Notes: a model not told the origin generated them from the letters alone. DNA of 64,000 nt from Sphingobacteriales bacterium (GCA_947460245.1 CANHGL010000001.1:200437-264436); one strand, 5' to 3'. Numbered from the stretch's first letter, positions 1 to 64,000 are shown. A program made the numbers and translations.

Positions 1-733
1 TAATATAATCATACTTTACTTCCCATAAAAATAATCCCCTTGCCGGAACAGCAATCTTTACTTCTAGTGGATACACATCCTTAACAGCTTTAATTACTTC
101 CTGTTCACTCAACCTACCTTCGCCCACCATTATCAGTGCAGCTGTCATCCTTCTCACCATATTTCTCAGAAACCGATCGGCAGTAACTGTAAATACCAAG
201 CCATTATCTGATCTTTCCCAAGATGCCGACTGCAGCGTACATACTGAGGTCTTATTATCACTACCTTTCTTCTCAAAACAAGAAAAATCAAATGTGCCAA
301 ATAACTGGCTTATGCAATTATTCATTTTCTCAATATCCGGATTTGACTGGTATAAAAGAAAGCTATTATCCTCTAAAAATGGATTTTTAGCAAAATGGAT
401 AAAATATTTATATGTTCTGCTCCTCGCATCAAAACGCGCATGTAAGCCAGGATACACCTCTTTTATTCCATGAATAGCAATATCTTCTGGCAGCATACGA
501 TTGATACGGTATAAGAAATTCTCCGGCAATGTCTGATCCAAATCTAAGTGTGCGAAATATTGCTTGGCATGAACCCCAGTATCTGTTCTGCCGCAACCCA
601 CTAACTCTACAACTTGATTCAGCAGGATAGAAAGATGGAGCTCTATAACTTCCTGAACGGAAGTTGCATTCTCCTGTCGCTGCCAACCGGAATAGTTTTT
701 ACCATGATAAGAGAGCTCTAAAAAATAGCGCAT
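1..733 (-). CDS. truA: tRNA pseudouridine(38-40) synthase TruA; its 3' end runs off the window edge
   Basis: Absent from the ORF track because it is open at the window edge. Reverse-strand translation from the ATG (complement of 731-733) reads MRYFLELSYHGKNYSGWQRQ...VELVGCGRTDTGVHAKQYFAHLD...HARFDARSRTYKY...VPARGLFLWEVKYDYI. It has the GRTDxGVHA catalytic-Asp motif and a TruA-like layout. Track ORF 429..686(-) is an out-of-frame artefact inside it. Confidence 0.85.
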   Translation of the reverse strand, partial: MRYFLELSYHGKNYSGWQRQENATSVQEVIELHLSILLNQVVELVGCGRTDTGVHAKQYFAHLDLDQTLPENFLYRINRMLPEDIAIHGIKEVYPGLHARFDARSRTYKYFIHFAKNPFLEDNSFLLYQSNPDIEKMNNCISQLFGTFDFSCFEKKGSDNKTSVCTLQSASWERSDNGLVFTVTADRFLRNMVRRMTAALIMVGEGRLSEQEVIKAVKDVYPLEVKIAVPARGLFLWEVKYDYI

Positions 734-840
734 AATAGACCAACGGATAATACTGCAAGATATGGCATTTTAAGAAATTGTAGGTGAGTTCTTCTTTTAT
801 TACTAAATTTAGTGGCTGATTTTAAATTAAACCAATAATC

Positions 841-1254
841 ATGATACAGCGCATACAATCTATATATTTGAGCCTGGCAGCCATTGCCGGAGTAGTATTT
901 ATATTTCTACCATTCGGAAACATAAACAAAGAGGGCAAGATGATTGCATTAAATGCTTTAATGAATCCCATATTCTGTATATCCATAATAACAATAAGTG
1001 CTTTTGCACTTATAAGTATTTTCCTTTTTAAAAATAGAAAACTTCAAATGCGTTTTGTGCTATTAAATATTCTATTATCCTCCCTTTTGCTTTTGGTATT
1101 TATTTATGGCATATACAACCACATTCAACAAGATCAGCTGAGTCCCTCCTTCGGGGTTGTACTTCCTCTTTTTATGCTGCTTTTTAATTTCCTTGCCTAC
1201 AAAGGCATCCAGCACGATGAATTATTGGTAAAATCAATGGATAGACTAAGGTAA
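841..1254 (+). CDS. small integral membrane protein (DUF4293-like, about 4 TM helices)
   Basis: 137-aa ORF with four hydrophobic segments (LSLAAIAGVVFIFLPF, ISIITISAFALISIFLF, VLLNILLSSLLLLVFIYGI, VVLPLFMLLFNFLAY). The family name is recalled from Bacteroidota homologues and was not searched. Confidence 0.55.
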   Translation: MIQRIQSIYLSLAAIAGVVFIFLPFGNINKEGKMIALNALMNPIFCISIITISAFALISIFLFKNRKLQMRFVLLNILLSSLLLLVFIYGIYNHIQQDQLSPSFGVVLPLFMLLFNFLAYKGIQHDELLVKSMDRLR

Positions 1255-1260
1255 TACGGA

Positions 1261-2094
1261 TTAAAATTTCCAGATCTCTACATAATCCTCTTTATTTAAT
1301 CCACAGAGAACAGTCTTGCCAATTTGTATATTTTTCAGATTAGGAGTTTGCGTATATCTAGTTTCTGTAAAAGTGAGATTATCATAGCTGAAGATATAAT
1401 CGCCCTTGAGGTAATAGATTACTCCATCAATTACCCTAAGATTTTTAGTGTCAGTTATAGGAATCTGTTTTATGTAATTCCCTTGATTGTCGAATATAAA
1501 TAAGCCATCCCTTACGTCTGCTAGATAAAGCAGTATGCCTGATTCAATAATTTGTCTAGGATTTATAGACTTGCCTACAAGCATAGATAGTGTATTACTA
1601 GAAAAAATTGGCTTTTGATCTTTATCCAATTTTATAAGTCGCTGTGTTGCGACATCCCAAATCCATAAATAGTTATTATCATAGGATACCCCTACACAGG
1701 TTATGATATACGTTCCAAGCGCTAATGCATCAATCACACTTAGCTCTCTAAGCCGGTTATCGAGTTGTATTATTTTACCATAATCCGGAGAGAATAAAAT
1801 TGTCTTAAATCCATTCATACTAACTATCTGCGTGCGCTCATTAATATAAATACTGCCATACGACTGCATCAATCTGCCTTCAGCATCATATCTCTCAAGC
1901 ATCCCCTTATGCAAAAGAAAAATATCATTAGTAGTATTAATAAAAATATCCAGAGGTTTCTTAGCAATCGTCTTTATAAATGTCGGAGTAGCAGCATACG
2001 AAGAATAGGAAACCAATAGAAAAAAATACAGCAACACAACCTTTACAGATTTGTTAATAAAAAGACCATTACTTAAAGAGTATCCCTTTTTCAT
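1261..2094 (-). CDS. hypothetical secreted protein, possibly beta-propeller-like
   Basis: 277-aa ORF with an N-terminal signal-like segment (VVLLYFFLLVSYSSYAA). The sequence is beta-strand rich and repetitive (Y/I/D/G). Its start overlaps the upstream lpxH-like stop by 4 nt (2091-2094). Confidence 0.5.
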   Translation of the reverse strand: MKKGYSLSNGLFINKSVKVVLLYFFLLVSYSSYAATPTFIKTIAKKPLDIFINTTNDIFLLHKGMLERYDAEGRLMQSYGSIYINERTQIVSMNGFKTILFSPDYGKIIQLDNRLRELSVIDALALGTYIITCVGVSYDNNYLWIWDVATQRLIKLDKDQKPIFSSNTLSMLVGKSINPRQIIESGILLYLADVRDGLFIFDNQGNYIKQIPITDTKNLRVIDGVIYYLKGDYIFSYDNLTFTETRYTQTPNLKNIQIGKTVLCGLNKEDYVEIWKF

Positions 2095-2873
2095 TCAAAC
2101 TTTATTAAACGCACATCGTGCCCATCAAATTCTGCATAGTTGCAATTGAGTATCCAATCACCCAAATTTATATATCTGCTGTTGACGTTCAACTGGATAT
2201 CCATAGGTAAATGTCTGTGCCCCATCAGGAAAAAGTCATGATGCGATTGTTCTAATTTCCTGGAACAGTACTGAATCAACCATTCTTTATGTTCACCGTG
2301 AAAGACTTCTAAAGCCGGATCTGTAAAATTATGACGACTCCAGAATTGTGCAATAGCAACTCCAATATCAGGATGTAACCACCGAAACAACCACTGACAG
2401 ATTCTATTGGTGAACACTTTTTTTAAGAACTTATATTTTTTATCTCCCGGGCCAAGACCATCTCCGTGAGCAATAAATATGGACTTACCTGCACAGTCGA
2501 GAATAGTTTTATGCTTAAAGACCTTAGCCCCAATTTCTTCCTGTAAGTAATCCCCTAACCAAAGGTCATGATTACCGGTGAAAATAAAAATCTCTATTCC
2601 CCTTTCTCTTAATGTTGCCAGCTTTGCAAGGAATCTCACGAAACCCTTTGGCACCACCTTTTTATATTCAAACCAAAAATCAAAGCTATCTCCTACAAAA
2701 AAAATAGACTGTGCCTGCTCCTCTATAGAATCAAGGAAACGCAGTAATTTATGTTCACGTTCACGACTCAGCTTATTGTTGGGTGCCCCAAAATGCATAT
2801 CGGAAAGAAAATAAAGTTTCTTGTCAGATTGTAACGTTATAATATGGTGTTGTTCTTTTGTCACAGCATTCAT
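2091..2873 (-). CDS. lpxH: UDP-2,3-diacylglucosamine diphosphatase-like metallophosphoesterase (LpxH family)
   Basis: Calcineurin-type phosphoesterase motifs occur in order: LSDMHFG, FVGDSFDFW, TGNHDLW, IAHGDG, GHRHLP. The GDxFDFW spacing is typical of LpxH. Confidence 0.75.
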   Translation of the reverse strand: MNAVTKEQHHIITLQSDKKLYFLSDMHFGAPNNKLSREREHKLLRFLDSIEEQAQSIFFVGDSFDFWFEYKKVVPKGFVRFLAKLATLRERGIEIFIFTGNHDLWLGDYLQEEIGAKVFKHKTILDCAGKSIFIAHGDGLGPGDKKYKFLKKVFTNRICQWLFRWLHPDIGVAIAQFWSRHNFTDPALEVFHGEHKEWLIQYCSRKLEQSHHDFFLMGHRHLPMDIQLNVNSRYINLGDWILNCNYAEFDGHDVRLIKFE

Positions 2874-2991
2874 CTGACTCTAAATTACTAAAAATTCAGA
2901 GAATAACAGGAAAGACAAACTACAGAATAGTAAATCTACCAAACACTAAGTAGAAAGCTGAAAATTAGCTATTTTGCACATCAATAAAAAG

Positions 2992-4206
2992 ATGAAAACA
3001 AACATAGAAGGGTATATAAAAGAGGGTTTTGAAAATGTAGAATATGCCTTCAGGGAAAATTTCGATAAGAGAGGAGAAGTTGGTGCATCCTGTTGTGTTT
3101 ACTACCAAGGGGAAAAAGTAGTTGATCTCTGGGGTGGATTCAGAAATAAGTCAAAGACGGAATTATGGGAAGAGAATACGCTTGCCATTGTCTTTTCCTC
3201 TACCAAAGGTATGTCATCATTAGCCTTCTCTATATTACATTCAAAGGGTCTTATTGATTTCGAAGAAAAAGTGTCTGCTTATTGGGCAGAATTCAGCTTT
3301 AATGGTAAAGAAAATATTACTGTCCGCCAGCTGCTAGCACATCAAGCAGGGCTATATACCAATGATAAATCCTTCAGTCTAGAAATATTAAAAGATGAAG
3401 AGAAGCTGTCGAAGCAGCTTGCCAAACAAAAGCCTTACTGGACACCAGGAGAGGCACGAGGTTATCATGCATGGACTATAGCAATGTATCAAAATGAATT
3501 GTGCAAACGTATAGATCCCCTTAAACGACCATTGCACCTCTTCTTTAAAGAAGAAATAGCAGATCCATTAGGTATTGATTTTACAATAGGATGTAACGAA
3601 ACCATTACAGATAACCAAATTGCAGAGATTATTCCATTTTTGCCACTTGAGCTATTCCGAGGTGGAAACACAGACTTCCCGAGGATTGCAAAAGGAATAC
3701 TGAACCCCTTCTCTCATTTTTATAAGTCAATGCTCAATCCACCGCATGCTATAAATCTAAAAAATTTTAATAAACGTAAGTTTACTTCCATACCTAATGG
3801 ATCTGCGCATGGTTATGGAAATGCCCGTTCTATTGCGAAAGCATATAATGAATTTGCAACAGGATGCAAGGTGTTGAATATTAGGAAGGAAACATTAGAG
3901 CAATTAGAAGCACCCCCTATCTATCCTAAGGGTAGCAAAGCAGACCTAGTTTTAAATGTAGACATACCGTTCTCACTCGGATTTGCAAAGCCCTCCAGTT
4001 ATCAGCATTTCGGAAGCAGCCATAGAAGTTATGGATCTTTTGGTGCCGGCGGATCAGGTGGCTTTGCAGATCCCGATCGGGAAATTGCATTCTCCTATGT
4101 AATGAACAAAATGGGAACACACATTGCTAATGATCCAAGAGAAACGTCGCTAAGACGAGCTACTTATGATTGTATATATAAACTGGAGAGTAACGGTAAA
4201 TTATAA
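2992..4206 (+). CDS. serine hydrolase, class C beta-lactamase / family VIII esterase type
   Basis: SxxK nucleophile motif FSSTKGM near the N-terminus and a C-terminal GAGGSGGFADP box. The track ORF starts at TTG 2974; ATG 2992 (MKTNIEGY) is the more likely start. Confidence 0.7.
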   Translation: MKTNIEGYIKEGFENVEYAFRENFDKRGEVGASCCVYYQGEKVVDLWGGFRNKSKTELWEENTLAIVFSSTKGMSSLAFSILHSKGLIDFEEKVSAYWAEFSFNGKENITVRQLLAHQAGLYTNDKSFSLEILKDEEKLSKQLAKQKPYWTPGEARGYHAWTIAMYQNELCKRIDPLKRPLHLFFKEEIADPLGIDFTIGCNETITDNQIAEIIPFLPLELFRGGNTDFPRIAKGILNPFSHFYKSMLNPPHAINLKNFNKRKFTSIPNGSAHGYGNARSIAKAYNEFATGCKVLNIRKETLEQLEAPPIYPKGSKADLVLNVDIPFSLGFAKPSSYQHFGSSHRSYGSFGAGGSGGFADPDREIAFSYVMNKMGTHIANDPRETSLRRATYDCIYKLESNGKL

Positions 4207-4354
4207 TGTATTTACTGATAAGCTGTCCGCTTCAATCCTATAACATTAGCGTTTGTCAAACATATCAGATAGCTTAAAGGCTATAACCTCAAAAATGGAT
4301 GGTCTATTAGATCTGCAGTATAATACACCTACAACGACCTATAATATAAAACAA

Positions 4355-5866
4355 CTATTCCTTCGTTAAAAGACCATAACTATATACACTTTCCAATTGA
4401 TTTTCTTGAAGACCTTCTTTCGTTAAAATAGCATTCGCAGCCATCGCGCCACTAGTATATGCTGCCTCCATTAACATTGCCGGAACCGGAAGTTTTACCC
4501 AATCACCAGCCAAAAATAAAGCAGGAATTTCAGTGTGCACTGTGGGCCTCTGCTCGTATTGGTTCAAGTGAAAGGCAGGGAAGTCACTTCTGTGTTGGAA
4601 ATATTCATGTACTATCTTTAGGCCTCTTAACTCTGGAAGGAAATAATACATCTCATCCAGCAATTGTTGCTTAATAAGCGCATCATCGAAGAGATCATCA
4701 GGAAGAGAATAGGAATGTAATTCGAAAATTCCTCCATTATTTTTTACGCTCCATGCTTCGGATTCTTTCTCCATCTTATGATAGAAGGTGACGCTATCTA
4801 AAGATTTTAATCGATCAGTAAAGATGAAAAAAGGCAATGTTTTATCTTTTTCAAATCTATCCGTCCAAATTCTGAGCACCGCATATCTGTCTGTACAGCG
4901 TAGCGCATCAGTTTCTTGCTGAAACTGAGTGAACCCTTCTAGACCTTTTGAGTTTTGGATTAAAGGTTTGGCATGTTTTACATCCAGACTGAGTACACAG
5001 TAATCAAATTGCTCTCCTTGAATTAAAAATTTATTATTGCTGTATTCCAATGCATCTACACTACTATTCCTTTTTATTATACCCTTGTTTTTTATAATAA
5101 ATTCTTCTATAGGACGCAGAAAAGTATGCTCAAAGTCATCATCCAGTACATCATAAATCAATCCATCATCATTGCTCAAAAAATAAAAATGAAATCCCTT
5201 GATAAGCTCTGCAAGGCTCATTTTATGAGGCTCTGCAAAGAAAGCCCTAGCAAAACTATTAAATACCAAACGCATATTCTTGGGCATTCTTGTTTGTTTT
5301 GCAAAAGACTCAAAGCTTACACCATCATATTTTTTAAATGTTTTTTCAGGATGATAACGAAGTAGCTTTAGATATGCAATGGATAATGGATTGATGAATG
5401 TCCACAAGTTAACCACCCCCTTTTTGCGCAGGTCGAATATATTAAACCCCGGAGTATTATCAATCCCCAAAAAGCCCTGCTGTTTTCCATCCTGGTAAAA
5501 GATTACATAATCATCAATAGGGATAAGATGTTTGAAGATATCCAACTTCTTCATAAAATTCCTAAGATTGTAATACTGCCTGAAGAATGCATGGAATCCG
5601 TGTTCTACCTGTAAGGTCTCCCCATTGCTCTGAAACTTCCAAGATCCCAACTTACCTCCGAGATATTCATTCTTTTCAAAAATCGTAACCTCAAAACCGC
5701 GTTCTGATAAATTAGCAGCAGTGCTTAAGCCTGCAATACCACCACCTATTACAGCTACTTTTTTAGCAGAGGATATAACAAGCGGAAGCGAAGTGTCTAC
5801 CTTATTAATATCTACCTTATAACCCCTCAGTTTTTGTTTAATCTTCTTTTTCAGCCAGCTTCTCAT
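4355..5866 (-). CDS. FAD-dependent amine-oxidase/PDS-type oxidoreductase, candidate carotenoid desaturase (CrtU/CruE-like?)
   Basis: Dinucleotide fold VAVIGGGIAGLSTAANLSERGFEVTIFEKNEYLGGK and a C-terminal LFLAGDW...EAAYTSG motif typical of plant-type PDS, ZDS and CrtU flavoproteins. It is last in the carotenoid operon. Two in-frame ATGs exist (5917 and 5866); I chose 5866, which still overlaps the Rieske stop by 29 nt. Confidence 0.55.
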   Translation of the reverse strand: MRSWLKKKIKQKLRGYKVDINKVDTSLPLVISSAKKVAVIGGGIAGLSTAANLSERGFEVTIFEKNEYLGGKLGSWKFQSNGETLQVEHGFHAFFRQYYNLRNFMKKLDIFKHLIPIDDYVIFYQDGKQQGFLGIDNTPGFNIFDLRKKGVVNLWTFINPLSIAYLKLLRYHPEKTFKKYDGVSFESFAKQTRMPKNMRLVFNSFARAFFAEPHKMSLAELIKGFHFYFLSNDDGLIYDVLDDDFEHTFLRPIEEFIIKNKGIIKRNSSVDALEYSNNKFLIQGEQFDYCVLSLDVKHAKPLIQNSKGLEGFTQFQQETDALRCTDRYAVLRIWTDRFEKDKTLPFFIFTDRLKSLDSVTFYHKMEKESEAWSVKNNGGIFELHSYSLPDDLFDDALIKQQLLDEMYYFLPELRGLKIVHEYFQHRSDFPAFHLNQYEQRPTVHTEIPALFLAGDWVKLPVPAMLMEAAYTSGAMAANAILTKEGLQENQLESVYSYGLLTKE

Positions 5867-6842
5867 GTGTTGTAGTCTTTCTTTTCCATAATTTAATAAA
5901 CTCAAAAGTAACCTCATCTGACTTAATAAGCAGATCCTTCGCGCCTGTCTCCGCTTTTATTCGCTTATTATTTTCTAAGAAGGCAATATCTTCACGAACT
6001 ATGTTAATAGACTTACGAAGCATAAACCAACGAGCAAATGGCGGGAATAAATCAAGTATATTCTTCCATAAGGTTATCTGACACATACACACAAGGCGAT
6101 CATCTACCTGATAGAAATGCTCATAGATCACCATTCTTCTCTTTTTAAAACGGATATCTAATTTTGAAATATTTGGAAACCAAAATCCAAAATATGTTTC
6201 CACCTTCTTGTTGAATCCAAAATAGTATTTCTCGAATAGGGTCCTATCATTGTCTCTAAAATAATTTCCCACTATAGCATTTTCAGATACCTGCATATTA
6301 AAATCCATACGCTCATCCTTCAATGCTCCCATCATTCCTTTTATAGAATTCCTATGCACATGATTGATGTGATATGCATCAAACAAACTCTCTGCAACCA
6401 ACTGAAGATCTGCATCTATAAAATGGTAGTTATATACCATAGGATATTCATCCATCTCCGACATCGGTGGAATCAGAGATTCATCTATTCTAGCATCCTC
6501 ACCTATCCATACCCATACACAACGGTGTTTTATAATAACGGTATAGGCCTTTACCTTGGCACCTGCCGGAATCCGCTCTTCATTAGAAAGAGAAGGAATT
6601 CTCACGCATTTACCATCGCAATTATACTCCCAGCCATGATATCCGCATTTTATATTTTCGCCTTGAATATACCCAAGAGAGAGATTAACATTACGATGAC
6701 AGCATCGATCTTCAATCACACTTATCTTACCGCTTTCTGTCCTAAAGATTACCAGTTCCTCTCCACATATCTTCTTTTTGAGGGGATTCTGAACCTTTAA
6801 CTCGTCTTCGAGACAAGCAATATACCATTGATTTATTATCAT
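5838..6842 (-). CDS. Rieske [2Fe-2S] non-haem-iron oxygenase (PaO/CAO-like)
   Basis: Rieske ligand boxes CCHRNVNLSLG and CGYHGWEY are about 20 aa apart. A mononuclear-iron-like region DAYHINHVH follows. Confidence 0.75.
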   Translation of the reverse strand: MIINQWYIACLEDELKVQNPLKKKICGEELVIFRTESGKISVIEDRCCHRNVNLSLGYIQGENIKCGYHGWEYNCDGKCVRIPSLSNEERIPAGAKVKAYTVIIKHRCVWVWIGEDARIDESLIPPMSEMDEYPMVYNYHFIDADLQLVAESLFDAYHINHVHRNSIKGMMGALKDERMDFNMQVSENAIVGNYFRDNDRTLFEKYYFGFNKKVETYFGFWFPNISKLDIRFKKRRMVIYEHFYQVDDRLVCMCQITLWKNILDLFPPFARWFMLRKSINIVREDIAFLENNKRIKAETGAKDLLIKSDEVTFEFIKLWKRKTTTHEKLAEKED

Positions 6843-6899
6843 ACCCGAAAATACTGAATTTGAGGAATACTATTAACAAATAAGGGATAGAATTGTTGC

Positions 6900-7550
6900 T
6901 TAAGGCAGTAATACATTCAACAATCCAAAAAATAAAAACTGAATCAACAACACCACATAGGAGAACTTATTTTCTATAGCCCCATTCAATTCTCTGTAAG
7001 CATAAAACAATAGTCCTGAAATCAAATACCAGGCAATATAATTCTGGAGCGGAATTACATCTTTATTCCATTGCCAAAAATCTAACTTTATTGCTATTGG
7101 TTCTATAAAAAAATCCAGTAGTGTCATAATACCTGCAGCTATCAATGCAAAAAGAAAAGTACTGCGAATCTTACTAAGGGATCCAGATATTGCATATATC
7201 AAGAGCAACCAATTCAAACCTATAACTACGGGTACCTCTAAAATTTTAAATCCAAGATTCTCTCCGTAATAATACGTTCCAAAAATATTTCCTGTTCGTA
7301 CTCCTAGCACCTCCACAAAAAATCCTACCAGAGCGATACAAATGGAAGACCCAATAAAGACAGTATTCCATTTTTTATGAAATAATAAAAGAAAAAACGC
7401 AGTAACAGTAAGATTTAACGGCGTTAGCTTTAGAAATAGCAAACGATCTTCCGTCGAGGCAAGGCAGATTCCTGATATACCAACAATGTAAATAACTGTA
7501 AGATTAAATACAAAGACAGCGTACTTGTTATTTTTTATGAATGAGCTCAT
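6900..7550 (-). CDS. cruF: carotenoid biosynthesis membrane protein (DUF422 / CruF-like carotenoid 1,2-hydratase candidate)
   Basis: 216-aa polytopic protein with GVRTGNIFGTYYYGENLG...VPVVIGLNW and FIEPIAIKLDFWQW, which I recognise as the DUF422 carotenoid family. It overlaps the crtD-like stop by 23 nt. Confidence 0.6.
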   Translation of the reverse strand: MSSFIKNNKYAVFVFNLTVIYIVGISGICLASTEDRLLFLKLTPLNLTVTAFFLLLFHKKWNTVFIGSSICIALVGFFVEVLGVRTGNIFGTYYYGENLGFKILEVPVVIGLNWLLLIYAISGSLSKIRSTFLFALIAAGIMTLLDFFIEPIAIKLDFWQWNKDVIPLQNYIAWYLISGLLFYAYRELNGAIENKFSYVVLLIQFLFFGLLNVLLP

Positions 7551-8988
7551 CTACAATTTTAGCTGATAATACACTTAGCGGTATCCCACCCCCTGGATGA
7601 ACACTACCCCCACAGAAATATAAACCTTGAATAGTGCTACTATCATTGGCATGACGCAGAAATGCAGCAAACTTATTATTGGAACTACTCCCATAAAGAG
7701 AACCTTGATAAGAAGAAGTTTTTTGCTCAATAATACGGGGCTCTAACACATCTTCTGCATCAATCAGAGACTCAATATCCTCACCAAGAACTCTGCTTAA
7801 TTTCTCAATCACATTTTTTCTTGTTCTGGAAACCAATACATCCCAGTCCTGTCCGGTATTCGGTGGCGTATTCACCATTACAAACCAATTTTCACAACCT
7901 TTTGGTGCATCATCTTCTTTAAACTTAGAGGATATATTGATATAAATAGTGAGATCATCTGCTATTGATCGCGCTTTAAAAAATACATCAAATTCCTTTT
8001 TGTAATCATCGCTAAAGAAAATATTATGAAGCCCTAGCTGAGGAAACACTTTCTTGATGCCCAGATAAAAAACCATTGCAGACAGCGCACGAGGCTGATT
8101 CAATACCTTATCCGGACTTTTCTGTGATGGCATTAATCGCTTATAGGTGTACATTACATCCATATTACTCACAACCATATCCAAGGCCCATAATGCTCCG
8201 TCTGAAGATTTAAGCCCCTTTACTTTATTTTTTTCTGTAACTATCTCTACTATTCTGGTATTGAAATGGAAATGCACCCCCAATTCTTCAGCGAAGCGAT
8301 GAATTGCTTTTGTAATAGAATACATTCCTCCTTTAGGGAAGAATGCGCCAACATGATGCTCAAGGTGAGGGATAATATTAAGTGTGCCAGGTGCCTCATA
8401 TGGATTCGATCCATTATAAGTAGCAAATCTGTCAAAGTACTGAACCATCTTTGGATGTTTCATCCTCTTTTTGTTGGTTTCATGCATTGTATTGAATATA
8501 TCCAACGCTCCGAGCCTCGTACCTATTTTTAATAAATCAAAAGAAGTAAGTTGTATAGGATTATGAAGAAAAGCCTCTGCTGACAAATCAAAGATTTCTC
8601 TGCTTTTTTGTAGATGGTCAAGAATGACTTCCTCCTTAATGCCGAACTTGCGTTCTATATCTTGTGCAAATAAAACCGGATCAGCATCTGAATTAAACTG
8701 AGTACCGTCCTGGAAAAAATAATGCGTAATAGGATCCAATCTGTCGTAGGGGCAATAATCCGAAAATTTCTTGCCTGCCAACGCAAAGAGATCTTCAAGG
8801 TATTGAGGCATGGTAAATAAACTTGGGCCCGCATCGAAACGATACTCACCTACTTCTATTTCGGATAATTTCCCTCCCGGATAAGCATTGGCTTCGAAGG
8901 CATGGACCTCATGCCCACGAACCGCCATTCTGACTGCTGCAGATAATCCTGCAACACCTGTTCCTATAATTCCTACCTTTTTATTCAT
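7528..8988 (-). CDS. crtD: phytoene desaturase family protein (CrtD-like hydroxycarotenoid 3,4-desaturase)
   Basis: N-terminus KKVGIIGTGVAGLSAAVRMAVRGHEVHAFEANAYPGGKL...FDAGPS and C-terminus GLYFCGGSVHPGGGIP are CrtI-family hallmarks. The CrtD sub-assignment is inferred from the adjacent CruF-like gene. Confidence 0.7.
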   Translation of the reverse strand: MNKKVGIIGTGVAGLSAAVRMAVRGHEVHAFEANAYPGGKLSEIEVGEYRFDAGPSLFTMPQYLEDLFALAGKKFSDYCPYDRLDPITHYFFQDGTQFNSDADPVLFAQDIERKFGIKEEVILDHLQKSREIFDLSAEAFLHNPIQLTSFDLLKIGTRLGALDIFNTMHETNKKRMKHPKMVQYFDRFATYNGSNPYEAPGTLNIIPHLEHHVGAFFPKGGMYSITKAIHRFAEELGVHFHFNTRIVEIVTEKNKVKGLKSSDGALWALDMVVSNMDVMYTYKRLMPSQKSPDKVLNQPRALSAMVFYLGIKKVFPQLGLHNIFFSDDYKKEFDVFFKARSIADDLTIYINISSKFKEDDAPKGCENWFVMVNTPPNTGQDWDVLVSRTRKNVIEKLSRVLGEDIESLIDAEDVLEPRIIEQKTSSYQGSLYGSSSNNKFAAFLRHANDSSTIQGLYFCGGSVHPGGGIPLSVLSAKIVDELIHKK

Positions 8989-9071
8989 TTATGCTAAACA
9001 AGAGATAAAATAAATAGTTTATTCCCTCAAATACTACTTTTTTCTTCTAATTTTATTGCTAAACGATTAAC

Positions 9072-9926
9072 ATGTCAAAGATTAAAGGTGCTAATGTTCT
9101 GGTTACCGGAGGGGCAAACGGAATAGGAAAACTGATGGGGATGAAATGCCTCCAGGAAGGAGCAGCCAATCTCATCATTTGGGACATTAATGAAGAAAAT
9201 CTATTACAAACACAGAAAGAATTCTCGTCTAAGGGATATCGTAATGTATATCCATTTTTAGTAGATGTAGCAAATATTGATGACATTGAGCGATGCGCCA
9301 CTGAGGTTCTCCTGGAAATTGGCAATGTAGACATCCTTTTTAATAATGCGGGGATTGTGGCAGGAAACAAGTCATTCTGGGAATATAGTTCCAAAGACAT
9401 AGAAAAAACTATTCAGATTAATATCAGTGGAGTTATGCATGTAACCCGCGTATTTCTAAAAGATATGATTAAACAGCGTAGGGGGCATGTTGTAAATATC
9501 TCATCTGCCTCTGCACTCATCCCATTGCCTAAAGGCTCTGTATATGCCTCTAGCAAATGGGCAGTATTAGGCTGGAGTGAAAGTTTACGAATGGAATTAG
9601 AGCTGGAAGGCGGAGATTTACATGTTACAACAGTTTGTCCAAGCTATATAGATACCGGCATGTTCAAGGGTGTAAAGGCTCCTATGCTATTTCCGCTTCT
9701 GCAACCAGATGACATTGCTTCAAAAGTGATACGTGCTGTTAAGAAAAATGATATTCTGCTCCTGCAGCCCGATAACGTTAATATCGTTCCTATATTAAAA
9801 GGATTATTCCCACCAAGAATATTTGATACGGTTGCAGGGTGGCTTGGGGTTTATTCTTCTATGAATACCTTTGAAGGAAGACCTGAAGCAGATAAAGTTC
9901 CTGAAAAAAGCGTTAAGGCAAAATAA
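9072..9926 (+). CDS. short-chain dehydrogenase/reductase (SDR)
   Basis: TGGANGIGK cofactor motif, NNAG, and catalytic YASSK (YxxxK). Confidence 0.85.
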   Translation: MSKIKGANVLVTGGANGIGKLMGMKCLQEGAANLIIWDINEENLLQTQKEFSSKGYRNVYPFLVDVANIDDIERCATEVLLEIGNVDILFNNAGIVAGNKSFWEYSSKDIEKTIQINISGVMHVTRVFLKDMIKQRRGHVVNISSASALIPLPKGSVYASSKWAVLGWSESLRMELELEGGDLHVTTVCPSYIDTGMFKGVKAPMLFPLLQPDDIASKVIRAVKKNDILLLQPDNVNIVPILKGLFPPRIFDTVAGWLGVYSSMNTFEGRPEADKVPEKSVKAK

Positions 9927-9927
9927 T

Positions 9928-11310
9928 ATGGCAACTCAAACTACCTCTAAAATAAAGTCCATAATAGATAGACAAAGGGCCTTTTTTGAAAGTAATGCAA
10001 CCAGACCAATAGACTTCCGTATTGCCCAACTCAAAAAATTACGCAAAGCTATACAAGAACACGAGGAAGACATATACACGGCACTCAACAATGATTTTAG
10101 AAAATCAAAATTTGAAACTTTTGCTACAGAGATAGGTATTGTATATGAAGAGATCAGCATCATGCTGAAGCATATCAAAAAATGGACTACTCCTGATTTA
10201 GTAAAGGATACCATTACTAATTTCCCATCCCGCAACTATATCTATTCTGATCCATATGGTGTTGCGCTAATCATTGGAGCATGGAATTACCCATTCCAAC
10301 TTACACTAGCTCCCATTGTTGGAGCAATAGCAGGAGGCAATACCTGTATTATTAAACCTCCTCGTGCCGCCATCCATACATACCACGTTATCGAAAAGAT
10401 CATATCTGAAAATTTTGAAGCCGAATATATTACCGTACTTGATGAGCAATCCGACAATAAAGAGATGCTCGAATACCGTTATGATTATATCTTCTTTACA
10501 GGCGGAGTGGAGATTGGCAAGACAATAGCCAGAGCCGCTGCAGAATACCTCACGCCAACAACATTAGAGCTTGGAGGTAAGAGCCCATGTATAGTAGATA
10601 AAAGTGTAGCTATAGAAATTGCGGCAAAACGTATTGCCTGGGGAAAATTCCTGAATGGCGGACAGACCTGTGTTGCTCCCGATTATCTTCTGTTACACGA
10701 AGAAATAAAAGATAAATTCTATGTTGCATTTAAAAAAGCATTACAATCGTTCTATGGCAATGAACCTCAGGATAGTGCCGATTACCCTAGAATAATAAAC
10801 GACAGGCATTTTAATCGTCTGGCGGCTATGATTAAAGACGGAACTATAATAGTTGGCGGACAAACAGATTCAGACACCAGGTACATTGCCCCTACTATGA
10901 TAGAAATAGACTCACTAGAACATCCATTGATGAACGATGAAATTTTTGGTCCGATACTACCAGTTCTGATCATTCCATCTATTGATGAGGGTATTCAGAT
11001 TATTAAGCAATTTGAAAAACCACTGGCATTGTATATCTTTTCTGATGATTACGCTGTTCAACAAAGATGCCTGAATACACTACAATTTGGGGGAGGATGT
11101 ATTAATGACACCATTTCTCATTTTGTGAATCCCGATCTTCCTTTTGGAGGAGTCGGCAATAGTGGTAATGGCGCTTACCACGGCAAATATAGCTTTGACA
11201 CTTTTACCCATAAGAAAGCTATATGCCACAAGGTAACCTGGCCGGATATTCCTATGCGCTATCCACCCTATCACGGAAAATTAGGATTAGTGAAACAGGT
11301 AATGAAATAA
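9928..11310 (+). CDS. aldehyde dehydrogenase, class-3-like
   Basis: ELGGKSP, catalytic-Cys box GGQTCVAPDY, and EIFGP. ATG 9928 lies 1 nt after the SDR stop; the track start at 9871 is an upstream extension. Confidence 0.85.
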   Translation: MATQTTSKIKSIIDRQRAFFESNATRPIDFRIAQLKKLRKAIQEHEEDIYTALNNDFRKSKFETFATEIGIVYEEISIMLKHIKKWTTPDLVKDTITNFPSRNYIYSDPYGVALIIGAWNYPFQLTLAPIVGAIAGGNTCIIKPPRAAIHTYHVIEKIISENFEAEYITVLDEQSDNKEMLEYRYDYIFFTGGVEIGKTIARAAAEYLTPTTLELGGKSPCIVDKSVAIEIAAKRIAWGKFLNGGQTCVAPDYLLLHEEIKDKFYVAFKKALQSFYGNEPQDSADYPRIINDRHFNRLAAMIKDGTIIVGGQTDSDTRYIAPTMIEIDSLEHPLMNDEIFGPILPVLIIPSIDEGIQIIKQFEKPLALYIFSDDYAVQQRCLNTLQFGGGCINDTISHFVNPDLPFGGVGNSGNGAYHGKYSFDTFTHKKAICHKVTWPDIPMRYPPYHGKLGLVKQVMK

Positions 11311-11312
11311 GA

Positions 11313-12839
11313 TTAATTATTGTAATCAACATACCCAAAGGAATAGGGTGCCAAACGAACGACAGCATCTTCTAAAAACTCTTCTCGCAAAACAACAGCC
11401 TTAAGTTTATCAGGATAATCCTTTTCATAATTAGTTTTTCCTGCAGTTGCGTAAGGATATTTGGCATCAACTGCATAAATATGTATAGGCGACTTTCTAA
11501 CTACATCTACCTTAAACTGAATTTCTTTACCTGACCTATTAATAAAGTATAGGTAAGTTTTATGCAACTTTTTATTATGGTATGCCTTGCATATAAAATT
11601 AGCCTTTACCGAAGCATCTTCACAATAAACTACCTCTTGTGTTTTATACATACCTGAATCCAATGTAGAAGACAGAAACTTAAAAGCAAAATATTGAACA
11701 GATGCATGATTGCCTCCTTTGCTGTAAACAGGCGCAAGCTTTCCTTGTTGCCTGGATATCAGGCCCTCCATGGAATGCAGACAGGTTAATTCAAAAATAT
11801 CTTTCGACTGACTATTCAGATCCAAAAGAGAAAGGAAATTTTCTGCAACATATGCACCCTGCATAAAGGTGTTATCGAGATAGTTTAGATTACCTATATT
11901 CCACTCTGTTAGCCATATCTTTCTATCCTTACCATATACAGAAGTAAAATTATCACTAAGTCTGGAAAGATTATTAGTTTGGAAGGGCGCTAAGCTTAAG
12001 AGATTTCTTAAATATACCTTATCAAAATAAGTATCCTTATCGCAAGCTGCACAATCTTGATAAGGATGCCATGTATATGCCTGATAGAAATTTTCTTTTG
12101 CTAATGTCTGATTCCATGAATACATAAATCTGCTTCTGGTGCTTTTTTCTTCAGTAGCAACACCATCTCCTGCAACAACTGCCACTCTTAGTTCCGGAAA
12201 ACGTTTATGAATAGCGTGAGCTGTAGATCTTACTTTGTCTATATAAGTTTTAGCATCGGGGAATTTACTTCTATATTCCATCAAGCTGAATTCATTACCC
12301 AGCTCTATACCCAGCACCGGAATATTATTCTTTTGAAGTGTTTCTATTACAAAAAGAACTTCTGAAGTAGTGCCTGTAAGTAAATTCGCACAATACACTG
12401 CCTTTGCTCCAACCAGCTTGCAGAGGCGCATGTAGTTATATAAAATATTCTCTTGTCGCTTATTTTGCTCCATGTAAAGGGTACCCAATCCCGCAGGAAT
12501 TTCACTTACCCTATAGCCATAGACAGGTAATTCCGGATGGTAATAATTTGCCACTGTGCCTCCAGGGAAACGAAGAGATGCCGGATGTAGCTCTCTCAGC
12601 AGCTGAACAAATCCGGAGTCTTTATCTAACTCGCGTTTTAATGCAAATCCAATATTAATTCCAAATATATTTCTATTTACTGAAGAAGAAAAAGTGTCTT
12701 TTAGCGCAATAGAAACAGGAATAGAAATGGGTGCCGTATCGATAACATCCTCTTCATTCTTTCTATTATTACAAAGACAATCCCTTAAGACAAACAAGGC
12801 AATAATAGAAAAAATAAGCGTTTTATACCTGTAATACAT
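11313..12839 (-). CDS. secreted glycoside hydrolase, clan GH-A (TIM barrel) candidate
   Basis: Signal-like N-terminus. LRFPGGTVANYY, IELGNEFS (acid/base NE) and IWLTEWNIG (nucleophile E) occur in the spacing expected for clan GH-A enzymes. It is the last gene of the polymer operon. Confidence 0.5.
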   Translation of the reverse strand: MYYRYKTLIFSIIALFVLRDCLCNNRKNEEDVIDTAPISIPVSIALKDTFSSSVNRNIFGINIGFALKRELDKDSGFVQLLRELHPASLRFPGGTVANYYHPELPVYGYRVSEIPAGLGTLYMEQNKRQENILYNYMRLCKLVGAKAVYCANLLTGTTSEVLFVIETLQKNNIPVLGIELGNEFSLMEYRSKFPDAKTYIDKVRSTAHAIHKRFPELRVAVVAGDGVATEEKSTRSRFMYSWNQTLAKENFYQAYTWHPYQDCAACDKDTYFDKVYLRNLLSLAPFQTNNLSRLSDNFTSVYGKDRKIWLTEWNIGNLNYLDNTFMQGAYVAENFLSLLDLNSQSKDIFELTCLHSMEGLISRQQGKLAPVYSKGGNHASVQYFAFKFLSSTLDSGMYKTQEVVYCEDASVKANFICKAYHNKKLHKTYLYFINRSGKEIQFKVDVVRKSPIHIYAVDAKYPYATAGKTNYEKDYPDKLKAVVLREEFLEDAVVRLAPYSFGYVDYNN

Positions 12840-14157
12840 CCTTCTGAAGATTAGGTAAATGGTATTTCTTATAAAGACTCTCTTTTACTCTATAATATTC
12901 TACAATCAGCATGAATAACATTAAAGAGAAGGGGCTATAGAATACACTTCCGGAGAAGAGAGACTGAATAAATATAGTGCCACAACCCAAAAGCCCGGTA
13001 TTAAATAGTACGTCTTTTCTGAAATATTTTACCTTTCTAAATACATAAATTGGATATAAGAATAGAGAATAAGTAAAGGTAACCCCAACTATACCCTGCG
13101 ACAAAAGGCCTCCTACAATCCCAATATCTGATAAGATTACATTTCCTACATTAAACAACATCACAGTTCTTTTTGGGCAACCAATTCCAAAGAAAATATA
13201 CTGAGGGTGTTTTAAAAAATAATTGTAGACTACGGCCATCTCCGTCCATCGCATGTCTGCAGAGCCTTCCCCTGTTTTTTTACCCAAGAAGAACTTCAGG
13301 AACATTATATACATATCTGCAGTAAAGTATATGATCTTCGGGTTAATCCAATATGCAATCAGAATAATTGTTCCTGCAACTATTGCAATAGAAAAAAGTT
13401 TTTTGAAAATTTTATGCCATTTCAGCATAATAAACATATATAGAAACATAGGAACTACCTCTGAGACTAACTCCGTTCTACCCTTATCAATGAATACCTG
13501 ATATGCAATCAGAATCAACCAAAGGAATAAACTTACCAAATTTCCTTTGATAATATAATCCAGGAAATAATACACCATTCCAAATATTAAAAAGGCACTT
13601 GAGAAGCGATAGAGATACCCTCCCTTAGATGGGTTATAGCCCACAAGGCCTTCTCCTAGGGAATCTTTAAATGACTCCGGACTTATTGTAAGCGATATAT
13701 ATGTGTAGAGGAAAAAGCAAAACCAACAAAGAATAATATTGGCGTAGACATACTGTTTGATGGTGATTTTATGTGTCCTGATCATGTAATAGATCAAACT
13801 ACACATCACTATAAAAAATCTTCCAGATAGGTTAAATAATGCCTTAAAGATCTTTACGCCAAACACGGAATGTACAACGATTGCGTTATAGAAAGGCATA
13901 AGCAAAGCCAAAAAGATCATTATATCAAGAGGATTGAGTTCTTTTAGTTTAAAAATCTTGTAGTAATAATATAGCCCAGTAAAAATGAAGATAAAAGGCA
14001 TACCCATTACCATTAACAACCCTATAGTAGCATTCGCAGAATTAAACTGAAGCAATACATTACTGGTAAAGAGCAAACTGAATATAAAAATACCAAGTAC
14101 TTTCAGCTCAAAGTTAGGCTGATCTCTGGTATATAAAGTTTTATATAAAATATTCAC
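12823..14157 (-). CDS. polytopic membrane protein, Wzy-like polymerase / O-antigen-ligase-like candidate
   Basis: 444 aa with at least 10 hydrophobic helices. GTG start overlaps the upstream stop (GTGA). The function is inferred only from topology and the Wzx/Wza context. Confidence 0.4.
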   Translation of the reverse strand: MNILYKTLYTRDQPNFELKVLGIFIFSLLFTSNVLLQFNSANATIGLLMVMGMPFIFIFTGLYYYYKIFKLKELNPLDIMIFLALLMPFYNAIVVHSVFGVKIFKALFNLSGRFFIVMCSLIYYMIRTHKITIKQYVYANIILCWFCFFLYTYISLTISPESFKDSLGEGLVGYNPSKGGYLYRFSSAFLIFGMVYYFLDYIIKGNLVSLFLWLILIAYQVFIDKGRTELVSEVVPMFLYMFIMLKWHKIFKKLFSIAIVAGTIILIAYWINPKIIYFTADMYIMFLKFFLGKKTGEGSADMRWTEMAVVYNYFLKHPQYIFFGIGCPKRTVMLFNVGNVILSDIGIVGGLLSQGIVGVTFTYSLFLYPIYVFRKVKYFRKDVLFNTGLLGCGTIFIQSLFSGSVFYSPFSLMLFMLIVEYYRVKESLYKKYHLPNLQKDVLQV

Positions 14158-15812
14158 TGCTTCTTTTTTATCAATAAGAACGGAGTAAAATTACCTGTTT
14201 TTTGTTCAATAAAACCATATTGTTCTGGATACTTAAGCATATTAAACAATGCGGTATCCTTTTGAATATTATATAATTGACTCAATGTTGGTGTAACATA
14301 GACAATATCTATGTTATTCTTTTTTATAATATCGCTGATCAGCAAATATCTATTTCTATAATAGATTTCATTATAATTAATGAAGTTAGGAGATAATAAA
14401 TTTGTCATATACCCCTCTACATCAAAGACGCGGACACTATCCGTGGTTTTTATTTCATGTTGTATATACCGTAGCGTAGTAAGGTTACATAGACTTTTCT
14501 GTTTTCTGAATAAATCAAAAAATTTAAAATCTTTTGCAGCAGGTGAAATGAAAAGCCATATAGATACTATGAATATCATATTTTGAATAGGGTTTTGAAT
14601 CTCCTCGGAACAGGAAGAAATCAGAAGTGCTATTAACCATAATAGCAAGGGCACTTGTAGGACAAGATAGTGCTGTCTTGGGTAAGCATATAGACAAGCT
14701 ACTACAGAAGGAATCGCCAAAATCAGTAACATAAATAAGGTAAAAATATTCTCTCTAAAGATATACTTTAGGCGTATATATTTATTGGCAGACATCCGTG
14801 CAGAAAGGAAATAAATTATCCATAAAAGTATACAACCTATCCAAACCATACTACTATCATACTTAGGAAATATACAGGTAAAGAAACTAAAAATGATTTT
14901 TCCTAATTCAATAAAATAGTTAGAAAAATTATGTAGAATATGCTGGAAAAATTCAGCAGGGTTGGTCATTAGGATTTCCTGCAAAGTAGTGGCATCCTTA
15001 AACTGCTGCTGTATAAGATTTGGAAAATCAAGCCAAAAAATATTATCAAGATGATGCCGTTCATTATATCCCCATGCATAATGTTGTAAAAAAACTCTTA
15101 ATCCTCTGCCGCTATCTCCATTATTAAATGGTGTTTTTAGAAAAATATAGATAAATAAACACCCCAGGAGCAGCACTCCAAAAATTATCCATTCTTCCAT
15201 AGAATGCTCTTTTCTAAAATAAAATGCGATTATCAGAACTAATACGAAAGAAATCAAGAAAGCAATAAAAAGCTCAGGCCTAGCATAAGCGCAGATTAAA
15301 AAAGAAAAAGAAATCCATATCAGCTTGGGGAGTAAAGTCTTCTTGTATTTGGCAACAATGATTCCTGTTAACAAAACTATTACACAGAAATGAGAAACTC
15401 TTGGCCATACCGGTAGATTGATATAGGAGGACAGGAAGAATAGAGACAGGATGAAAGACAATAACCTATTCACACCAGAAGATAACAATGCCACAAAAAA
15501 TCCAATAGAAATAAATATTGTTGTCAGTTTAAAATTGAAATAATATAGTGTAACCTTATCGCTGATAAAAACAGAAAGAAATTTATACCAGAGTGAATAA
15601 GAAGGACCCCATGTCTTAGGAATATGATCAAACAACGCCACACCCCTTTGTAGATAGAGCGCTTCATCCCAAAATAACACATCCATGTGCTGCTCAAGAT
15701 TCCATGTAATGCTGATCCCACAGATTACCAGCAAGAAGACACCGAGAAAGGCGAATCTGTCCCAAACTAGATAATTTTTTTCTGTATATCTATTTATACT
15801 CTGCCAATGCAT
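14154..15812 (-). CDS. polytopic membrane protein, GT-C fold (ArnT/PMT-like) glycosyltransferase candidate
   Basis: 552 aa with many TM helices. It has an acidic first-loop motif VLFWDEALYLQRG resembling the DE/DxD loop-1 motif of GT-C enzymes, plus a soluble C-terminal domain. It overlaps the upstream gene by 23 nt. Confidence 0.4.
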   Translation of the reverse strand: MHWQSINRYTEKNYLVWDRFAFLGVFLLVICGISITWNLEQHMDVLFWDEALYLQRGVALFDHIPKTWGPSYSLWYKFLSVFISDKVTLYYFNFKLTTIFISIGFFVALLSSGVNRLLSFILSLFFLSSYINLPVWPRVSHFCVIVLLTGIIVAKYKKTLLPKLIWISFSFLICAYARPELFIAFLISFVLVLIIAFYFRKEHSMEEWIIFGVLLLGCLFIYIFLKTPFNNGDSGRGLRVFLQHYAWGYNERHHLDNIFWLDFPNLIQQQFKDATTLQEILMTNPAEFFQHILHNFSNYFIELGKIIFSFFTCIFPKYDSSMVWIGCILLWIIYFLSARMSANKYIRLKYIFRENIFTLFMLLILAIPSVVACLYAYPRQHYLVLQVPLLLWLIALLISSCSEEIQNPIQNMIFIVSIWLFISPAAKDFKFFDLFRKQKSLCNLTTLRYIQHEIKTTDSVRVFDVEGYMTNLLSPNFINYNEIYYRNRYLLISDIIKKNNIDIVYVTPTLSQLYNIQKDTALFNMLKYPEQYGFIEQKTGNFTPFLLIKKKQ

Positions 15813-16788
15813 GCCTTAAGTCCTCTTGCACAAATATACTTCTTATTTTTCTGCCTTCCGCGTTAAGGTGATAGTAGGTGTCATAAAATAATGAGTCGGC
15901 AAATACATAACGAGAAGGACTGCCGTACACAGGCAATTTATATGCATTCATAAGCGCATATAGCTGAGCAATCGCTTCACTGTTATTATTAAAGGAAGTG
16001 GATTGATAAGCCGGAAATAGAATACAAAACCGAACTCCTTTCTTTTTAAATAGTTCACTTTTATGCGCTAAGAATGTGAGTACTGAAGTATTCACGGGAG
16101 CTCCTATTTTGGGCATAGCTATAAATGGAACTGGTTGTTTTTCGAGGTGCAATACGGCATCTCCATAAGCATTAAAATTATGACGCACATAAACACCATA
16201 ATCTTTTTCATAACGGTGCCTATAATTACCAGGCAGATACTGAATATACTTGTCGTGCAAATATCTCGGGAGATACATCATCACATGACGCCATTGATCT
16301 TTCTCTATCATGTTATATCCATTAGGGTATACATCAATCAGCGTATGCAATAACTCTGCTTGTCCATCTGCCATTTCATTGTTGAAGTCCCAGAAATTCT
16401 CATACTCTGGCATCAACACCACAATATCGTCTCTTCTGGCAAGCCTGAGCGCATTGTTCACTTCAAACTTCAATCCCAAACCACCATGTACCGCAGTATT
16501 AATACAAGATATCCCCAGAGAATCATAAATAAGTTTGCTATCTATTCCAAAATTAACATTAGATCCACCTACCCAAAAAATAAGTGGTTTGCCGGGATTT
16601 ATTTGTTTAGTACGCTCTGCCAGTATTATTTTATCACCAAAAGAAAAGAGAATATTTTTAGTAGATGTTGGCGGCAGCAGAAGGCCTAAAAAGATAATAC
16701 CCAAAAAGAATATACCATATAATAATATCTTTAGGACAAACCTTCTTATCCCTGAACTCATTGCTATTTTATCTTTAGTTCCCTGCAT
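15790..16788 (-). CDS. MBOAT partner protein, DltD/AlgJ/SGNH-like (pair 1)
   Basis: One N-terminal TM helix, then WVGGSNVNFGID (Ser block) and a C-terminal DTYYHLNAEG (His block). It starts 2 nt after the MBOAT gene. Confidence 0.5.
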   Translation of the reverse strand: MQGTKDKIAMSSGIRRFVLKILLYGIFFLGIIFLGLLLPPTSTKNILFSFGDKIILAERTKQINPGKPLIFWVGGSNVNFGIDSKLIYDSLGISCINTAVHGGLGLKFEVNNALRLARRDDIVVLMPEYENFWDFNNEMADGQAELLHTLIDVYPNGYNMIEKDQWRHVMMYLPRYLHDKYIQYLPGNYRHRYEKDYGVYVRHNFNAYGDAVLHLEKQPVPFIAMPKIGAPVNTSVLTFLAHKSELFKKKGVRFCILFPAYQSTSFNNNSEAIAQLYALMNAYKLPVYGSPSRYVFADSLFYDTYYHLNAEGRKIRSIFVQEDLRHALAEYK

Positions 16789-16790
16789 AT

Positions 16791-18224
16791 TTAAAATTGG
16801 AAATAGATAAACTGTCGACTATCAAAAACACCAAATAATATAATACAAGCCGTCATCACGATGTAAATGCTCCAACGTATGATTGCAGGTTGCTTGTGGA
16901 ACCAATTCCATAGATCCGGTTTTAGTTCTACATAGAATAAAAACCATAAAGAGCCGATCAATACTATTAAATCTAATCCTGTAAACTTCCAGAATTTCAG
17001 ATAAGCAAAACCTTTCATTAAATAAGCTAATGGAGCCGTTATCCCATCCAAAGAATGCCCAAGTATAAACAAGGCCTGCCCCACATCTTTAGCTCTGAAA
17101 AACGTCCAGGCTGCAGCAACCAAAATAAATGTAATAAGCCACTGAAAAAAACTCGGCATCCTGAAATTTTTGAAGAGACCTTTACACCACCATGCTATCA
17201 ATACAAAACTGCCATGTAATGCACCCCAGACAATAAACGTCCAGTTTGCTCCATGCCATAGGCCACTGACTAAAAAAACGATAAAGACATTTATATATCT
17301 TCTGGTTGCCGAAATACGATTCCCTCCTAAAGGGATATATAAATAGTCTCTAAACCACGAGGATAAAGATATATGCCAACGCTTCCAGAATTCATCAATA
17401 CTCTTACTGGTATAGGGCGCATTGAAGTTTTCCATAAGATTAATCCCCATCGTTCTTGCCGACCCTCGGGCAATATCTGAATAACCGGAGAAGTCGCCAT
17501 ATATCTGTATCGTAAAACACAGAATCGATATAATCATTGGGAATCCCATAAATAAATCAGGCTTGAAGAATACAGGATCTGCTAGTAATGCTATTTTATC
17601 CGCGATAACACATTTCTTAAAAAACCCCCATAACATCAATCTCATTCCGCTTACCACATTAGCGTAATCAAACCTTTGCGCTGTGTGCAATTGATGAATA
17701 ATATTCTGTGGACGCTCTATAGGTCCTGCCACTAATTGAGGATAAAATAGCACATAGAGTGCATAGTATCCTAAATGACGTTCTGCCTTTTGATTACCTC
17801 TGTATACCTCTATAGTATAACTCATTGCCTGAAACGTATGAAAGGAAAGACCAATAGGCAAAATAATATGGAGTAATGGGATGGGCGTAGTAGAAATGTG
17901 AAGGCTTTGTAGTAATAGATTCACATTATCTATAAAAAAATTATAATACTTAAATACCGCCAACACACCGATATTAGCCATCAAGCTTAAAATAAGATAG
18001 AATTTTTTGCGTGCGGCTTCTTTTGTTGTTTCTAACAATATACCAGCAGCATAATCTATAACAATAGTAAATAGCAGTATAAAAATGTATACCGGGATAA
18101 AGAACATGTAAAAACAAATACTTGCCAGCAACAGATGGACCCACCTGTACTTATGCGGCAACAGATAATATAGTATAGATACTATCGGAAAAAAGAAAAG
18201 AAATTCTATAGAATTGAATAACAT
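16791..18224 (-). CDS. MBOAT family O-acyltransferase (AlgI/DltB-like), copy 1
   Basis: MLFNSIEF N-terminus, WKRWHISLSSWFRDYLYIPLGGNR, and the conserved-His box SGLWHGANW. Confidence 0.85.
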   Translation of the reverse strand: MLFNSIEFLFFFPIVSILYYLLPHKYRWVHLLLASICFYMFFIPVYIFILLFTIVIDYAAGILLETTKEAARKKFYLILSLMANIGVLAVFKYYNFFIDNVNLLLQSLHISTTPIPLLHIILPIGLSFHTFQAMSYTIEVYRGNQKAERHLGYYALYVLFYPQLVAGPIERPQNIIHQLHTAQRFDYANVVSGMRLMLWGFFKKCVIADKIALLADPVFFKPDLFMGFPMIISILCFTIQIYGDFSGYSDIARGSARTMGINLMENFNAPYTSKSIDEFWKRWHISLSSWFRDYLYIPLGGNRISATRRYINVFIVFLVSGLWHGANWTFIVWGALHGSFVLIAWWCKGLFKNFRMPSFFQWLITFILVAAAWTFFRAKDVGQALFILGHSLDGITAPLAYLMKGFAYLKFWKFTGLDLIVLIGSLWFLFYVELKPDLWNWFHKQPAIIRWSIYIVMTACIILFGVFDSRQFIYFQF

Positions 18225-18251
18225 ACAGAGAGATGCAATACAGCAAATATG

Positions 18252-20168
18252 CTAATATTTTAGCAGTTTTCTCGCTGTTGTGCCATCGGTGGTTTTAAAT
18301 ATTACAAGATATTCTGCCGAAGGTAAATTCTTTATATAAAGTATATCTTCGTTCAAACCCTTTTGACGAAGGCCAAAGTCTTCCTTTTGCATCAGCCTGC
18401 CTTGCGTATCATAGACTTCTATGAACAACTGATCTGTAGCCTTCATAAAATACTGAAATCTTACATAGCTATTGGAAGGGTTAGGATACATACTCATCAA
18501 CTCCACAGCTTTCTGTAAGGTTCTTACTCCAACCGGAAGACCACTATTTCTGGGATTGTAAGGTGCAAGTGAAGGAAATGATCTTGGCGTAAATGCCGGA
18601 CCCTGATAAGCTTTTAAGTGATTCTCTCCCTGGACGGTACACCATGTTGACAAGAAGTTCTGATGTGTATTAGCTGTTGAAACTGAATCTGTCTCCCAAT
18701 AATCGCAACAAACACTATTAGGGGTAATATCAATAACACAATACCCCTGTGATTTCAACTTAATGTATCTCAGATTTAAATTATTACTATACATGTATGC
18801 TTCTGCATTAGGCAATACATCTCCCTCCACCACATTATCAGCTACAAATTCCACGGCAGCACTTCCAGCACCGGTAGTAGGATCATAGGGAACTACACCA
18901 CCTGGAATATCAAAAGCCATAGCCACGTGAATATCTCCACTTAAGACCACTACATTTTTGATATTGTATTGATTAATGGTATCGATAATTTTCTTACGGT
19001 CCAGTGGATTAGCGTCCCAGCCTTGCACCTGATGAAATGGAAAACCTCCAATCCCTTTGTAAAAATAGCTCGAGAATACCACCTGATTGGCTAATATCTT
19101 CCATTTGGCATTTGAAGTCTTTATCTGATTCGCCATCCATTCCATCTGTCGCTTACCATGCATGGTTCTATCGGGAGTATCATAAAGTAAAGGATCCTGC
19201 CCGATAAGCATCATATTGATAAACTGACTATCTGTATTAAAAACACTACGCTGGATTCGGTCTTCTGTATAAATAATATCCGCAAGGTTCCCCACGCTCT
19301 GTGTAAAGTTGATAATATTAGTCCTCGATGTATCCTCCCGCATCGGAATCCATTCCTTAAACACCTTGATTGCATTGGCTTTGCGGGCTGCCCACGTACC
19401 CTGTGAGGCGGGCCGATGATTCTCCGATGTATCTGCAAAGGCATCATTGGCAAATTCGTGATCATCCCAGATAACTACCATAGGATACTGCTGATGCAAA
19501 TTCCGTAACGAAGGATCAAGCCTATACCACGCATAGCGCTGCCTGTAGCTGGTTAAGTCGTAAGCATCATACTCAGGGAATGTTCTTCGGTTTATGGTGT
19601 CTACACCTCCGCCCTTGTGACCATACTCATAGATATAATCTCCATAGTGGATAATAAGATCAACATCGTTTCTGTTTTTTAAAATACTATAGGCGTTGAA
19701 ATACCCAAATTCATAATTGGAACATCCCACAAAACCAATACGAAGACTGCTGACATTTCCTGCGGGAAGCGTTTTTGTTCTTCCGCGCTGTGAAAGTCTG
19801 CCCATAGCTTCAAACTCATAATAATAATTTATTCCAGGCTGCAATCCTGTTACATCTACTTTTACTGTATAGTCCCTGGATGCATCTGTAGTCAGCAAAC
19901 CGTTGGCCAAGATATTCTGCATAGCAGTATCTGTGGCTACGCGCCATTTCACCTCTACACTAGATGAATCCGTGGTTACACGTGTCCATATAATCACGCG
20001 ATCATTCAGCGGATCTCCGGAGGCTACACCATGGTAAAAGGGCTGAATAGTGGAATCTAAATCCGAACGATCGTTAGGATATGAAGTACTGGCATATACC
20101 TGACCCGTTGAAAGCCACAAAGTAAAAAATAAATAAAACAACCGACTTAATGACCTCATCCAAAGCAT
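18252..20168 (-). CDS. PhoD-family phosphodiesterase / alkaline phosphatase D with T9SS C-terminal sorting domain
   Basis: PhoD metallophosphatase core (HYGDYIYE, VVIWDDHEFANDA, LSGDIHVA). The C-terminal ~80 aa (MYPNPSNSYVRFQYF...LVIFKT) form a T9SS type-A CTD. The track start is TTG 20213; ATG 20168 gives the signal peptide MLWMRSLSRLFYLFF. Confidence 0.8.
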   Translation of the reverse strand: MLWMRSLSRLFYLFFTLWLSTGQVYASTSYPNDRSDLDSTIQPFYHGVASGDPLNDRVIIWTRVTTDSSSVEVKWRVATDTAMQNILANGLLTTDASRDYTVKVDVTGLQPGINYYYEFEAMGRLSQRGRTKTLPAGNVSSLRIGFVGCSNYEFGYFNAYSILKNRNDVDLIIHYGDYIYEYGHKGGGVDTINRRTFPEYDAYDLTSYRQRYAWYRLDPSLRNLHQQYPMVVIWDDHEFANDAFADTSENHRPASQGTWAARKANAIKVFKEWIPMREDTSRTNIINFTQSVGNLADIIYTEDRIQRSVFNTDSQFINMMLIGQDPLLYDTPDRTMHGKRQMEWMANQIKTSNAKWKILANQVVFSSYFYKGIGGFPFHQVQGWDANPLDRKKIIDTINQYNIKNVVVLSGDIHVAMAFDIPGGVVPYDPTTGAGSAAVEFVADNVVEGDVLPNAEAYMYSNNLNLRYIKLKSQGYCVIDITPNSVCCDYWETDSVSTANTHQNFLSTWCTVQGENHLKAYQGPAFTPRSFPSLAPYNPRNSGLPVGVRTLQKAVELMSMYPNPSNSYVRFQYFMKATDQLFIEVYDTQGRLMQKEDFGLRQKGLNEDILYIKNLPSAEYLVIFKTTDGTTARKLLKY

Positions 20169-20253
20169 ATATACACCAAATATACGGTAATTTTTTAGTG
20201 CCCTTGTGATCAAGACTTCAAATTTGGACTAAAAAATAAATAGGTATCGTTAT

Positions 20254-21246
20254 TTAACATTTTTTGCTTTCGAAAACTTTTCTAAATACAGCCTCATGTT
20301 GCCATGCAGCCGTTTCCCAACTAAAATACTGAGCCCGATGGATAGCCGCACTGCTCAATTTAGTATGTAAATCTTTATTAGACATAATTTCATGGATAGC
20401 AGAACGGATAGACGTAACAGACAGAGGATCTACCAATAATCCTGCTTGCTGAATAATTTCCGGACATGCCGAAGTGTTGCTTGTAATTACAGGAGTACCA
20501 CAAGCCATTGCCTCTAGTAGAGGCATCCCAAAACTTTCGTGTAAGGACGGAAAAATAAAAGTATAAGCCCCCTTCATATATGCCGCAACTTGTTCCGAAC
20601 TGAGCACTTCGTCAATAATAGTAATCTTTTTATCTGTGATGGATTTATTATAGCCTGGACATATCACCACAAGTGGGAGTTTTTCAGAATACGCTATTGA
20701 TTGATAGGCTTCTATTATTCTATCTACATTTTTTTTAGGCTGGTATGCTGAAACATGCAAAAGGTAATCCTTACTAGTTGTGGACGGATTAAACCAGCGC
20801 TTTTCATAGCCATGGTAAATCACGGCTATCTGTTCTGACCGCATACCAAGGCACTTTATCAATTCTTCCTTCGCATATTCAGAAACAGTGATAATTTGTG
20901 CCACCTTATACTTATACACCATCCATACCATCCACCTTCGGATAGCAGTAAATAAACCTTTTATCTTCTCTGATAATGTAGAGAAGTTATAGCTTAGAGG
21001 AGTAGATAGTATAGCAGCACCATGAAGGGTAATGACCCAAGGGATATTACTACTTAGTATTTTTCTATTAGGATATCTCGCCCCTGTACAAGTAGGATCC
21101 CATATCACATCCACATCTGGCAGCGCATCATCACTAGAGAAAAAGAAAATCTGATTTCCAAACTCTTTAAGATGAGCAACCACATTGTCTGTATAGAGTC
21201 TTACACTCGTTGCAGGATATTTTGATTGGAATATGCCTATTCGCAT
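20254..21246 (-). CDS. glycosyltransferase family 4 (GT-B)
   Basis: ESFGMPLLEAMACGTPVITS (E-x7-E region) in the C-terminal domain. Confidence 0.8.
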   Translation of the reverse strand: MRIGIFQSKYPATSVRLYTDNVVAHLKEFGNQIFFFSSDDALPDVDVIWDPTCTGARYPNRKILSSNIPWVITLHGAAILSTPLSYNFSTLSEKIKGLFTAIRRWMVWMVYKYKVAQIITVSEYAKEELIKCLGMRSEQIAVIYHGYEKRWFNPSTTSKDYLLHVSAYQPKKNVDRIIEAYQSIAYSEKLPLVVICPGYNKSITDKKITIIDEVLSSEQVAAYMKGAYTFIFPSLHESFGMPLLEAMACGTPVITSNTSACPEIIQQAGLLVDPLSVTSIRSAIHEIMSNKDLHTKLSSAAIHRAQYFSWETAAWQHEAVFRKVFESKKC

Positions 21247-21249
21247 AAC

Positions 21250-22428
21250 TTATTTTTTCATTTTTTCTCGCAATGCCGTCATAGGATATTCAAAGTACTT
21301 ATATACCAGTATTGAAATCAATATAGACCCTACAAAGTAGATTGCAAATAATACTATGTTTTCTAAATCTGTTGACGGCGTATATACTTTGTCAATTATA
21401 AATGCGACTACACTTCTGTGGAAGATGTAAATAGAATAGGAGATAAGACTAATCATTGTAATAAACCTTGAGAAAATAGTCACTTTATTCATCTTAACTT
21501 CTTTCATATAGACAGTCAGACTGAGTGATGCAAGCCCTGATAACAAGAGAAAAAAAGTTATAGATGCTATTGGAAAAAATTGCAAAGAGCGCTGCTCTCT
21601 TATACCGGGCATTATAGCGGTATAAAAGTAGATGAAGTATATAATTATGCTCACCATAAATACAACTCCAAATACATTTCTGTATTTTTTGAAGACTTCA
21701 GGATAATAAAAGTTAATCCATGCCGCGAATATCCCGAATGCAATAGTATCTAATCTAAAGAAACTCATGCGGGTCATATCTAACCAAGTCAATTTAGAAT
21801 CAACTGTGTATAATGCTACCCTCAACATCGTGGACAATACAAAGAACAAGAAAATGCCCAATAGCATATTCCTTTTGATGTGTTTCCCATGGAGCAGATC
21901 CACCTTACATAATCTATGTATTACCAACAAAAAAATCGGGAATAATAAATAGAACCACTCCTCAATACATAGCGTCCACGATTCCTCCATGAAAAAGGGT
22001 GGTGGAGTGGCTATAGTCTGACAAAAAAACAGATTAGCCAGGAATTGTAGTTTCAAAAACATGATTTTTCCTCCGAGCGACCAAAGTATTGCAGTAATTA
22101 TTAAAACTAAATAGTAATTAGGCAGAGTTCTGAACCATCTTCGTATCCAAAAATTATAGGCTGTTGTTAGCGTAAAAGACTGTTCTTTTTCGTAAAGTTT
22201 AATGAGAATCATTCCAATCAGAAAGCCACTTAAAACAAAAAACAAATCCATTAGCCAGAAACCCAATACAGAGACAAAATCATTAAAAATCGGAAAGAAA
22301 TGCATTTTAGATCGCCCATGTGCATAGAGCACTATCAATATACCTACACCCCTCATTATATCGAAACCATATACTCGATTTGAGTAATCGACCTCTATAG
22401 TGAAAATCTGTTTAAGCTTGGAGAGCAT
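21250..22428 (-). CDS. acyltransferase family 3 (OafA/WecH-like membrane O-acyltransferase)
   Basis: 392 aa, about 10 TM helices. N-terminal FDIMRGVGILIVLYAHG matches the AT3 R/H signature. Confidence 0.75.
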   Translation of the reverse strand: MLSKLKQIFTIEVDYSNRVYGFDIMRGVGILIVLYAHGRSKMHFFPIFNDFVSVLGFWLMDLFFVLSGFLIGMILIKLYEKEQSFTLTTAYNFWIRRWFRTLPNYYLVLIITAILWSLGGKIMFLKLQFLANLFFCQTIATPPPFFMEESWTLCIEEWFYLLFPIFLLVIHRLCKVDLLHGKHIKRNMLLGIFLFFVLSTMLRVALYTVDSKLTWLDMTRMSFFRLDTIAFGIFAAWINFYYPEVFKKYRNVFGVVFMVSIIIYFIYFYTAIMPGIREQRSLQFFPIASITFFLLLSGLASLSLTVYMKEVKMNKVTIFSRFITMISLISYSIYIFHRSVVAFIIDKVYTPSTDLENIVLFAIYFVGSILISILVYKYFEYPMTALREKMKK

Positions 22429-22457
22429 AGCAGCTAAAGATAAAAATATTTTGCCGA

Positions 22458-23810
22458 TCAGGCTGACTTACGATTAGATATAAATGGGAGATACATCAAG
22501 GTATATCCAAATTTTCGCTTTATATAAACTACCCCTATGATATTCCATGCAATCATACTGATTGTATTAGCAAATGCGGCACCTGAAATACCATACTTTG
22601 GAATCAAGAGAAGACTTACAAAAATATTCATTACAGCACCAAAGAGAGAAATATTCCTAAACTGCTTATGATGCCCCGTTGCATTTAGCAGTTGTGCCAC
22701 AGGTCCGCATAGCGTGTTAAAAATCTGACCTGCGGTAAGAACAGAAAGAGCAAATGCACCCGTCATGAATGCAGAACCATACAGCCACATTATATACTTC
22801 GAACAAAAGAAGAGTAAAAGAAAAATAGGCAAACTTAAAAGAAAGATCAACTTGGCAAACTTCTGTATTATGCGTTGCACTTCTGCATGTTGTCCTTGTG
22901 TATAAAGCTGGGTAATTTTTGGCTGTACAGTAGTATTTAATGCAACAAGAAATGTAGCCGCCAGCATAGAAATATTGGTACAAGTCTTATAGATACCTAC
23001 CTGATCTGTTCCGACGCCAAAAGCCTTGAGTAAAAAAACATCTGCACTATTGACTACTAAAAAAGCAGCGTATGTTATAAACATTGGATATGCTATTGCT
23101 AAAATCTCTTTATCCTTTACCTCTACCAGTATGGGCTCTTCTTTAGAGGGCTTAATAAAATATTTATATATGGGAATCAAGGAGAATAACCAGGGCAACA
23201 AACATAAAGTAGTCCAATGCAAATAAATCGGATTATTGCTATTAAAGTAAAAATAAGTAATCAGAAATAAGATAATTATTCGGATGACCGTTGGAGTAAT
23301 CAGCGACACATTGGCAGCATGCGCCTTTAATAATGCTCTAAGGCTAAAATTATTTAACTCTCCGAGCACAAGAAAAGGAAGAAAAAAAGCAGAATAGCGG
23401 AATACAAAAAGCATATCCGGCTCCTTCCAATATGCTGATAAATAGGGGGCTATAACAAACAAAAAAATACCTCCTATAACAGAGAAATAAATAATCAGTC
23501 TATTTGCTCTTTGTAAAATTCTATAGGCTGTCTTCAGGTTATATCGTTCGCGATATTCTGGAATCAACTTCTGTAGTGCATCTTTTATTCCAAAATTGAT
23601 GAGCATTGCAAGGATACTCATCACTGTAACTAGAAGGGTAAGTCGGCCTGAAGCTGTTGCACCGTAAAATCTTGCAATCAGTATTCCAGATATAAAACGT
23701 AAACCTTGCACCAGAAGTAAAGTAAGTGCGGTGGAAAGGCTTCCTTTCAGGATAAAACTGAAGTTTTTGTCCTGCAGAAGTTGGTGTATCTTTTCTTTAA
23801 TTGTATACAA
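22458..23810 (-). CDS. wzx: Wzx-type oligosaccharide/polysaccharide flippase (MOP superfamily)
   Basis: 450 aa, about 12-14 TM helices, with typical RfbX/Wzx N-terminal (LKGSLSTALTLLLVQGLRFISGILIARF) and C-terminal regions. It is the first gene of the 12.5-kb minus-strand operon. The start codon is TTG. Confidence 0.7.
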   Translation of the reverse strand: MYTIKEKIHQLLQDKNFSFILKGSLSTALTLLLVQGLRFISGILIARFYGATASGRLTLLVTVMSILAMLINFGIKDALQKLIPEYRERYNLKTAYRILQRANRLIIYFSVIGGIFLFVIAPYLSAYWKEPDMLFVFRYSAFFLPFLVLGELNNFSLRALLKAHAANVSLITPTVIRIIILFLITYFYFNSNNPIYLHWTTLCLLPWLFSLIPIYKYFIKPSKEEPILVEVKDKEILAIAYPMFITYAAFLVVNSADVFLLKAFGVGTDQVGIYKTCTNISMLAATFLVALNTTVQPKITQLYTQGQHAEVQRIIQKFAKLIFLLSLPIFLLLFFCSKYIMWLYGSAFMTGAFALSVLTAGQIFNTLCGPVAQLLNATGHHKQFRNISLFGAVMNIFVSLLLIPKYGISGAAFANTISMIAWNIIGVVYIKRKFGYTLMYLPFISNRKSA

Positions 23811-23922
23811 ATTATATGTGCTAGTATATGTGTTGTAAAAATAGGCATTGTATTTAATCGATGTACATGGCTATTTTTTATTATTTTTAAGCGCAGATAG
23901 CAACGGTAACCAAATATTAGGC

Positions 23923-25434
23923 ATGCTTTTTAACTCATTACATTTCTTACTGTTCTTTCCCATCTTTTGTTATCTCTATTTTTCGGTACCAAAAAAGCAT
24001 CAATATAAAGTGTTGATAGCCGGAGGGTATTACTTTTACGGGAACTTCAGTCCTTTCTTTGCCATCATTCTATTCATTATTACTTGTAATGATTTCTTTT
24101 CTGCGAAAATGATGGACAGGGAAGACTCCCAGCAAAAGAAAAAGAAATGGCTATACTTGAGTATGCTTGGTAATCTGGGTATTTTATTCGCTTTCAAATA
24201 CCTTGATTTTGTAGATGACAATATTCGTGCGCTATTACAAGTATTTCATATTGTTTGGGTTGTTCCTGAGCCCTGGTTTAACACCTGGATAGTACCCGTA
24301 GGTTTATCTTTTCTTACTTTTCAATCACTAAGCTATACTATTGACGTTTACAAAGGTCTCACGAAAGCAGAAACGCAATTTGGTTATTTTGCTGCCTTTA
24401 CTGCTTTTTGGCCGGTAATGGTAAACGGTCCGATTGAAAGGGCTAAGAACCTACTACCACAGATCCGACAAACGCATGATTTCAATTATGATAATATGCG
24501 AAAGGGATTAATAAGAATGACATGGGGCTTATTTAAGAAAGTGGTAATTGCAGACAGACTCTCCTTTTATGTAAATGACATGTATAGTCATTATAACGAA
24601 GTGAGCGGATGGACCATCTGGATGGGTGCTTTCTTCTTCCTGCTACAGGTATATTGCGACTTCTCCGGCTACTCTGATATTGCATTAGGCGCTGCGAAAG
24701 TTATAGGTATTGACGTAATGGAAAACTTCAGAAGACCCTTCTTCTCTAAAAACCTTGCAGATTTCTGGACACGCTGGCATATCTCCTTGTCGACCTGGCT
24801 TACTGACTATGTATTTTTCTATCTCGGGGCCTATAAAGCAAGTAGCATAAAAGTGGTCTTTAATGTAATTTTTGTACTCGCGCTATGTGGCCTATGGCAT
24901 GGTGCCAACTGGCCTATGGTTATCTCTTTTACAATGGTGGGTATCTGCATGGCTATCCGTTATTTATGGCAAAACAATGTAGTAAAAGCAATTCGTCCTA
25001 GTAACATCTATAGCCTCTTTAGTCGTTATTTCCCTGGATGGGCGCATAGTATACTCACCATTCTTATCTTTTTATTCTGCTTCTTATTATTTAGAGTATA
25101 CAGTGCACAGGTTACTATTAACCATATGCATCCCGAGACTTATACAGAATGGACTACCATAGCAGGATCTCTCTATGGAAAGCTTTTCCACCTCTTATCT
25201 GCTAATTATTTCAAGGAATTGATATTGATTAAGGGCATTATTGCTTTTATTCTATTGATCATTTTTATTGTCATCTTATTCCTCACCGAAGCGTTGATTG
25301 GCGACAGAAAGATAGAGGATGTATTATTAGGTCAGGATAGAATACAGGGTTGGTCAATCTATGCGGTACTACTGATATGTATTATATGGTTTGGTATTTT
25401 TAACAACACCACATTCGTTTATTTTCAATACTAG
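23923..25434 (+). CDS. MBOAT family O-acyltransferase (AlgI/DltB-like), copy 2
   Basis: MLFNSLHF N-terminus at ATG 23923 (the track ORF starts at TTG 23848), WTRWHISLSTWLTDYVFFYLG, and the conserved-His box CGLWHGANW. Confidence 0.85.
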   Translation: MLFNSLHFLLFFPIFCYLYFSVPKKHQYKVLIAGGYYFYGNFSPFFAIILFIITCNDFFSAKMMDREDSQQKKKKWLYLSMLGNLGILFAFKYLDFVDDNIRALLQVFHIVWVVPEPWFNTWIVPVGLSFLTFQSLSYTIDVYKGLTKAETQFGYFAAFTAFWPVMVNGPIERAKNLLPQIRQTHDFNYDNMRKGLIRMTWGLFKKVVIADRLSFYVNDMYSHYNEVSGWTIWMGAFFFLLQVYCDFSGYSDIALGAAKVIGIDVMENFRRPFFSKNLADFWTRWHISLSTWLTDYVFFYLGAYKASSIKVVFNVIFVLALCGLWHGANWPMVISFTMVGICMAIRYLWQNNVVKAIRPSNIYSLFSRYFPGWAHSILTILIFLFCFLLFRVYSAQVTINHMHPETYTEWTTIAGSLYGKLFHLLSANYFKELILIKGIIAFILLIIFIVILFLTEALIGDRKIEDVLLGQDRIQGWSIYAVLLICIIWFGIFNNTTFVYFQY

Positions 25435-25438
25435 GGAA

Positions 25439-26521
25439 ATGACAAAAAAAATACTGAAAAATATAATTATTCTATTGTGCATCATATTGCTGCTATCCAC
25501 ACTAATAAATATGACACTTCCATTTTATTGGGGTGATACAACACAAACACTAAAATTTGATTTTTATAAAAAGAATAGCGAAAAATTTAATGCCGTATAT
25601 CTTGGCGGTAGCTTAGAATACCGACATGTTGACCCTTATGTTATAGACAGTGTACTTCAAAAGAAAGGCTATGATTTTCGCTCCTTTAATATTGCTGCCG
25701 ACGGACACACTATTATAGAAGAGATGACAGATCTTGACGGATTACTAGCCGTACATAATCCAGATCTGAAATATATATTTTTCAGCATCAGTAGTGAGCC
25801 ATATTTTTTTCCTGCTAATTTGCACACTAGCAAATGGGTTTCCTGGCATTCTGCCAAGTCAACTATTCATGCTTTAAAAATTATTCCTACACTTCCCGAC
25901 GACTTGAGAACACGTGTGAAGTTCTGCTATTTCTATGTGATAAGCTGGTTGGAAAACCTATTCAAGTTGGGACAAATGCCCGAAGTGATTCGCTACTACT
26001 CCCAAAGAGACACCTATAATAAAAACTACCTGGGAACTAAAGAAAACGGATTTTATCCATATGACGATGAAGAAAGTCATTCTTTTATGGAATACAAATG
26101 GGAAGACACACTAATACGTAAATCAAAGGAAGAATACATCAACAATTCCTCCAAAAGGGATAGCTTAACTAATGACATTATATCTAGTTTTGAAAATTAC
26201 AAAGACGCTGATAAGGCAAATGCCGCAATGGTAGCCTTATGCATGGAAGCTTATAAGAAATGTGCAAAAAAGGGAATTCAATTATTTTTTATTCTGCCGC
26301 CACGCGCCAGGACTAATTATACTCTTCTGCTTCCTGTATTTAATACAATGCCGGAGGGAAGCAAGATAGAAGTTGCAGACCCCAGAAAATACCCTAAATA
26401 TTATGAGGTAGATTATGGCTATAATTTCCATCATTTAAATGATAAAGGCGCACGGCTACAAAGCATAGACATGGCTAAACAGCTAGTGGAACTAATGAAA
26501 GTCCAACGAGATACACTATAA
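25439..26521 (+). CDS. MBOAT partner protein, DltD/AlgJ/SGNH-like (pair 2)
   Basis: ATG 25439 lies 4 nt after the MBOAT stop. N-terminal TM helix, VYLGGSLEYRHVD (Ser block) and YNFHHLNDKG (His block). The layout matches the pair-1 partner. Confidence 0.5.
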   Translation: MTKKILKNIIILLCIILLLSTLINMTLPFYWGDTTQTLKFDFYKKNSEKFNAVYLGGSLEYRHVDPYVIDSVLQKKGYDFRSFNIAADGHTIIEEMTDLDGLLAVHNPDLKYIFFSISSEPYFFPANLHTSKWVSWHSAKSTIHALKIIPTLPDDLRTRVKFCYFYVISWLENLFKLGQMPEVIRYYSQRDTYNKNYLGTKENGFYPYDDEESHSFMEYKWEDTLIRKSKEEYINNSSKRDSLTNDIISSFENYKDADKANAAMVALCMEAYKKCAKKGIQLFFILPPRARTNYTLLLPVFNTMPEGSKIEVADPRKYPKYYEVDYGYNFHHLNDKGARLQSIDMAKQLVELMKVQRDTL

Positions 26522-26531
26522 CCATAAGAGA

Positions 26532-27029
26532 TTAAATCTCACCCACCACCTGATGCACCTTAAAGGTATAATAGCGTTGATACAGATAAGAAAAGGTAAT
26601 TACAAAAATCGCAGCAAAGAGTTTCGATGGCAGTGGATAAAAATGGAATACTTCTATAAATATTTTTATAAAACCTATATTCAGCAACGTACAAATAAAA
26701 ACACCTGAAAGATACCTGAATAACTGGAGCCTCACATGCACCGGAGAATTCACCCATACCACATATCTGCTCATATAAAAACCTGTAGGAAAACTCAAGC
26801 CGAAAGAAATAAAGAATGCAGCAATATGTGGACTAAAGGTGTAAAAGGGCGTTTTGAAGTTTTGCTCATGGAATAGATAATGATAGGCAATGTAGAACAC
26901 TAACGTATCTAAAAATAAATTGATACCTCCACATGCCATATATAAATACTCCTGTTTCGGAATAAACTTAAAGAACCAACTTCTAATTAGCAATAATGAT
27001 TGCCTTATGAAATCCGCCATTATGATCAT
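26532..27029 (-). CDS. GtrA family membrane protein
   Basis: 165 aa with 4 TM helices. The LYMACGGINLFLDTLVFYI opening and the size fit GtrA-like proteins. It is the last gene of the wza-PKS operon. Confidence 0.6.
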   Translation of the reverse strand: MIIMADFIRQSLLLIRSWFFKFIPKQEYLYMACGGINLFLDTLVFYIAYHYLFHEQNFKTPFYTFSPHIAAFFISFGLSFPTGFYMSRYVVWVNSPVHVRLQLFRYLSGVFICTLLNIGFIKIFIEVFHFYPLPSKLFAAIFVITFSYLYQRYYTFKVHQVVGEI

Positions 27030-27068
27030 AACTGTAATTGAACTGCAAAGCTAATCAACTTCATCATT

Positions 27069-27755
27069 TTATTTACTTTTCAATAAATCCTGGATAGTTA
27101 AATGATGTAAATCCACATTAATCATTTGATTACTAGATACGCAACAGGAGTAATGTACATTAACATTAAGTGGCTGAAAAAACAACAATCTGCCATCACA
27201 ATATATCTTATCTGAATATTTTACTCCTAAAGATATGCCTTCATTATAATCTACCTGCGTTTTTGATAAGACCTCCACACCTCTGCCATCACATTTTATA
27301 GCACTCTCTTTTATCGCCCAAAAATCAAAGAAAGCAGTTATTTTATTGTCAGCAGCTTCTATCAGCGCCCACTCATTATCACTAAAATACTTTCTAAATA
27401 AAAGATAATCGAGCTGCCGATGTTTCTCTATATCTATCCCGACTTTGGCAGACTGTGAAACTGCCAACATTACATATTCTCCCGAATGCGAAATATTAAA
27501 ATCTATGTTCCCTTCAATATATGGCCTATCTTTCTCTGTTAATTGTAACTGATGCACGCTGAAAGGAATATCCATGTGTTTGAATGCATATGACAATAAC
27601 ATTTTTCCTAAAAGAGACGCCTGTGCACTTTCCCAATGTTTGTAAGCTTTTATTTCTAACTGAATAGGTACTGGTAAATCACTAAGACATTGCTGAAAGT
27701 CTTTTTCTTCCAATCGCTGGGAATAATTAAGACAGTAGAGTTGTATATTATCCAT
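27069..27755 (-). CDS. 4'-phosphopantetheinyl transferase, Sfp type
   Basis: VGIDIEKH (Mg site) and FWAIKESAIKCDG (W/F-x-x-KE-S/A-x-x-K). ATG 27755 is preferred over the track TTG 27764. Confidence 0.8.
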   Translation of the reverse strand: MDNIQLYCLNYSQRLEEKDFQQCLSDLPVPIQLEIKAYKHWESAQASLLGKMLLSYAFKHMDIPFSVHQLQLTEKDRPYIEGNIDFNISHSGEYVMLAVSQSAKVGIDIEKHRQLDYLLFRKYFSDNEWALIEAADNKITAFFDFWAIKESAIKCDGRGVEVLSKTQVDYNEGISLGVKYSDKIYCDGRLLFFQPLNVNVHYSCCVSSNQMINVDLHHLTIQDLLKSK

Positions 27756-27790
27756 AGATCCCAAACGATAAATTTAATAACTACTCTACT

Positions 27791-30700
27791 TTAATTTTCC
27801 TGCTTATTAATGGAAGGCAGGCGCTTATCTATTTTCTTAAACCATCGCATTAAAATACCATCTTGAGCCTTGATTTCGTGCCAATCTTGCTGATTATTAT
27901 CTGCCATTTCTTGTGCAAACATAACATCAGCTAATGTTACTGCCTGAGTGGTATCTACTGCTCCACCTCCAAAAAAAGTTTCTAATAAATACTGATATAA
28001 ATCTGAAGGAGTATTGTATTGATGAAGAACCTGCATGCTTAATTCAGCGTCTACATGTTTTTCCATTAAACTTAAAAACTCACCGCTCATCATGCTATCA
28101 AATCCTTGCTCCCGATAAGTTTTATGAAGATCTACCTTCTGGCCTGCTTGCAGCCCCAATACTTTGGCTGCTTCAAGTTGCATATACGCTAATAAAGTCT
28201 CCCGTGTAGCCCTTTTAGCAGGGATACTTATCTCCTGACGAACGGCTGTTGTAGCTAAATATGTTGTTGTCTTGTGCATAAACACAGGATCATCCCAGTA
28301 TACCCTTCTGTCCCAAGCGTAAGTAGGCAACTGCACGCGATTGATGCTTTTGCCGCCATATAACCTTTGCCAGGCTATAGAGATCCCTGTAGTATATAAT
28401 TGTTGTAGCGTTTCATTAAAATACTGAACATCTTCTGTGTCTTTTTTAGCCGAGGACAACCAAACTCCATTTGAATCTGTATTGGTCTGCTTAGCCAAAC
28501 TTATTAAGACAGGATTAGGCCCAACCTCTAAGTAGATGGAGACACCCATAGTATGCTGGATCCATTGGATACCGGCTGCAAACTGCACAGCACCACGTAT
28601 ATGATTGGCAAAATAAGTAGCAGTTAGATCCTCCACGTTTAGCGGTTTACCTGTAAGATTGGATATCACCGGAATCTCAGGCTGTCTAAATCTAAACTGC
28701 TGAACATATACTGTGAAGTCTTCCAGTATCGGCTCCATTAAATGGGAATGGAAAGCATGAGAAACATTTAATGCTATTGCTCTTATCTTTTTTTCTTTAA
28801 GCTGCTCTACAAATTGTTCTACCGCTTTTTTATTTCCGGATATCGTACAGTTTTTAACTGAATTTACTGCAGCAAGATCTATAGCCGTTCCTTCCAGAAG
28901 CGGCCTTAAGTCTTCGGCACTACAGAAAACAGAGGCCATGCCGCCTTCTTGCTGTGGCAGTGTATTCATGAATGTTGCTCTGGCTACTACTAGCTTAAGT
29001 GCATCTGATACATCCATTGCATTAGCTACCGCCAATGCTACAATTTCTCCAATACTATGACCTATCAATACAGTGGGCTGAACGCCATAGTGCATCCATA
29101 ATTTGGCCATTGCATATTCTACCACAAATAATGCCGGCTGAGTAAACTTTGTCTGATGAATCAAATTACTGTCACCGTCCTGTTGCCATAGTATATCTTT
29201 TATTGATACGCCAAGAAGCGGGCGAAGAACAAGATCACACTCCTCTACCGAATTTCTAAATACTTCAAATCCGTCATAGTACCCTTGAAACATTCCAAAA
29301 TACTGAGCGCCCTGTCCAGTAAATAAAAAAGAAAGCTCCTTCCCGCCACGTAACTCAGGATTAGAGACTATATAGCTATTCGATACTACACCATTTAGAA
29401 ATGATCCTAAACCATCTTGCAATTCTTCTTTTGTATTTCCTAAAATAGATAATGCATAATCAAAATGATTCCTGCCAGTTTGGAGCGTGTTGCATATCTC
29501 TGTTAAAGTGTATCTATCCCATATATTGACATTATTTAAATATCGCTGTGCTATTCCTCTAAGACTATCCTGATTCTTGGCACTAATGATAAAATGAAAT
29601 GGACCTACTGTATCTTCCGATTTACATTTCGGCTTAGGCGCTTCAAAAATCATATGTACATTAGTGCCGCTGTATCCCGATAGATTTATAGCAACAGCAA
29701 TAGGCTTATCAGAATTGGAAAGATCAACGGGTACTGTAGAAACACAGGTATTTATTTTATCCCACTCCACATCCTCGTTCAGTGTATTGATATTGATCTG
29801 TGCAGGAATTCTTTTATTGCGAACAATCTCTATCAGCTTAAACAGCATCGGCATTCCGGTTGCTGCTTCCAGGTGCCCGATATTTGCCTTTACAGAGCCA
29901 ACATAAATTGGCGTATTCCTTCCTAGATAGCCTTCGTGAATAGACTGAATCTCTATTGCATCTGTAAATCTATTTCCTATACCATGCGACTCCACATAAA
30001 GAATATCCTCTGCCGATAGTCCGGAATCCTTAAGTGCTTCCTTTATTGCCAAAGTGATTACTTCCGGATTGGGAGCTGTGAATCCATTGCTGCTTCCATT
30101 GTGCTTTACTGCAGAACCTTTAATAACTAACTCTATATTGTCATTATCTCGTTCTGCATCGCTTAATCGCTTTAACAAGGCGACGCCACAACCCTCCCCT
30201 CTAATATAACCATCCCCATCATTAGCGAACGCTTTACACTGATCAGAAGAAGAAAGTGATCCTAATTTAGAGAGTCCGACAAACATCTCTGGTGTCAATA
30301 ATAAGTTAGCAGAAGATACTACTGCTAAGTCAATCGTATTCTTTTGTAAATCTTCTTTTGCGAGATGCAATGCCAAAACTGTAGATGCGCAGGCCGCATC
30401 CACATTATAGCTTGGACCCGTAAAATCATAACTAAAAGAAACACGACCACCGGCAGTTCCGAATAAGATACCTGTCGTATCATATACATCTACAAGTTCT
30501 AAATTGCCACTTCTAAATCTCGCTGAAATATAATCTGAATTGCCAAGCGCTATATACACTCCTGTGTTGCTTCCTTTCAGGCTTTCAGATGGTATCGCTG
30601 CATTTTCGAAAGCTTCATAAACAACTTCCAGCACCATACGTTGCAATGGATCTAAGGACTTTGCTTCACGTGGTGCAATAGAAAAAAAAGCGGCATCGAA

Positions 30701-31042
30701 ACTCCGTACGTCATTTTCTAACAAAGTGGCAAACCTTGCATTCGTCTTTCCAGGCTTATGCTCATCGGAGTCATAAATGGAGTCTATATCAAATCTATCT
30801 ACTGGAAATTTCCTGGATACCGATTTCTCGGCTTGCAAGAGCCTCCATAGTTGCTGGGTAGTATCTATATTATCAGGTAAGCGAACGCCACATCCAACTA
30901 TGGCAATTGCCTCTTTTTGTTCAGAAAATACTGTTGAAATTGTATGTTCTTTTACAGCAGCTAACTGACCTTCCAATGTCTTAATTTTTATTAGAGACTT
31001 CTGGAGCACCTGTTGCATCTGCTGTAATTGTTCGTTCGTCAT
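27791..31042 (-). CDS. type I polyketide synthase module 2: N-docking coiled coil, KS-AT-ACP, no TE
   Basis: KS: VDAACASTVLAL (Cys ~218), ESHGIGN, NIGHLEAATG. AT: GHSIGE and SHAFHS. ACP: GFDSMMSGEF. The N-terminus MTNEQLQQMQQVLQKSLIKIKTLEGQL is coiled-coil-like. About 70 aa of unassigned tail follow the ACP. Confidence 0.9.
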   Translation of the reverse strand: MTNEQLQQMQQVLQKSLIKIKTLEGQLAAVKEHTISTVFSEQKEAIAIVGCGVRLPDNIDTTQQLWRLLQAEKSVSRKFPVDRFDIDSIYDSDEHKPGKTNARFATLLENDVRSFDAAFFSIAPREAKSLDPLQRMVLEVVYEAFENAAIPSESLKGSNTGVYIALGNSDYISARFRSGNLELVDVYDTTGILFGTAGGRVSFSYDFTGPSYNVDAACASTVLALHLAKEDLQKNTIDLAVVSSANLLLTPEMFVGLSKLGSLSSSDQCKAFANDGDGYIRGEGCGVALLKRLSDAERDNDNIELVIKGSAVKHNGSSNGFTAPNPEVITLAIKEALKDSGLSAEDILYVESHGIGNRFTDAIEIQSIHEGYLGRNTPIYVGSVKANIGHLEAATGMPMLFKLIEIVRNKRIPAQININTLNEDVEWDKINTCVSTVPVDLSNSDKPIAVAINLSGYSGTNVHMIFEAPKPKCKSEDTVGPFHFIISAKNQDSLRGIAQRYLNNVNIWDRYTLTEICNTLQTGRNHFDYALSILGNTKEELQDGLGSFLNGVVSNSYIVSNPELRGGKELSFLFTGQGAQYFGMFQGYYDGFEVFRNSVEECDLVLRPLLGVSIKDILWQQDGDSNLIHQTKFTQPALFVVEYAMAKLWMHYGVQPTVLIGHSIGEIVALAVANAMDVSDALKLVVARATFMNTLPQQEGGMASVFCSAEDLRPLLEGTAIDLAAVNSVKNCTISGNKKAVEQFVEQLKEKKIRAIALNVSHAFHSHLMEPILEDFTVYVQQFRFRQPEIPVISNLTGKPLNVEDLTATYFANHIRGAVQFAAGIQWIQHTMGVSIYLEVGPNPVLISLAKQTNTDSNGVWLSSAKKDTEDVQYFNETLQQLYTTGISIAWQRLYGGKSINRVQLPTYAWDRRVYWDDPVFMHKTTTYLATTAVRQEISIPAKRATRETLLAYMQLEAAKVLGLQAGQKVDLHKTYREQGFDSMMSGEFLSLMEKHVDAELSMQVLHQYNTPSDLYQYLLETFFGGGAVDTTQAVTLADVMFAQEMADNNQQDWHEIKAQDGILMRWFKKIDKRLPSINKQEN

Positions 31043-31048
31043 TCAGGA

Positions 31049-34000
31049 TTAATTTACCTTATCGCTTAATTGTTTTAAGAGCTCCTCTAAGCTCAGCGCT
31101 TCTACTTCCGATTCGATAGCAGATTTTTCTTTTACTTCCATCAGACTTGCAACACTATTAAATTGTTGTTCTATTTTCAATTCTTTCGCCAGAAAGTCTG
31201 CTAATTTATTAACAGTAGGATAGGACCAGATAACAGAAACATTTAAACTTACTTTAAGGTCTTTCTGTAGTTTATTTTTAATCTGCAAAGCTAACAAGGA
31301 ATCAATACCATAACTCTTAAAGGTGTCCTCCTCTCTGATCTTGTGTTGATTTATTTTTGTTACAGAGGCGATAGCTTGTTTTATCTCTTGCTTTAAATAT
31401 TTAGTTGCTGCAGACAAATTAGCAAACGTCATGGATGTCGTATCCTCCGGAGTTTCGGTAGCTGCACTCAACACTTTAGATAAAATAAAATTATTTTTTA
31501 CATCCGGATTGCTGGCGACCCAATGATCGAAGTTAATATCCGCTGCTATAATCTGATCCAAATTACTCAAGAATAGTTTATCGAAATAATGATGTAATGC
31601 TGCGGAAGGAATGGGAACTAACCCAGATCCCTCGAGACGTTTTCCCCGATTATCATGACGCGCAGCCAATCCGACATCTGCAATAGTACCCCAATTTACA
31701 GACAAGCCCGCCATGTGATTCTTCCTTCTGAATGCAACCAATGCATCCAGAAAAGTATTAGCCGCTGCATAGTTGCTTTGTCCTGCCGAACCCAACACAC
31801 CGACTATAGAAGAATAGACTACAAAAATATCCAGGCTATCTCCTGGGAATAGGCGATGTATATTCCATGCACCATTTGCTTTAGGATATAAGGTATGATT
31901 GAACTTATCTTCTGTGCTATTCTCCAGCAATGCATCATCCAGTACTCCTGCTGCATGAAATACTCCTTTGATTTCCGGATGCATTTTTCGTATTTCTTCT
32001 ATGGTGTGCTGAAGGGTGTCAAAATTGGCAACGTCCGTAATATAAGAATGTATATGTACTCCGGCCAAAGCCTCTGCTTCTTTTTGTATAGCTGCTTTAA
32101 ATCCACTTCTACTTAATACAGCAATATGTCTCGCTCCTTTTTCCGCGAGCCACTTCACAGTTTCAAATCCCAGTCCATCATTACCTCCAGTTACAATATA
32201 GGTGGCCTCTGATGAAATGGTTTTCCCTAGCTCCTGATTTTCAGATTGTATAATGGCTGGTGCATATACTTCACTACCCCGAAGCGCCAACTCTTTATAT
32301 AGGGGGTCTGCAAAAGCAAGTGAAGGAATATTATTTATCTCCGTTTCTTTTATTTGTGCTGACAAATCTAATTGCACAAATTCCACGTTTGAATATTCGT
32401 ACTGCAGCGTTCTTATAACACCCGTCAACAAAGCTGCATTGAGATTTATCTGCTTATCCTCCGCAACATCCTTTAGTATATTAGCTCCATTAGTGATGGT
32501 AACTACCTTCAACTTTTTGTCGCCAAAATATTGTAGTATCCTTTGTAAAGATCCCACTCCTGAATTATAAGAGCAATTATAGATATCCTCTTTATGTAAA
32601 CTGCCAAGATGAAGGATACACGTAGCTTCTATACCAATAAGGTTCTCCTCTACACCTACTACACTAACTTCGCAACCCATCTCTAATAATCTATTCTCTA
32701 CTTCCTGATAATAGCCGTATGCATCTTCTATAATTAATATCTTTTGGGCAGATAGTTTAGGTTTTATCACTATGCTATTCCAATGTATCTCAAATAAATT
32801 TTCTTTTATACTAAACTGACTTTTCAATGACGCTTCCGTCAGCTTCTGTTCTACCTCTATCCAGTATCGTTCTTTTTGCCAGGCATAAGTTGGCAGCTCT
32901 ACAAATGCACCAATAGATGGATAAATGTTCTTCCAGTCAAATGGAACACCGCAAGAAAACAATGCTGTATAGTTCTTATAAAACTCTATTTGCTCGTTTC
33001 TGTCTCTTACATAAGAACCTATCACTTCGGAATTATTACTGACATCTTGTAAGTTCTCCTGAATAGCCATGAGAAGCGTAGGATGCGGGCTCATCTCTAT
33101 ATACACTGCATTATTGAGAGATGCAATGCTTTGTATAGCATTACCAAATTGAACAGGATTTCTCAAGTTATTACCCCAATATGCTGCATCCAATTCCTCT
33201 CCGCTCTTTATTTGATTAAATGCTGTTGAATAAAATTGAATAGAAGAATTTTTTGGCTGTATATTTTGAAGGCTACTTTTTAATTGCACTCTGATGTTAT
33301 CCATCTGAGGAGAATGGGATGCTACATCTACTTTTACTTTTCTGTTAAACCTTCCTTCTGCTTCCAGCTTGGAAAAAATCTCATCCAATGCGTGTGGATC
33401 ACCGGATAACACAGTGGCATTCTTACTATTCATTACGGCTACAGATAACTTGTCCTCATAGCCCTTCAAATATTCATTCGCTTCTTCCACCGTCAAATCT
33501 GTAGCACCCATTTCTCCTCTTCCACTTACCTGCTGCATCAAGTTACTACGCGTGATAATAATCTGTGCTGCTTCGTGTAGCGAAATATTTCCGGCAACAT
33601 AAGCAGCAGCTACTTCTCCCATACTATGTCCAACAACGATATCCGGAAACACACCCTTGCTCATCCATAAACTTGCCAATGCTATCTCTACAGCCACCAA
33701 TGCTGGCTGTACAATACCTATCTCGTTTAAACGAGAATGCTGTTCTTCTTTTTCAAGTTCTTCTAGTAAATCCCAGTCTACATATTTTTTATATACTGTA
33801 TTAATTTCCTCCAAGGTTGCCCTATAGACCACCTCCTGTTGCATTAAAGCGTTGCCCATCTGAGCCCACTGTGCGCCCTGACCGGGAAAAACAAAAACTG
33901 TTTTAGGTTCATCTTCTTGGTCAAATATTTTTTTGCTCTCGTAAGTTGCCGCTGAGACAAAATCACTCAACTGCTCTTCTAATTCTGCTTTATTTTTTGC

Positions 34001-35509
34001 TACGAACACCTCACGCACAGGAAAGTGCGTTCTGCGCAAAGCAGCCATAGCGCAAATATCCTCGAGAAGATAATCTGAATGAGTAATAAAATCGAGATAC
34101 TTTTTTACCAGTGCAATAAGTGCTTCTTCGTTTTTTGCCGACAAGGGAAGTATGAAGATATCATCTCTAACCTTATCTGTTTTTTCTGATGAAAGCGCCG
34201 GAGCTTCCTGTATGATAGCATGTGCATTGGTTCCGGTTATTCCGAATGTATTAACCCCGGCAATACGCGGTTTATTATCCGGCCATGGCATTGGCTCCTT
34301 AGGTATAGTAAGTCCTATATCATCCCATGCAACTTTAGGATTTGGATGATCGAAGTGCAAGCTAGGAAGAATCATATTATGTTGAATAGATACAACTGTC
34401 TTCAACAAACCCGCTAAGCCCGCTACAGCTTCTGTATGACCAAAATTAGTTTTAACAGAGCCTGCATAAATCTTATCTTCTTTAGTGCGATGATCCGAGA
34501 ATGCATTCCATATAGATTTTATTTCTGCGGGATCGCCAGCCTTCGTTCCAGTTCCGTGTGCTTCTACGTATATAATATCATTCGGGTCGATACCAGAACG
34601 TTGTATGGCTTTTCGAATCATCACCTCTTGCGTGGTAGCACTTGGTGCAAAAAGATTCTTGTGGGATTGACCGTCGCTATTGCAAGCTGTAGATAAAACC
34701 ACTGCATGAATTCGATCGCCTGCTTTAACTGCATCACTTAATCTTTTTACAATAATCATGGCGGCACCTTCACTGCGCACATAGCCTGTAGAACGTTCAT
34801 CACCAAACCTACATTCTCCATATTCAGAAAGCAATCCTGAGCGCGAATAGCCAATAGAGACAAAGAAATCTGTTATCGTATTGGAGGCCCCTACAAAAGC
34901 CATATCGCACTCTCCCGTATTTAAGCTCTGAGAAGCAATGTTAAGTGCTACCAAAGAGGAGGAACAGGCAGTATCTACTGTAAGAGAGGGACCTTGCAAA
35001 TTAAAGATATAAGATAACCTTCCTGATAATGCATAACGTCCACTTCCGGTAGTAGCATATACATCAATATCCTGATTACCATCTTTAAGCCTATGCTCAT
35101 AATCGCTGGTCCAGTTACCTACGAATACCCCTGTATTAGAACCTTGTAATACCTCATCTGTCAACCCTGCATTTTCTATAGACTCCTGGGTAACCTCTAA
35201 CAGCAAGCGCTGCGCAGGATCTATTTTTTCAGCCTCTAATGGAGAGATATTAAAGAACGCTGCATCGAAATACTCTACATTTTCTATGAAGCCTCCACGC
35301 TTAGTGATAATCTTATTCTTCTCTCTGTCCTTATTCACTAAGGCATCGAGATTAGGGATACGCGAAGCAGGATAATCAGTTATAGCATCTGTCTTATTAA
35401 TCAACAACTTCCATAAATCATCCAAAGAGTGAACGCCTCCCGGGAATCGACACCCGATGCCTATAATAGCCAAGGGTTCCAACCTGATATTGTTTAATTC
35501 CGGGTTCAC
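31049..35509 (-). CDS. type I polyketide synthase module 1: KS-AT-KR-ACP
   Basis: KS: VDTACSSSLVAL (Cys ~182), EAHGTGT, NFGHTEAVAG. AT: GHSMGE and VASHSPQM. KR: YIVTGGNDGLGFE, AAGVLDDA, SSIVGVLGSAGQSNYAAAN. ACP: YGIDSLLALQ. The start codon is GTG, and the stop lies 6 nt before the module-2 ATG. Confidence 0.9.
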   Translation of the reverse strand: MNPELNNIRLEPLAIIGIGCRFPGGVHSLDDLWKLLINKTDAITDYPASRIPNLDALVNKDREKNKIITKRGGFIENVEYFDAAFFNISPLEAEKIDPAQRLLLEVTQESIENAGLTDEVLQGSNTGVFVGNWTSDYEHRLKDGNQDIDVYATTGSGRYALSGRLSYIFNLQGPSLTVDTACSSSLVALNIASQSLNTGECDMAFVGASNTITDFFVSIGYSRSGLLSEYGECRFGDERSTGYVRSEGAAMIIVKRLSDAVKAGDRIHAVVLSTACNSDGQSHKNLFAPSATTQEVMIRKAIQRSGIDPNDIIYVEAHGTGTKAGDPAEIKSIWNAFSDHRTKEDKIYAGSVKTNFGHTEAVAGLAGLLKTVVSIQHNMILPSLHFDHPNPKVAWDDIGLTIPKEPMPWPDNKPRIAGVNTFGITGTNAHAIIQEAPALSSEKTDKVRDDIFILPLSAKNEEALIALVKKYLDFITHSDYLLEDICAMAALRRTHFPVREVFVAKNKAELEEQLSDFVSAATYESKKIFDQEDEPKTVFVFPGQGAQWAQMGNALMQQEVVYRATLEEINTVYKKYVDWDLLEELEKEEQHSRLNEIGIVQPALVAVEIALASLWMSKGVFPDIVVGHSMGEVAAAYVAGNISLHEAAQIIITRSNLMQQVSGRGEMGATDLTVEEANEYLKGYEDKLSVAVMNSKNATVLSGDPHALDEIFSKLEAEGRFNRKVKVDVASHSPQMDNIRVQLKSSLQNIQPKNSSIQFYSTAFNQIKSGEELDAAYWGNNLRNPVQFGNAIQSIASLNNAVYIEMSPHPTLLMAIQENLQDVSNNSEVIGSYVRDRNEQIEFYKNYTALFSCGVPFDWKNIYPSIGAFVELPTYAWQKERYWIEVEQKLTEASLKSQFSIKENLFEIHWNSIVIKPKLSAQKILIIEDAYGYYQEVENRLLEMGCEVSVVGVEENLIGIEATCILHLGSLHKEDIYNCSYNSGVGSLQRILQYFGDKKLKVVTITNGANILKDVAEDKQINLNAALLTGVIRTLQYEYSNVEFVQLDLSAQIKETEINNIPSLAFADPLYKELALRGSEVYAPAIIQSENQELGKTISSEATYIVTGGNDGLGFETVKWLAEKGARHIAVLSRSGFKAAIQKEAEALAGVHIHSYITDVANFDTLQHTIEEIRKMHPEIKGVFHAAGVLDDALLENSTEDKFNHTLYPKANGAWNIHRLFPGDSLDIFVVYSSIVGVLGSAGQSNYAAANTFLDALVAFRRKNHMAGLSVNWGTIADVGLAARHDNRGKRLEGSGLVPIPSAALHHYFDKLFLSNLDQIIAADINFDHWVASNPDVKNNFILSKVLSAATETPEDTTSMTFANLSAATKYLKQEIKQAIASVTKINQHKIREEDTFKSYGIDSLLALQIKNKLQKDLKVSLNVSVIWSYPTVNKLADFLAKELKIEQQFNSVASLMEVKEKSAIESEVEALSLEELLKQLSDKVN

Positions 35510-35555
35510 GTAATAAATTTAATTAAATTGTTTGTATTTAAAGGACAACAGCGCC

Positions 35556-36614
35556 TTACTGATTTGCCATACGAAGCCTATCTTCCTCTCTACCATCTTG
35601 CACTGCTTTGCTCAACATCAGAGGAATAATAATCAAAACCAAACTCGCTACTATACCAATTGCCGTATACAGCAATTTACTTAAATATTTAGGAGCTGTG
35701 GAGAACATCGGGTCATCCACTGTTCTTACAATATTATTCTGTGGCGTGAGTCCTACTTTTGCATTCTCTCTGGACATACTCGCATCATTGTATAAAATAC
35801 TCAATGAAGCCAAATCCTGCATTAGTTTCTGTTGCGCTATAACATTCTCTCTCTTCTTGTTAAATATATTTATATCCTGTGATGCTGCTATCAATTGCTG
35901 CTTATTCGCAATTGCATTTGATATGGAATCCACTCTTCTTGAGGTATTCTCAAATGTGGTTTTTGCATTCTCTACTTGTTTATTCTGATAAAACTGTATC
36001 GTATATTTCAGCATAGCTGCACCAAGCTGTTTAGATAGCTCATAATCCGGAGTTTCCACTTCTGCCCTTATCATCCCGGTAGGAAGATCCAACTCTGCAG
36101 TCATCAAGCCATCGCTAAAATCATCATACATAGTAGAGAACAAATCCATCTCTTTCTTGCTAATTTCCCTTATAGAGTTAGCGGTGAACTTAAAGCCTTT
36201 CAACTCTGGATCATCTTCAAAACCATCGTCGTACTTATAGGCATGCATGTAAACATTAGCAATTTTTTCTCGCTTTCCATTGACTTCCATATCGGATAAC
36301 ATCGCATTGAGAAAGATAAATCTGGAGCTAAAGATTCCTGTTAATACATCATTAGATGAACCTCCGGAAAAAGAAATGCCCATCATAGACATGATACCCC
36401 CCATAGCACTGGCCTTGGAATCAACAGCATTAAACGAAATGTTTGCAATGTAAGTAGGCGGCGTAAGCTTAGCATAGAAATAGCCTCCTAAGGTTAATAC
36501 AAGCACCCCAACAACGGATATATACCATCGCTTCAATATGTATACTAAATAACTTTTAAGGGATTCTAATACATCCACTAACCGTATATCTTCTTCCGAA
36601 AATTGCTCTTGCAT
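35556..36614 (-). CDS. Wzz-type chain-length determinant protein (no tyrosine-kinase domain)
   Basis: Wzz N-terminal region (DIRLVDVLESLKSYL, then a TM helix), a long coiled-coil periplasmic segment and a C-terminal TM helix (LLYTAIGIVASLVLIIIPL). No Walker A/B motifs and no Tyr-rich tail. ATG 36614 lies 4 nt after the wza stop. Confidence 0.65.
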   Translation of the reverse strand: MQEQFSEEDIRLVDVLESLKSYLVYILKRWYISVVGVLVLTLGGYFYAKLTPPTYIANISFNAVDSKASAMGGIMSMMGISFSGGSSNDVLTGIFSSRFIFLNAMLSDMEVNGKREKIANVYMHAYKYDDGFEDDPELKGFKFTANSIREISKKEMDLFSTMYDDFSDGLMTAELDLPTGMIRAEVETPDYELSKQLGAAMLKYTIQFYQNKQVENAKTTFENTSRRVDSISNAIANKQQLIAASQDINIFNKKRENVIAQQKLMQDLASLSILYNDASMSRENAKVGLTPQNNIVRTVDDPMFSTAPKYLSKLLYTAIGIVASLVLIIIPLMLSKAVQDGREEDRLRMANQ

Positions 36615-36618
36615 ACGT

Positions 36619-39063
36619 TTATTTTTTAAGCACAAATATTAAGGTCAGCGTAGTAGCTATAGATGTCACTGCTGCGATAACACTCGGCAAAACTATATTC
36701 CAGTTTAATACAGACTCAGGTCCTTTCGGTGGCTTAGGTGCTTTATTCTTCATTTCCACTGTAATCAAAGCACCTTCCACATCTACTGTTGGATAATCTT
36801 TTATTCCTATGAAAGAGTGCGTATAATCCACTTTTCTGTTGGGATAAATAACCAAGGTAGAATTTTTATTAGCTCCCTTCTTAAAGCCTCCTCCATAATG
36901 TTTAATATACCATCTAGCACTTTTTCCGGGAACAAACTTACCGCTTACTGTTTCAGCGCTATCCAATTCAGGATATCGTATGGCACCTCTTATACTCACC
37001 AGCTGATTTACCGTTGGAATATCAATAGAATCTCCATTCTTTAAGAACATATTTGCCCTAGATAAGGTATCTCCAAACGCTTCATTGAGTTGAAAAATCG
37101 TTTTATTCAATGCTTTATCTGTTCGGGTTAAAGCCGCATTTTTTATAAAAGCATACGTCGTTAATCCACCGGCACGTTCAATTAAATCTAAAACCCTCTC
37201 ATGTTTATCGAGAATAGGATATACCCCAGGATACTTTACTTCTCCGGTAATAGTAACTGTCATCTGTTCATCAAAGCCATAAGCCTTACGCACGAAAACT
37301 TTATCCATCGGCGATAAAATAAACCCTTTGGATGTTTCATCCAGCTCAAGATTAGAGCCAATGGTAATGGTCTGAACCAATGCGCGCTGTGGCATGAATT
37401 TCTGTGCAGCAGAGGAGTCAATATTAATTACCCTCGAAATTTCTATTTTTGAATTTGCGGCCTCTTTTTTAAATCCTCCGGCATAAAATAATAAATCATT
37501 CAATGTCATACCCTCAGTATACTGCATCGTGTCTGATTTAATAACAGAACCGTCTATGGTAACCACAAATTTCTCAACGAAATTATCCTTTGAAAAAATC
37601 TGAATATTATCAAAACGTCTGAGCAGAATATTATCTGCACTTGTTTCGCTTTCCAAAATATTCTTCAATGAAAACTTCTGATTAACATAGGTATTGTTTT
37701 CCAGCGTTCTATTGATATAGGCTCTATCAAGATAAGCATCCAGTTTTATGCCTCCGGCCATCTTGATTACATCTGAAATTCTGTATCCTTCCTTCAACTC
37801 GTATTTACCCGGATAACGAACTGTACCGCTGATTTCGATATAGTTTTCTATTCCACCCGGTACTGAAGTAATGGTAACTACATCACCATCTTTTAAATCA
37901 AAATCCTTTCCGGACTTTATCAGTTGATCATAATCTATATCTAAAATCTGCGACTGATCATTACTGATTCTTGTAATCTGTATAGTTTTGGTATATGCTT
38001 CCGGAGCAAACCCTCCAGAAAAACGAATAAGTGTAGAGAGCTTCTCATTGTCTAATAACTCATAGCTGGATGGCCTACGAACAGCCCCCATCACTTTTAC
38101 TAGTTTCTTTTGTGTAGATACGTAAATGAAATCTCCTTTCTGAAGATAGAAGTTTTCCAACAGTAAAGGATTAAACAAAAACTCATAGACATCAAAACGT
38201 TTGATGGTTTTACCATCTCTTCTCACCTGAATATCTCTGACGCTACCAATATCTGTAATTCCGCTGGCTGCGTTGATGGCATTATATACCGAGTTCACCG
38301 CTGGAATCTGATACGTTCCTGGTGTAATTACTTCTCCAACAATATTAACCTCAATAGTCCTTGCATAATTCAATGCAATTTCATATTTAGTATTAGCAGG
38401 ATCAATGAAGGTGGCTAATCGCTTGCCTATTTGCGCCTTAACTGCCCCAAAGGTGAGTCCTTTTACATATACTCTACCAAACTCCGGTATTTGAATATAA
38501 CCATCTTCATTTACTTTAAATTTATTGTTGTAGTCTGCATCTCCATAAACAGAAATACTAATCTCATCCCCAACACCCAATACATAACTATCGGGAGCTT
38601 TTGCATCTGATGATTTAACAAATAAAGCCAGCTTACCTGTGCCAAAAAAATCATGTCCGAAAATACCTTTTGAAAGCGCTTCTTTATTGGTCTGTTTAAT
38701 GCGCTCTTGCTCCTGAGAAAGCGTTAACAATAAGGAATCTTTTGTTGCTTTAATTTGCAACAACATCTGTATCATATCCTGAGGTGCTAATCCAAGGTCT
38801 AACTTTGAATTCTGACTTTGATCCGCTTTATCTTTCAGGTACTTCTGAACGGCGGTAGGATCCAAGCCCAATAACTGCAATTGCGATAAACTTGAATTCA
38901 CAGCTGGACTGCTGAAACTCATTGACTGTAATTGCTTAGCTGCGCCTGCTGCAGCTGCAGTAACTCCTGTACCGGTTAAAGCACCAGAAAAATTTCCAAG
39001 GCTTTGGGAATGCATCGCCATTACCGAACAGAGCAGGAAACACAGCGTAACAAATTTTCTCAT
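36619..39063 (-). CDS. wza: outer-membrane polysaccharide export protein (Wza family, multiple SLBB domains)
   Basis: Signal peptide MRKFVTLCFLLCSVMAMHSQ. Poly_export-like YVLGVGDEISISVYGD, followed by repeated SLBB-like units (V.V.G.V..PG.Y.......L.D.I..AGG). Confidence 0.8.
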   Translation of the reverse strand: MRKFVTLCFLLCSVMAMHSQSLGNFSGALTGTGVTAAAAGAAKQLQSMSFSSPAVNSSLSQLQLLGLDPTAVQKYLKDKADQSQNSKLDLGLAPQDMIQMLLQIKATKDSLLLTLSQEQERIKQTNKEALSKGIFGHDFFGTGKLALFVKSSDAKAPDSYVLGVGDEISISVYGDADYNNKFKVNEDGYIQIPEFGRVYVKGLTFGAVKAQIGKRLATFIDPANTKYEIALNYARTIEVNIVGEVITPGTYQIPAVNSVYNAINAASGITDIGSVRDIQVRRDGKTIKRFDVYEFLFNPLLLENFYLQKGDFIYVSTQKKLVKVMGAVRRPSSYELLDNEKLSTLIRFSGGFAPEAYTKTIQITRISNDQSQILDIDYDQLIKSGKDFDLKDGDVVTITSVPGGIENYIEISGTVRYPGKYELKEGYRISDVIKMAGGIKLDAYLDRAYINRTLENNTYVNQKFSLKNILESETSADNILLRRFDNIQIFSKDNFVEKFVVTIDGSVIKSDTMQYTEGMTLNDLLFYAGGFKKEAANSKIEISRVINIDSSAAQKFMPQRALVQTITIGSNLELDETSKGFILSPMDKVFVRKAYGFDEQMTVTITGEVKYPGVYPILDKHERVLDLIERAGGLTTYAFIKNAALTRTDKALNKTIFQLNEAFGDTLSRANMFLKNGDSIDIPTVNQLVSIRGAIRYPELDSAETVSGKFVPGKSARWYIKHYGGGFKKGANKNSTLVIYPNRKVDYTHSFIGIKDYPTVDVEGALITVEMKNKAPKPPKGPESVLNWNIVLPSVIAAVTSIATTLTLIFVLKK

Positions 39064-39086
39064 TATAAATGGACTTATTGAACTGG

Positions 39087-39094
39087 CAAAGTTA
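39087..39094 (-). promoter_or_regulatory. candidate Bacteroidota -7 promoter box (TAacTTTG) for the wza-wzz-PKS operon
   Basis: The plus strand reads CAAAGTTA, which is TAACTTTG on the minus strand and matches TAnnTTTG. It lies 23 nt upstream of the wza ATG. No clear -33 element was seen. Confidence 0.35.
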
Positions 39095-39172
39095 ATAAAA
39101 CTAAGTGTTAAATATGCAGTCGAATACGATTAAAGGGAGCATGCAGACCTAAGTAATCTTACCTTTTTCCTG

Positions 39173-39180
39173 TATTTTTG
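39173..39180 (+). promoter_or_regulatory. candidate -7 promoter box (TATTTTTG) for mnmE
   Basis: Matches TAnnTTTG, 22 nt upstream of ATG 39202. Confidence 0.35.
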
Positions 39181-39201
39181 TACTTCAGACACCATAACAG
39201 A

Positions 39202-40572
39202 ATGCTAAAAGACCAATTCACAGATACTATAGTAGCCCTATCTACCCCACAGGGGGTAGGCGCCATCGGTGTTATTCGACTATCCGGCAAGGAGGCATTA
39301 TCTTTAGTAGGTGGGCATTTCAAGGGAAAAAACCTCCTGAAGCAGCCTTCCCATACGCTACACGTTGGAAAATTTATAGCCAAAGGAAAGCTTATAGATG
39401 AGGTGGTCGTTAGCCTTTTTCTGGCGCCCTCCTCCTATACCAAAGAAGATGTAGTGGAGATTTCCTGCCATGGATCTCCATTTATACAACAGAAAATCAT
39501 GGAAGCACTGCTCGATAGTGGGGCTCGGGGTGCCAAACCCGGAGAGTTTACCCTTCGTGCCTTTCTGAATGGGCGATTCGACCTCTCTCAGGCAGAAGCG
39601 GTTGCCGATCTAATTACCTCCGACAGTGAGGCATCACACCAAAGTGCACTGCAGCAGATGAAAGGTGGCTTTTCATTAGAGATAAAACAGCTGCGCGAGC
39701 AGCTTATACATTTTGCCTCTATGATAGAACTGGAGCTCGACTTCAGCGAAGAAGATGTAGAATTTGCAGACCGGGAGAAGCTACAATCCCTTATTAACGC
39801 CATACAGCTGGTGATTCAGAAACTTATTCATTCTTTTAAGCTGGGGAATGTTATCAAGCACGGCGTACAGGTGGCTATTGTGGGCAAACCCAATGCGGGA
39901 AAGTCGACCTTATTGAATGCTTTACTGAATGAGGAGCGCGCCATAGTTTCCGAAATTGCCGGCACTACGCGAGACACCATAGAAGAAACGCTAAACATTA
40001 ATGGCATTCTTTTTCGATTTATCGATACTGCAGGCATACGCAGCTCTTCTGATGTTATAGAATCTTTGGGTATTGAGAAGACAATGCAGAAGATACAAAC
40101 AGCATCCGTGGTGTTATATGTATTTGATGTTACTACAACAGATAAGGAAGCATTACAAGAAGCAATAGACAACTTACCGCATGAGCATTTGCTTTTAATT
40201 GGCAACAAAGCAGATTATTCTACAGCTGAAGCGCTGCAAAAGAAATTTGAAGGTATGCAGTCTATTCTTTTTATCTCTGCTAGGGAGCTGGGGAACATTG
40301 ACGAACTGAAGAATACACTATCCGGCATGGTGCTGGATAGCAGTGTACATACTGAATCTACAGTGGTTACCAATGTGCGACATTATGAAGCGTTGAAGGA
40401 CTGCAATACTGCACTCGAAAACGTATTGCATGCACTTGAAAAAGACATACCCGGCGACTTCCTCGCACAGGATATTCGCTATGCATTAAATGCACTTGGA
40501 GAAATTACCGGCGACATTACCACTGATGATTTGCTCGACAATATCTTTACCAAGTTTTGTATCGGAAAGTAA
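39202..40572 (+). CDS. mnmE: tRNA uridine-5-carboxymethylaminomethyl modification GTPase MnmE
   Basis: DTIVALSTPQGVGAIGVIRLSG N-terminus. G1 GKPNAGKSTLLN, G3 DTAGIR, G4 GNKAD. C-terminal FCIGK. Confidence 0.95.
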   Translation: MLKDQFTDTIVALSTPQGVGAIGVIRLSGKEALSLVGGHFKGKNLLKQPSHTLHVGKFIAKGKLIDEVVVSLFLAPSSYTKEDVVEISCHGSPFIQQKIMEALLDSGARGAKPGEFTLRAFLNGRFDLSQAEAVADLITSDSEASHQSALQQMKGGFSLEIKQLREQLIHFASMIELELDFSEEDVEFADREKLQSLINAIQLVIQKLIHSFKLGNVIKHGVQVAIVGKPNAGKSTLLNALLNEERAIVSEIAGTTRDTIEETLNINGILFRFIDTAGIRSSSDVIESLGIEKTMQKIQTASVVLYVFDVTTTDKEALQEAIDNLPHEHLLLIGNKADYSTAEALQKKFEGMQSILFISARELGNIDELKNTLSGMVLDSSVHTESTVVTNVRHYEALKDCNTALENVLHALEKDIPGDFLAQDIRYALNALGEITGDITTDDLLDNIFTKFCIGK

Positions 40573-40596
40573 TAAAACAAATCAAACAGAACACAA

Positions 40597-41424
40597 ATGA
40601 CAGGATTAGGAATATCTATTTTTTGGTTAGGATTAGCATTGATTGTTGGAGCTCTTGGAAGGCACAGAAATATTGGTTTCTTTTTCGCCTTTCTATGGGC
40701 CATATTACTTTCTCCAATAATTGGCTTAGCTATTACCTTATTTTCCGCAAAAAAGGTAGACCATGAATCTCAGAGGAGCAGTATACTAAATCAGCTGGAA
40801 CAACTCAGCAATCTCAAAGAAAAAGGTATTATCAGCGATACACAATTTGAGAGAGAGAAGATTAACCTGCTAGACCAATTCAATCATCCAGCTTCAGAGG
40901 GATACACTTCTAAAAGGAATCATTTTATGGGGTTGCTTCTGTTTTTTATAGTACTCATTGGTATTGTTTTTGGGGCAAGATATTACCTAGAGCAGAAGCA
41001 TAAAAAAGAAGACACTGAAACCCAGCAGCCAATAACTGAAGATATTGTTACGGATCAAACTACCGCAACAACAAGCGGATTTGGTTATATCTCCGGAAGA
41101 ATGTATTATCCAAGTGAAGGGATTCCAGATTTTATAAAACTGAAATTTGAAAATGTAAATACCGGCGAGATTATAGAACTTGACGGAGCAAATGTAGATG
41201 ATGATTATAATTATACCATAAAACTGCCAGTAGGTTCTTACTATGTTTTTGAAGATGGATTCCCTCCCGTTGTTACTGAAGATGAAAATACTTCAGCAGA
41301 AAGCGATAAGTCTTATTATACGTACTCCTGTGCTGGAGAAAGCGGCACTGGAAAAAAAATGGTACTTGTGAAACCCAATCAAACAAGCGGAAATATAATT
41401 CCATGTGGTGAAGGCTACGAATAA
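40597..41424 (+). CDS. membrane protein with SHOCT domain and C-terminal beta-sandwich-like domain
   Basis: Two N-terminal TM helices, a SHOCT-like LEQLSNLKEKGIISDTQFEREKINLL segment, a third TM helix, then GYISGRMYYPSEG...YNYTIKLPVGSYYVF (carboxypeptidase-regulatory-like). Confidence 0.55.
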   Translation: MTGLGISIFWLGLALIVGALGRHRNIGFFFAFLWAILLSPIIGLAITLFSAKKVDHESQRSSILNQLEQLSNLKEKGIISDTQFEREKINLLDQFNHPASEGYTSKRNHFMGLLLFFIVLIGIVFGARYYLEQKHKKEDTETQQPITEDIVTDQTTATTSGFGYISGRMYYPSEGIPDFIKLKFENVNTGEIIELDGANVDDDYNYTIKLPVGSYYVFEDGFPPVVTEDENTSAESDKSYYTYSCAGESGTGKKMVLVKPNQTSGNIIPCGEGYE

Positions 41425-41429
41425 AAAAA

Positions 41430-41452
41430 GCCCGTGGTTGTACACCACAGGC
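41430..41452. terminator. hairpin between convergent genes (possible bidirectional terminator)
   Basis: GCCCGTGG-ttgtaca-CCACAGGC is an 8-bp stem with one mismatch. It is preceded by an A-run and followed by an AT-rich tract, between the stops at 41424(+) and 41477(-). Confidence 0.4.
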
Positions 41453-41476
41453 CAAATAATAAAATGATATCTTGTA

Positions 41477-41851
41477 TTACATCGTATGGAAATTCACACT
41501 CTTAGTGCTGGTATTTCCGGTATGGTCTTCTGCACCTACGACTAACTTATATTGCGTGGCAGCATCCACCAATTCGAATATTTCATTAACACTTGCATTG
41601 GCATGTGTGTCTATGTCTGCATCCACAATAGTATCGCTGGTGGCTGTTTTGATAATAGCAAAACTATACCCGTGTAAATCTTCATCGGTTACTGTGAACG
41701 ATACTGTTACAGAATCACCGGCATTGAACATCTGATTCTCTGTTGGAGAAGCAATCGTAATTACCGGAGCAGTGGTGTCATTTTCTTTTTTAGTACAGGC
41801 AAAAGCAATAAGAAATGCAGCTGCCATTACGAGGATTGAATATTTTTTCAT
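41477..41851 (-). CDS. small lipoprotein, Ig-like/DUF4625-like
   Basis: Lipobox LIAFAC. APVITIASP...GDSVTVSFTVTDEDLHGYSF resembles short Ig-fold lipoproteins found next to OM transport genes. The family name is from memory only. Confidence 0.45.
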   Translation of the reverse strand: MKKYSILVMAAAFLIAFACTKKENDTTAPVITIASPTENQMFNAGDSVTVSFTVTDEDLHGYSFAIIKTATSDTIVDADIDTHANASVNEIFELVDAATQYKLVVGAEDHTGNTSTKSVNFHTM

Positions 41852-41877
41852 GATTGAACGTTTTTGATTTGTTGTAA

Positions 41878-42813
41878 TTAATGATTTATTGTAGTTAACT
41901 TATTTTTTCTTTTTATCTCATAACGAAGCGTGGCACTTACACCCGTCTTCTGTAAGATAGTTTTTTCGGAGGTATTCTGTGCTACTGGCTGAAATAAATT
42001 AGCCATAACAATAAACCCTCTGTATCCAACCTGGATGCCTATGTTTGCGCTGACCATCCAGGAACCTGACAGGGGTTGACGTATAGCATTCTTCAGATTC
42101 TTCTGTGCAATATCTGAGCGAACTCCGAGCATCGGGGTGATAGTGCATCCCTTAGTAAAATAATGCGTATAGTTTGCAGATAGCTGATAGGTATACAGAT
42201 GTCCATATCGTATACGGTCTTTATTATACATATTCAGTTTTACCAAAGCAGCATTCACCAACCCCCAGTTCTTAATACTCAGGCTGTACATTCCTGAACA
42301 ATAATATGCAACCGATTGTGTGCCAAAATTAAAGTCTTGCAACAGCTGATTACTAGAGGCTCTTTTGCTGCCTGTTGGAAAACTCATCCCGTATCCGAGA
42401 TAAAGAGCATGTCCGGCTTTCCTTTTGCCTGATCTCTGTGCCGCATAAACTCTGAAATTGGAAAACAACATCAGATCGCCCAAACCCATCTTTTTTTCGT
42501 GTAAATCAGGTGTATTCTGATCTTGCAAATGATAGTCGTTGAACATCCAGATAAGTGGCAAAGAAAGGCGTATATCTACCCATTTCTTCGGAGCATAGGA
42601 TATAAAATAAGATTGCGACAGCACCTGTGTGCGTTTCATATTGACATCCGAAGTCAGGTATTTAACATTCCGATACTGTGTTGAAACCCCAACAGTAGAT
42701 TGTGGTTGTAAAGATAATACATCCATATTCATTACTGCAGGAGAACAACTACATAAATCACAGGCATATGCTTTACTTATACAGCATAGCACTGCTAAAA
42801 TATATTTATACAT
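41878..42813 (-). CDS. outer-membrane beta-barrel protein with N-terminal CDLCSCS motif
   Basis: Signal peptide, then ACDLCSCS. Alternating aromatic/polar strands run through the rest and it ends in an aromatic-rich C-terminus. This resembles MetA-pathway/transporter-type barrels. Confidence 0.45.
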   Translation of the reverse strand: MYKYILAVLCCISKAYACDLCSCSPAVMNMDVLSLQPQSTVGVSTQYRNVKYLTSDVNMKRTQVLSQSYFISYAPKKWVDIRLSLPLIWMFNDYHLQDQNTPDLHEKKMGLGDLMLFSNFRVYAAQRSGKRKAGHALYLGYGMSFPTGSKRASSNQLLQDFNFGTQSVAYYCSGMYSLSIKNWGLVNAALVKLNMYNKDRIRYGHLYTYQLSANYTHYFTKGCTITPMLGVRSDIAQKNLKNAIRQPLSGSWMVSANIGIQVGYRGFIVMANLFQPVAQNTSEKTILQKTGVSATLRYEIKRKNKLTTINH

Positions 42814-42840
42814 TTTTTGATTTTTTAGGTAAATAATAAT

Positions 42841-43224
42841 TTAACCTAAAACGGATGGAGGTCTAAGGAGTGTATGCACATAACCCTCGGCTATGTCACT
42901 TGAATAAAGTGTATATTTTATCGGAACAGATAGTGTCTCTGTGTCTAATGACTGATGACTTATTTTCCCAAAAAAGAGTTCCACTTCTTTCCACTTTACA
43001 CTCGTAACAGAAAAAGGATTGCTGTTGTCTTGAGCTTCAGCATTTACCATTGTTTTCCCGAGGTGACACTTACCATGACAGCAGGAATTCTTGACTTGTT
43101 TGTTGACACAGTATCGTTCTGTGATGGCTTTTTCATTGAGTTTATACAGCAACAAAAAGGTAGTCTCCTGCATCGTAGTGAGCAAAAAAAACAGAGAGAA
43201 AACTACTGCGCTGAATACTTTCAT
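42841..43224 (-). CDS. small membrane-anchored Cys/His-motif protein
   Basis: 127 aa with one N-terminal TM or signal helix, then RYCVNKQVKNSCCHGKCHLGK. I recognise no family. Confidence 0.4.
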   Translation of the reverse strand: MKVFSAVVFSLFFLLTTMQETTFLLLYKLNEKAITERYCVNKQVKNSCCHGKCHLGKTMVNAEAQDNSNPFSVTSVKWKEVELFFGKISHQSLDTETLSVPIKYTLYSSDIAEGYVHTLLRPPSVLG

Positions 43225-43263
43225 TGGTTCCTATAGATTAGACGACAAAATAAAAGAAAACAT

Positions 43264-44523
43264 TTATCTATTCTCTATCGCACTATAAGGACGTAACGTA
43301 GCGCCGGTATAGATTTGACGCGGACGACCAATAGGCTCTTTGTTTTCCTTCATTTCTTTCCACTGCGCCACCCAGCCCGGTAGTCGGCCTAAAGCAAATA
43401 ACGGAGTGAACATTTCTGTCGGGAAGCCAATAGCATTATAGATAATTCCAGAGTAAAAGTCTACGTTGGGATATAATTTTCTGGATACAAAATAATCGTC
43501 ATGCAGTGCTGCTTTCTCCAGTTCCATGGCGATGGTTAGTTTTTTATCGGTTAAGCCTAAATCCGCCAGCACATCATCGCATGATTTTTTAAGGATCTTA
43601 GCACGTGGATCAAAATTCTTGTACACACGATGACCAAATCCCATCAAACGGAACCCTGAAGCTTTATCTTTCGCCATTGCCACAAACTTGGAAGTATCGC
43701 CTCCATCTTTCTCTATGGCCTCTAGTTGCTCTAACACAGCCTGGTTAGCACCACCATGAAGCGGACCCCATAATGCACTGATACCCCCGGTTACAGAGGC
43801 ATAAATATTAGCATTGGAAGAACCCACTAAACGTACTGCCGAAGTAGAACAATTTTGTTCATGATCTGCATGTAGAATTAACAATTTATCCATGGCATCT
43901 ACTACGGCAGTTGATGCAGTCTTGCCAAAAGCCATGTGTAAGAAGTTACTTACGTAGTCGAGGCTTTTATCATTCGGTATAAAATCCAGTCCTTGTGTAT
44001 TGCGCATCACCATAGCGGTAAGCACAGGGAATTTTGCCAGTATGTTGATGATGGTTTCTTCGCTTGCCTTCGCTGCATCTTTTGCATACACGCCGGAAAG
44101 TGCTACCGTTACGGCAGCCAGCTGTGCCATGGGATGTGTTCCTTTTGGCATGGCCTTAAGAATAGCGCTTACTTCAGCAGGTACGTCTGAATGGGCTTTC
44201 AATTTATCATTAAAATCCTCCAGTTGCGCCTTGGTAGGTAATTCCCCATACAGCAATAAATAGGCTACTTCTGTAAACTTAGATTGCTCTGCAAGTTCAG
44301 CAATATCGTATCCGCGATAACGCAGAATACCTTCTTCTCCATCCAAAAACGTAATAGCGCTTTTAGTAGCTCCGGTATTTTTATATCCGAAGTCTAAAGT
44401 CACCAATCCTGTATCATCTCTCAGGTTGGAAATATCCATACCCGGTTCATTTTCAGTACCAATAATTACCGGACATTCCGATGATTTTCCGTTGTACGAT
44501 ACGATAATTTTATCTTCAGCCAT
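43264..44523 (-). CDS. gltA: citrate synthase
   Basis: GFGHRVYKNFDPRA, HADHEQNCSTS, GPLHGGAN. Confidence 0.95.
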   Translation of the reverse strand: MAEDKIIVSYNGKSSECPVIIGTENEPGMDISNLRDDTGLVTLDFGYKNTGATKSAITFLDGEEGILRYRGYDIAELAEQSKFTEVAYLLLYGELPTKAQLEDFNDKLKAHSDVPAEVSAILKAMPKGTHPMAQLAAVTVALSGVYAKDAAKASEETIINILAKFPVLTAMVMRNTQGLDFIPNDKSLDYVSNFLHMAFGKTASTAVVDAMDKLLILHADHEQNCSTSAVRLVGSSNANIYASVTGGISALWGPLHGGANQAVLEQLEAIEKDGGDTSKFVAMAKDKASGFRLMGFGHRVYKNFDPRAKILKKSCDDVLADLGLTDKKLTIAMELEKAALHDDYFVSRKLYPNVDFYSGIIYNAIGFPTEMFTPLFALGRLPGWVAQWKEMKENKEPIGRPRQIYTGATLRPYSAIENR

Positions 44524-44616
44524 AGTTGTAAATGAGGTTATAAAAATACAAAAAGATTGATGTAAATAAAGATTAAGATATTATTATAAGGAGAGAAGAT
44601 GGATAGGTTTAGCATT

Positions 44617-45555
44617 TTACCGAGTTTGCAGCTCATTATGAACCACTATTTGCCTTACAGGCATATACCTCGGCACTAGACCAGCCCTCAGTAATATCTT
44701 GGAAGCCTTTACCCTGCACAAGAAGTTAGAGAAGCCTTTGCCTACCAACTCTGGATTTCTACCCAAGACCAGATTGACAGGACATTGTAGGGGATAGGAA
44801 AAATCATAGATACTCTGTTGGGATGGAAGGTAAGCTGTACCACCTTGACTCACTTTCAACACCTTCAAGGAAGACAGTAACTTCGCAGTTTCCGTATTGT
44901 CTTCGCTGATCTTGTTATAAGGAATGAAGCCAATGCTGTTCGGATTGCGTTTTACATATTCTATGACTGCGGTCGTATTTTTCACCACCAATGCATTTTT
45001 GAAACTTGCGGCAGCGATGGACGCTTTATTAGCAATAAAACTTGGTATACCCGACTGCTCATTATCGAATATAAGACGTACTGTGCTATTTGCTTTTAGG
45101 TAATTTTTAATAGCCCCCACGTCTATTGCAGAATCTTTAAAAGAGACATTCGCAATAACAGCTACGGCAGTGTAAGCAAAGATATTTTCTGTAATCTCTA
45201 TTTTCTGATGCTGTTGGCTGCTTTCTTTTTCTTTCGCTGTTAATGCCCTGCAGACGATCATAGAAGTTATCTCTCCATTTATAAAGTTACTGATGATTTT
45301 ATCCTGTGGTTGAAATCTTAGCTGCACATCTGCATTAGTATTTTCATGCTCATAGATTTGCTTCAACTGTCCCAAGATATCACTAACACTCTCATCTGTA
45401 GCGATAGTGATAGTACCGCTATTCCAGTCGTTATAAACCGTATCTTTTTTTTTCATTTGACATGCACCAAAAAGAAAAAGGATAGGAATACTGCTTATCA
45501 GCAGGATACGAAATTTTCGATTACTGTACGTTGCTCTGTTTTTATTGAATAGCAT
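44617..45555 (-). CDS. PstS-like periplasmic substrate-binding lipoprotein (PBP type 2)
   Basis: Lipobox LFLFGAC after ATG 45555. A PBP-like fold is suggested by GTITIATDES...IGFIPYN...LVLGRNP. The ligand is not determinable. Confidence 0.5.
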   Translation of the reverse strand: MLFNKNRATYSNRKFRILLISSIPILFLFGACQMKKKDTVYNDWNSGTITIATDESVSDILGQLKQIYEHENTNADVQLRFQPQDKIISNFINGEITSMIVCRALTAKEKESSQQHQKIEITENIFAYTAVAVIANVSFKDSAIDVGAIKNYLKANSTVRLIFDNEQSGIPSFIANKASIAAASFKNALVVKNTTAVIEYVKRNPNSIGFIPYNKISEDNTETAKLLSSLKVLKVSQGGTAYLPSQQSIYDFSYPLQCPVNLVLGRNPELVGKGFSNFLCRVKASKILLRAGLVPRYMPVRQIVVHNELQTR

Positions 45556-45784
45556 CTTGTTCTTCTTTAAACATGGCATAGGCTCTGTACGCTCTGAATA
45601 AGCCATATATTAGAATTACTCCACCAAATGCAAAGCTCATTTCTTTACTCAGAAATGTTAGCACTTCTGGATGCAGAAAAAGAAATAAGGCTAATAGACA
45701 GTATCCCACTGCTATTGCCATACGTAAAATAAAACCTGAATTTTTAAAGTATTCCATAGTATAAAAATAAATAATCTGCTTCAT
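45542..45784 (-). CDS. small two-TM membrane protein
   Basis: 80 aa with two hydrophobic helices. It is co-directional with, and overlaps, the downstream lipoprotein gene. Confidence 0.4.
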   Translation of the reverse strand: MKQIIYFYTMEYFKNSGFILRMAIAVGYCLLALFLFLHPEVLTFLSKEMSFAFGGVILIYGLFRAYRAYAMFKEEQDAIQ

Positions 45785-45809
45785 CTTTTCTCAGAATTCA
45801 AACACCCAT

Positions 45810-45841
45810 AAAATAAAAATCCTCACGCAAGGTGAGGATTC
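45810..45841 (-). terminator. rho-independent terminator after tonB
   Basis: AATCCTCAC-gcaag-GTGAGGATT perfect 9-bp stem. On the minus strand it is followed by TTTTATTTTAT, 20 nt downstream of the tonB stop. Confidence 0.7.
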
Positions 45842-45860
45842 TATTCTTTTAATTGAACAT

Positions 45861-46670
45861 CTATTGGAGCTTAAAGGTAACAGGTAAGGTATAGTATACC
45901 TTAACAGTTTTTCCACGCTGTGATCCGGGAGTCCATTTTGGCATAGCCTTCACAACTCGCACTGCTTCATCTCCACAGCCTCCACCAACTCCATCTTTAA
46001 GAACGAGTGGATCACGAACGGTACCGTCTGTATCAATATAAAATTTCACAATTACTTTTCCTTCCAGTCCATTTTCACGAGCCAATGAAGGATAGCGTAT
46101 ATTCTTTTGCAAGAACTTCATAAGTTCTGGCACACCGCCAGGATATCCGGGCATTACTTCTGCCCTGTCAAAGATTTCAGGCTCTTTAGGTGCTTCAGGT
46201 GCTCCTGGGCCAGAACCTTTATCTTCTATAATAGCCTTGGCGTTTATATCCCCTTCCTGAGTACTGGAAGCAACTTGCGTTTCCTTAATTTCTTCTACCT
46301 TGGTTATAGGAATCTCTTCAGCCACCTTCTCATCTTCCTTAGCAATCATCTCCACAAACTTAATTGTTGGTCGCACAGGTGGTGGTGGTGGTGGTGGTGG
46401 TGGCGCCTCTACCGGTGGTGGTGGTGGCGGTAATTCCACGTCTGTCATTTCTAAAGAAATCTCTTTTTCTTTTTTATTAGAAGTTAGAAAAGAGAATATA
46501 TTGAACTGAGAAGAAAGGACAACGAATAAGAAAAACCCTATGGCAATTAATATACCTCTGAGTTTATTCCTTTCCACGAGCTTTCTTAACTCATAAGCAC
46601 CATAGGCCTTATTTCTCCCTTCGAAGATAATATCATCCCATGATGCATTGTTATAATTAGTGTTGTTCAT
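45861..46670 (-). CDS. tonB: energy transducer TonB
   Basis: N-terminal TM anchor, proline spacer PPPPPPVEAPPPPPPPPPVRP, and a C-terminal TonB_C domain (YPSLARENGLEGKVIVKFYIDTDGTV). Confidence 0.9.
   Translation of the reverse strand: MNNTNYNNASWDDIIFEGRNKAYGAYELRKLVERNKLRGILIAIGFFLFVVLSSQFNIFSFLTSNKKEKEISLEMTDVELPPPPPPVEAPPPPPPPPPVRPTIKFVEMIAKEDEKVAEEIPITKVEEIKETQVASSTQEGDINAKAIIEDKGSGPGAPEAPKEPEIFDRAEVMPGYPGGVPELMKFLQKNIRYPSLARENGLEGKVIVKFYIDTDGTVRDPLVLKDGVGGGCGDEAVRVVKAMPKWTPGSQRGKTVKVYYTLPVTFKLQ
46378..46430. repeat. (GGT)n trinucleotide tract (two runs) encoding the TonB proline spacer
   Basis: GGT x8 at 46378-46403 and GGT x4 plus GGCGG at 46414-46430. On the coding strand these are CCA/CCG proline codons. 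Confidence 0.9.
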
Positions 46671-46709
46671 TCCGTTTCTCGGTTTTAGTTTAACTAATAT
46701 CGGGCTTGT

Positions 46710-47291
46710 TTATTTTCCCGGTGCCGTTTCGGAGGTAGCAAATGATTTTACCTGACCTCCATTAGCGATAGCCTCTTTTTCAATATCAGAAAGATCCTGA
46801 ATAGCATAGATCTTTGTTTTGGTAATATCAATCTCATCCAAAATATCAACCATATTCTTATAGTTCGCATCATCGGAGAGTTTTACCAGAACAATAATCT
46901 GATTGTCTCCCTTTTCATCATCACCATGAATAGCCTTTACCTTTTTCTGTTTATCGAGAATAATTTGTCGTATTCCCTGAGCAGAGTAATCAGTAGTTTT
47001 TAAACCGGCAACATGCAAGCCTTCATAATACCAAACCTTATTGTCCTTATCGGCAATCAGATTTAAAACTTTAGACTCTTTTACATCTTGTTTTTCTTTC
47101 ACGTCTTTTTTAGGCATTGCCAAGTCCATGGCTACAGGCTTGGACAATGAAGTCGTTAACATGAAGAAGGATATTAACAAGAACGCCAAATCTACCATTG
47201 GGGTTAGATCGACGCGGGTGGACAATTTCTTAGAGCGTTTACCGCCTTTTTTACCATGCCCACCCCCTTGGGAGGTATCTATATCTGCCAT
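46710..47291 (-). CDS. exbD: ExbD/TolR family biopolymer transport protein
   Basis: Basic N-terminus, then VDLTPMVDLAFLLISFFM (ExbD TM signature) and a periplasmic domain. Confidence 0.85.
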   Translation of the reverse strand: MADIDTSQGGGHGKKGGKRSKKLSTRVDLTPMVDLAFLLISFFMLTTSLSKPVAMDLAMPKKDVKEKQDVKESKVLNLIADKDNKVWYYEGLHVAGLKTTDYSAQGIRQIILDKQKKVKAIHGDDEKGDNQIIVLVKLSDDANYKNMVDILDEIDITKTKIYAIQDLSDIEKEAIANGGQVKSFATSETAPGK

Positions 47292-47343
47292 AATATTCTT
47301 TTATTTAAGGAAACACCACACCGTGGCTGTTTCAATTAAAAAT

Positions 47344-47973
47344 TTAATCGTTATTGCCTTCCAAAGAGGTGATGATATTAAAGCTGTATACATCTTTTTC
47401 TTTCATCACTTCAATTACCCGCTGAACAGCTTTGATATTAGAAGTTTTATCTCCTTTTATGGCAAATTTTAATTTATTGATATCGTCATCTGCATAGGCA
47501 TAGCGTGCCGCCATAATCCATTCTCCTAATTGATTATCCGTTGAATCTTTTGGGATTCCCGGGAATTTATAATCCTGCAATTGTTCCGGTTTAATAGCTA
47601 CCATCTGGGGAATTGACTGTATAGGCACTCCAATCAGTTCTAAATTGCCAAACTGATTTTTCTGCTGTTGAGTCATTGCCGCAACATTTGGGTATTTGTC
47701 ACCGTACTTTGCAATGATCTTATCTAAAACCTCTATTCTTCGCTTAGGAATGGACATATTTAAATATGCATTACCTGCCTTGTCGACAGAGATGGTGATA
47801 ATATCTTCCTTTACCTTTTGTTCTGCACGAGAGGTAGGAATATCAATAGGTACTAATTGAGAAGGGCGGAATTTTGCCGTAAGAATGAAAAAAGTAAGCA
47901 ATAGAAAAGCCACATCACACATCGCGGTCATGTCTACTATAGTACTTTTACGAGGAACTTTTATTTTTGGCAT
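47344..47973 (-). CDS. exbD: ExbD/TolR family biopolymer transport protein
   Basis: VDMTAMCDVAFLLLTFFIL TM signature. It is the second ExbD paralogue in the operon. Confidence 0.85.
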   Translation of the reverse strand: MPKIKVPRKSTIVDMTAMCDVAFLLLTFFILTAKFRPSQLVPIDIPTSRAEQKVKEDIITISVDKAGNAYLNMSIPKRRIEVLDKIIAKYGDKYPNVAAMTQQQKNQFGNLELIGVPIQSIPQMVAIKPEQLQDYKFPGIPKDSTDNQLGEWIMAARYAYADDDINKLKFAIKGDKTSNIKAVQRVIEVMKEKDVYSFNIITSLEGNND

Positions 47974-47997
47974 TTTCCTAAATTTTTAATCTATGTA

Positions 47998-48810
47998 TTA
48001 ATGTTTCCTCGAAGCAAATGATTGAGATAAGCTGTAGCCTATTTCGTCAATTCCATAGGTTAACTTATCAATCTTACTAGTAAAGAGGTTGTACATAATA
48101 ATAGCAATAGCAGAGGTAAAAATACCTAATGCTGTATTGATCAAAGCTTCAGAGATACCAGAAGCCAAAGCAGCTGGATCCGGAGAGCCAGAAGTTGCCA
48201 AAGCAGCGAACGCTTTAATCATACCAATTACCGTTCCTAAAAGAGCGATTAAGGTACCTACAGAAGCAATAGTTGCTAAAATTGGCAAGTTTTGTTCTAA
48301 TGCAGGAAGTTCCAAAGCAGTAGATTCTTCTACTTCTTGTTGGATAGCCAATACTTTCTTCTCTCCTTCGAGTTCTGTATTTTTTTCCATTTCAGCATAT
48401 TTTAAAAGACCAGCTTGAACAACATTAGCTACAGCGCCCTTTTGTTTGTCGCATTCTGCCAATGCTCCGTTGATATCATTTCCTGCAAGTTTTGCTTTAA
48501 CACTACGAAGGAAGTTTTCCAGGTTACCTGTACCTGCAGCCTTACCAATGGTCAAATGTCTTTCGATAGAGAAAGTAATAACAACGATAAACATGGTCAT
48601 CAGGAAAGGAACGATTACACCACCTTTATAGATAATACCCATATAATCTCCAGGATTAGGTTCTTTCCTTAAAGAATCTTTAAAGTGAGACAGATTTCCG
48701 AAAACAAAGTGGAAGATTAATTCGGATACGATTAATGCCACTATCATTACTAAAAATGGAGGTACTGAAAATCCGCTTTTTGCGGTGTTTGTTTTTTGTC
48801 CTTGAGCCAT
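47998..48810 (-). CDS. exbB: MotA/TolQ/ExbB proton-channel protein
   Basis: Three TM helices and a C-terminal MotA_ExbB core (LPILATIASVGTLIALLGTVIGMI...ISEALINTALGI). ATG 48810 is preferred over TTG 48819. Confidence 0.9.
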   Translation of the reverse strand: MAQGQKTNTAKSGFSVPPFLVMIVALIVSELIFHFVFGNLSHFKDSLRKEPNPGDYMGIIYKGGVIVPFLMTMFIVVITFSIERHLTIGKAAGTGNLENFLRSVKAKLAGNDINGALAECDKQKGAVANVVQAGLLKYAEMEKNTELEGEKKVLAIQQEVEESTALELPALEQNLPILATIASVGTLIALLGTVIGMIKAFAALATSGSPDPAALASGISEALINTALGIFTSAIAIIMYNLFTSKIDKLTYGIDEIGYSLSQSFASRKH

Positions 48811-49069
48811 GATTGTCAATTTAAGTTTAAAATGATGTTGATTTTAGATGATTAAGGGGGTAAATTTATACTATTTTTTGGTTTATTCTATATTTTTTGA
48901 ACGAAAAATAGGTGAATTTATTGCCTTGGCAAAGACCTCGCTTTCTTATGTTCCAAGGGGTGATTGTAGTCACTCATTCCGATACCTGAGTTAAATTTTT
49001 ATAGATTTAAGTGTGGGTTGATTAAATAGTTAGTCTTCCCTTCCTTGGTATGGCTAAACTCGACATCTT

Positions 49070-49285
49070 ATGAAGAAAATAATCTATTGTGAATGTGGTT
49101 GGGCGGGCAGCCCAGAACAATTGGAGCAAATGCCTACCATTAATAATGAATTTAGCAGGGTTTGTCCCCGATGCGGAGAGGGTATGCTTCCTGACCCCGT
49201 GGAGGTTCACGAAGAAACATTTAGTCTTATAATGAAACAACAGTTGCAGGAAATGGAAGACCTACAAGAGCAAGAAGATGAGTAA
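49070..49285 (+). CDS. small zinc-ribbon protein with acidic tail (hypothetical)
   Basis: 71 aa with CECG...CPRCG (four Cys ligands) and an acidic C-terminus EMEDLQEQEDE. The overlapping antisense ORF 49022..49240 has no such features. Confidence 0.4.
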   Translation: MKKIIYCECGWAGSPEQLEQMPTINNEFSRVCPRCGEGMLPDPVEVHEETFSLIMKQQLQEMEDLQEQEDE

Positions 49286-49304
49286 TAGAACCCCCGATTA
49301 TAAG

Positions 49305-49607
49305 TTAGTTGTTGGGTGCTCCTGCATCTATCCAACAGAGGATGGAGTTCTTCTCTGTAGATGACAAAGTTCTTCCTTTAGGCATAGAGCCGTCTGCAAT
49401 TACCGAATATACAGACGATTTTCTTGCACTTACATTAGCATACCCTGTATATTGTGTACCATGACAACCTGAACATGAAGCCAATAAGGGCGCAACATCT
49501 GTAGTATAGGATTTTGCGGGACCACTGCAATCTGCAGTATAGTTGGCGGATTTTTTGCAAGAAATTATCAGCGCTGCAAAAATGATAATAAAGAATATTT
49601 TTTTCAT
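49305..49607 (-). CDS. lipoprotein with one planctomycete-type cytochrome c (PSCyt1-like) CxxCH domain
   Basis: Lipobox LIISC. DVAPLLASCSGCHG...DGSMPKG...ILCWIDAGAPNN shows CxxCH, a distal Met-Pro and a W-x-x-x-GA ending. Confidence 0.6.
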   Translation of the reverse strand: MKKIFFIIIFAALIISCKKSANYTADCSGPAKSYTTDVAPLLASCSGCHGTQYTGYANVSARKSSVYSVIADGSMPKGRTLSSTEKNSILCWIDAGAPNN

Positions 49608-49675
49608 ATCTCAAATATAACTAATCAAACTATAGAGCTGGCGCTTTGGTTGTTAGAAAAAGTTAAGTAGCAATG

Positions 49676-50680
49676 CTACTCCTTGCCTTTTTGTGCAGCT
49701 TTCTTTTTTGCTCTTTTCTCTTTTCGTTCTGCCTTTGCATCTTTACCTACCCCCCAGGTTCTGGAAATATTGAATCCAATATGTATATCTCCCTTCCAAA
49801 AATTACCGGTGGTTCTGCGCAAGAATCCACTTTCATACATAGCCTGAGCATTAGTAATTTGGAATTGAAATACATGACCTCCAGTTACCACATCCAATCC
49901 TATTGCAAAGATGTCTTTGTTGTAGCCATTATTTTTGTTATCGTTGATATTTCTGTAGTATTCTGCAAGAAGAGAGAGCCTCTTGGAAGCTTTTACTTTA
50001 AAGCCCATACCTAAAGAAAAAACAGTATTGGGGTCTGCACTGGTTGCCACCAGATTAAAGTGCGTTACGGTAGGCGTGAGCTGAAAAGAAAAATATTCAT
50101 TGAATTTACGCGCCATGATTAACTGAAAAGCATAGGACATCCTGGAAGTAAAATAATTTTTCCTGCTAGGATCCTGCCATTTTAGAGAATTAATGGCCAT
50201 ATCTGCATACAATGCCATACTAAATGGCATACCTTTTTTCTTCTGGTCTACAAAACGGTATTTGGTGTAGAAATCATAGGTTTTTTCGAATGTACTCCTA
50301 GATGCTCCAATACTAAGATTATCCAGAATTCCATATTCGAACGACATCCGCATGGAGGCCTGATCTAATCCAAAAAAGTCTCTCCATCCTCCCGCCTTTA
50401 CAGAACCAAAACGGTGAGAGATAATAAAAGCCATCGTTTTCTTATTGATGGTTTCTGTAGTCTGACCGTTAATGAGATGAGTTCCGCCAAAAGTATTATA
50501 CACCATTTCTTTCTTTGGTTTTTTTACCACAGAGGAAGCAGCAGCTGGCGGAATATCATTAAGCATATCCATTAAATTTTCACCTGAGGGAGAATTAACC
50601 CGAGCGGAATCATTACTCTGAGCATACAAGTTATATGCAGACAAACTTATACATAGCGCAAGTAAAATGTTTTTCTTCAT
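49676..50680 (-). CDS. DUF5777-like outer-membrane beta-barrel protein
   Basis: Signal peptide. TFGGTHLINGQTTE...FIISHRFG...FFGLDQASMRMSFEYG...SIGASRS matches my memory of the DUF5777 family. Lys-rich C-terminal tail. Confidence 0.55.
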   Translation of the reverse strand: MKKNILLALCISLSAYNLYAQSNDSARVNSPSGENLMDMLNDIPPAAASSVVKKPKKEMVYNTFGGTHLINGQTTETINKKTMAFIISHRFGSVKAGGWRDFFGLDQASMRMSFEYGILDNLSIGASRSTFEKTYDFYTKYRFVDQKKKGMPFSMALYADMAINSLKWQDPSRKNYFTSRMSYAFQLIMARKFNEYFSFQLTPTVTHFNLVATSADPNTVFSLGMGFKVKASKRLSLLAEYYRNINDNKNNGYNKDIFAIGLDVVTGGHVFQFQITNAQAMYESGFLRRTTGNFWKGDIHIGFNISRTWGVGKDAKAERKEKRAKKKAAQKGKE

Positions 50681-50735
50681 TGTTCTGAATTTGAAATAAG
50701 AAAACCCCTACATAGAGATTTCTGGGGTTAATTAA

Positions 50736-51287
50736 TTACCGTTGGAATAGTGTAAGTGTTCCACTTACATATAAATCTATAACATCGCTGATTTTCTTTA
50801 CATAATCAGAGGATATTTTGATTTTAAAATCAGAGAGCTTAACATTAAACTGTGCTTTAACAATTATCTTACCGCTATCTATGATGATTTTACCACGCTG
50901 TTTGATTTTCTTTGTCACCCCATGAATAGTTAAATCACCCTCCACTATTACATCATAAGTTCCATTTTTGGCATAATCTTTCACCCCGTTAACTACCCCG
51001 GAAAGCGTAGCATTAGGATAGGCATCTGTCTCCAAATATTTATCATTAAAATGCTCTTTCATCGCTTCTTTTTCAAATTCAAAACTCTTCATCATTACCT
51101 TACAGGCAATATTTCCTGTGGCCGGATCCAGTATGATATTAACATCTTTGTTGCTAGATTCCAATTGCTCCATAGGAGTGTCTGAAATAAATTTAATTAC
51201 CCCACTGCGGGTAAAATACTTGGTTTGTGCTTGTACCGAAAGCAAACACATACACATTAAAAAAAATAGGCTGTTTATCTTTTTCAT
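50736..51287 (-). CDS. YceI family periplasmic (polyisoprenoid-binding-like) protein
   Basis: Signal peptide. The YceI-type pattern is IKFISDTPMEQLESSNKDV...KVMMKSFEF...HFNDKYLETDAYPNATL...LTIHGVTK. Confidence 0.7.
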   Translation of the reverse strand: MKKINSLFFLMCMCLLSVQAQTKYFTRSGVIKFISDTPMEQLESSNKDVNIILDPATGNIACKVMMKSFEFEKEAMKEHFNDKYLETDAYPNATLSGVVNGVKDYAKNGTYDVIVEGDLTIHGVTKKIKQRGKIIIDSGKIIVKAQFNVKLSDFKIKISSDYVKKISDVIDLYVSGTLTLFQR

Positions 51288-51296
51288 AATTATTAT

Positions 51297-51686
51297 TTAG
51301 TTATCTAATTTTCCTTGGCTAATCCAATCTGTAATCAATTGCAAATTACATTTAGCCAATTTCGTGCCCCCTTTTGGCATGGGTGAAACTGAGCCATCCT
51401 GATTAATAGAACCCGTGAATGCGCTTTGGCTATTCTGAAGGTATGCCGTTAGGTTTGCGTAACTATCCAGTTTTATATTACTTCCCAGAATTGGAGCATT
51501 AGAAGTACTATGGCACGCATAACAATTTGCATTTAGCACGGGAGCAACATCATTTACATAAGATATAGCTCCTGTTTTACAAGGAATATTTCCGTATAAG
51601 TTATCTTCTTTATCATAATAACAAGCAGTAAAAACCACTGATGCAAAAACTGAAATGAAGAATACACTAAGCTTATATCTTTTCAT
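51297..51686 (-). CDS. lipoprotein with one PSCyt1-like CxxCH domain
   Basis: Lipobox VFTAC. DVAPVLNANCYACHS...LDSYANL...SPMPKGG...LITDWISQG. ATG 51686 is preferred over 51713, which overlaps the upstream gene. Confidence 0.6.
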   Translation of the reverse strand: MKRYKLSVFFISVFASVVFTACYYDKEDNLYGNIPCKTGAISYVNDVAPVLNANCYACHSTSNAPILGSNIKLDSYANLTAYLQNSQSAFTGSINQDGSVSPMPKGGTKLAKCNLQLITDWISQGKLDN

Positions 51687-51691
51687 AGATT

Positions 51692-52129
51692 TTATTTTGA
51701 TAAGATTATACATTGGTCTAGTTTAATTTCTGCAGGGATCATAAACATGTCATCGATAATAGTGTATCCGGAATATGCTCCTTTTACTTTCACAGACTGC
51801 CCAGCTTTTAATATTGTCGCCTCTTTAATACCCTCTGCAGAAAGTGCATTAACGATTATAAATTTCCCTTTTTGATCAAATATTATTTTTATAGCATTCG
51901 AGTCTGATTCTACTTTATTAACAACTCCAGTTATCTCCATGATTTTATTCTTATAGACTGAATCTGCAGACATTGCATTTTTTTCAAAGCTGTTGAGGAT
52001 TTCTACTTCTGTTGCTACGATGTCTGTTGCCTTACTGCTCACTTTCTTCACCGGAGCAAAATACATATACAATCCGTACCCTACAGCTAATACTACTAAA
52101 ACAAAAACTATGGAAAATATTTTTTTCAT
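51692..52129 (-). CDS. membrane-anchored OB-fold protein (tRNA_anti-like family)
   Basis: N-terminal TM helix, then EILNSFEKNAMSADSVYKNKIMEITGVV...KAGQSVKVKGAYSG...IKLDQCIIL, the pattern I associate with PF12869-type OB-fold proteins. Confidence 0.55.
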   Translation of the reverse strand: MKKIFSIVFVLVVLAVGYGLYMYFAPVKKVSSKATDIVATEVEILNSFEKNAMSADSVYKNKIMEITGVVNKVESDSNAIKIIFDQKGKFIIVNALSAEGIKEATILKAGQSVKVKGAYSGYTIIDDMFMIPAEIKLDQCIILSK

Positions 52130-52137
52130 ACGCTAAT

Positions 52138-55100
52138 TTATTCTTTTATGAATGAACCCAGAAAGTTATCTTCTCCGAAATTCACTTTTAACACATATAC
52201 GCCTCTGGCCAAGTCTTCTGCATGTATTTCAAATGCCTGTCCTTTCTGGAGTCTGGATGTTACACAATAGACTTCATTTCCCATTATACCCATTATAGAA
52301 ACTGTAGCCTCGCCACTCTTATCCGGCACTATAACGAATTGACCTTTGTTTGGATTCGGATATAATTGAATTCTAGCATTTACATTATTGACTATAGCCG
52401 TCAACGCGCAGGTATTAATAGAAATATCACTACCATTGTCATTTCCCGTCACTCCATCATTATTACTTATCACTCTGATTCTGTAATGAGTTCCTCTCGC
52501 TAATCCGGATGGAAGTGTTACGTTAATTGGACTGCTTGTTCCATATCCAATAGTTAGTGGACTATTGAAACTGCCTGAAGTATCAGATAATTGCACCAGG
52601 AATGGTCCGGTTAAAGTACCTGTAGTGGTGTAGGCAACTGTCATACTATAAGAAGTATTTTGACAGTAAGGTCCAGCGCTTACACTTGCAGAAGTTGAAA
52701 TAGTAGGCGAACAGATATTACTTGTGATAACTACTGAATCTTTAGATGATGTACATGGTGAATTGGAAATTGTCCAGACAAATTTATTCTGTCCCACGCC
52801 TAACCCAGAAACACTACTTGTAGGGCTGGAAGAACTGGAAATAGTTCCGCTTCCACTCAACAATATCCATATTCCAGTACCCACTGTAGGAGTATTTCCA
52901 GCCAAAACAGCAGTTGTACCACAAACCGTTTGATCTACCCCTGCATTGGCAACTGTTGGAGTTGCTGTTCTCGTAATTATTACCGTATCGCTGGAAGATA
53001 TACATGGTGAATTGGAAATTGTCCAAACAAACTTATTCTGTCCAACACCTAATCCTGTAACTCCGCTTGCAGGGCTGGATGGTATAGTTATTGTTCCGCT
53101 ACCACTCGCCAATGTCCAAACTCCTGTACCTGAAACCGGCGTATTTCCGGCCAAGGTTGCCGAAGTTCCACAAACAGTTTGATCAGCTCCTGCATTAGCA
53201 GTTGTAATAGACCCTGATTGTATGATGACTACCGTATCGTTGGAAGATGTACATGGTGAATTGGAAATTGTCCAGATAAACTTATTCTGTCCGACACCTA
53301 AACCCGTAACTCCGCTGGTTGGACTCGATGGAATATTTATAGTTCCGCTACCACTTACTAGAATCCATACTCCTGTTCCCACTGTTGGAAGATTTCCAGC
53401 CAAAACAGCAGTAGTACCACAAACCGTTTGATCCACTCCTGCATTGGCTACTGTTGGAGCTGCCGCTCTGGTAATTATCACTGTATCCGTAGATGGTGTA
53501 CACGGAGGATTAGCAATCGTCCAAACGAATTTATTCTGTCCAATACCTAACCCGGCAATACCGCTTGAAGGGCTTGAAGGGGTAGTAATCGCTCCTGAAC
53601 CAAATACAAGTGACCAAGAACCAGTTCCTACTGTTGGTGCATTACCAGCTAAAGTAGCTGTAGTGCTACACACCGATTGATCTACTCCGGCAATAGCCGC
53701 TGTAATAGTTCCAGATTGTGTAATCAATACTGTATCACTAGAAGACGGACATGGCGAATTACTGATAGTCCAAATAAATTTATTTTGACCAACTCCTAAA
53801 CCCGTAATACCGCTAGTTGGACTAGTTGGTGAAGTAATCGTTCCAGTGCCACTTAATAATGTCCATGTTCCAGTGCCCACTGTTGGTGTATTTCCGAAAA
53901 GAGTAGCAGTATTGCTACATGCTGTTTGATCAATACCAGCATTAGCCACAGTTGGTGGCGCTACACCTGTAATAGAAACTGTATCTCTGGAGATGCAAGA
54001 GCCATTGCTAATAGTCCAGATAAATTTATTTTGTCCAACCCCTAGTACTGTAATACCGCTGGTAGGGCTGGATGGATTAGTTATTGTTCCGGTGCCATTT
54101 AATAATGTCCATATTCCTGTACCTATCGTTGGTGCATTTCCTGCTAAGGTAGCTGAAGTTCCACACACGGATTGGTCTACTCCGGCATTAGCTACAGTTG
54201 GTATGGCAGTGGCTGTAATAATTACTGTGTCTCTGGAAACACAAGAGCTATTACTGATAGTCCAAACAAATTTATTTTGACCAACTCCTAATACAGTAAC
54301 ACCACTTGTAGGGCTAGATGGTGAAGTGATAGTACCACTGCCACTGATTAGTGACCAGATTCCAGTGCCAACTGTAGCAGTATTTCCCGCTAAGGTTGCT
54401 GTGGTTCCGCACACAGACTGGTCTGCTCCAGCTATTGCAGGAGTCGGTGCTGCTGTAGCCGTAATAACTACAGTATCTCTGGAAACACAAGAGCCATTGG
54501 AGATAGTCCAGATAAATTTATTTTGTCCAACCCCTAGTACTGTAATACCGCTGGTAGGGCTGGATGGAGTCGTAATCGTTCCAGTGCCACTTAATAATGT
54601 CCATGTTCCAGCGCCCACTGTTGGCGTATTTCCAGCTAGGGTAGCTGTAGTACCACATATAGATTGATCAGCACCTGCACTGGAAACAGTTGGATTAAGA
54701 TTTATAGTTAAGTTCGTTCCATTGTCTGCACCTGTAATAACTGGGGTGCTAGAAACTACACGAATCCTATATTGAGTTCCTGCAGTTGCAGGTAATGGAA
54801 CTGTAGTGGTAATAGTTCCTGCTGCAGTAGAAGTTACCGAACCTAAAGTAGTAGGGGTTGTAAATGAACCCGTTGCACTGGAAAGCTGAGCTGTAAATAC
54901 ATTGCCTGCATTGTATGCTCCTGAAATAGTATAAGGAATACTTACCCCTGTCTGCCCTGCACAAAAAGGACTTCCTGAGATAGTTCCCGTGGTAATGGAA
55001 GCACCTGCAGCAGCCGAAAATACAGCAGATTTCGTATAGATATAGTCTCCAATATCATTTCTGTTATTATTAGCAGCATTACCGGATGTATAGAAAGTTA

Positions 55101-55557
55101 TATTACCGATATCAGTCAATGGGGCTGTCCATGAAAAATTAAATGATTTTGAATTAGCAACTAACCCTCCGTTATTAGTATGTGTAATATTCGTTTTGCC
55201 TCCACTCGTCAGTTTTTGTGTTGAAGCAGCATCTGTAATCGTCAGCGTGCCTGCATCTGTATTAGAAGTATTTAGTGCTTCAAAGTCAAACCCAAAAAGA
55301 GGGAATCCGGACTGTGCAACAGTTACAGTAATATTATAGGTTTGCCCCAGCACATAACCAGAACCCGGAATGTTTGTTGTAATAGTGGTACTGCCCACCC
55401 CTGAATTTACGGCATAGGAGCTATGGCAGCTGGTGCAATTTCCTTCACCAGGAGATGAACTCTTTCCTGCAACACCGTTTGAACTTCCATTAGCAATCTC
55501 TCTTATTAAAAAGATTACAAATAATAAAGGCAATATGCGCTTCAAAAATATAGCCAT
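52138..55557 (-). CDS. 1139-aa T9SS-secreted surface protein: N-terminal CxxCH domain, 2 bracketing Ig-like domains, 8 tandem repeats, T9SS CTD
   Basis: Signal peptide. GEGNCTSCHSS lies at aa 38-47 inside a ~180-aa beta-rich domain. Homologous ...YRIRV.S...G.DNG... domains sit at aa ~185-289 and ~950-1050. Eight repeats span aa 290-948. The C-terminus IQLYPNPNKGQFVIV...GVYVLKV is a T9SS type-A sorting domain. Confidence 0.8.
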   Translation of the reverse strand: MAIFLKRILPLLFVIFLIREIANGSSNGVAGKSSSPGEGNCTSCHSSYAVNSGVGSTTITTNIPGSGYVLGQTYNITVTVAQSGFPLFGFDFEALNTSNTDAGTLTITDAASTQKLTSGGKTNITHTNNGGLVANSKSFNFSWTAPLTDIGNITFYTSGNAANNNRNDIGDYIYTKSAVFSAAAGASITTGTISGSPFCAGQTGVSIPYTISGAYNAGNVFTAQLSSATGSFTTPTTLGSVTSTAAGTITTTVPLPATAGTQYRIRVVSSTPVITGADNGTNLTINLNPTVSSAGADQSICGTTATLAGNTPTVGAGTWTLLSGTGTITTPSSPTSGITVLGVGQNKFIWTISNGSCVSRDTVVITATAAPTPAIAGADQSVCGTTATLAGNTATVGTGIWSLISGSGTITSPSSPTSGVTVLGVGQNKFVWTISNSSCVSRDTVIITATAIPTVANAGVDQSVCGTSATLAGNAPTIGTGIWTLLNGTGTITNPSSPTSGITVLGVGQNKFIWTISNGSCISRDTVSITGVAPPTVANAGIDQTACSNTATLFGNTPTVGTGTWTLLSGTGTITSPTSPTSGITGLGVGQNKFIWTISNSPCPSSSDTVLITQSGTITAAIAGVDQSVCSTTATLAGNAPTVGTGSWSLVFGSGAITTPSSPSSGIAGLGIGQNKFVWTIANPPCTPSTDTVIITRAAAPTVANAGVDQTVCGTTAVLAGNLPTVGTGVWILVSGSGTINIPSSPTSGVTGLGVGQNKFIWTISNSPCTSSNDTVVIIQSGSITTANAGADQTVCGTSATLAGNTPVSGTGVWTLASGSGTITIPSSPASGVTGLGVGQNKFVWTISNSPCISSSDTVIITRTATPTVANAGVDQTVCGTTAVLAGNTPTVGTGIWILLSGSGTISSSSSPTSSVSGLGVGQNKFVWTISNSPCTSSKDSVVITSNICSPTISTSASVSAGPYCQNTSYSMTVAYTTTGTLTGPFLVQLSDTSGSFNSPLTIGYGTSSPINVTLPSGLARGTHYRIRVISNNDGVTGNDNGSDISINTCALTAIVNNVNARIQLYPNPNKGQFVIVPDKSGEATVSIMGIMGNEVYCVTSRLQKGQAFEIHAEDLARGVYVLKVNFGEDNFLGSFIKE
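52714..54690 (-). repeat. 8 tandem in-frame coding repeats of 246-249 nt (82-83 aa)
   Basis: Unit consensus: TVANAG.DQ.VCGTTATLAGN.PTVGTG.W.L.SGSGTI..PSSPTSG.TGLGVGQNKF.WTISN..C.S..DTV.IT. Anchors ACATGGTG recur at 52753, 53002 and 53251, giving a 249-nt period. Confidence 0.95.
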
Positions 55558-55575
55558 AGATTTCTACTTAAAACT

Positions 55576-56250
55576 TTAATTATTTGGGGCACCGGCAGTC
55601 ACCCATTTTCGTATCTGTGTCAATTTACATGGAGATAATTGTACTTGGCCTTTTGGCATTGGCGAACAACCAGCATAATTGATAGTACATTCTAGTTTCC
55701 CATTATCTACATAAGTTTTAATATTAGCATAGCTATCCAGTATTATACTTCCTCCAGAACTCGGTGCATTTGAAGTACTGTGACATCCGTAACAACTATT
55801 CTGGATAATAGGCTTGATAGTCGCACTATAGGTTATGTTGGTGGAATCACATGGACCTGCGCAATCCACCCCTATTTTCATCCCTTGACTTACCCAATCC
55901 TTTATCAATTGAATCTGCTCTGCAGTGAAACTGGCATACGGTGCCGGCGGCATACGGTTAGATCCTGTTTCCTGTATAATATCTGTTAGAAGCTGTCCTG
56001 AAATAGTAGATCTAATATGATTGTAGGAATCTAAAACAATACCCTCACGGCGAGATATATTATCATGGCAACCGGATTTGGCACAGCCTGAAGCAAGGAG
56101 AGGTAATATCTCCTCTTCAAAGCAAACACTGTCTTTAACATTCTGTGTAGGATTATTTGCAATAGGTTGCACGACAGGTTCATGCTTACATTGCATGAAA
56201 GAAAGAGTTACAACTAAAGCAACGAAAAAGGCACATATTCTGCTTTTCAT
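55576..56250 (-). CDS. lipoprotein with two PSCyt1-like cytochrome c domains
   Basis: Lipobox-like SFMQC. Domain 1: ILPLLASGCAKSGCHD...NRMPP...LIKDWVSQG (C-x4-CH). Domain 2: CYGCHS...LDSYANI...SPMPKGQ...IRKWVTAGAPNN. It is the first gene of the operon. Confidence 0.6.
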   Translation of the reverse strand: MKSRICAFFVALVVTLSFMQCKHEPVVQPIANNPTQNVKDSVCFEEEILPLLASGCAKSGCHDNISRREGIVLDSYNHIRSTISGQLLTDIIQETGSNRMPPAPYASFTAEQIQLIKDWVSQGMKIGVDCAGPCDSTNITYSATIKPIIQNSCYGCHSTSNAPSSGGSIILDSYANIKTYVDNGKLECTINYAGCSPMPKGQVQLSPCKLTQIRKWVTAGAPNN

Positions 56251-56549
56251 AAAATAGGGATTAAATATTAATTACGGCTTTACCAGTATAGACTTAACCT
56301 AGCGAAACAAATTAAAAAATTATTAAAACGCTAACTTAGTCTACATTAAATTTAGAATCTTTTTTTCTTAAAAAGTTTTAAAATTCCTAGACGAGACAAC
56401 CTTTAGCTAATTTTTAACAGTTTTGTAAAAACAAAATAAGATGATTTGGTTTTTGGTAAAAATTACGAGATCGTTAATTAAAAAAGGCGAATATGCCCTC
56501 TTTAACCAAAGTCATTTTACTGTTAAGGGCACATCTCTCTATTTTACCT

Positions 56550-56557
56550 TATCTTTG
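56550..56557 (+). promoter_or_regulatory. candidate -7 promoter box (TATCTTTG) for hflX
   Basis: Matches TAnnTTTG, 17 nt upstream of ATG 56574. Confidence 0.35.
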
Positions 56558-56573
56558 TAAATACCTATAAACA

Positions 56574-57776
56574 ATGAGTAGTCCGACAAAAACAACAGAA
56601 GTTAGTCCGATAGTAGAAGAGCGCGCTGTCTTGGTGGGTATTATTCGCGATAACCAAAGTGCAGAACAGATAGAAGAATATTTAGAAGAACTCGCCTTTC
56701 TGGCTGAGACAGCAGGTGCTGTAACTTTAAAAAAATTCACTCAAAAATTGAAGCATCCAGATGTGCGCTACTTTGTAGGCTCAGGAAAATTGGAAGAGAT
56801 AAAACTCTATAATGAGTTTGCAGAAATCAATACAGTTATTATAGATGATGAAATCTCTCCTGCACAGCAACGAAATTTAGAAGCTGAACTGAAGTGTAAG
56901 ATATTAGACAGAACAAGTTTAATTCTGGACATATTTGCTATGCGCGCACAAACAGCACAAGCACGCACCCAGGTAGAGTTGGCTCAGTTGCAATACCTAT
57001 TGCCACGGCTTAAAGGATTGTGGACACACTTAGAACGTCAGCGAGGTGGAATCGGTATGCGCGGGCCAGGTGAAAAAGAAATTGAAACAGACCGACGGGT
57101 TATTAATGATAAGATTTCTAAACTTAAACACGACTTAGAAACCTTAGACCGTCAGGAATCTACGAGAAGAAAAACACGTGGGGAGCTCATTCGTGTTGCG
57201 CTGGTAGGCTATACCAATGTCGGCAAGTCAACCATTATGAACCTGTTGAGCAAAAGTGAAGTATTGGCAGAAAATAAACTATTTGCAACACTGGATACTA
57301 CGGTAAGAAAAGTAGTGATAGATAATGTTGCCTTTCTACTCAGCGATACCGTAGGTTTTATCCGCAAGCTTCCCCACAAACTTATTGAAAGTTTCAAATC
57401 TACTTTGGATGAAACCAAAGAGTCGGATATCATTGTTCATGTGGTAGACGCTTCGCATGAAAATTTTAATGATCATATTAATGTAGTCAATGAGACCTTA
57501 TCTGAACTGAATGTAACACGGCAACCAAGGTTGATAGTATTCAATAAGATGGATTTATATCGTGAAAAATATTTTGATAAATATCTTCCGGAAGATATTA
57601 AAAGAGAGCTGTCCGAAGAGTTTGAAAAAAATATGCGAAGCAGGATGAATACCAATTGCGTATTCATCTCCGCCACCAATAAGGAAAATATTGAAGAACT
57701 TCGAAATACTATGGTTCTGATGGTTCAGGATATGTATCACAAGCGCTATCCCTACAAGACCAATTTTTATAACTAG
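56574..57776 (+). CDS. hflX: GTPase HflX
   Basis: HflX N-terminal domain (DEISPAQQRNLE...ILDRTSLILDIF), GYTNVGKSTIMN, SDTVGFI, NKMD. Confidence 0.95.
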   Translation: MSSPTKTTEVSPIVEERAVLVGIIRDNQSAEQIEEYLEELAFLAETAGAVTLKKFTQKLKHPDVRYFVGSGKLEEIKLYNEFAEINTVIIDDEISPAQQRNLEAELKCKILDRTSLILDIFAMRAQTAQARTQVELAQLQYLLPRLKGLWTHLERQRGGIGMRGPGEKEIETDRRVINDKISKLKHDLETLDRQESTRRKTRGELIRVALVGYTNVGKSTIMNLLSKSEVLAENKLFATLDTTVRKVVIDNVAFLLSDTVGFIRKLPHKLIESFKSTLDETKESDIIVHVVDASHENFNDHINVVNETLSELNVTRQPRLIVFNKMDLYREKYFDKYLPEDIKRELSEEFEKNMRSRMNTNCVFISATNKENIEELRNTMVLMVQDMYHKRYPYKTNFYN

Positions 57777-57821
57777 GCACGATACCTAATTATCTAATTC
57801 AGTATTTATTATCTTTACAAG

Positions 57822-58397
57822 ATGGAAAATAAAATACGCGCCATTCTTAATGCTTCGATAGCTGTGAAACAACAGTTATTGCAAGATGATCAACTCATCC
57901 ATACTATTAATGAAGTGAGCACTGCAATGGTGAACTGCTTTAAGCAGGATGGTAAGATTCTTTTTTGTGGAAATGGTGGCTCAGCAGCAGATGCTCAACA
58001 CCTTGCTGCAGAGTTTTCTGGAAGATTCTATAAAGACAGAGCCCCACTATATGCAGAAGCGCTTCATGTAAATACTTCTTATATAACAGCTGTTGCCAAT
58101 GATTACAGCTATAATGAAATATATGCGCGATTGGTAAAAGCGAAAGGAAGAAAGGGTGATATACTAGTAGGATTATCTACCTCAGGAAATTCTCAGAATA
58201 TTATCGAGGCATTTAAGGTTGCTAAAGAAAGAGAAATGGTAGTAGTTGGACTAACCGGAGAGACTGGCGGGAAGATGAAACAGTATTGCGATTATCTGAT
58301 TAATATTCCCTCTGCAGACACACCGCGCATTCAGGAATGCCACATTACGGTTGGTCATATTATTTGTCAATTAGTTGAAGAAAACTACTTTGGATAA
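57822..58397 (+). CDS. gmhA: D-sedoheptulose-7-phosphate isomerase (SIS domain)
   Basis: CGNGGSAADAQHLAAEF and LSTSGNSQN. Confidence 0.9.
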   Translation: MENKIRAILNASIAVKQQLLQDDQLIHTINEVSTAMVNCFKQDGKILFCGNGGSAADAQHLAAEFSGRFYKDRAPLYAEALHVNTSYITAVANDYSYNEIYARLVKAKGRKGDILVGLSTSGNSQNIIEAFKVAKEREMVVVGLTGETGGKMKQYCDYLINIPSADTPRIQECHITVGHIICQLVEENYFG

Positions 58398-59070
58398 TAC
58401 CCCGGTAATCATATTAGCAGGAGGTTTTGGTACGCGCCTTAGCACGCTTGTTAAAGATGTGCCTAAGCCAATGGCAGATATCAACGGAAAGCCCTTTCTA
58501 CACTATATTTTTCAGTCTCTACAAAAACAAAATCTACAAAAAGTTATTCTTTCTGTTGGACACCTTAAGGAGGTTATTCAGGATTTTTTTAAGGATCAAT
58601 ACCTTGGAATCGAGGTTCAGTATGCCATCGAACAAGGACCACTTGGTACAGGAGGTGGAATCCAGAACGCCTTTACGTTAGTGGAGGACGATGCCTATGT
58701 AATAAACGGTGATACCTATTTTGAAATTCCTCTGGCCAATTTAAAGCGTGTGAATACCGATATCACTATTGCCTTGAAACCGATGCTGCATTTTAACCGA
58801 TATGGTACTGTAAGTTTAAATACAGCAAATCGCGTAATCGCATTTCATGAAAAGAAAGAATGTGCTGAAGGCCTCATTAACGGTGGCATTTATTATTTCA
58901 AAAAATCTCTCTTTGAGAAGATATCAACGGATAGAAAATTCTCTTTTGAAAAAGAAGTGTTGGAAAAACATTTAAATGCTATCACTATCCAGGGGATGAT
59001 ATTCGATAACTATTTTATAGATATTGGCATACCCGAAGATTATCAAAAAGCACAACTAGACTTTAAATAA
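58375..59070 (+). CDS. hddC: sugar-phosphate nucleotidyltransferase, D-glycero-D-manno-heptose-1-phosphate guanylyltransferase candidate
   Basis: VIILAGGFGTRL and GTGG motifs. The sub-assignment comes from the gmhA/gmhB/hddA context. The start is uncertain (TTG at 58375 or TTG at 58390); either overlaps the end of gmhA. Confidence 0.7.
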   Translation: MKKTTLDNTPVIILAGGFGTRLSTLVKDVPKPMADINGKPFLHYIFQSLQKQNLQKVILSVGHLKEVIQDFFKDQYLGIEVQYAIEQGPLGTGGGIQNAFTLVEDDAYVINGDTYFEIPLANLKRVNTDITIALKPMLHFNRYGTVSLNTANRVIAFHEKKECAEGLINGGIYYFKKSLFEKISTDRKFSFEKEVLEKHLNAITIQGMIFDNYFIDIGIPEDYQKAQLDFK

Positions 59071-59074
59071 CCCT

Positions 59075-59614
59075 ATGGAGCCCTTAAAAATAGATGCTTC
59101 ATGGACACTCTTCTTAGACAGAGATGGGGTTCTTAATAAAAATATCGAAGGGAGCTATGTCCTTGATTGGGAACAATTTGAGTTTCTTCCGGGTGTATTG
59201 GAAATACTGCCTGAGTTTGCTAAGCTCTTCCAAAGAATCATCATTGTCACTAACCAGCAGTGTATCGGAAAGGGGCTGCTTACAGAAACCGGATTAGAAG
59301 AAATCCATACCCATATGCTAAACCTGATTACCTTAAACGGTGGAAGGGTAGATGCAGTCTATTTTGCCCCAGGATTAGAAAATGAGCAGAATCTGCTGCG
59401 TAAGCCAAAACCAGGAATGGCCTTATTGGCACAAAAAAACTTCCCAGAGATTAACTTTCAGCACGCTGTAATGGTAGGCGATAAGGACAGTGATATAGTA
59501 TTTGGCAAAACAGTTGGGATGACAACTTTCTATTTATCAAATAGTTGTGAAATAAACTTAAGTGCCGACTATCAAATATCTACCCTAAAAGAGCTACTAA
59601 CGCATCTCAAATAA
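59075..59614 (+). CDS. gmhB: D-glycero-D-manno-heptose-1,7-bisphosphate phosphatase (HAD-IIIA)
   Basis: LFLDRDGVLN (DxDGV), TNQ, RKPKPGM, VGDKDSD. Confidence 0.85.
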   Translation: MEPLKIDASWTLFLDRDGVLNKNIEGSYVLDWEQFEFLPGVLEILPEFAKLFQRIIIVTNQQCIGKGLLTETGLEEIHTHMLNLITLNGGRVDAVYFAPGLENEQNLLRKPKPGMALLAQKNFPEINFQHAVMVGDKDSDIVFGKTVGMTTFYLSNSCEINLSADYQISTLKELLTHLK

Positions 59615-59707
59615 TAACCTATTCAATTTATGGCATAACTATTGATTCTTAAAGATTGAATTGTTATATTTGGATTTACGACTCTTGTGAGAGCGGAAAT
59701 ATTAGAG

Positions 59708-60076
59708 ATGAAGAAAACATTTACATACCTGCTTATTCTATTCGTATTGGGCGTAGTTACACCTTGTAGGGCTGCCTATACCTTTGAGACAAGCTCCTTT
59801 GAAACAAAATATGGGGAAAGGGATTTGGTAAATATTTATCCTAATCCAATGGTTAATGATGCAAGCATTAAAATAAGTGAAGAGGTTGATTTGGAGAAGA
59901 GTAAAGTTGTGGTAGTATTCTATAATATGGTGGGTAGTGAAGTTTACCATACCAGTCCATTCAAGGAAGATGTAGAAAAAATCACCCGGGAAATGTTTAG
60001 GAATGCGGGAATCTATTTTTACCAGTTAAAAGTAGACGACAAGGTAGTATCTACAGGCAGAATCACTATTAAATAA
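59708..60076 (+). CDS. small secreted protein consisting mostly of a T9SS type-A C-terminal sorting domain
   Basis: Signal peptide MKKTFTYLLILFVLGVV. VNIYPNPMVNDASIKI...GIYFYQLKVDDKVVSTGRITIK. Confidence 0.65.
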   Translation: MKKTFTYLLILFVLGVVTPCRAAYTFETSSFETKYGERDLVNIYPNPMVNDASIKISEEVDLEKSKVVVVFYNMVGSEVYHTSPFKEDVEKITREMFRNAGIYFYQLKVDDKVVSTGRITIK

Positions 60077-60100
60077 GCAATTATTTTTAAAATAATATAA

Positions 60101-60133
60101 AAGGAGTCTTATTAAACAGAGACTCCTTTTTTA
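60101..60133 (+). terminator. rho-independent terminator
   Basis: AAGGAGTCT-tattaaac-AGACTCCTT perfect 9-bp stem followed by TTTTATTT, 25 nt after the stop at 60076. Confidence 0.75.
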
Positions 60134-60235
60134 TTTAAAAAGGCTTTGGTTTTTTCTGAAGAACAAACTGAAAGAATCATTGTTATATTTCTAATCTGTC
60201 AATTCACATTACGCTTTAACTGTTATTTTTTTGAG

Positions 60236-60243
60236 TATTTTTG
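60236..60243 (+). promoter_or_regulatory. candidate -7 promoter box (TATTTTTG) for the LuxR-type regulator
   Basis: Matches TAnnTTTG, 18 nt upstream of ATG 60261. It lies inside the track ORF's TTG-initiated N-terminal extension. Confidence 0.35.
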
Positions 60244-60260
60244 TTGGCACTTACACTATC

Positions 60261-60914
60261 ATGATAAAGATTATTATTGCAGATGCTCAGTACCTCGTCC
60301 GATTTGGACTGCAAAATCTTTTATCTACAAATAAAGACTTTAACATTGTGGGAGAAGCAGAAAACTCCAAGGAATTATTTTCATTGTTAAAGCAATTCAC
60401 TCCCGAGGTAATCATCTTTGATTATAACAGTGAGGAAAAATTTAGTCTCGAAGATGTAGAAGCCATTAAAAAGCTATATCCCACTTCTAACTTTCTGATT
60501 ATATCAGCAGATGCATCCAAATCTAATATCTATAAAATTATAGAATCCGGTGCTATCAGCTTTTTAACCAAAGAGTGCGATAAAGAAGAAATCATTGGGG
60601 CCATCTACGCCACAGCAAAGAAAGAAAAATTCCTTTGCCATAAAGTCATAGATATTATTATTGAAAAACATATCCACGAAGGAGAAGACAATTGCAAGGC
60701 ATTCAATTTATCACTCAGGGAAACTGAGATTATAAAACTTACTGCCAAGGGTTGGACTGCTAAGATTATTGCAGGACACCTTTTTCTTAGCACCCATACG
60801 GTTTATACCCACAAGAAAAATATTATGAAAAAACTAAAAATCAACTCTTCCTCTGAGATGATTATATATGCCATCCAAAATGGATTAATCTCAAAAGAGG
60901 AGATGGTGGCTTAA
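60261..60914 (+). CDS. response regulator transcription factor, NarL/FixJ (LuxR HTH) family
   Basis: Receiver domain (IIIADAQ..., VIIFDYN, LIISADAS, AISFLTK). C-terminal LuxR HTH (LSLRETEIIKLTAKGWTAKIIAGHLFLSTHTVYTHKKNIMKKL). Confidence 0.85.
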   Translation: MIKIIIADAQYLVRFGLQNLLSTNKDFNIVGEAENSKELFSLLKQFTPEVIIFDYNSEEKFSLEDVEAIKKLYPTSNFLIISADASKSNIYKIIESGAISFLTKECDKEEIIGAIYATAKKEKFLCHKVIDIIIEKHIHEGEDNCKAFNLSLRETEIIKLTAKGWTAKIIAGHLFLSTHTVYTHKKNIMKKLKINSSSEMIIYAIQNGLISKEEMVA

Positions 60915-60950
60915 TCATACCAATCCTTTTATATCAGTAAGTCTTAATAC

Positions 60951-62078
60951 ATGCATAAATTATTCCTCCTACTGATAACTTGCTTGTTAATCACTATTAG
61001 CTGCAAGCATAATAACACCGAGGAAGTATTTCACTTTGACTCCGAAAAATCATTCCTTTATAACAATACAGGGTTGTCTGATTCTGCAAAAATTGGTAAA
61101 CAGATTTTCTTTGATACTTCGCTTTCAGAACCTAGCGGAATTAGCTGTGCAAGTTGCCACTCTCCTATGGTTGCGTTTTCTGACCCCAGGCATACCGATT
61201 TTTCTATGGGTGCTTCTCACCAACAGGGCCATAGAAATGCTCCTGCTATAAGTTATATGTCCTATGCACCCAATAGAAGAAATGAAATTGTTCGAGGTGT
61301 GCTGGAAACAGTAGGAGGTTTTTTTTGGGATGGTAAAGCGGAATTTTTAAATCAACAGGCTTTATTTCCACTTACTAATTCATCCGAGATGAATAACCCT
61401 AATTTTGGTGTCATTGCGGAAAAAATAAAGAAGGCTCCCTACTACCGTGATTTACAGAAACTCTTTGGAAAGGCAGCTCTGGCAGATAGCCAGACCATAG
61501 TTTTATATACTGTATTATGCCTACAATCCTTTCAGCAATCTGTACAAGTAAATCCATTCAGTAGTAAATTTGATTACTATCTGCAAGGAAAAGTAAAACT
61601 AAGTGAACAAGAGCTAAGAGGCATGAAACTTTTCAATGATACCACCAAAGCCAAATGCAGTATTTGTCATTTAAGCACCCCAACCAGTTATGCTTCAACC
61701 AATAAAGTTCTATTTACAGACTTTTCCTATGATAATATAGGACTGCCTAAGCATCCAGCACTTAAAAACCTACCAATAGATAGTGGTATTGGTAAGTTTG
61801 AAATACATAATAAAATGGATATTGGCCGATTCAAAACACCTACACTTAGAAATGTCGCTATTACAGCACCATACATGCACTCCGGTATCTTCCACACGCT
61901 TGAGGAAGTTTTAGAATTTTATAATGAACGGGACAATAATCCTAAATTTGCTCCTCCCGAAGTTCCGAACACTATGAACAAAGAATTCATGGGAAATCTT
62001 GGATTGACAAAACAGGAAATAGATGATATCATTGTATTCTTAAAAACCCTGACCGACGGGTATGAAATAAAAAAGTAA
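60951..62078 (+). CDS. di-haem cytochrome c peroxidase (CCP/MauG family) lipoprotein
   Basis: Lipobox ITISC. Haem sites CASCHS and [25 protein letters not shown] signature. Confidence 0.9.
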
Positions 62079-62108
62079 ATTCAATTTTTAAAATATAACT
62101 AAAGAAAA

Positions 62109-62414
62109 ATGAAAAAAGCACTCCTAATAGCAATGATCGCACTAACAATAGCAGCGTGTACACACAAGACAGCTACCGTCGTTAGCGAAGTAGCTACAAA
62201 GACTTCCAATGCAAATGTAACGCAAGCACAATTTGAAGAAGGGAAAAAGGTGTATGAACAATACTGTGGCAAATGCCATGCATTAAAATCCCCCGGAGAT
62301 TTTACCGCAGACCGCTGGGTTAAACTTATTGATAGAATGGCAGGTCGTGCAAGAATTGATGAAGCTCAAAAACAACAAATCTATAATTACGTATCAGTTA
62401 ATGCAGCGAATTAG
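62109..62414 (+). CDS. small c-type cytochrome lipoprotein
   Basis: Lipobox IAAC. CGKCHAL haem motif and a downstream Met (LIDRMAG). Confidence 0.75.
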   Translation: MKKALLIAMIALTIAACTHKTATVVSEVATKTSNANVTQAQFEEGKKVYEQYCGKCHALKSPGDFTADRWVKLIDRMAGRARIDEAQKQQIYNYVSVNAAN

Positions 62415-62425
62415 TCTGTTGAAAT

Positions 62426-63448
62426 TTATACTGTCCAGGTAGTTAATCCCTCTGTTGTTAAGTTGTAGTTCATTACAGAGCCTCCAAAGCTTGAGAGCTC
62501 CTTTATTAATTGATATTTGTGTATATAAGGCGCATAAAAAATCATAAATCCTCCGCCACCAGCACCAGATATTTTACCTCCGGTAGCGCCTGCACTCAAG
62601 GCAGCAGCATAGATAGCATCAATAGAAGGATTTGAAATCCCTTCTGCCATTAATTTTTTATGCTCCCAGCCGTCATGTAATATCTTGCCTATGCTGTCTA
62701 CTTCTCCTTTAAGGATAGCTTCCTTCATTAATAAACTTTGCTCTTTTAACTGATGCATAGCCCCTATGGAACTTTCCTTATTGGCATTTACATTATCCGT
62801 CTGCTGCTTAATAATTTCTGAAGACAAACGGGAGGTCTGTGTGTAGAACAGCACCAGATTATGCTCCAGCTCCTGTAGAAATTTGGTCTTTATCCTCAAC
62901 GGGTTTACTATAACCTTATCATTATTATAAAACTCCATGTAATTAACGCCACCAAATGTAGCAGCATACTGATCCTGTTTCCCACCAGCCATCTTAAGGT
63001 CTTCTCGCTCTATAGAATATGCAAGATGAGCTATGTCATATTCTCCTAAGGGCAACTTCAACCACTCTACAAATGCCCCAACAATAGCGACAACCAAAGT
63101 TGAGGAGGATCCAAGTCCTGATCCCGGAGGTGCATCTACATAGGTATTGAGTTCAAACGATAGCGGTTTATGGATAAAGTCCTTCACAATTCTATTATAT
63201 ACGCCTTTCAACAGATTCAATACACCATCGATAGCTAAATATTCTTCGCTATTTAATACAATGCGCTCATTTCTATCAATCGCATTCAAAACAATTTTTC
63301 CATCTGAAGTTGGCTTAATACTCGCGTAAGCATAAAGACTGACTGTAGCATTCAGAATAGCCCCTCCATAGATATCAGAATAGGGAGACACGTCTGTTCC
63401 GCCACCGGCAAGACCAATACGTAAAGGTGCTTTACTACGAATAATCAT
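62426..63448 (-). CDS. hddA: GHMP kinase, D-glycero-D-manno-heptose-7-phosphate kinase candidate
   Basis: SKAPLRIGLAGGGTD N-terminus, GHMP ATP motif PPGSGLGSSSTLVVA, and C-terminal KISGAGGGGF. Confidence 0.8.
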   Translation of the reverse strand: MIIRSKAPLRIGLAGGGTDVSPYSDIYGGAILNATVSLYAYASIKPTSDGKIVLNAIDRNERIVLNSEEYLAIDGVLNLLKGVYNRIVKDFIHKPLSFELNTYVDAPPGSGLGSSSTLVVAIVGAFVEWLKLPLGEYDIAHLAYSIEREDLKMAGGKQDQYAATFGGVNYMEFYNNDKVIVNPLRIKTKFLQELEHNLVLFYTQTSRLSSEIIKQQTDNVNANKESSIGAMHQLKEQSLLMKEAILKGEVDSIGKILHDGWEHKKLMAEGISNPSIDAIYAAALSAGATGGKISGAGGGGFMIFYAPYIHKYQLIKELSSFGGSVMNYNLTTEGLTTWTV

Positions 63449-63465
63449 GCAACAAATTTACAAAT

Positions 63466-64000
63466 TTATTGGAGATTTATAGCTGACGCTATCTTATGTA
63501 TGCTTTCAAGCATAGCAGACCAGGAGTACTTCTGCTTCTCTTCAAGAATATATTGGACAAACTCCTGTTCCTTAGCTTCATCATAGAATCTGTAGATAGC
63601 ATTGGCTACTGCCTCTGCAGATGGCTCTACTACAAAGCCTACTTTATTATCAGGAACAATTTCCGGTAACCCACCCACATTCGTAACAATCATAGGCTTA
63701 TTAAAATGATAGCAGATTTGGGTGACGCCACTTTGTGTAGCATGTTTATAGGGCTGCACTACCACATCTGCAGCACAGAAATAAGTCGCCACTTCATTGT
63801 CCGGAATAAAACGTGTATGCTGTACTACACTATCCTGAAGCTGTAGGGATTGAATAAGCTGCTCATAATAATCTTTATTAGAATAATATTCGCCGGCAAT
63901 GATTAACTCTATATTCGAATCCTTTAATCGCTCTGATGCCATTGCATGTAATAACAAATCTAATCCTTTATAATCCCTAATCAAACCAAAGAATAGAATG
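63466..64000 (-). CDS. glycosyltransferase family 4 (GT-B), C-terminal half; the N-terminus lies beyond the window
   Basis: The frame stays open to the window edge (…FGLIRDYKGLDLLL…). The C-terminal domain has VVQPYKHATQSGV and GGLPEIV, typical of GT4. The track M at 63984 is internal. Confidence 0.75.
   Translation of the reverse strand, partial: ILFFGLIRDYKGLDLLLHAMASERLKDSNIELIIAGEYYSNKDYYEQLIQSLQLQDSVVQHTRFIPDNEVATYFCAADVVVQPYKHATQSGVTQICYHFNKPMIVTNVGGLPEIVPDNKVGFVVEPSAEAVANAIYRFYDEAKEQEFVQYILEEKQKYSWSAMLESIHKIASAINLQ

What the first reader, a model, noticed from the sequence alone, without database searches (positions are those of the whole stretch)
49305..56250. Seven-gene envelope operon: multiple CxxCH (planctomycete-type cytochrome c) lipoproteins, a giant T9SS protein, YceI, an OB-fold protein and a DUF5777-like barrel
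Seen in sequence: seven co-directional minus-strand genes with gaps of 5-68 nt.
- A 224-aa lipoprotein with two CxxCH-type domains.
- A 1139-aa T9SS cargo with its own CxxCH.
- A membrane-anchored OB-fold protein.
- A 138-aa CxxCH lipoprotein.
- YceI.
- A DUF5777-like OM barrel.
- A 100-aa CxxCH lipoprotein.

The four small domains are clear paralogues. They share (D/E)(V/I)(A/L)P(V/L)L...C..CH...LDSY...(S)(P)MP(K/P)...W(I/V)..G, and two of the proteins end in the identical GAPNN.

Established knowledge: that pattern matches what I recall of the PSCyt1 domain, which is known from giant planctomycete proteins of unknown function. YceI proteins bind polyisoprenoids or quinone-like lipids.

Inference: the set covers every envelope layer, from the inner-membrane anchor through periplasmic lipoproteins and an OM barrel to a surface protein. 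It could form a trans-envelope redox or lipid-handling pathway. As far as I know, no function is established for this gene combination.
Basis: partly seen in the sequence, partly recalled or inferred. Interest (0 to 1): 0.7.

Follow-up and report, generated by a model that had tools for sequence, protein, structure and literature searches.

The report
Conserved Bacteroidota cytochrome–barrel envelope cassette
The seven genes are real and belong to an unstudied gene cassette, found in hundreds of Bacteroidota species, that pairs small haem (c-type cytochrome) lipoproteins with a dedicated outer-membrane barrel, and here also with a cell-surface haem protein, so it probably moves electrons across the cell envelope.

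Summary
All seven minus-strand genes exist as described.

**Family assignments**
- YceI, DUF5777, tRNA_anti-like, the T9SS tail and choice-of-anchor V all pass curated cut-offs.
- The small haem domains are class-I cytochrome c. Their profile matches cytochrome c6, and the CXnCH motif and a distal Met-Pro are near-invariant.
- PSCyt1 is only borderline here (21.8 vs 22 bits).
- Correction: domain 1 of the 224-aa protein carries CX4CH, not CxxCH. This is a trait of the whole family.

**Conservation**
- DUF5777 relatives occur in at least 577 stretches of species-representative genomes. All 80 fetched are Bacteroidota.
- Of 60 loci with enough flank, 58 have the cytochromes beside the barrel, 48 have YceI and 45 have the OB-fold protein.
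- The giant T9SS protein is a rarer add-on. Its N-terminal domain has an invariant CxxCH, models as a Reeler fold, and recurs inside the cassette in other genomes.
- One lineage adds a DsrOP/NrfCD-type quinol module. About a quarter of loci sit next to a YceI–kinase–LytTR operon.

**Reading**
This is most likely an outer-envelope electron-transfer module (confidence about 0.4). Direction and substrate are unknown, and no paper in the searched library mentions DUF5777. Haem attachment, localisation and activity remain untested.

The parts
55576..56250 (-). A: 224-aa two-domain c-type cytochrome lipoprotein. Domain 1 (about nt 55876-56145) carries CX4CH (CAKSGCH). Domain 2 (about nt 55579-55860) carries CYGCH. 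Each domain has a distal Met-Pro, and the protein ends in GAPNN.
   Evidence: ORF. Sub-threshold hits to Haem_bd, Cytochrome_CBB3, PSCyt1 (21.8 against 22) and PccH. Domain alignment. Orthologues of about 240 aa occur in most related loci. Among them domain 1 is CX4CH in 41 of 42 and domain 2 is CX2CH in 41 of 50.
52138..55557 (-). B: 1139-aa T9SS cargo. Order of parts: signal peptide, N-terminal haem domain, Ig-like domain, eight PKD-like repeats of about 83 aa, second Ig-like domain, type-A C-terminal sorting domain.
   Evidence: The source record's gene call matches.
55012..55485 (-). B residues about 25-182: choice-of-anchor V domain with CTSCH at residues 41-45, predicted to be a Reeler-fold beta-sandwich.
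   Evidence: NF041895 at 104.5 bits against a cut-off of 42. C41, C44 and H45 are invariant in 47 homologues. AF2 model pLDDT 90.5. Best Foldseek PDB hits are the F-spondin reeler domain, 2zot and 3coo, at E 1e-6 and TM 0.66-0.71. The family comprises 5195 clusters at 50% identity.
52748..54669 (-). DNA tandem array (period about 246-249 nt) that encodes the PKD-like stalk repeats of B.
   Evidence: TRF. Eight GQNKF[IV]WT motifs spaced 82-83 aa apart. K319L-like_PKD at E 1.4e-7.
52141..52365 (-). T9SS type-A C-terminal sorting domain of B.
   Evidence: PF18962 at 36.2 bits against 27. TIGR04183 at 32.8 against 23.
51692..52129 (-). C: 145-aa OB-fold protein (tRNA_anti-like) with an uncleaved N-terminal membrane anchor.
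   Evidence: PF12869 at E 4e-11. The family profile weakly matches PDB 3f1z at E 0.0025. Present beside the barrel in 45 of 60 loci.
51297..51686 (-). D: mono-haem class-I cytochrome c lipoprotein. It is 129 aa from the second ATG; the ORF extends to 51713. It has the lipobox FTAC, then CYYDKED, then CYACH and a Met-Pro.
   Evidence: The public gene call is 129 aa. The acidic motif after the lipid cysteine is in 49 of 77 orthologues.
50736..51287 (-). E: secreted YceI-family lipocalin-like protein.
   Evidence: PF04264 at E 2e-16. Present in 48 of 60 loci.
49676..50680 (-). F: DUF5777 outer-membrane barrel, predicted to have 12 strands, with a lysine-rich C-terminal tail.
   Evidence: PF19089 at E 5e-90. 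AF2 pLDDT 78, 12 strands. Foldseek matches NanC, OmpG, FapF and the COG4313 channel. 3788 homologues were found.
49305..49607 (-). G: extra 100-aa mono-haem cytochrome c lipoprotein with CSGCH, Met-Pro and a GAPNN end.
   Evidence: A cytochrome also lies downstream of the barrel in L006, L020 and L053. G is not called in the public record. A terminator-like hairpin overlaps the stop codon of F.

Best explanation
The region is one instance of a conserved Bacteroidota cytochrome–barrel cassette, most likely an electron-transfer module of the outer envelope.

**Shown in silico**
- The constant core is one or two class-I (His/Met) c-type cytochrome lipoproteins encoded next to a dedicated 12-strand outer-membrane barrel (DUF5777).
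- A secreted YceI lipocalin and an inner-membrane-anchored OB-fold protein usually accompany them.
- In this window the cassette also carries a second mono-haem cytochrome.
- It further carries a T9SS-anchored surface protein whose N-terminal Reeler-fold domain has an invariant CxxCH.

**Inferred mechanism**
- After Sec export and periplasmic haem attachment, the two-domain cytochrome A works on the periplasmic side.
- The mono-haem lipoprotein D has a conserved acidic CYYD(K/N)EE segment that resembles the Bacteroidota lipoprotein export signal. D associates with the barrel F at or across the outer membrane.
- Where present, the surface haem protein B is the outermost redox site.
- YceI supplies or shuttles a lipophilic redox cofactor, such as menaquinone. 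This parallels the YceI-like plus cytochrome domains of Cellvibrio Cbp2D.
- The OB-fold protein tethers the system to the inner membrane.

The direction of electron flow and the external partner are not known. That partner could be a metal, a quinone or humic substance, a reactive oxygen species or an oxidative enzyme.
For: **Gene linkage**
- Cytochrome, YceI and the OB protein lie beside DUF5777 in 58, 48 and 45 of 60 loci. All three are present in 39 of 60. Gene order varies between clades, so linkage is kept by selection rather than by recent ancestry alone.
- Flanking genes are not conserved.

**Haem chemistry**
- 76 of 77 mono-cytochromes have one CXnCH, and 75 of 77 have a downstream Met-Pro.
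- The lipid Cys, C, C, H, M and P are invariant.
- The profile aligns full-length to cytochrome c6 at E 7e-5, with CxxCH and the Met-Pro aligned.

**Barrel**
- 12 strands; resembles NanC, FapF and COG4313 channels.

**Surface haem protein**
- Invariant CxxCH, Reeler fold and T9SS tail.
- It lies inside the cassette in L005, L062, L079, L081/L082, L083, L084 and L085.

**Link to the quinone pool**
- L081 and L082 read: Fnr-like regulator, cytochrome, DUF5777, Reeler-haem, DsrO-like Fe-S protein, DsrP/NrfD, a 315-aa protein, cytochrome c.

**Other support**
- Precedent for YceI plus c-type cytochromes in extracellular electron transfer: Cbp2D (PMC8981238, PMC12542752).
- The acidic post-cysteine motif is in 49 of 77 mono-cytochromes but 4 of 48 di-cytochromes, against the published export signal (PMC5080379).
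Against: - No experiment exists. Covalent haem, localisation and activity are all inferred.
- A 12-strand barrel is too narrow to enclose a 90-residue cytochrome, so how electrons would cross about 3 nm of membrane is unexplained.
- DUF5777 has no CxxCH of its own.
- His/Met mono-haem cytochromes usually have high potentials, unlike the bis-His multihaems of known outward conduits.
- The acidic motif lies two residues further from the cysteine than the optimal export signal, and position was critical in C. canimorsus (PMC5080379).
- In B the haem domain sits at the far end of a stalk of eight repeats, away from the membrane.
- The surface protein is absent from most cassettes (3 of 80 loci).
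- The quinol module is seen in one lineage only.
- Many carriers are ordinary aerobes with no known need for extracellular respiration.
Confidence: 0.4

Rival explanations
1. Periplasmic oxidation of a small imported reductant, or scavenging of a reactive species. The DUF5777 barrel would be a specific channel for a small solute such as Fe2+, Mn2+ or a sulfur compound, or the cytochromes would react with superoxide. The high-potential cytochromes would oxidise it in the periplasm and pass the electrons to the terminal oxidases, as FoxE does in phototrophic iron oxidisers. The surface haem protein would be an optional collector.
For: - The cytochromes are class-I His/Met type and c6-like.
- The family profile also touches the dihaem iron oxidase FoxE, 5mab, at E 0.0065.
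- The barrel resembles small specific channels such as NanC, OmpG and COG4313, and has many invariant polar residues.
- Most carriers appear to be aerobes.
- From memory: E. coli yceI lies next to cybB, which encodes a superoxide:quinone oxidoreductase.
Against: - No oxidase, peroxidase or metal-handling gene is recurrently linked.
- This reading does not explain the lipoprotein acidic motif, the OB-fold anchor or the recurrent surface haem protein.
- The FoxE match is weak.
Confidence: 0.25
2. Trafficking of a lipophilic molecule (an isoprenoid quinone, polyprenol, carotenoid or an exogenous hydrophobic compound) between the inner membrane, periplasm and outer membrane. YceI would be the carrier, DUF5777 a COG4313/FadL-like hydrophobic channel, and the OB-fold protein the inner-membrane dock. 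The cytochromes would only set or sense the redox state of the cargo.
For: - YceI proteins bind polyisoprenoids and ubiquinone-8 (as cited in PMC8981238).
- DUF5777 has a weak Pfam hit to Phenol_MetA_deg (E 0.018) and a Foldseek hit to the COG4313 channel 4rl8 (E 6.5e-5).
- In 17 of 19 loci with the large sensor kinase, a second YceI gene ends at or within a few bases of the kinase start, upstream of a LytTR regulator and next to the cassette. This suggests that the YceI ligand is the signal.
Against: - The tightest partner of the barrel is the cytochrome (58 of 60), not YceI (48 of 60).
- Several lineages keep only cytochrome plus barrel: L011, L031, L032, L040, L042, L077, L080 and L081.
- Similarity to the hydrophobic channels is weak and no better than to NanC or OmpG.
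Confidence: 0.2
3. There is no common function. The genes are merely adjacent, and the Cys-X-X-Cys-His motifs are structural disulfides or metal sites rather than haem attachment sites.
For: - Spacing of the two cysteines varies from 2 to 6 residues, which is unusual for c-type cytochromes.
- All Pfam cytochrome hits in the window proteins are below threshold.
Against: - Linkage is conserved across orders of Bacteroidota with shuffled gene order.
- The histidine directly after the second cysteine and the distal Met-Pro are invariant.
- There is a full-length profile match to cytochrome c6.
- Relatives pass the PSCyt1 threshold.
Confidence: 0.04

Closest known systems
Cbp2D / Cbp2E of Cellvibrio japonicus and Saccharophagus degradans (a YceI-like X158 domain plus the c-type cytochrome domains X183 and X132)
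   Same: Both combine a YceI-type isoprenoid/quinone-binding module with two small mono-haem c-type cytochrome modules outside the cytoplasmic membrane. The X183 domain is a plain electron-transfer cytochrome (+193 mV) that can reduce LPMOs (PMC8981238, PMC12542752).
   Different: - In Cbp2D the modules are fused into one secreted protein with a CBM2 and an FN3 domain. Here they are separate genes.
- The cassette has no carbohydrate-binding module.
- The cassette adds a dedicated barrel, an OB-fold anchor and lipoprotein anchors.
- The mono-cytochrome profile search listed cytochrome c6 entries first, and no Cbp2D or X183 entry was recognised among the 60 hits shown.
- The phylum differs.
Porin–cytochrome conduits (MtrCAB, Geobacter Pcc) and the fused porin-cytochrome Cyc2
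   Same: Both place an outer-membrane barrel gene next to periplasmic and surface-directed c-type cytochromes, some of them lipoproteins. One lineage also links a quinol-dehydrogenase module.
   Different: - The barrel has 12 predicted strands, against about 26 in MtrB and about 16-18 in Cyc2 (figures from memory).
- The cytochromes carry one or two His/Met haems, not multihaem bis-His wires.
- The barrel has no CxxCH.
- The system includes YceI, OB-fold and T9SS components.
PSCyt1 (PF07635), PccH (PF22297) and Haem_bd (PF14376) type cytochrome domains
   Same: They share the N-terminal motif (D/E)(V/I)xP(I/L)…C..CH, a distal MP and a W(I/V)..G(A) end. The family profile matches PccH 4rlr and the hydrazine synthase alpha haem domain over this motif. 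A relative scores 68.8 bits on PSCyt1.
   Different: - The window proteins fall below every Pfam cut-off.
- There are no PSCyt2 or PSD1 partner domains.
- The proteins are small lipoproteins rather than giant planctomycete proteins.
- The cysteine spacing is variable (CX2-4CH).
Reeler domain (PF02014; F-spondin, reelin, and FRRS1 ferric-chelate reductase)
   Same: The fold of the N-terminal domain of B matches: Foldseek E 1e-6, TM up to 0.71. Many homologues carry precomputed PF02014 hits.
   Different: - The bacterial domain has an extra N-terminal segment with an invariant CxxCH.
- It is carried by T9SS and other anchors.
- The window protein itself gives no Pfam Reeler hit.
- No haem is known in eukaryotic Reeler domains (from memory).

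Membership tests
DUF5777 (PF19089) | Pfam profile score above the gathering cut-off | tested here: met
   301.5 bits against 23.1, covering profile positions 1-247 of 247.
YceI (PF04264) | Pfam profile score above the cut-off | tested here: met
   61 bits against 23.7. The NCBIfam E. coli YceI equivalog is not met (26.6 against 232), so this is a family member, not an orthologue.
YceI (PF04264) | Bound polyisoprenoid or quinone ligand | not testable with these tools
   Needs purification and mass spectrometry.
tRNA_anti-like OB fold (PF12869) | Pfam profile score above the cut-off | tested here: met
   43.1 bits against 23.5. The family profile weakly matches PDB 3f1z at E 0.0025.
T9SS type-A cargo | C-terminal sorting domain (TIGR04183 / PF18962) at the extreme C-terminus, plus an N-terminal signal peptide | tested here: met
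   32.8 bits against 23, and 36.2 against 27, over residues 1065-1138 of 1139. A hydrophobic N-terminus is visible in the sequence.
Choice-of-anchor V domain (NF041895) | NCBIfam profile score above the cut-off | tested here: met
   104.5 bits against 42, residues 16-177.
Reeler domain (PF02014) | Pfam profile score above the cut-off | tested here: not met
   No hit for the window protein at E<=1. A relative in L079 scores 18.9 bits against 21.
Reeler domain (PF02014) | Reeler beta-sandwich fold | tested here: met
   AF2 model pLDDT 90.5. The top seven Foldseek PDB hits are all F-spondin reeler domain entries, E 1e-6 to 2e-5.
PSCyt1 (PF07635) | Pfam profile score above the cut-off of 22 bits | tested here: not met
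   A scores 21.8 bits and D 12.3 bits; G gives no hit. The 547-aa relative in L062 scores 68.8 bits, so the window domains are divergent relatives rather than clear members.
PSCyt1 (PF07635) | Association with PSCyt2 and PSD1 domains in large planctomycete-type proteins | tested here: not met
   No such domains were found in any cassette protein.
Class-I c-type cytochrome | Haem attachment motif C-Xn-C-H, distal Met ligand and a class-I fold | tested here: met
   C, C, H, M and P are invariant in 35 sequences. The profile matches cytochrome c6 at E 7e-5 with the motifs aligned. The spacing is non-canonical (CX4CH) in A domain 1.
Class-I c-type cytochrome | Covalently bound haem | not testable with these tools
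   Needs haem staining, pyridine haemochrome assay or mass spectrometry.
MtrCAB-type porin–cytochrome complex | Large barrel (about 26 strands) that sheaths a multihaem cytochrome | tested here: not met
   12 predicted strands. The cytochromes have one or two haem motifs.
Cyc2-type fused porin-cytochrome | CxxCH haem domain fused to the N-terminus of the barrel | tested here: not met
   F has a single cysteine, in its signal peptide, and no CxxCH. Longer DUF5777 proteins are tandem barrels, not cytochrome fusions.
Bacteroidota surface lipoprotein (export signal, LES) | A polar or positive residue followed by two or more acidic residues at positions +2 to +6 after the lipid cysteine | tested here: inconclusive
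   D reads C-Y-Y-D-K-E-D. The family motif CYYD(K/N)EE is in 49 of 77 members. It is acidic but shifted by about two residues from C-X-K-(D/E)2-X (PMC5080379).

The most novel reading that the evidence does not exclude
Bacteroidota possess a previously unrecognised trans-outer-membrane electron conduit. It would be built from mono- and di-haem class-I cytochrome lipoproteins, a 12-strand DUF5777 barrel and a quinone-loaded YceI. In some lineages it would feed a T9SS-anchored Reeler-fold c-type cytochrome. That would be the first extracellular electron-transfer system defined for the phylum, the first cytochrome cargo of the type IX secretion system, and a new haem-binding fold.
Probability: 0.25. 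Interest if true: 0.85.

Novelty: new variant of a known kind. Interest (0 to 1): 0.65.

Why it matters
**An unstudied, widespread system.** Bacteroidota dominate soils, oceans, sediments and wastewater, yet no outer-membrane electron-transfer system has been defined for them. This cassette is in hundreds of species-level genomes. It is made of catalogued but unstudied families: DUF5777, choice-of-anchor V and tRNA_anti-like.

**What it could explain.** If it moves electrons across the outer membrane, it could bear on several open questions in these bacteria:
- extracellular redox chemistry, such as metal or humic reduction, iron acquisition, and production or scavenging of reactive oxygen;
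- the electron supply for secreted oxidative enzymes.

**Points of general interest that can be tested directly.**
- A CX4CH attachment motif is fixed in a class-I cytochrome in a phylum that, from memory, uses the System II maturation pathway.
- A Reeler-fold domain carries an invariant CxxCH and belongs to a family of more than 5000 sequence clusters.
- A YceI gene ends at or within a few bases of the start of a sensor-kinase gene.

Tried and rejected
- **PDB sequence searches.** The barrel profile gave nothing meaningful. The single OB-fold protein gave nothing, and its family profile gave only a weak 3f1z match.
- **MtrB-like or Cyc2-like membership.** Rejected on strand number and on the absence of CxxCH in the barrel.
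- **Domain fusions.** Longer DUF5777 proteins (P0023, P0034) were checked as possible fusions with a cytochrome or YceI. They are tandem barrels only.
- **Window search for recurrent neighbours.** The sensor kinase, LytTR regulator, ECF sigma factor and Lipoprotein_15 genes seen elsewhere are absent from the window.
- **ExbB–ExbD–ExbD–TonB operon.** It was considered as part of the system and rejected. The closest relatives, L089 and L090, lack that adjacency and have other flanks.
- **Promoter and terminator scan.** Counts are close to shuffled expectation, and sigma-70 consensus does not apply well to this phylum. The only note is a hairpin at the end of F.
- **Upstream region of A.** Reading it showed nothing decisive. 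A repeat search on it failed on a strand-format error and was not repeated.
- **Invariant barrel residues.** An attempt to assign them to lumen or lipid faces from strand alternation was ambiguous and is not used.
- **Literature searches.** These returned nothing relevant: DUF5777; Reeler domain with haem in bacteria; type IX secretion with c-type cytochrome and extracellular electron transfer. YceI papers in Flavobacteriia only mention induction under iron limitation or on algal surfaces, with no link to this cassette.

Full report
**1. Observation**

One search confirms seven co-directional minus-strand ORFs between 49305 and 56250.

| Gene | Coordinates | Length |
|---|---|---|
| A | 55576-56250 | 224 aa |
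| B | 52138-55557 | 1139 aa |
| C | 51692-52129 | 145 aa |
| D | 51297-51713 | 138 aa |
| E | 50736-51287 | 183 aa |
| F | 49676-50680 | 334 aa |
| G | 49305-49607 | 100 aa |

- D most likely starts at its second ATG (51686, 129 aa). That removes the overlap with C, aligns with the N-termini of orthologues and agrees with the public gene call.
- The window matches a 285-kb metagenome scaffold (ENA ERZ28612991). In that record G is not called as a gene.

**2. Family assignments**

| Protein | Family | Score against cut-off, or E-value |
|---|---|---|
| E | YceI | 61 against 23.7 bits |
| F | DUF5777 | 301.5 against 23.1 bits |
| C | tRNA_anti-like OB fold | 43.1 against 23.5 bits |
| B, C-terminus | T9SS type-A sorting domain | 36.2 against 27 bits |
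| B, residues 16-177 | choice-of-anchor V | 104.5 against 42 bits |
| B, middle | K319L-like PKD | E 1.4e-7 |

- B has eight PKD-like repeats of about 83 aa between two Ig-like domains.
- The small cytochrome-like proteins hit only below threshold: PSCyt1 at 21.8 against 22 bits for A, plus Cytochrome_CBB3, Haem_bd and PccH.
- The PSCyt1 label is therefore a reasonable lead, not a demonstrated membership. A 547-aa relative in locus L062 scores 68.8 bits on PSCyt1.

**3. The haem domains**

- The four small domains are paralogues.
  - D against A domain 2: 44% identity, E 1e-24.
  - D against A domain 1: 24%, E 2e-10.
  - G against A domain 2: 31%, E 3e-9.
- A domain 1 carries CAKSGCH. That is CX4CH, not CxxCH.
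- Across related loci:
  - 76 of 77 mono-domain proteins have exactly one C-Xn-C-H. The spacing n is 2 in 53, 3 in 4, 4 in 18 and 6 in 1.
  - 75 of 77 have a downstream Met-Pro.
  - In the two-domain proteins, domain 1 is CX4CH in 41 of 42 and domain 2 is CX2CH in 41 of 50.
- In a 35-sequence alignment the lipid cysteine, both haem cysteines, the histidine, the Met-Pro, a Trp and a Gly are invariant. The chains end at G-x-P-N-N.
- The family profile aligns over its whole length with cytochrome c6 (E 7e-5), with CxxCH and the Met-Pro in register. It also touches PccH, the hydrazine synthase alpha haem domain and FoxE.
- I conclude these are class-I His/Met c-type cytochromes. Covalent haem itself cannot be tested here.

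**4. Conservation**

- DUF5777 has 3788 homologues at E<=1e-5.
All 80 loci fetched carry Bacteroidota titles: Chitinophagales, Cytophagales, Flavobacteriales, Bacteroidales, Saprospiraceae and Marinilabiliales.
- Sixty loci had enough flank to score. On the same strand within a few kb of the barrel:

| Partner | Loci (of 60) |
|---|---|
| Cytochrome | 58 |
| YceI | 48 |
| OB-fold protein | 45 |
| All three | 39 |

- Gene order differs between clades. Examples are OB–dicyt–monocyt–YceI–barrel, dicyt–monocyt–OB–YceI–barrel and dicyt–monocyt–barrel–YceI–OB. Linkage is therefore maintained by selection.
- The closest relatives of the window (62-70% identical barrels) have the plain five-gene form and unrelated flanks.
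- The window flanks are housekeeping genes: ExbB–ExbD–ExbD–TonB–PBP and citrate synthase on one side, HflX and a heptose-type sugar-nucleotide set on the other.
- The conserved unit is thus five genes. B and G are accessories in this genome.

**5. The T9SS protein**

- The N-terminal domain of B has homologues that are mostly about 280 aa, made of the domain plus a T9SS tail. C41, C44 and H45 are invariant in 47 sequences, and His126 is present in 41 of 47.
- The AF2 model is confident (pLDDT 90.5). Its best PDB matches are the F-spondin Reeler domain, at E 1e-6 and TM up to 0.71.
- A full HMMER scan finds 5195 clusters at E<=1e-3. The domain is always N-terminal. Protein lengths range from about 280 to more than 1800 aa, so long-stalk forms like B recur.
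- The gene is in only 3 of the 80 barrel-anchored loci: L005, L062 and L079.
- I inspected seven neighbourhoods of its closer homologues. Four distinct ones place it inside the cassette: L081/L082, L083, L084 and L085. Three more distant ones do not.
- It is therefore a recurrent optional component. T9SS type-A cargo are attached to the cell surface (established knowledge), so this is a candidate cell-surface c-type cytochrome with a new fold.
- I found no paper that connects T9SS with c-type cytochromes and extracellular electron transfer, or bacterial Reeler domains with haem.

**6. The barrel**

- The AF2 model has pLDDT 78 and 12 strands.
- Foldseek matches are generic small channels: NanC, OmpG, FapF and the COG4313 channel.
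- The barrel has no CxxCH. It has many invariant polar residues and a conserved N-terminal segment.

**7. Further context in other genomes**

- **Sensor operon.** A LytTR response regulator lies in 27 of 80 loci, and a sensor kinase of about 960 aa (Reg_prop propellers, Y_Y_Y, His_kinase) in 19 loci. In 17 of those 19, an extra YceI gene ends at or within a few bases of the kinase start, mostly with a 4-nt overlap.
- **Sigma factor.** An ECF sigma factor lies in 13 loci.
- **Quinol module.** L081 and L082 read: Fnr-like regulator, cytochrome, DUF5777, Reeler-haem, DsrO-like Fe-S protein (200.6 bits), DsrP/NrfD-like membrane protein, a 315-aa protein, cytochrome c. This links a minimal cassette to a quinol-interacting module.
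- **Absent from the window.** None of the kinase, regulator or sigma-factor genes is in the window.

**8. Mechanism**

*Shown in silico:* a conserved association of class-I cytochrome lipoproteins with a dedicated outer-membrane barrel, usually with YceI and an anchored OB-fold protein, and sometimes with a surface haem protein.

*Inferred:* an electron-transfer module of the outer envelope.

- The cytochrome is the partner most tightly linked to the barrel. Several lineages keep only those two genes. The core function should therefore involve haem plus barrel, with YceI and the OB protein as helpers.
- The mono-haem lipoprotein carries a conserved acidic segment, CYYD(K/N)EE, in 49 of 77 members against 4 of 48 di-cytochromes.
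  - It resembles the Bacteroidota lipoprotein export signal: C-X-K-(D/E)2-X, SDDDD or SDDFE (PMC5080379).
  - It is shifted by about two residues, so surface exposure is possible but unproven.
- YceI-like domains bind polyisoprenoids and ubiquinone-8. In Cellvibrio Cbp2D such a domain is fused to two c-type cytochrome domains, one of which reduces LPMOs (PMC8981238, PMC12542752). That is the closest functional precedent.

*Main difficulties:*

- A 12-strand barrel cannot enclose a cytochrome.
- His/Met mono-haems are usually high-potential.
- In B the haem domain sits at the tip of a long stalk.
- The surface protein and the quinol module are present in minorities only.

*Rivals:*

- Periplasmic oxidation of a small imported reductant or reactive species, in the manner of FoxE.
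- Trafficking of a lipophilic YceI ligand, with the cytochromes as accessories.
- No common function. The conservation data make this unlikely.

**9. Comparison with known systems and novelty**

- The cassette is not a member of the MtrCAB or Cyc2 families. Strand number, haem count and barrel-fused haem were all tested and not met.
- It resembles them only in the pairing of a barrel with cytochromes.
- Every component family is catalogued, but no paper in the searched library mentions DUF5777 and no function is assigned.
- I rate it a new variant of a known kind: an outer-membrane cytochrome system. There is a 0.25 chance that it is a true trans-outer-membrane conduit with a new type of surface cytochrome.

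Noticed in passing
window 49305-49607 (-) and 49070-49285 (+): The 100-aa cytochrome G is not called as a gene in the public record of this scaffold. That record instead calls a 71-aa plus-strand ORF with two Cys pairs (CECG…CPRCG) that has no Pfam match. G is homologous to the other cytochromes, so it looks like a missed gene.
   Followed up: partly
L013, L018, L022, L024, L039, L041, L044, L047, L049, L055, L057, L064, L070, L072, L078 and others: A second YceI gene ends at or within a few bases of the start of a sensor-kinase gene of about 960 aa (propeller, Y_Y_Y and His_kinase domains), mostly with a 4-nt overlap. A LytTR regulator follows, and the operon lies next to the cassette. YceI may act as a ligand-binding co-sensor.
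   Followed up: partly
L081 8898-12690 and 13541-16024; L082 likewise: Two DsrO/DsrP-like (NrfC/NrfD) pairs and a cytochrome c lie directly downstream of a minimal cytochrome–DUF5777–Reeler-haem set, under an Fnr-like regulator.
   Followed up: partly
Alignment A3; window A and G C-termini: Almost all cytochromes of this family end exactly at G-x-P-(N/D)-N. Such a strictly conserved free C-terminus suggests a docking role, but none was identified.
   Followed up: no
L046, L048, L074 (Polaribacter, Aquimarina): Two cassettes lie back to back. One has a cytochrome and one is only OB–YceI–barrel. A regulator of about 365 aa that clustered with the LytTR response regulators lies between them.
   Followed up: no
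L086 5885-6934: In a contig without the cassette, a more distant choice-of-anchor V homologue sits next to a cupredoxin (Copper-bind) protein with a dockerin-like segment. This is another redox neighbour for the domain.
   Followed up: no
P0023, P0034: Some DUF5777 proteins are two barrels fused in tandem, at 569 and 462 aa.
   Followed up: no
window 44617-48819 (-): An ExbB–ExbD–ExbD–TonB–PBP operon lies directly downstream of the cassette. The adjacency is not conserved in the closest relatives.
   Followed up: yes
window 52724-54667 (+): A series of 69-113-aa ORFs lies antisense to the repeat region of B. They repeat with the same period and look like shadow ORFs of the tandem array.
   Followed up: no
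L003, L056, L058, L060, L074 and others: A Lipoprotein_15 (PF03640) repeat lipoprotein lies just upstream of the cassette in six loci.
   Followed up: no
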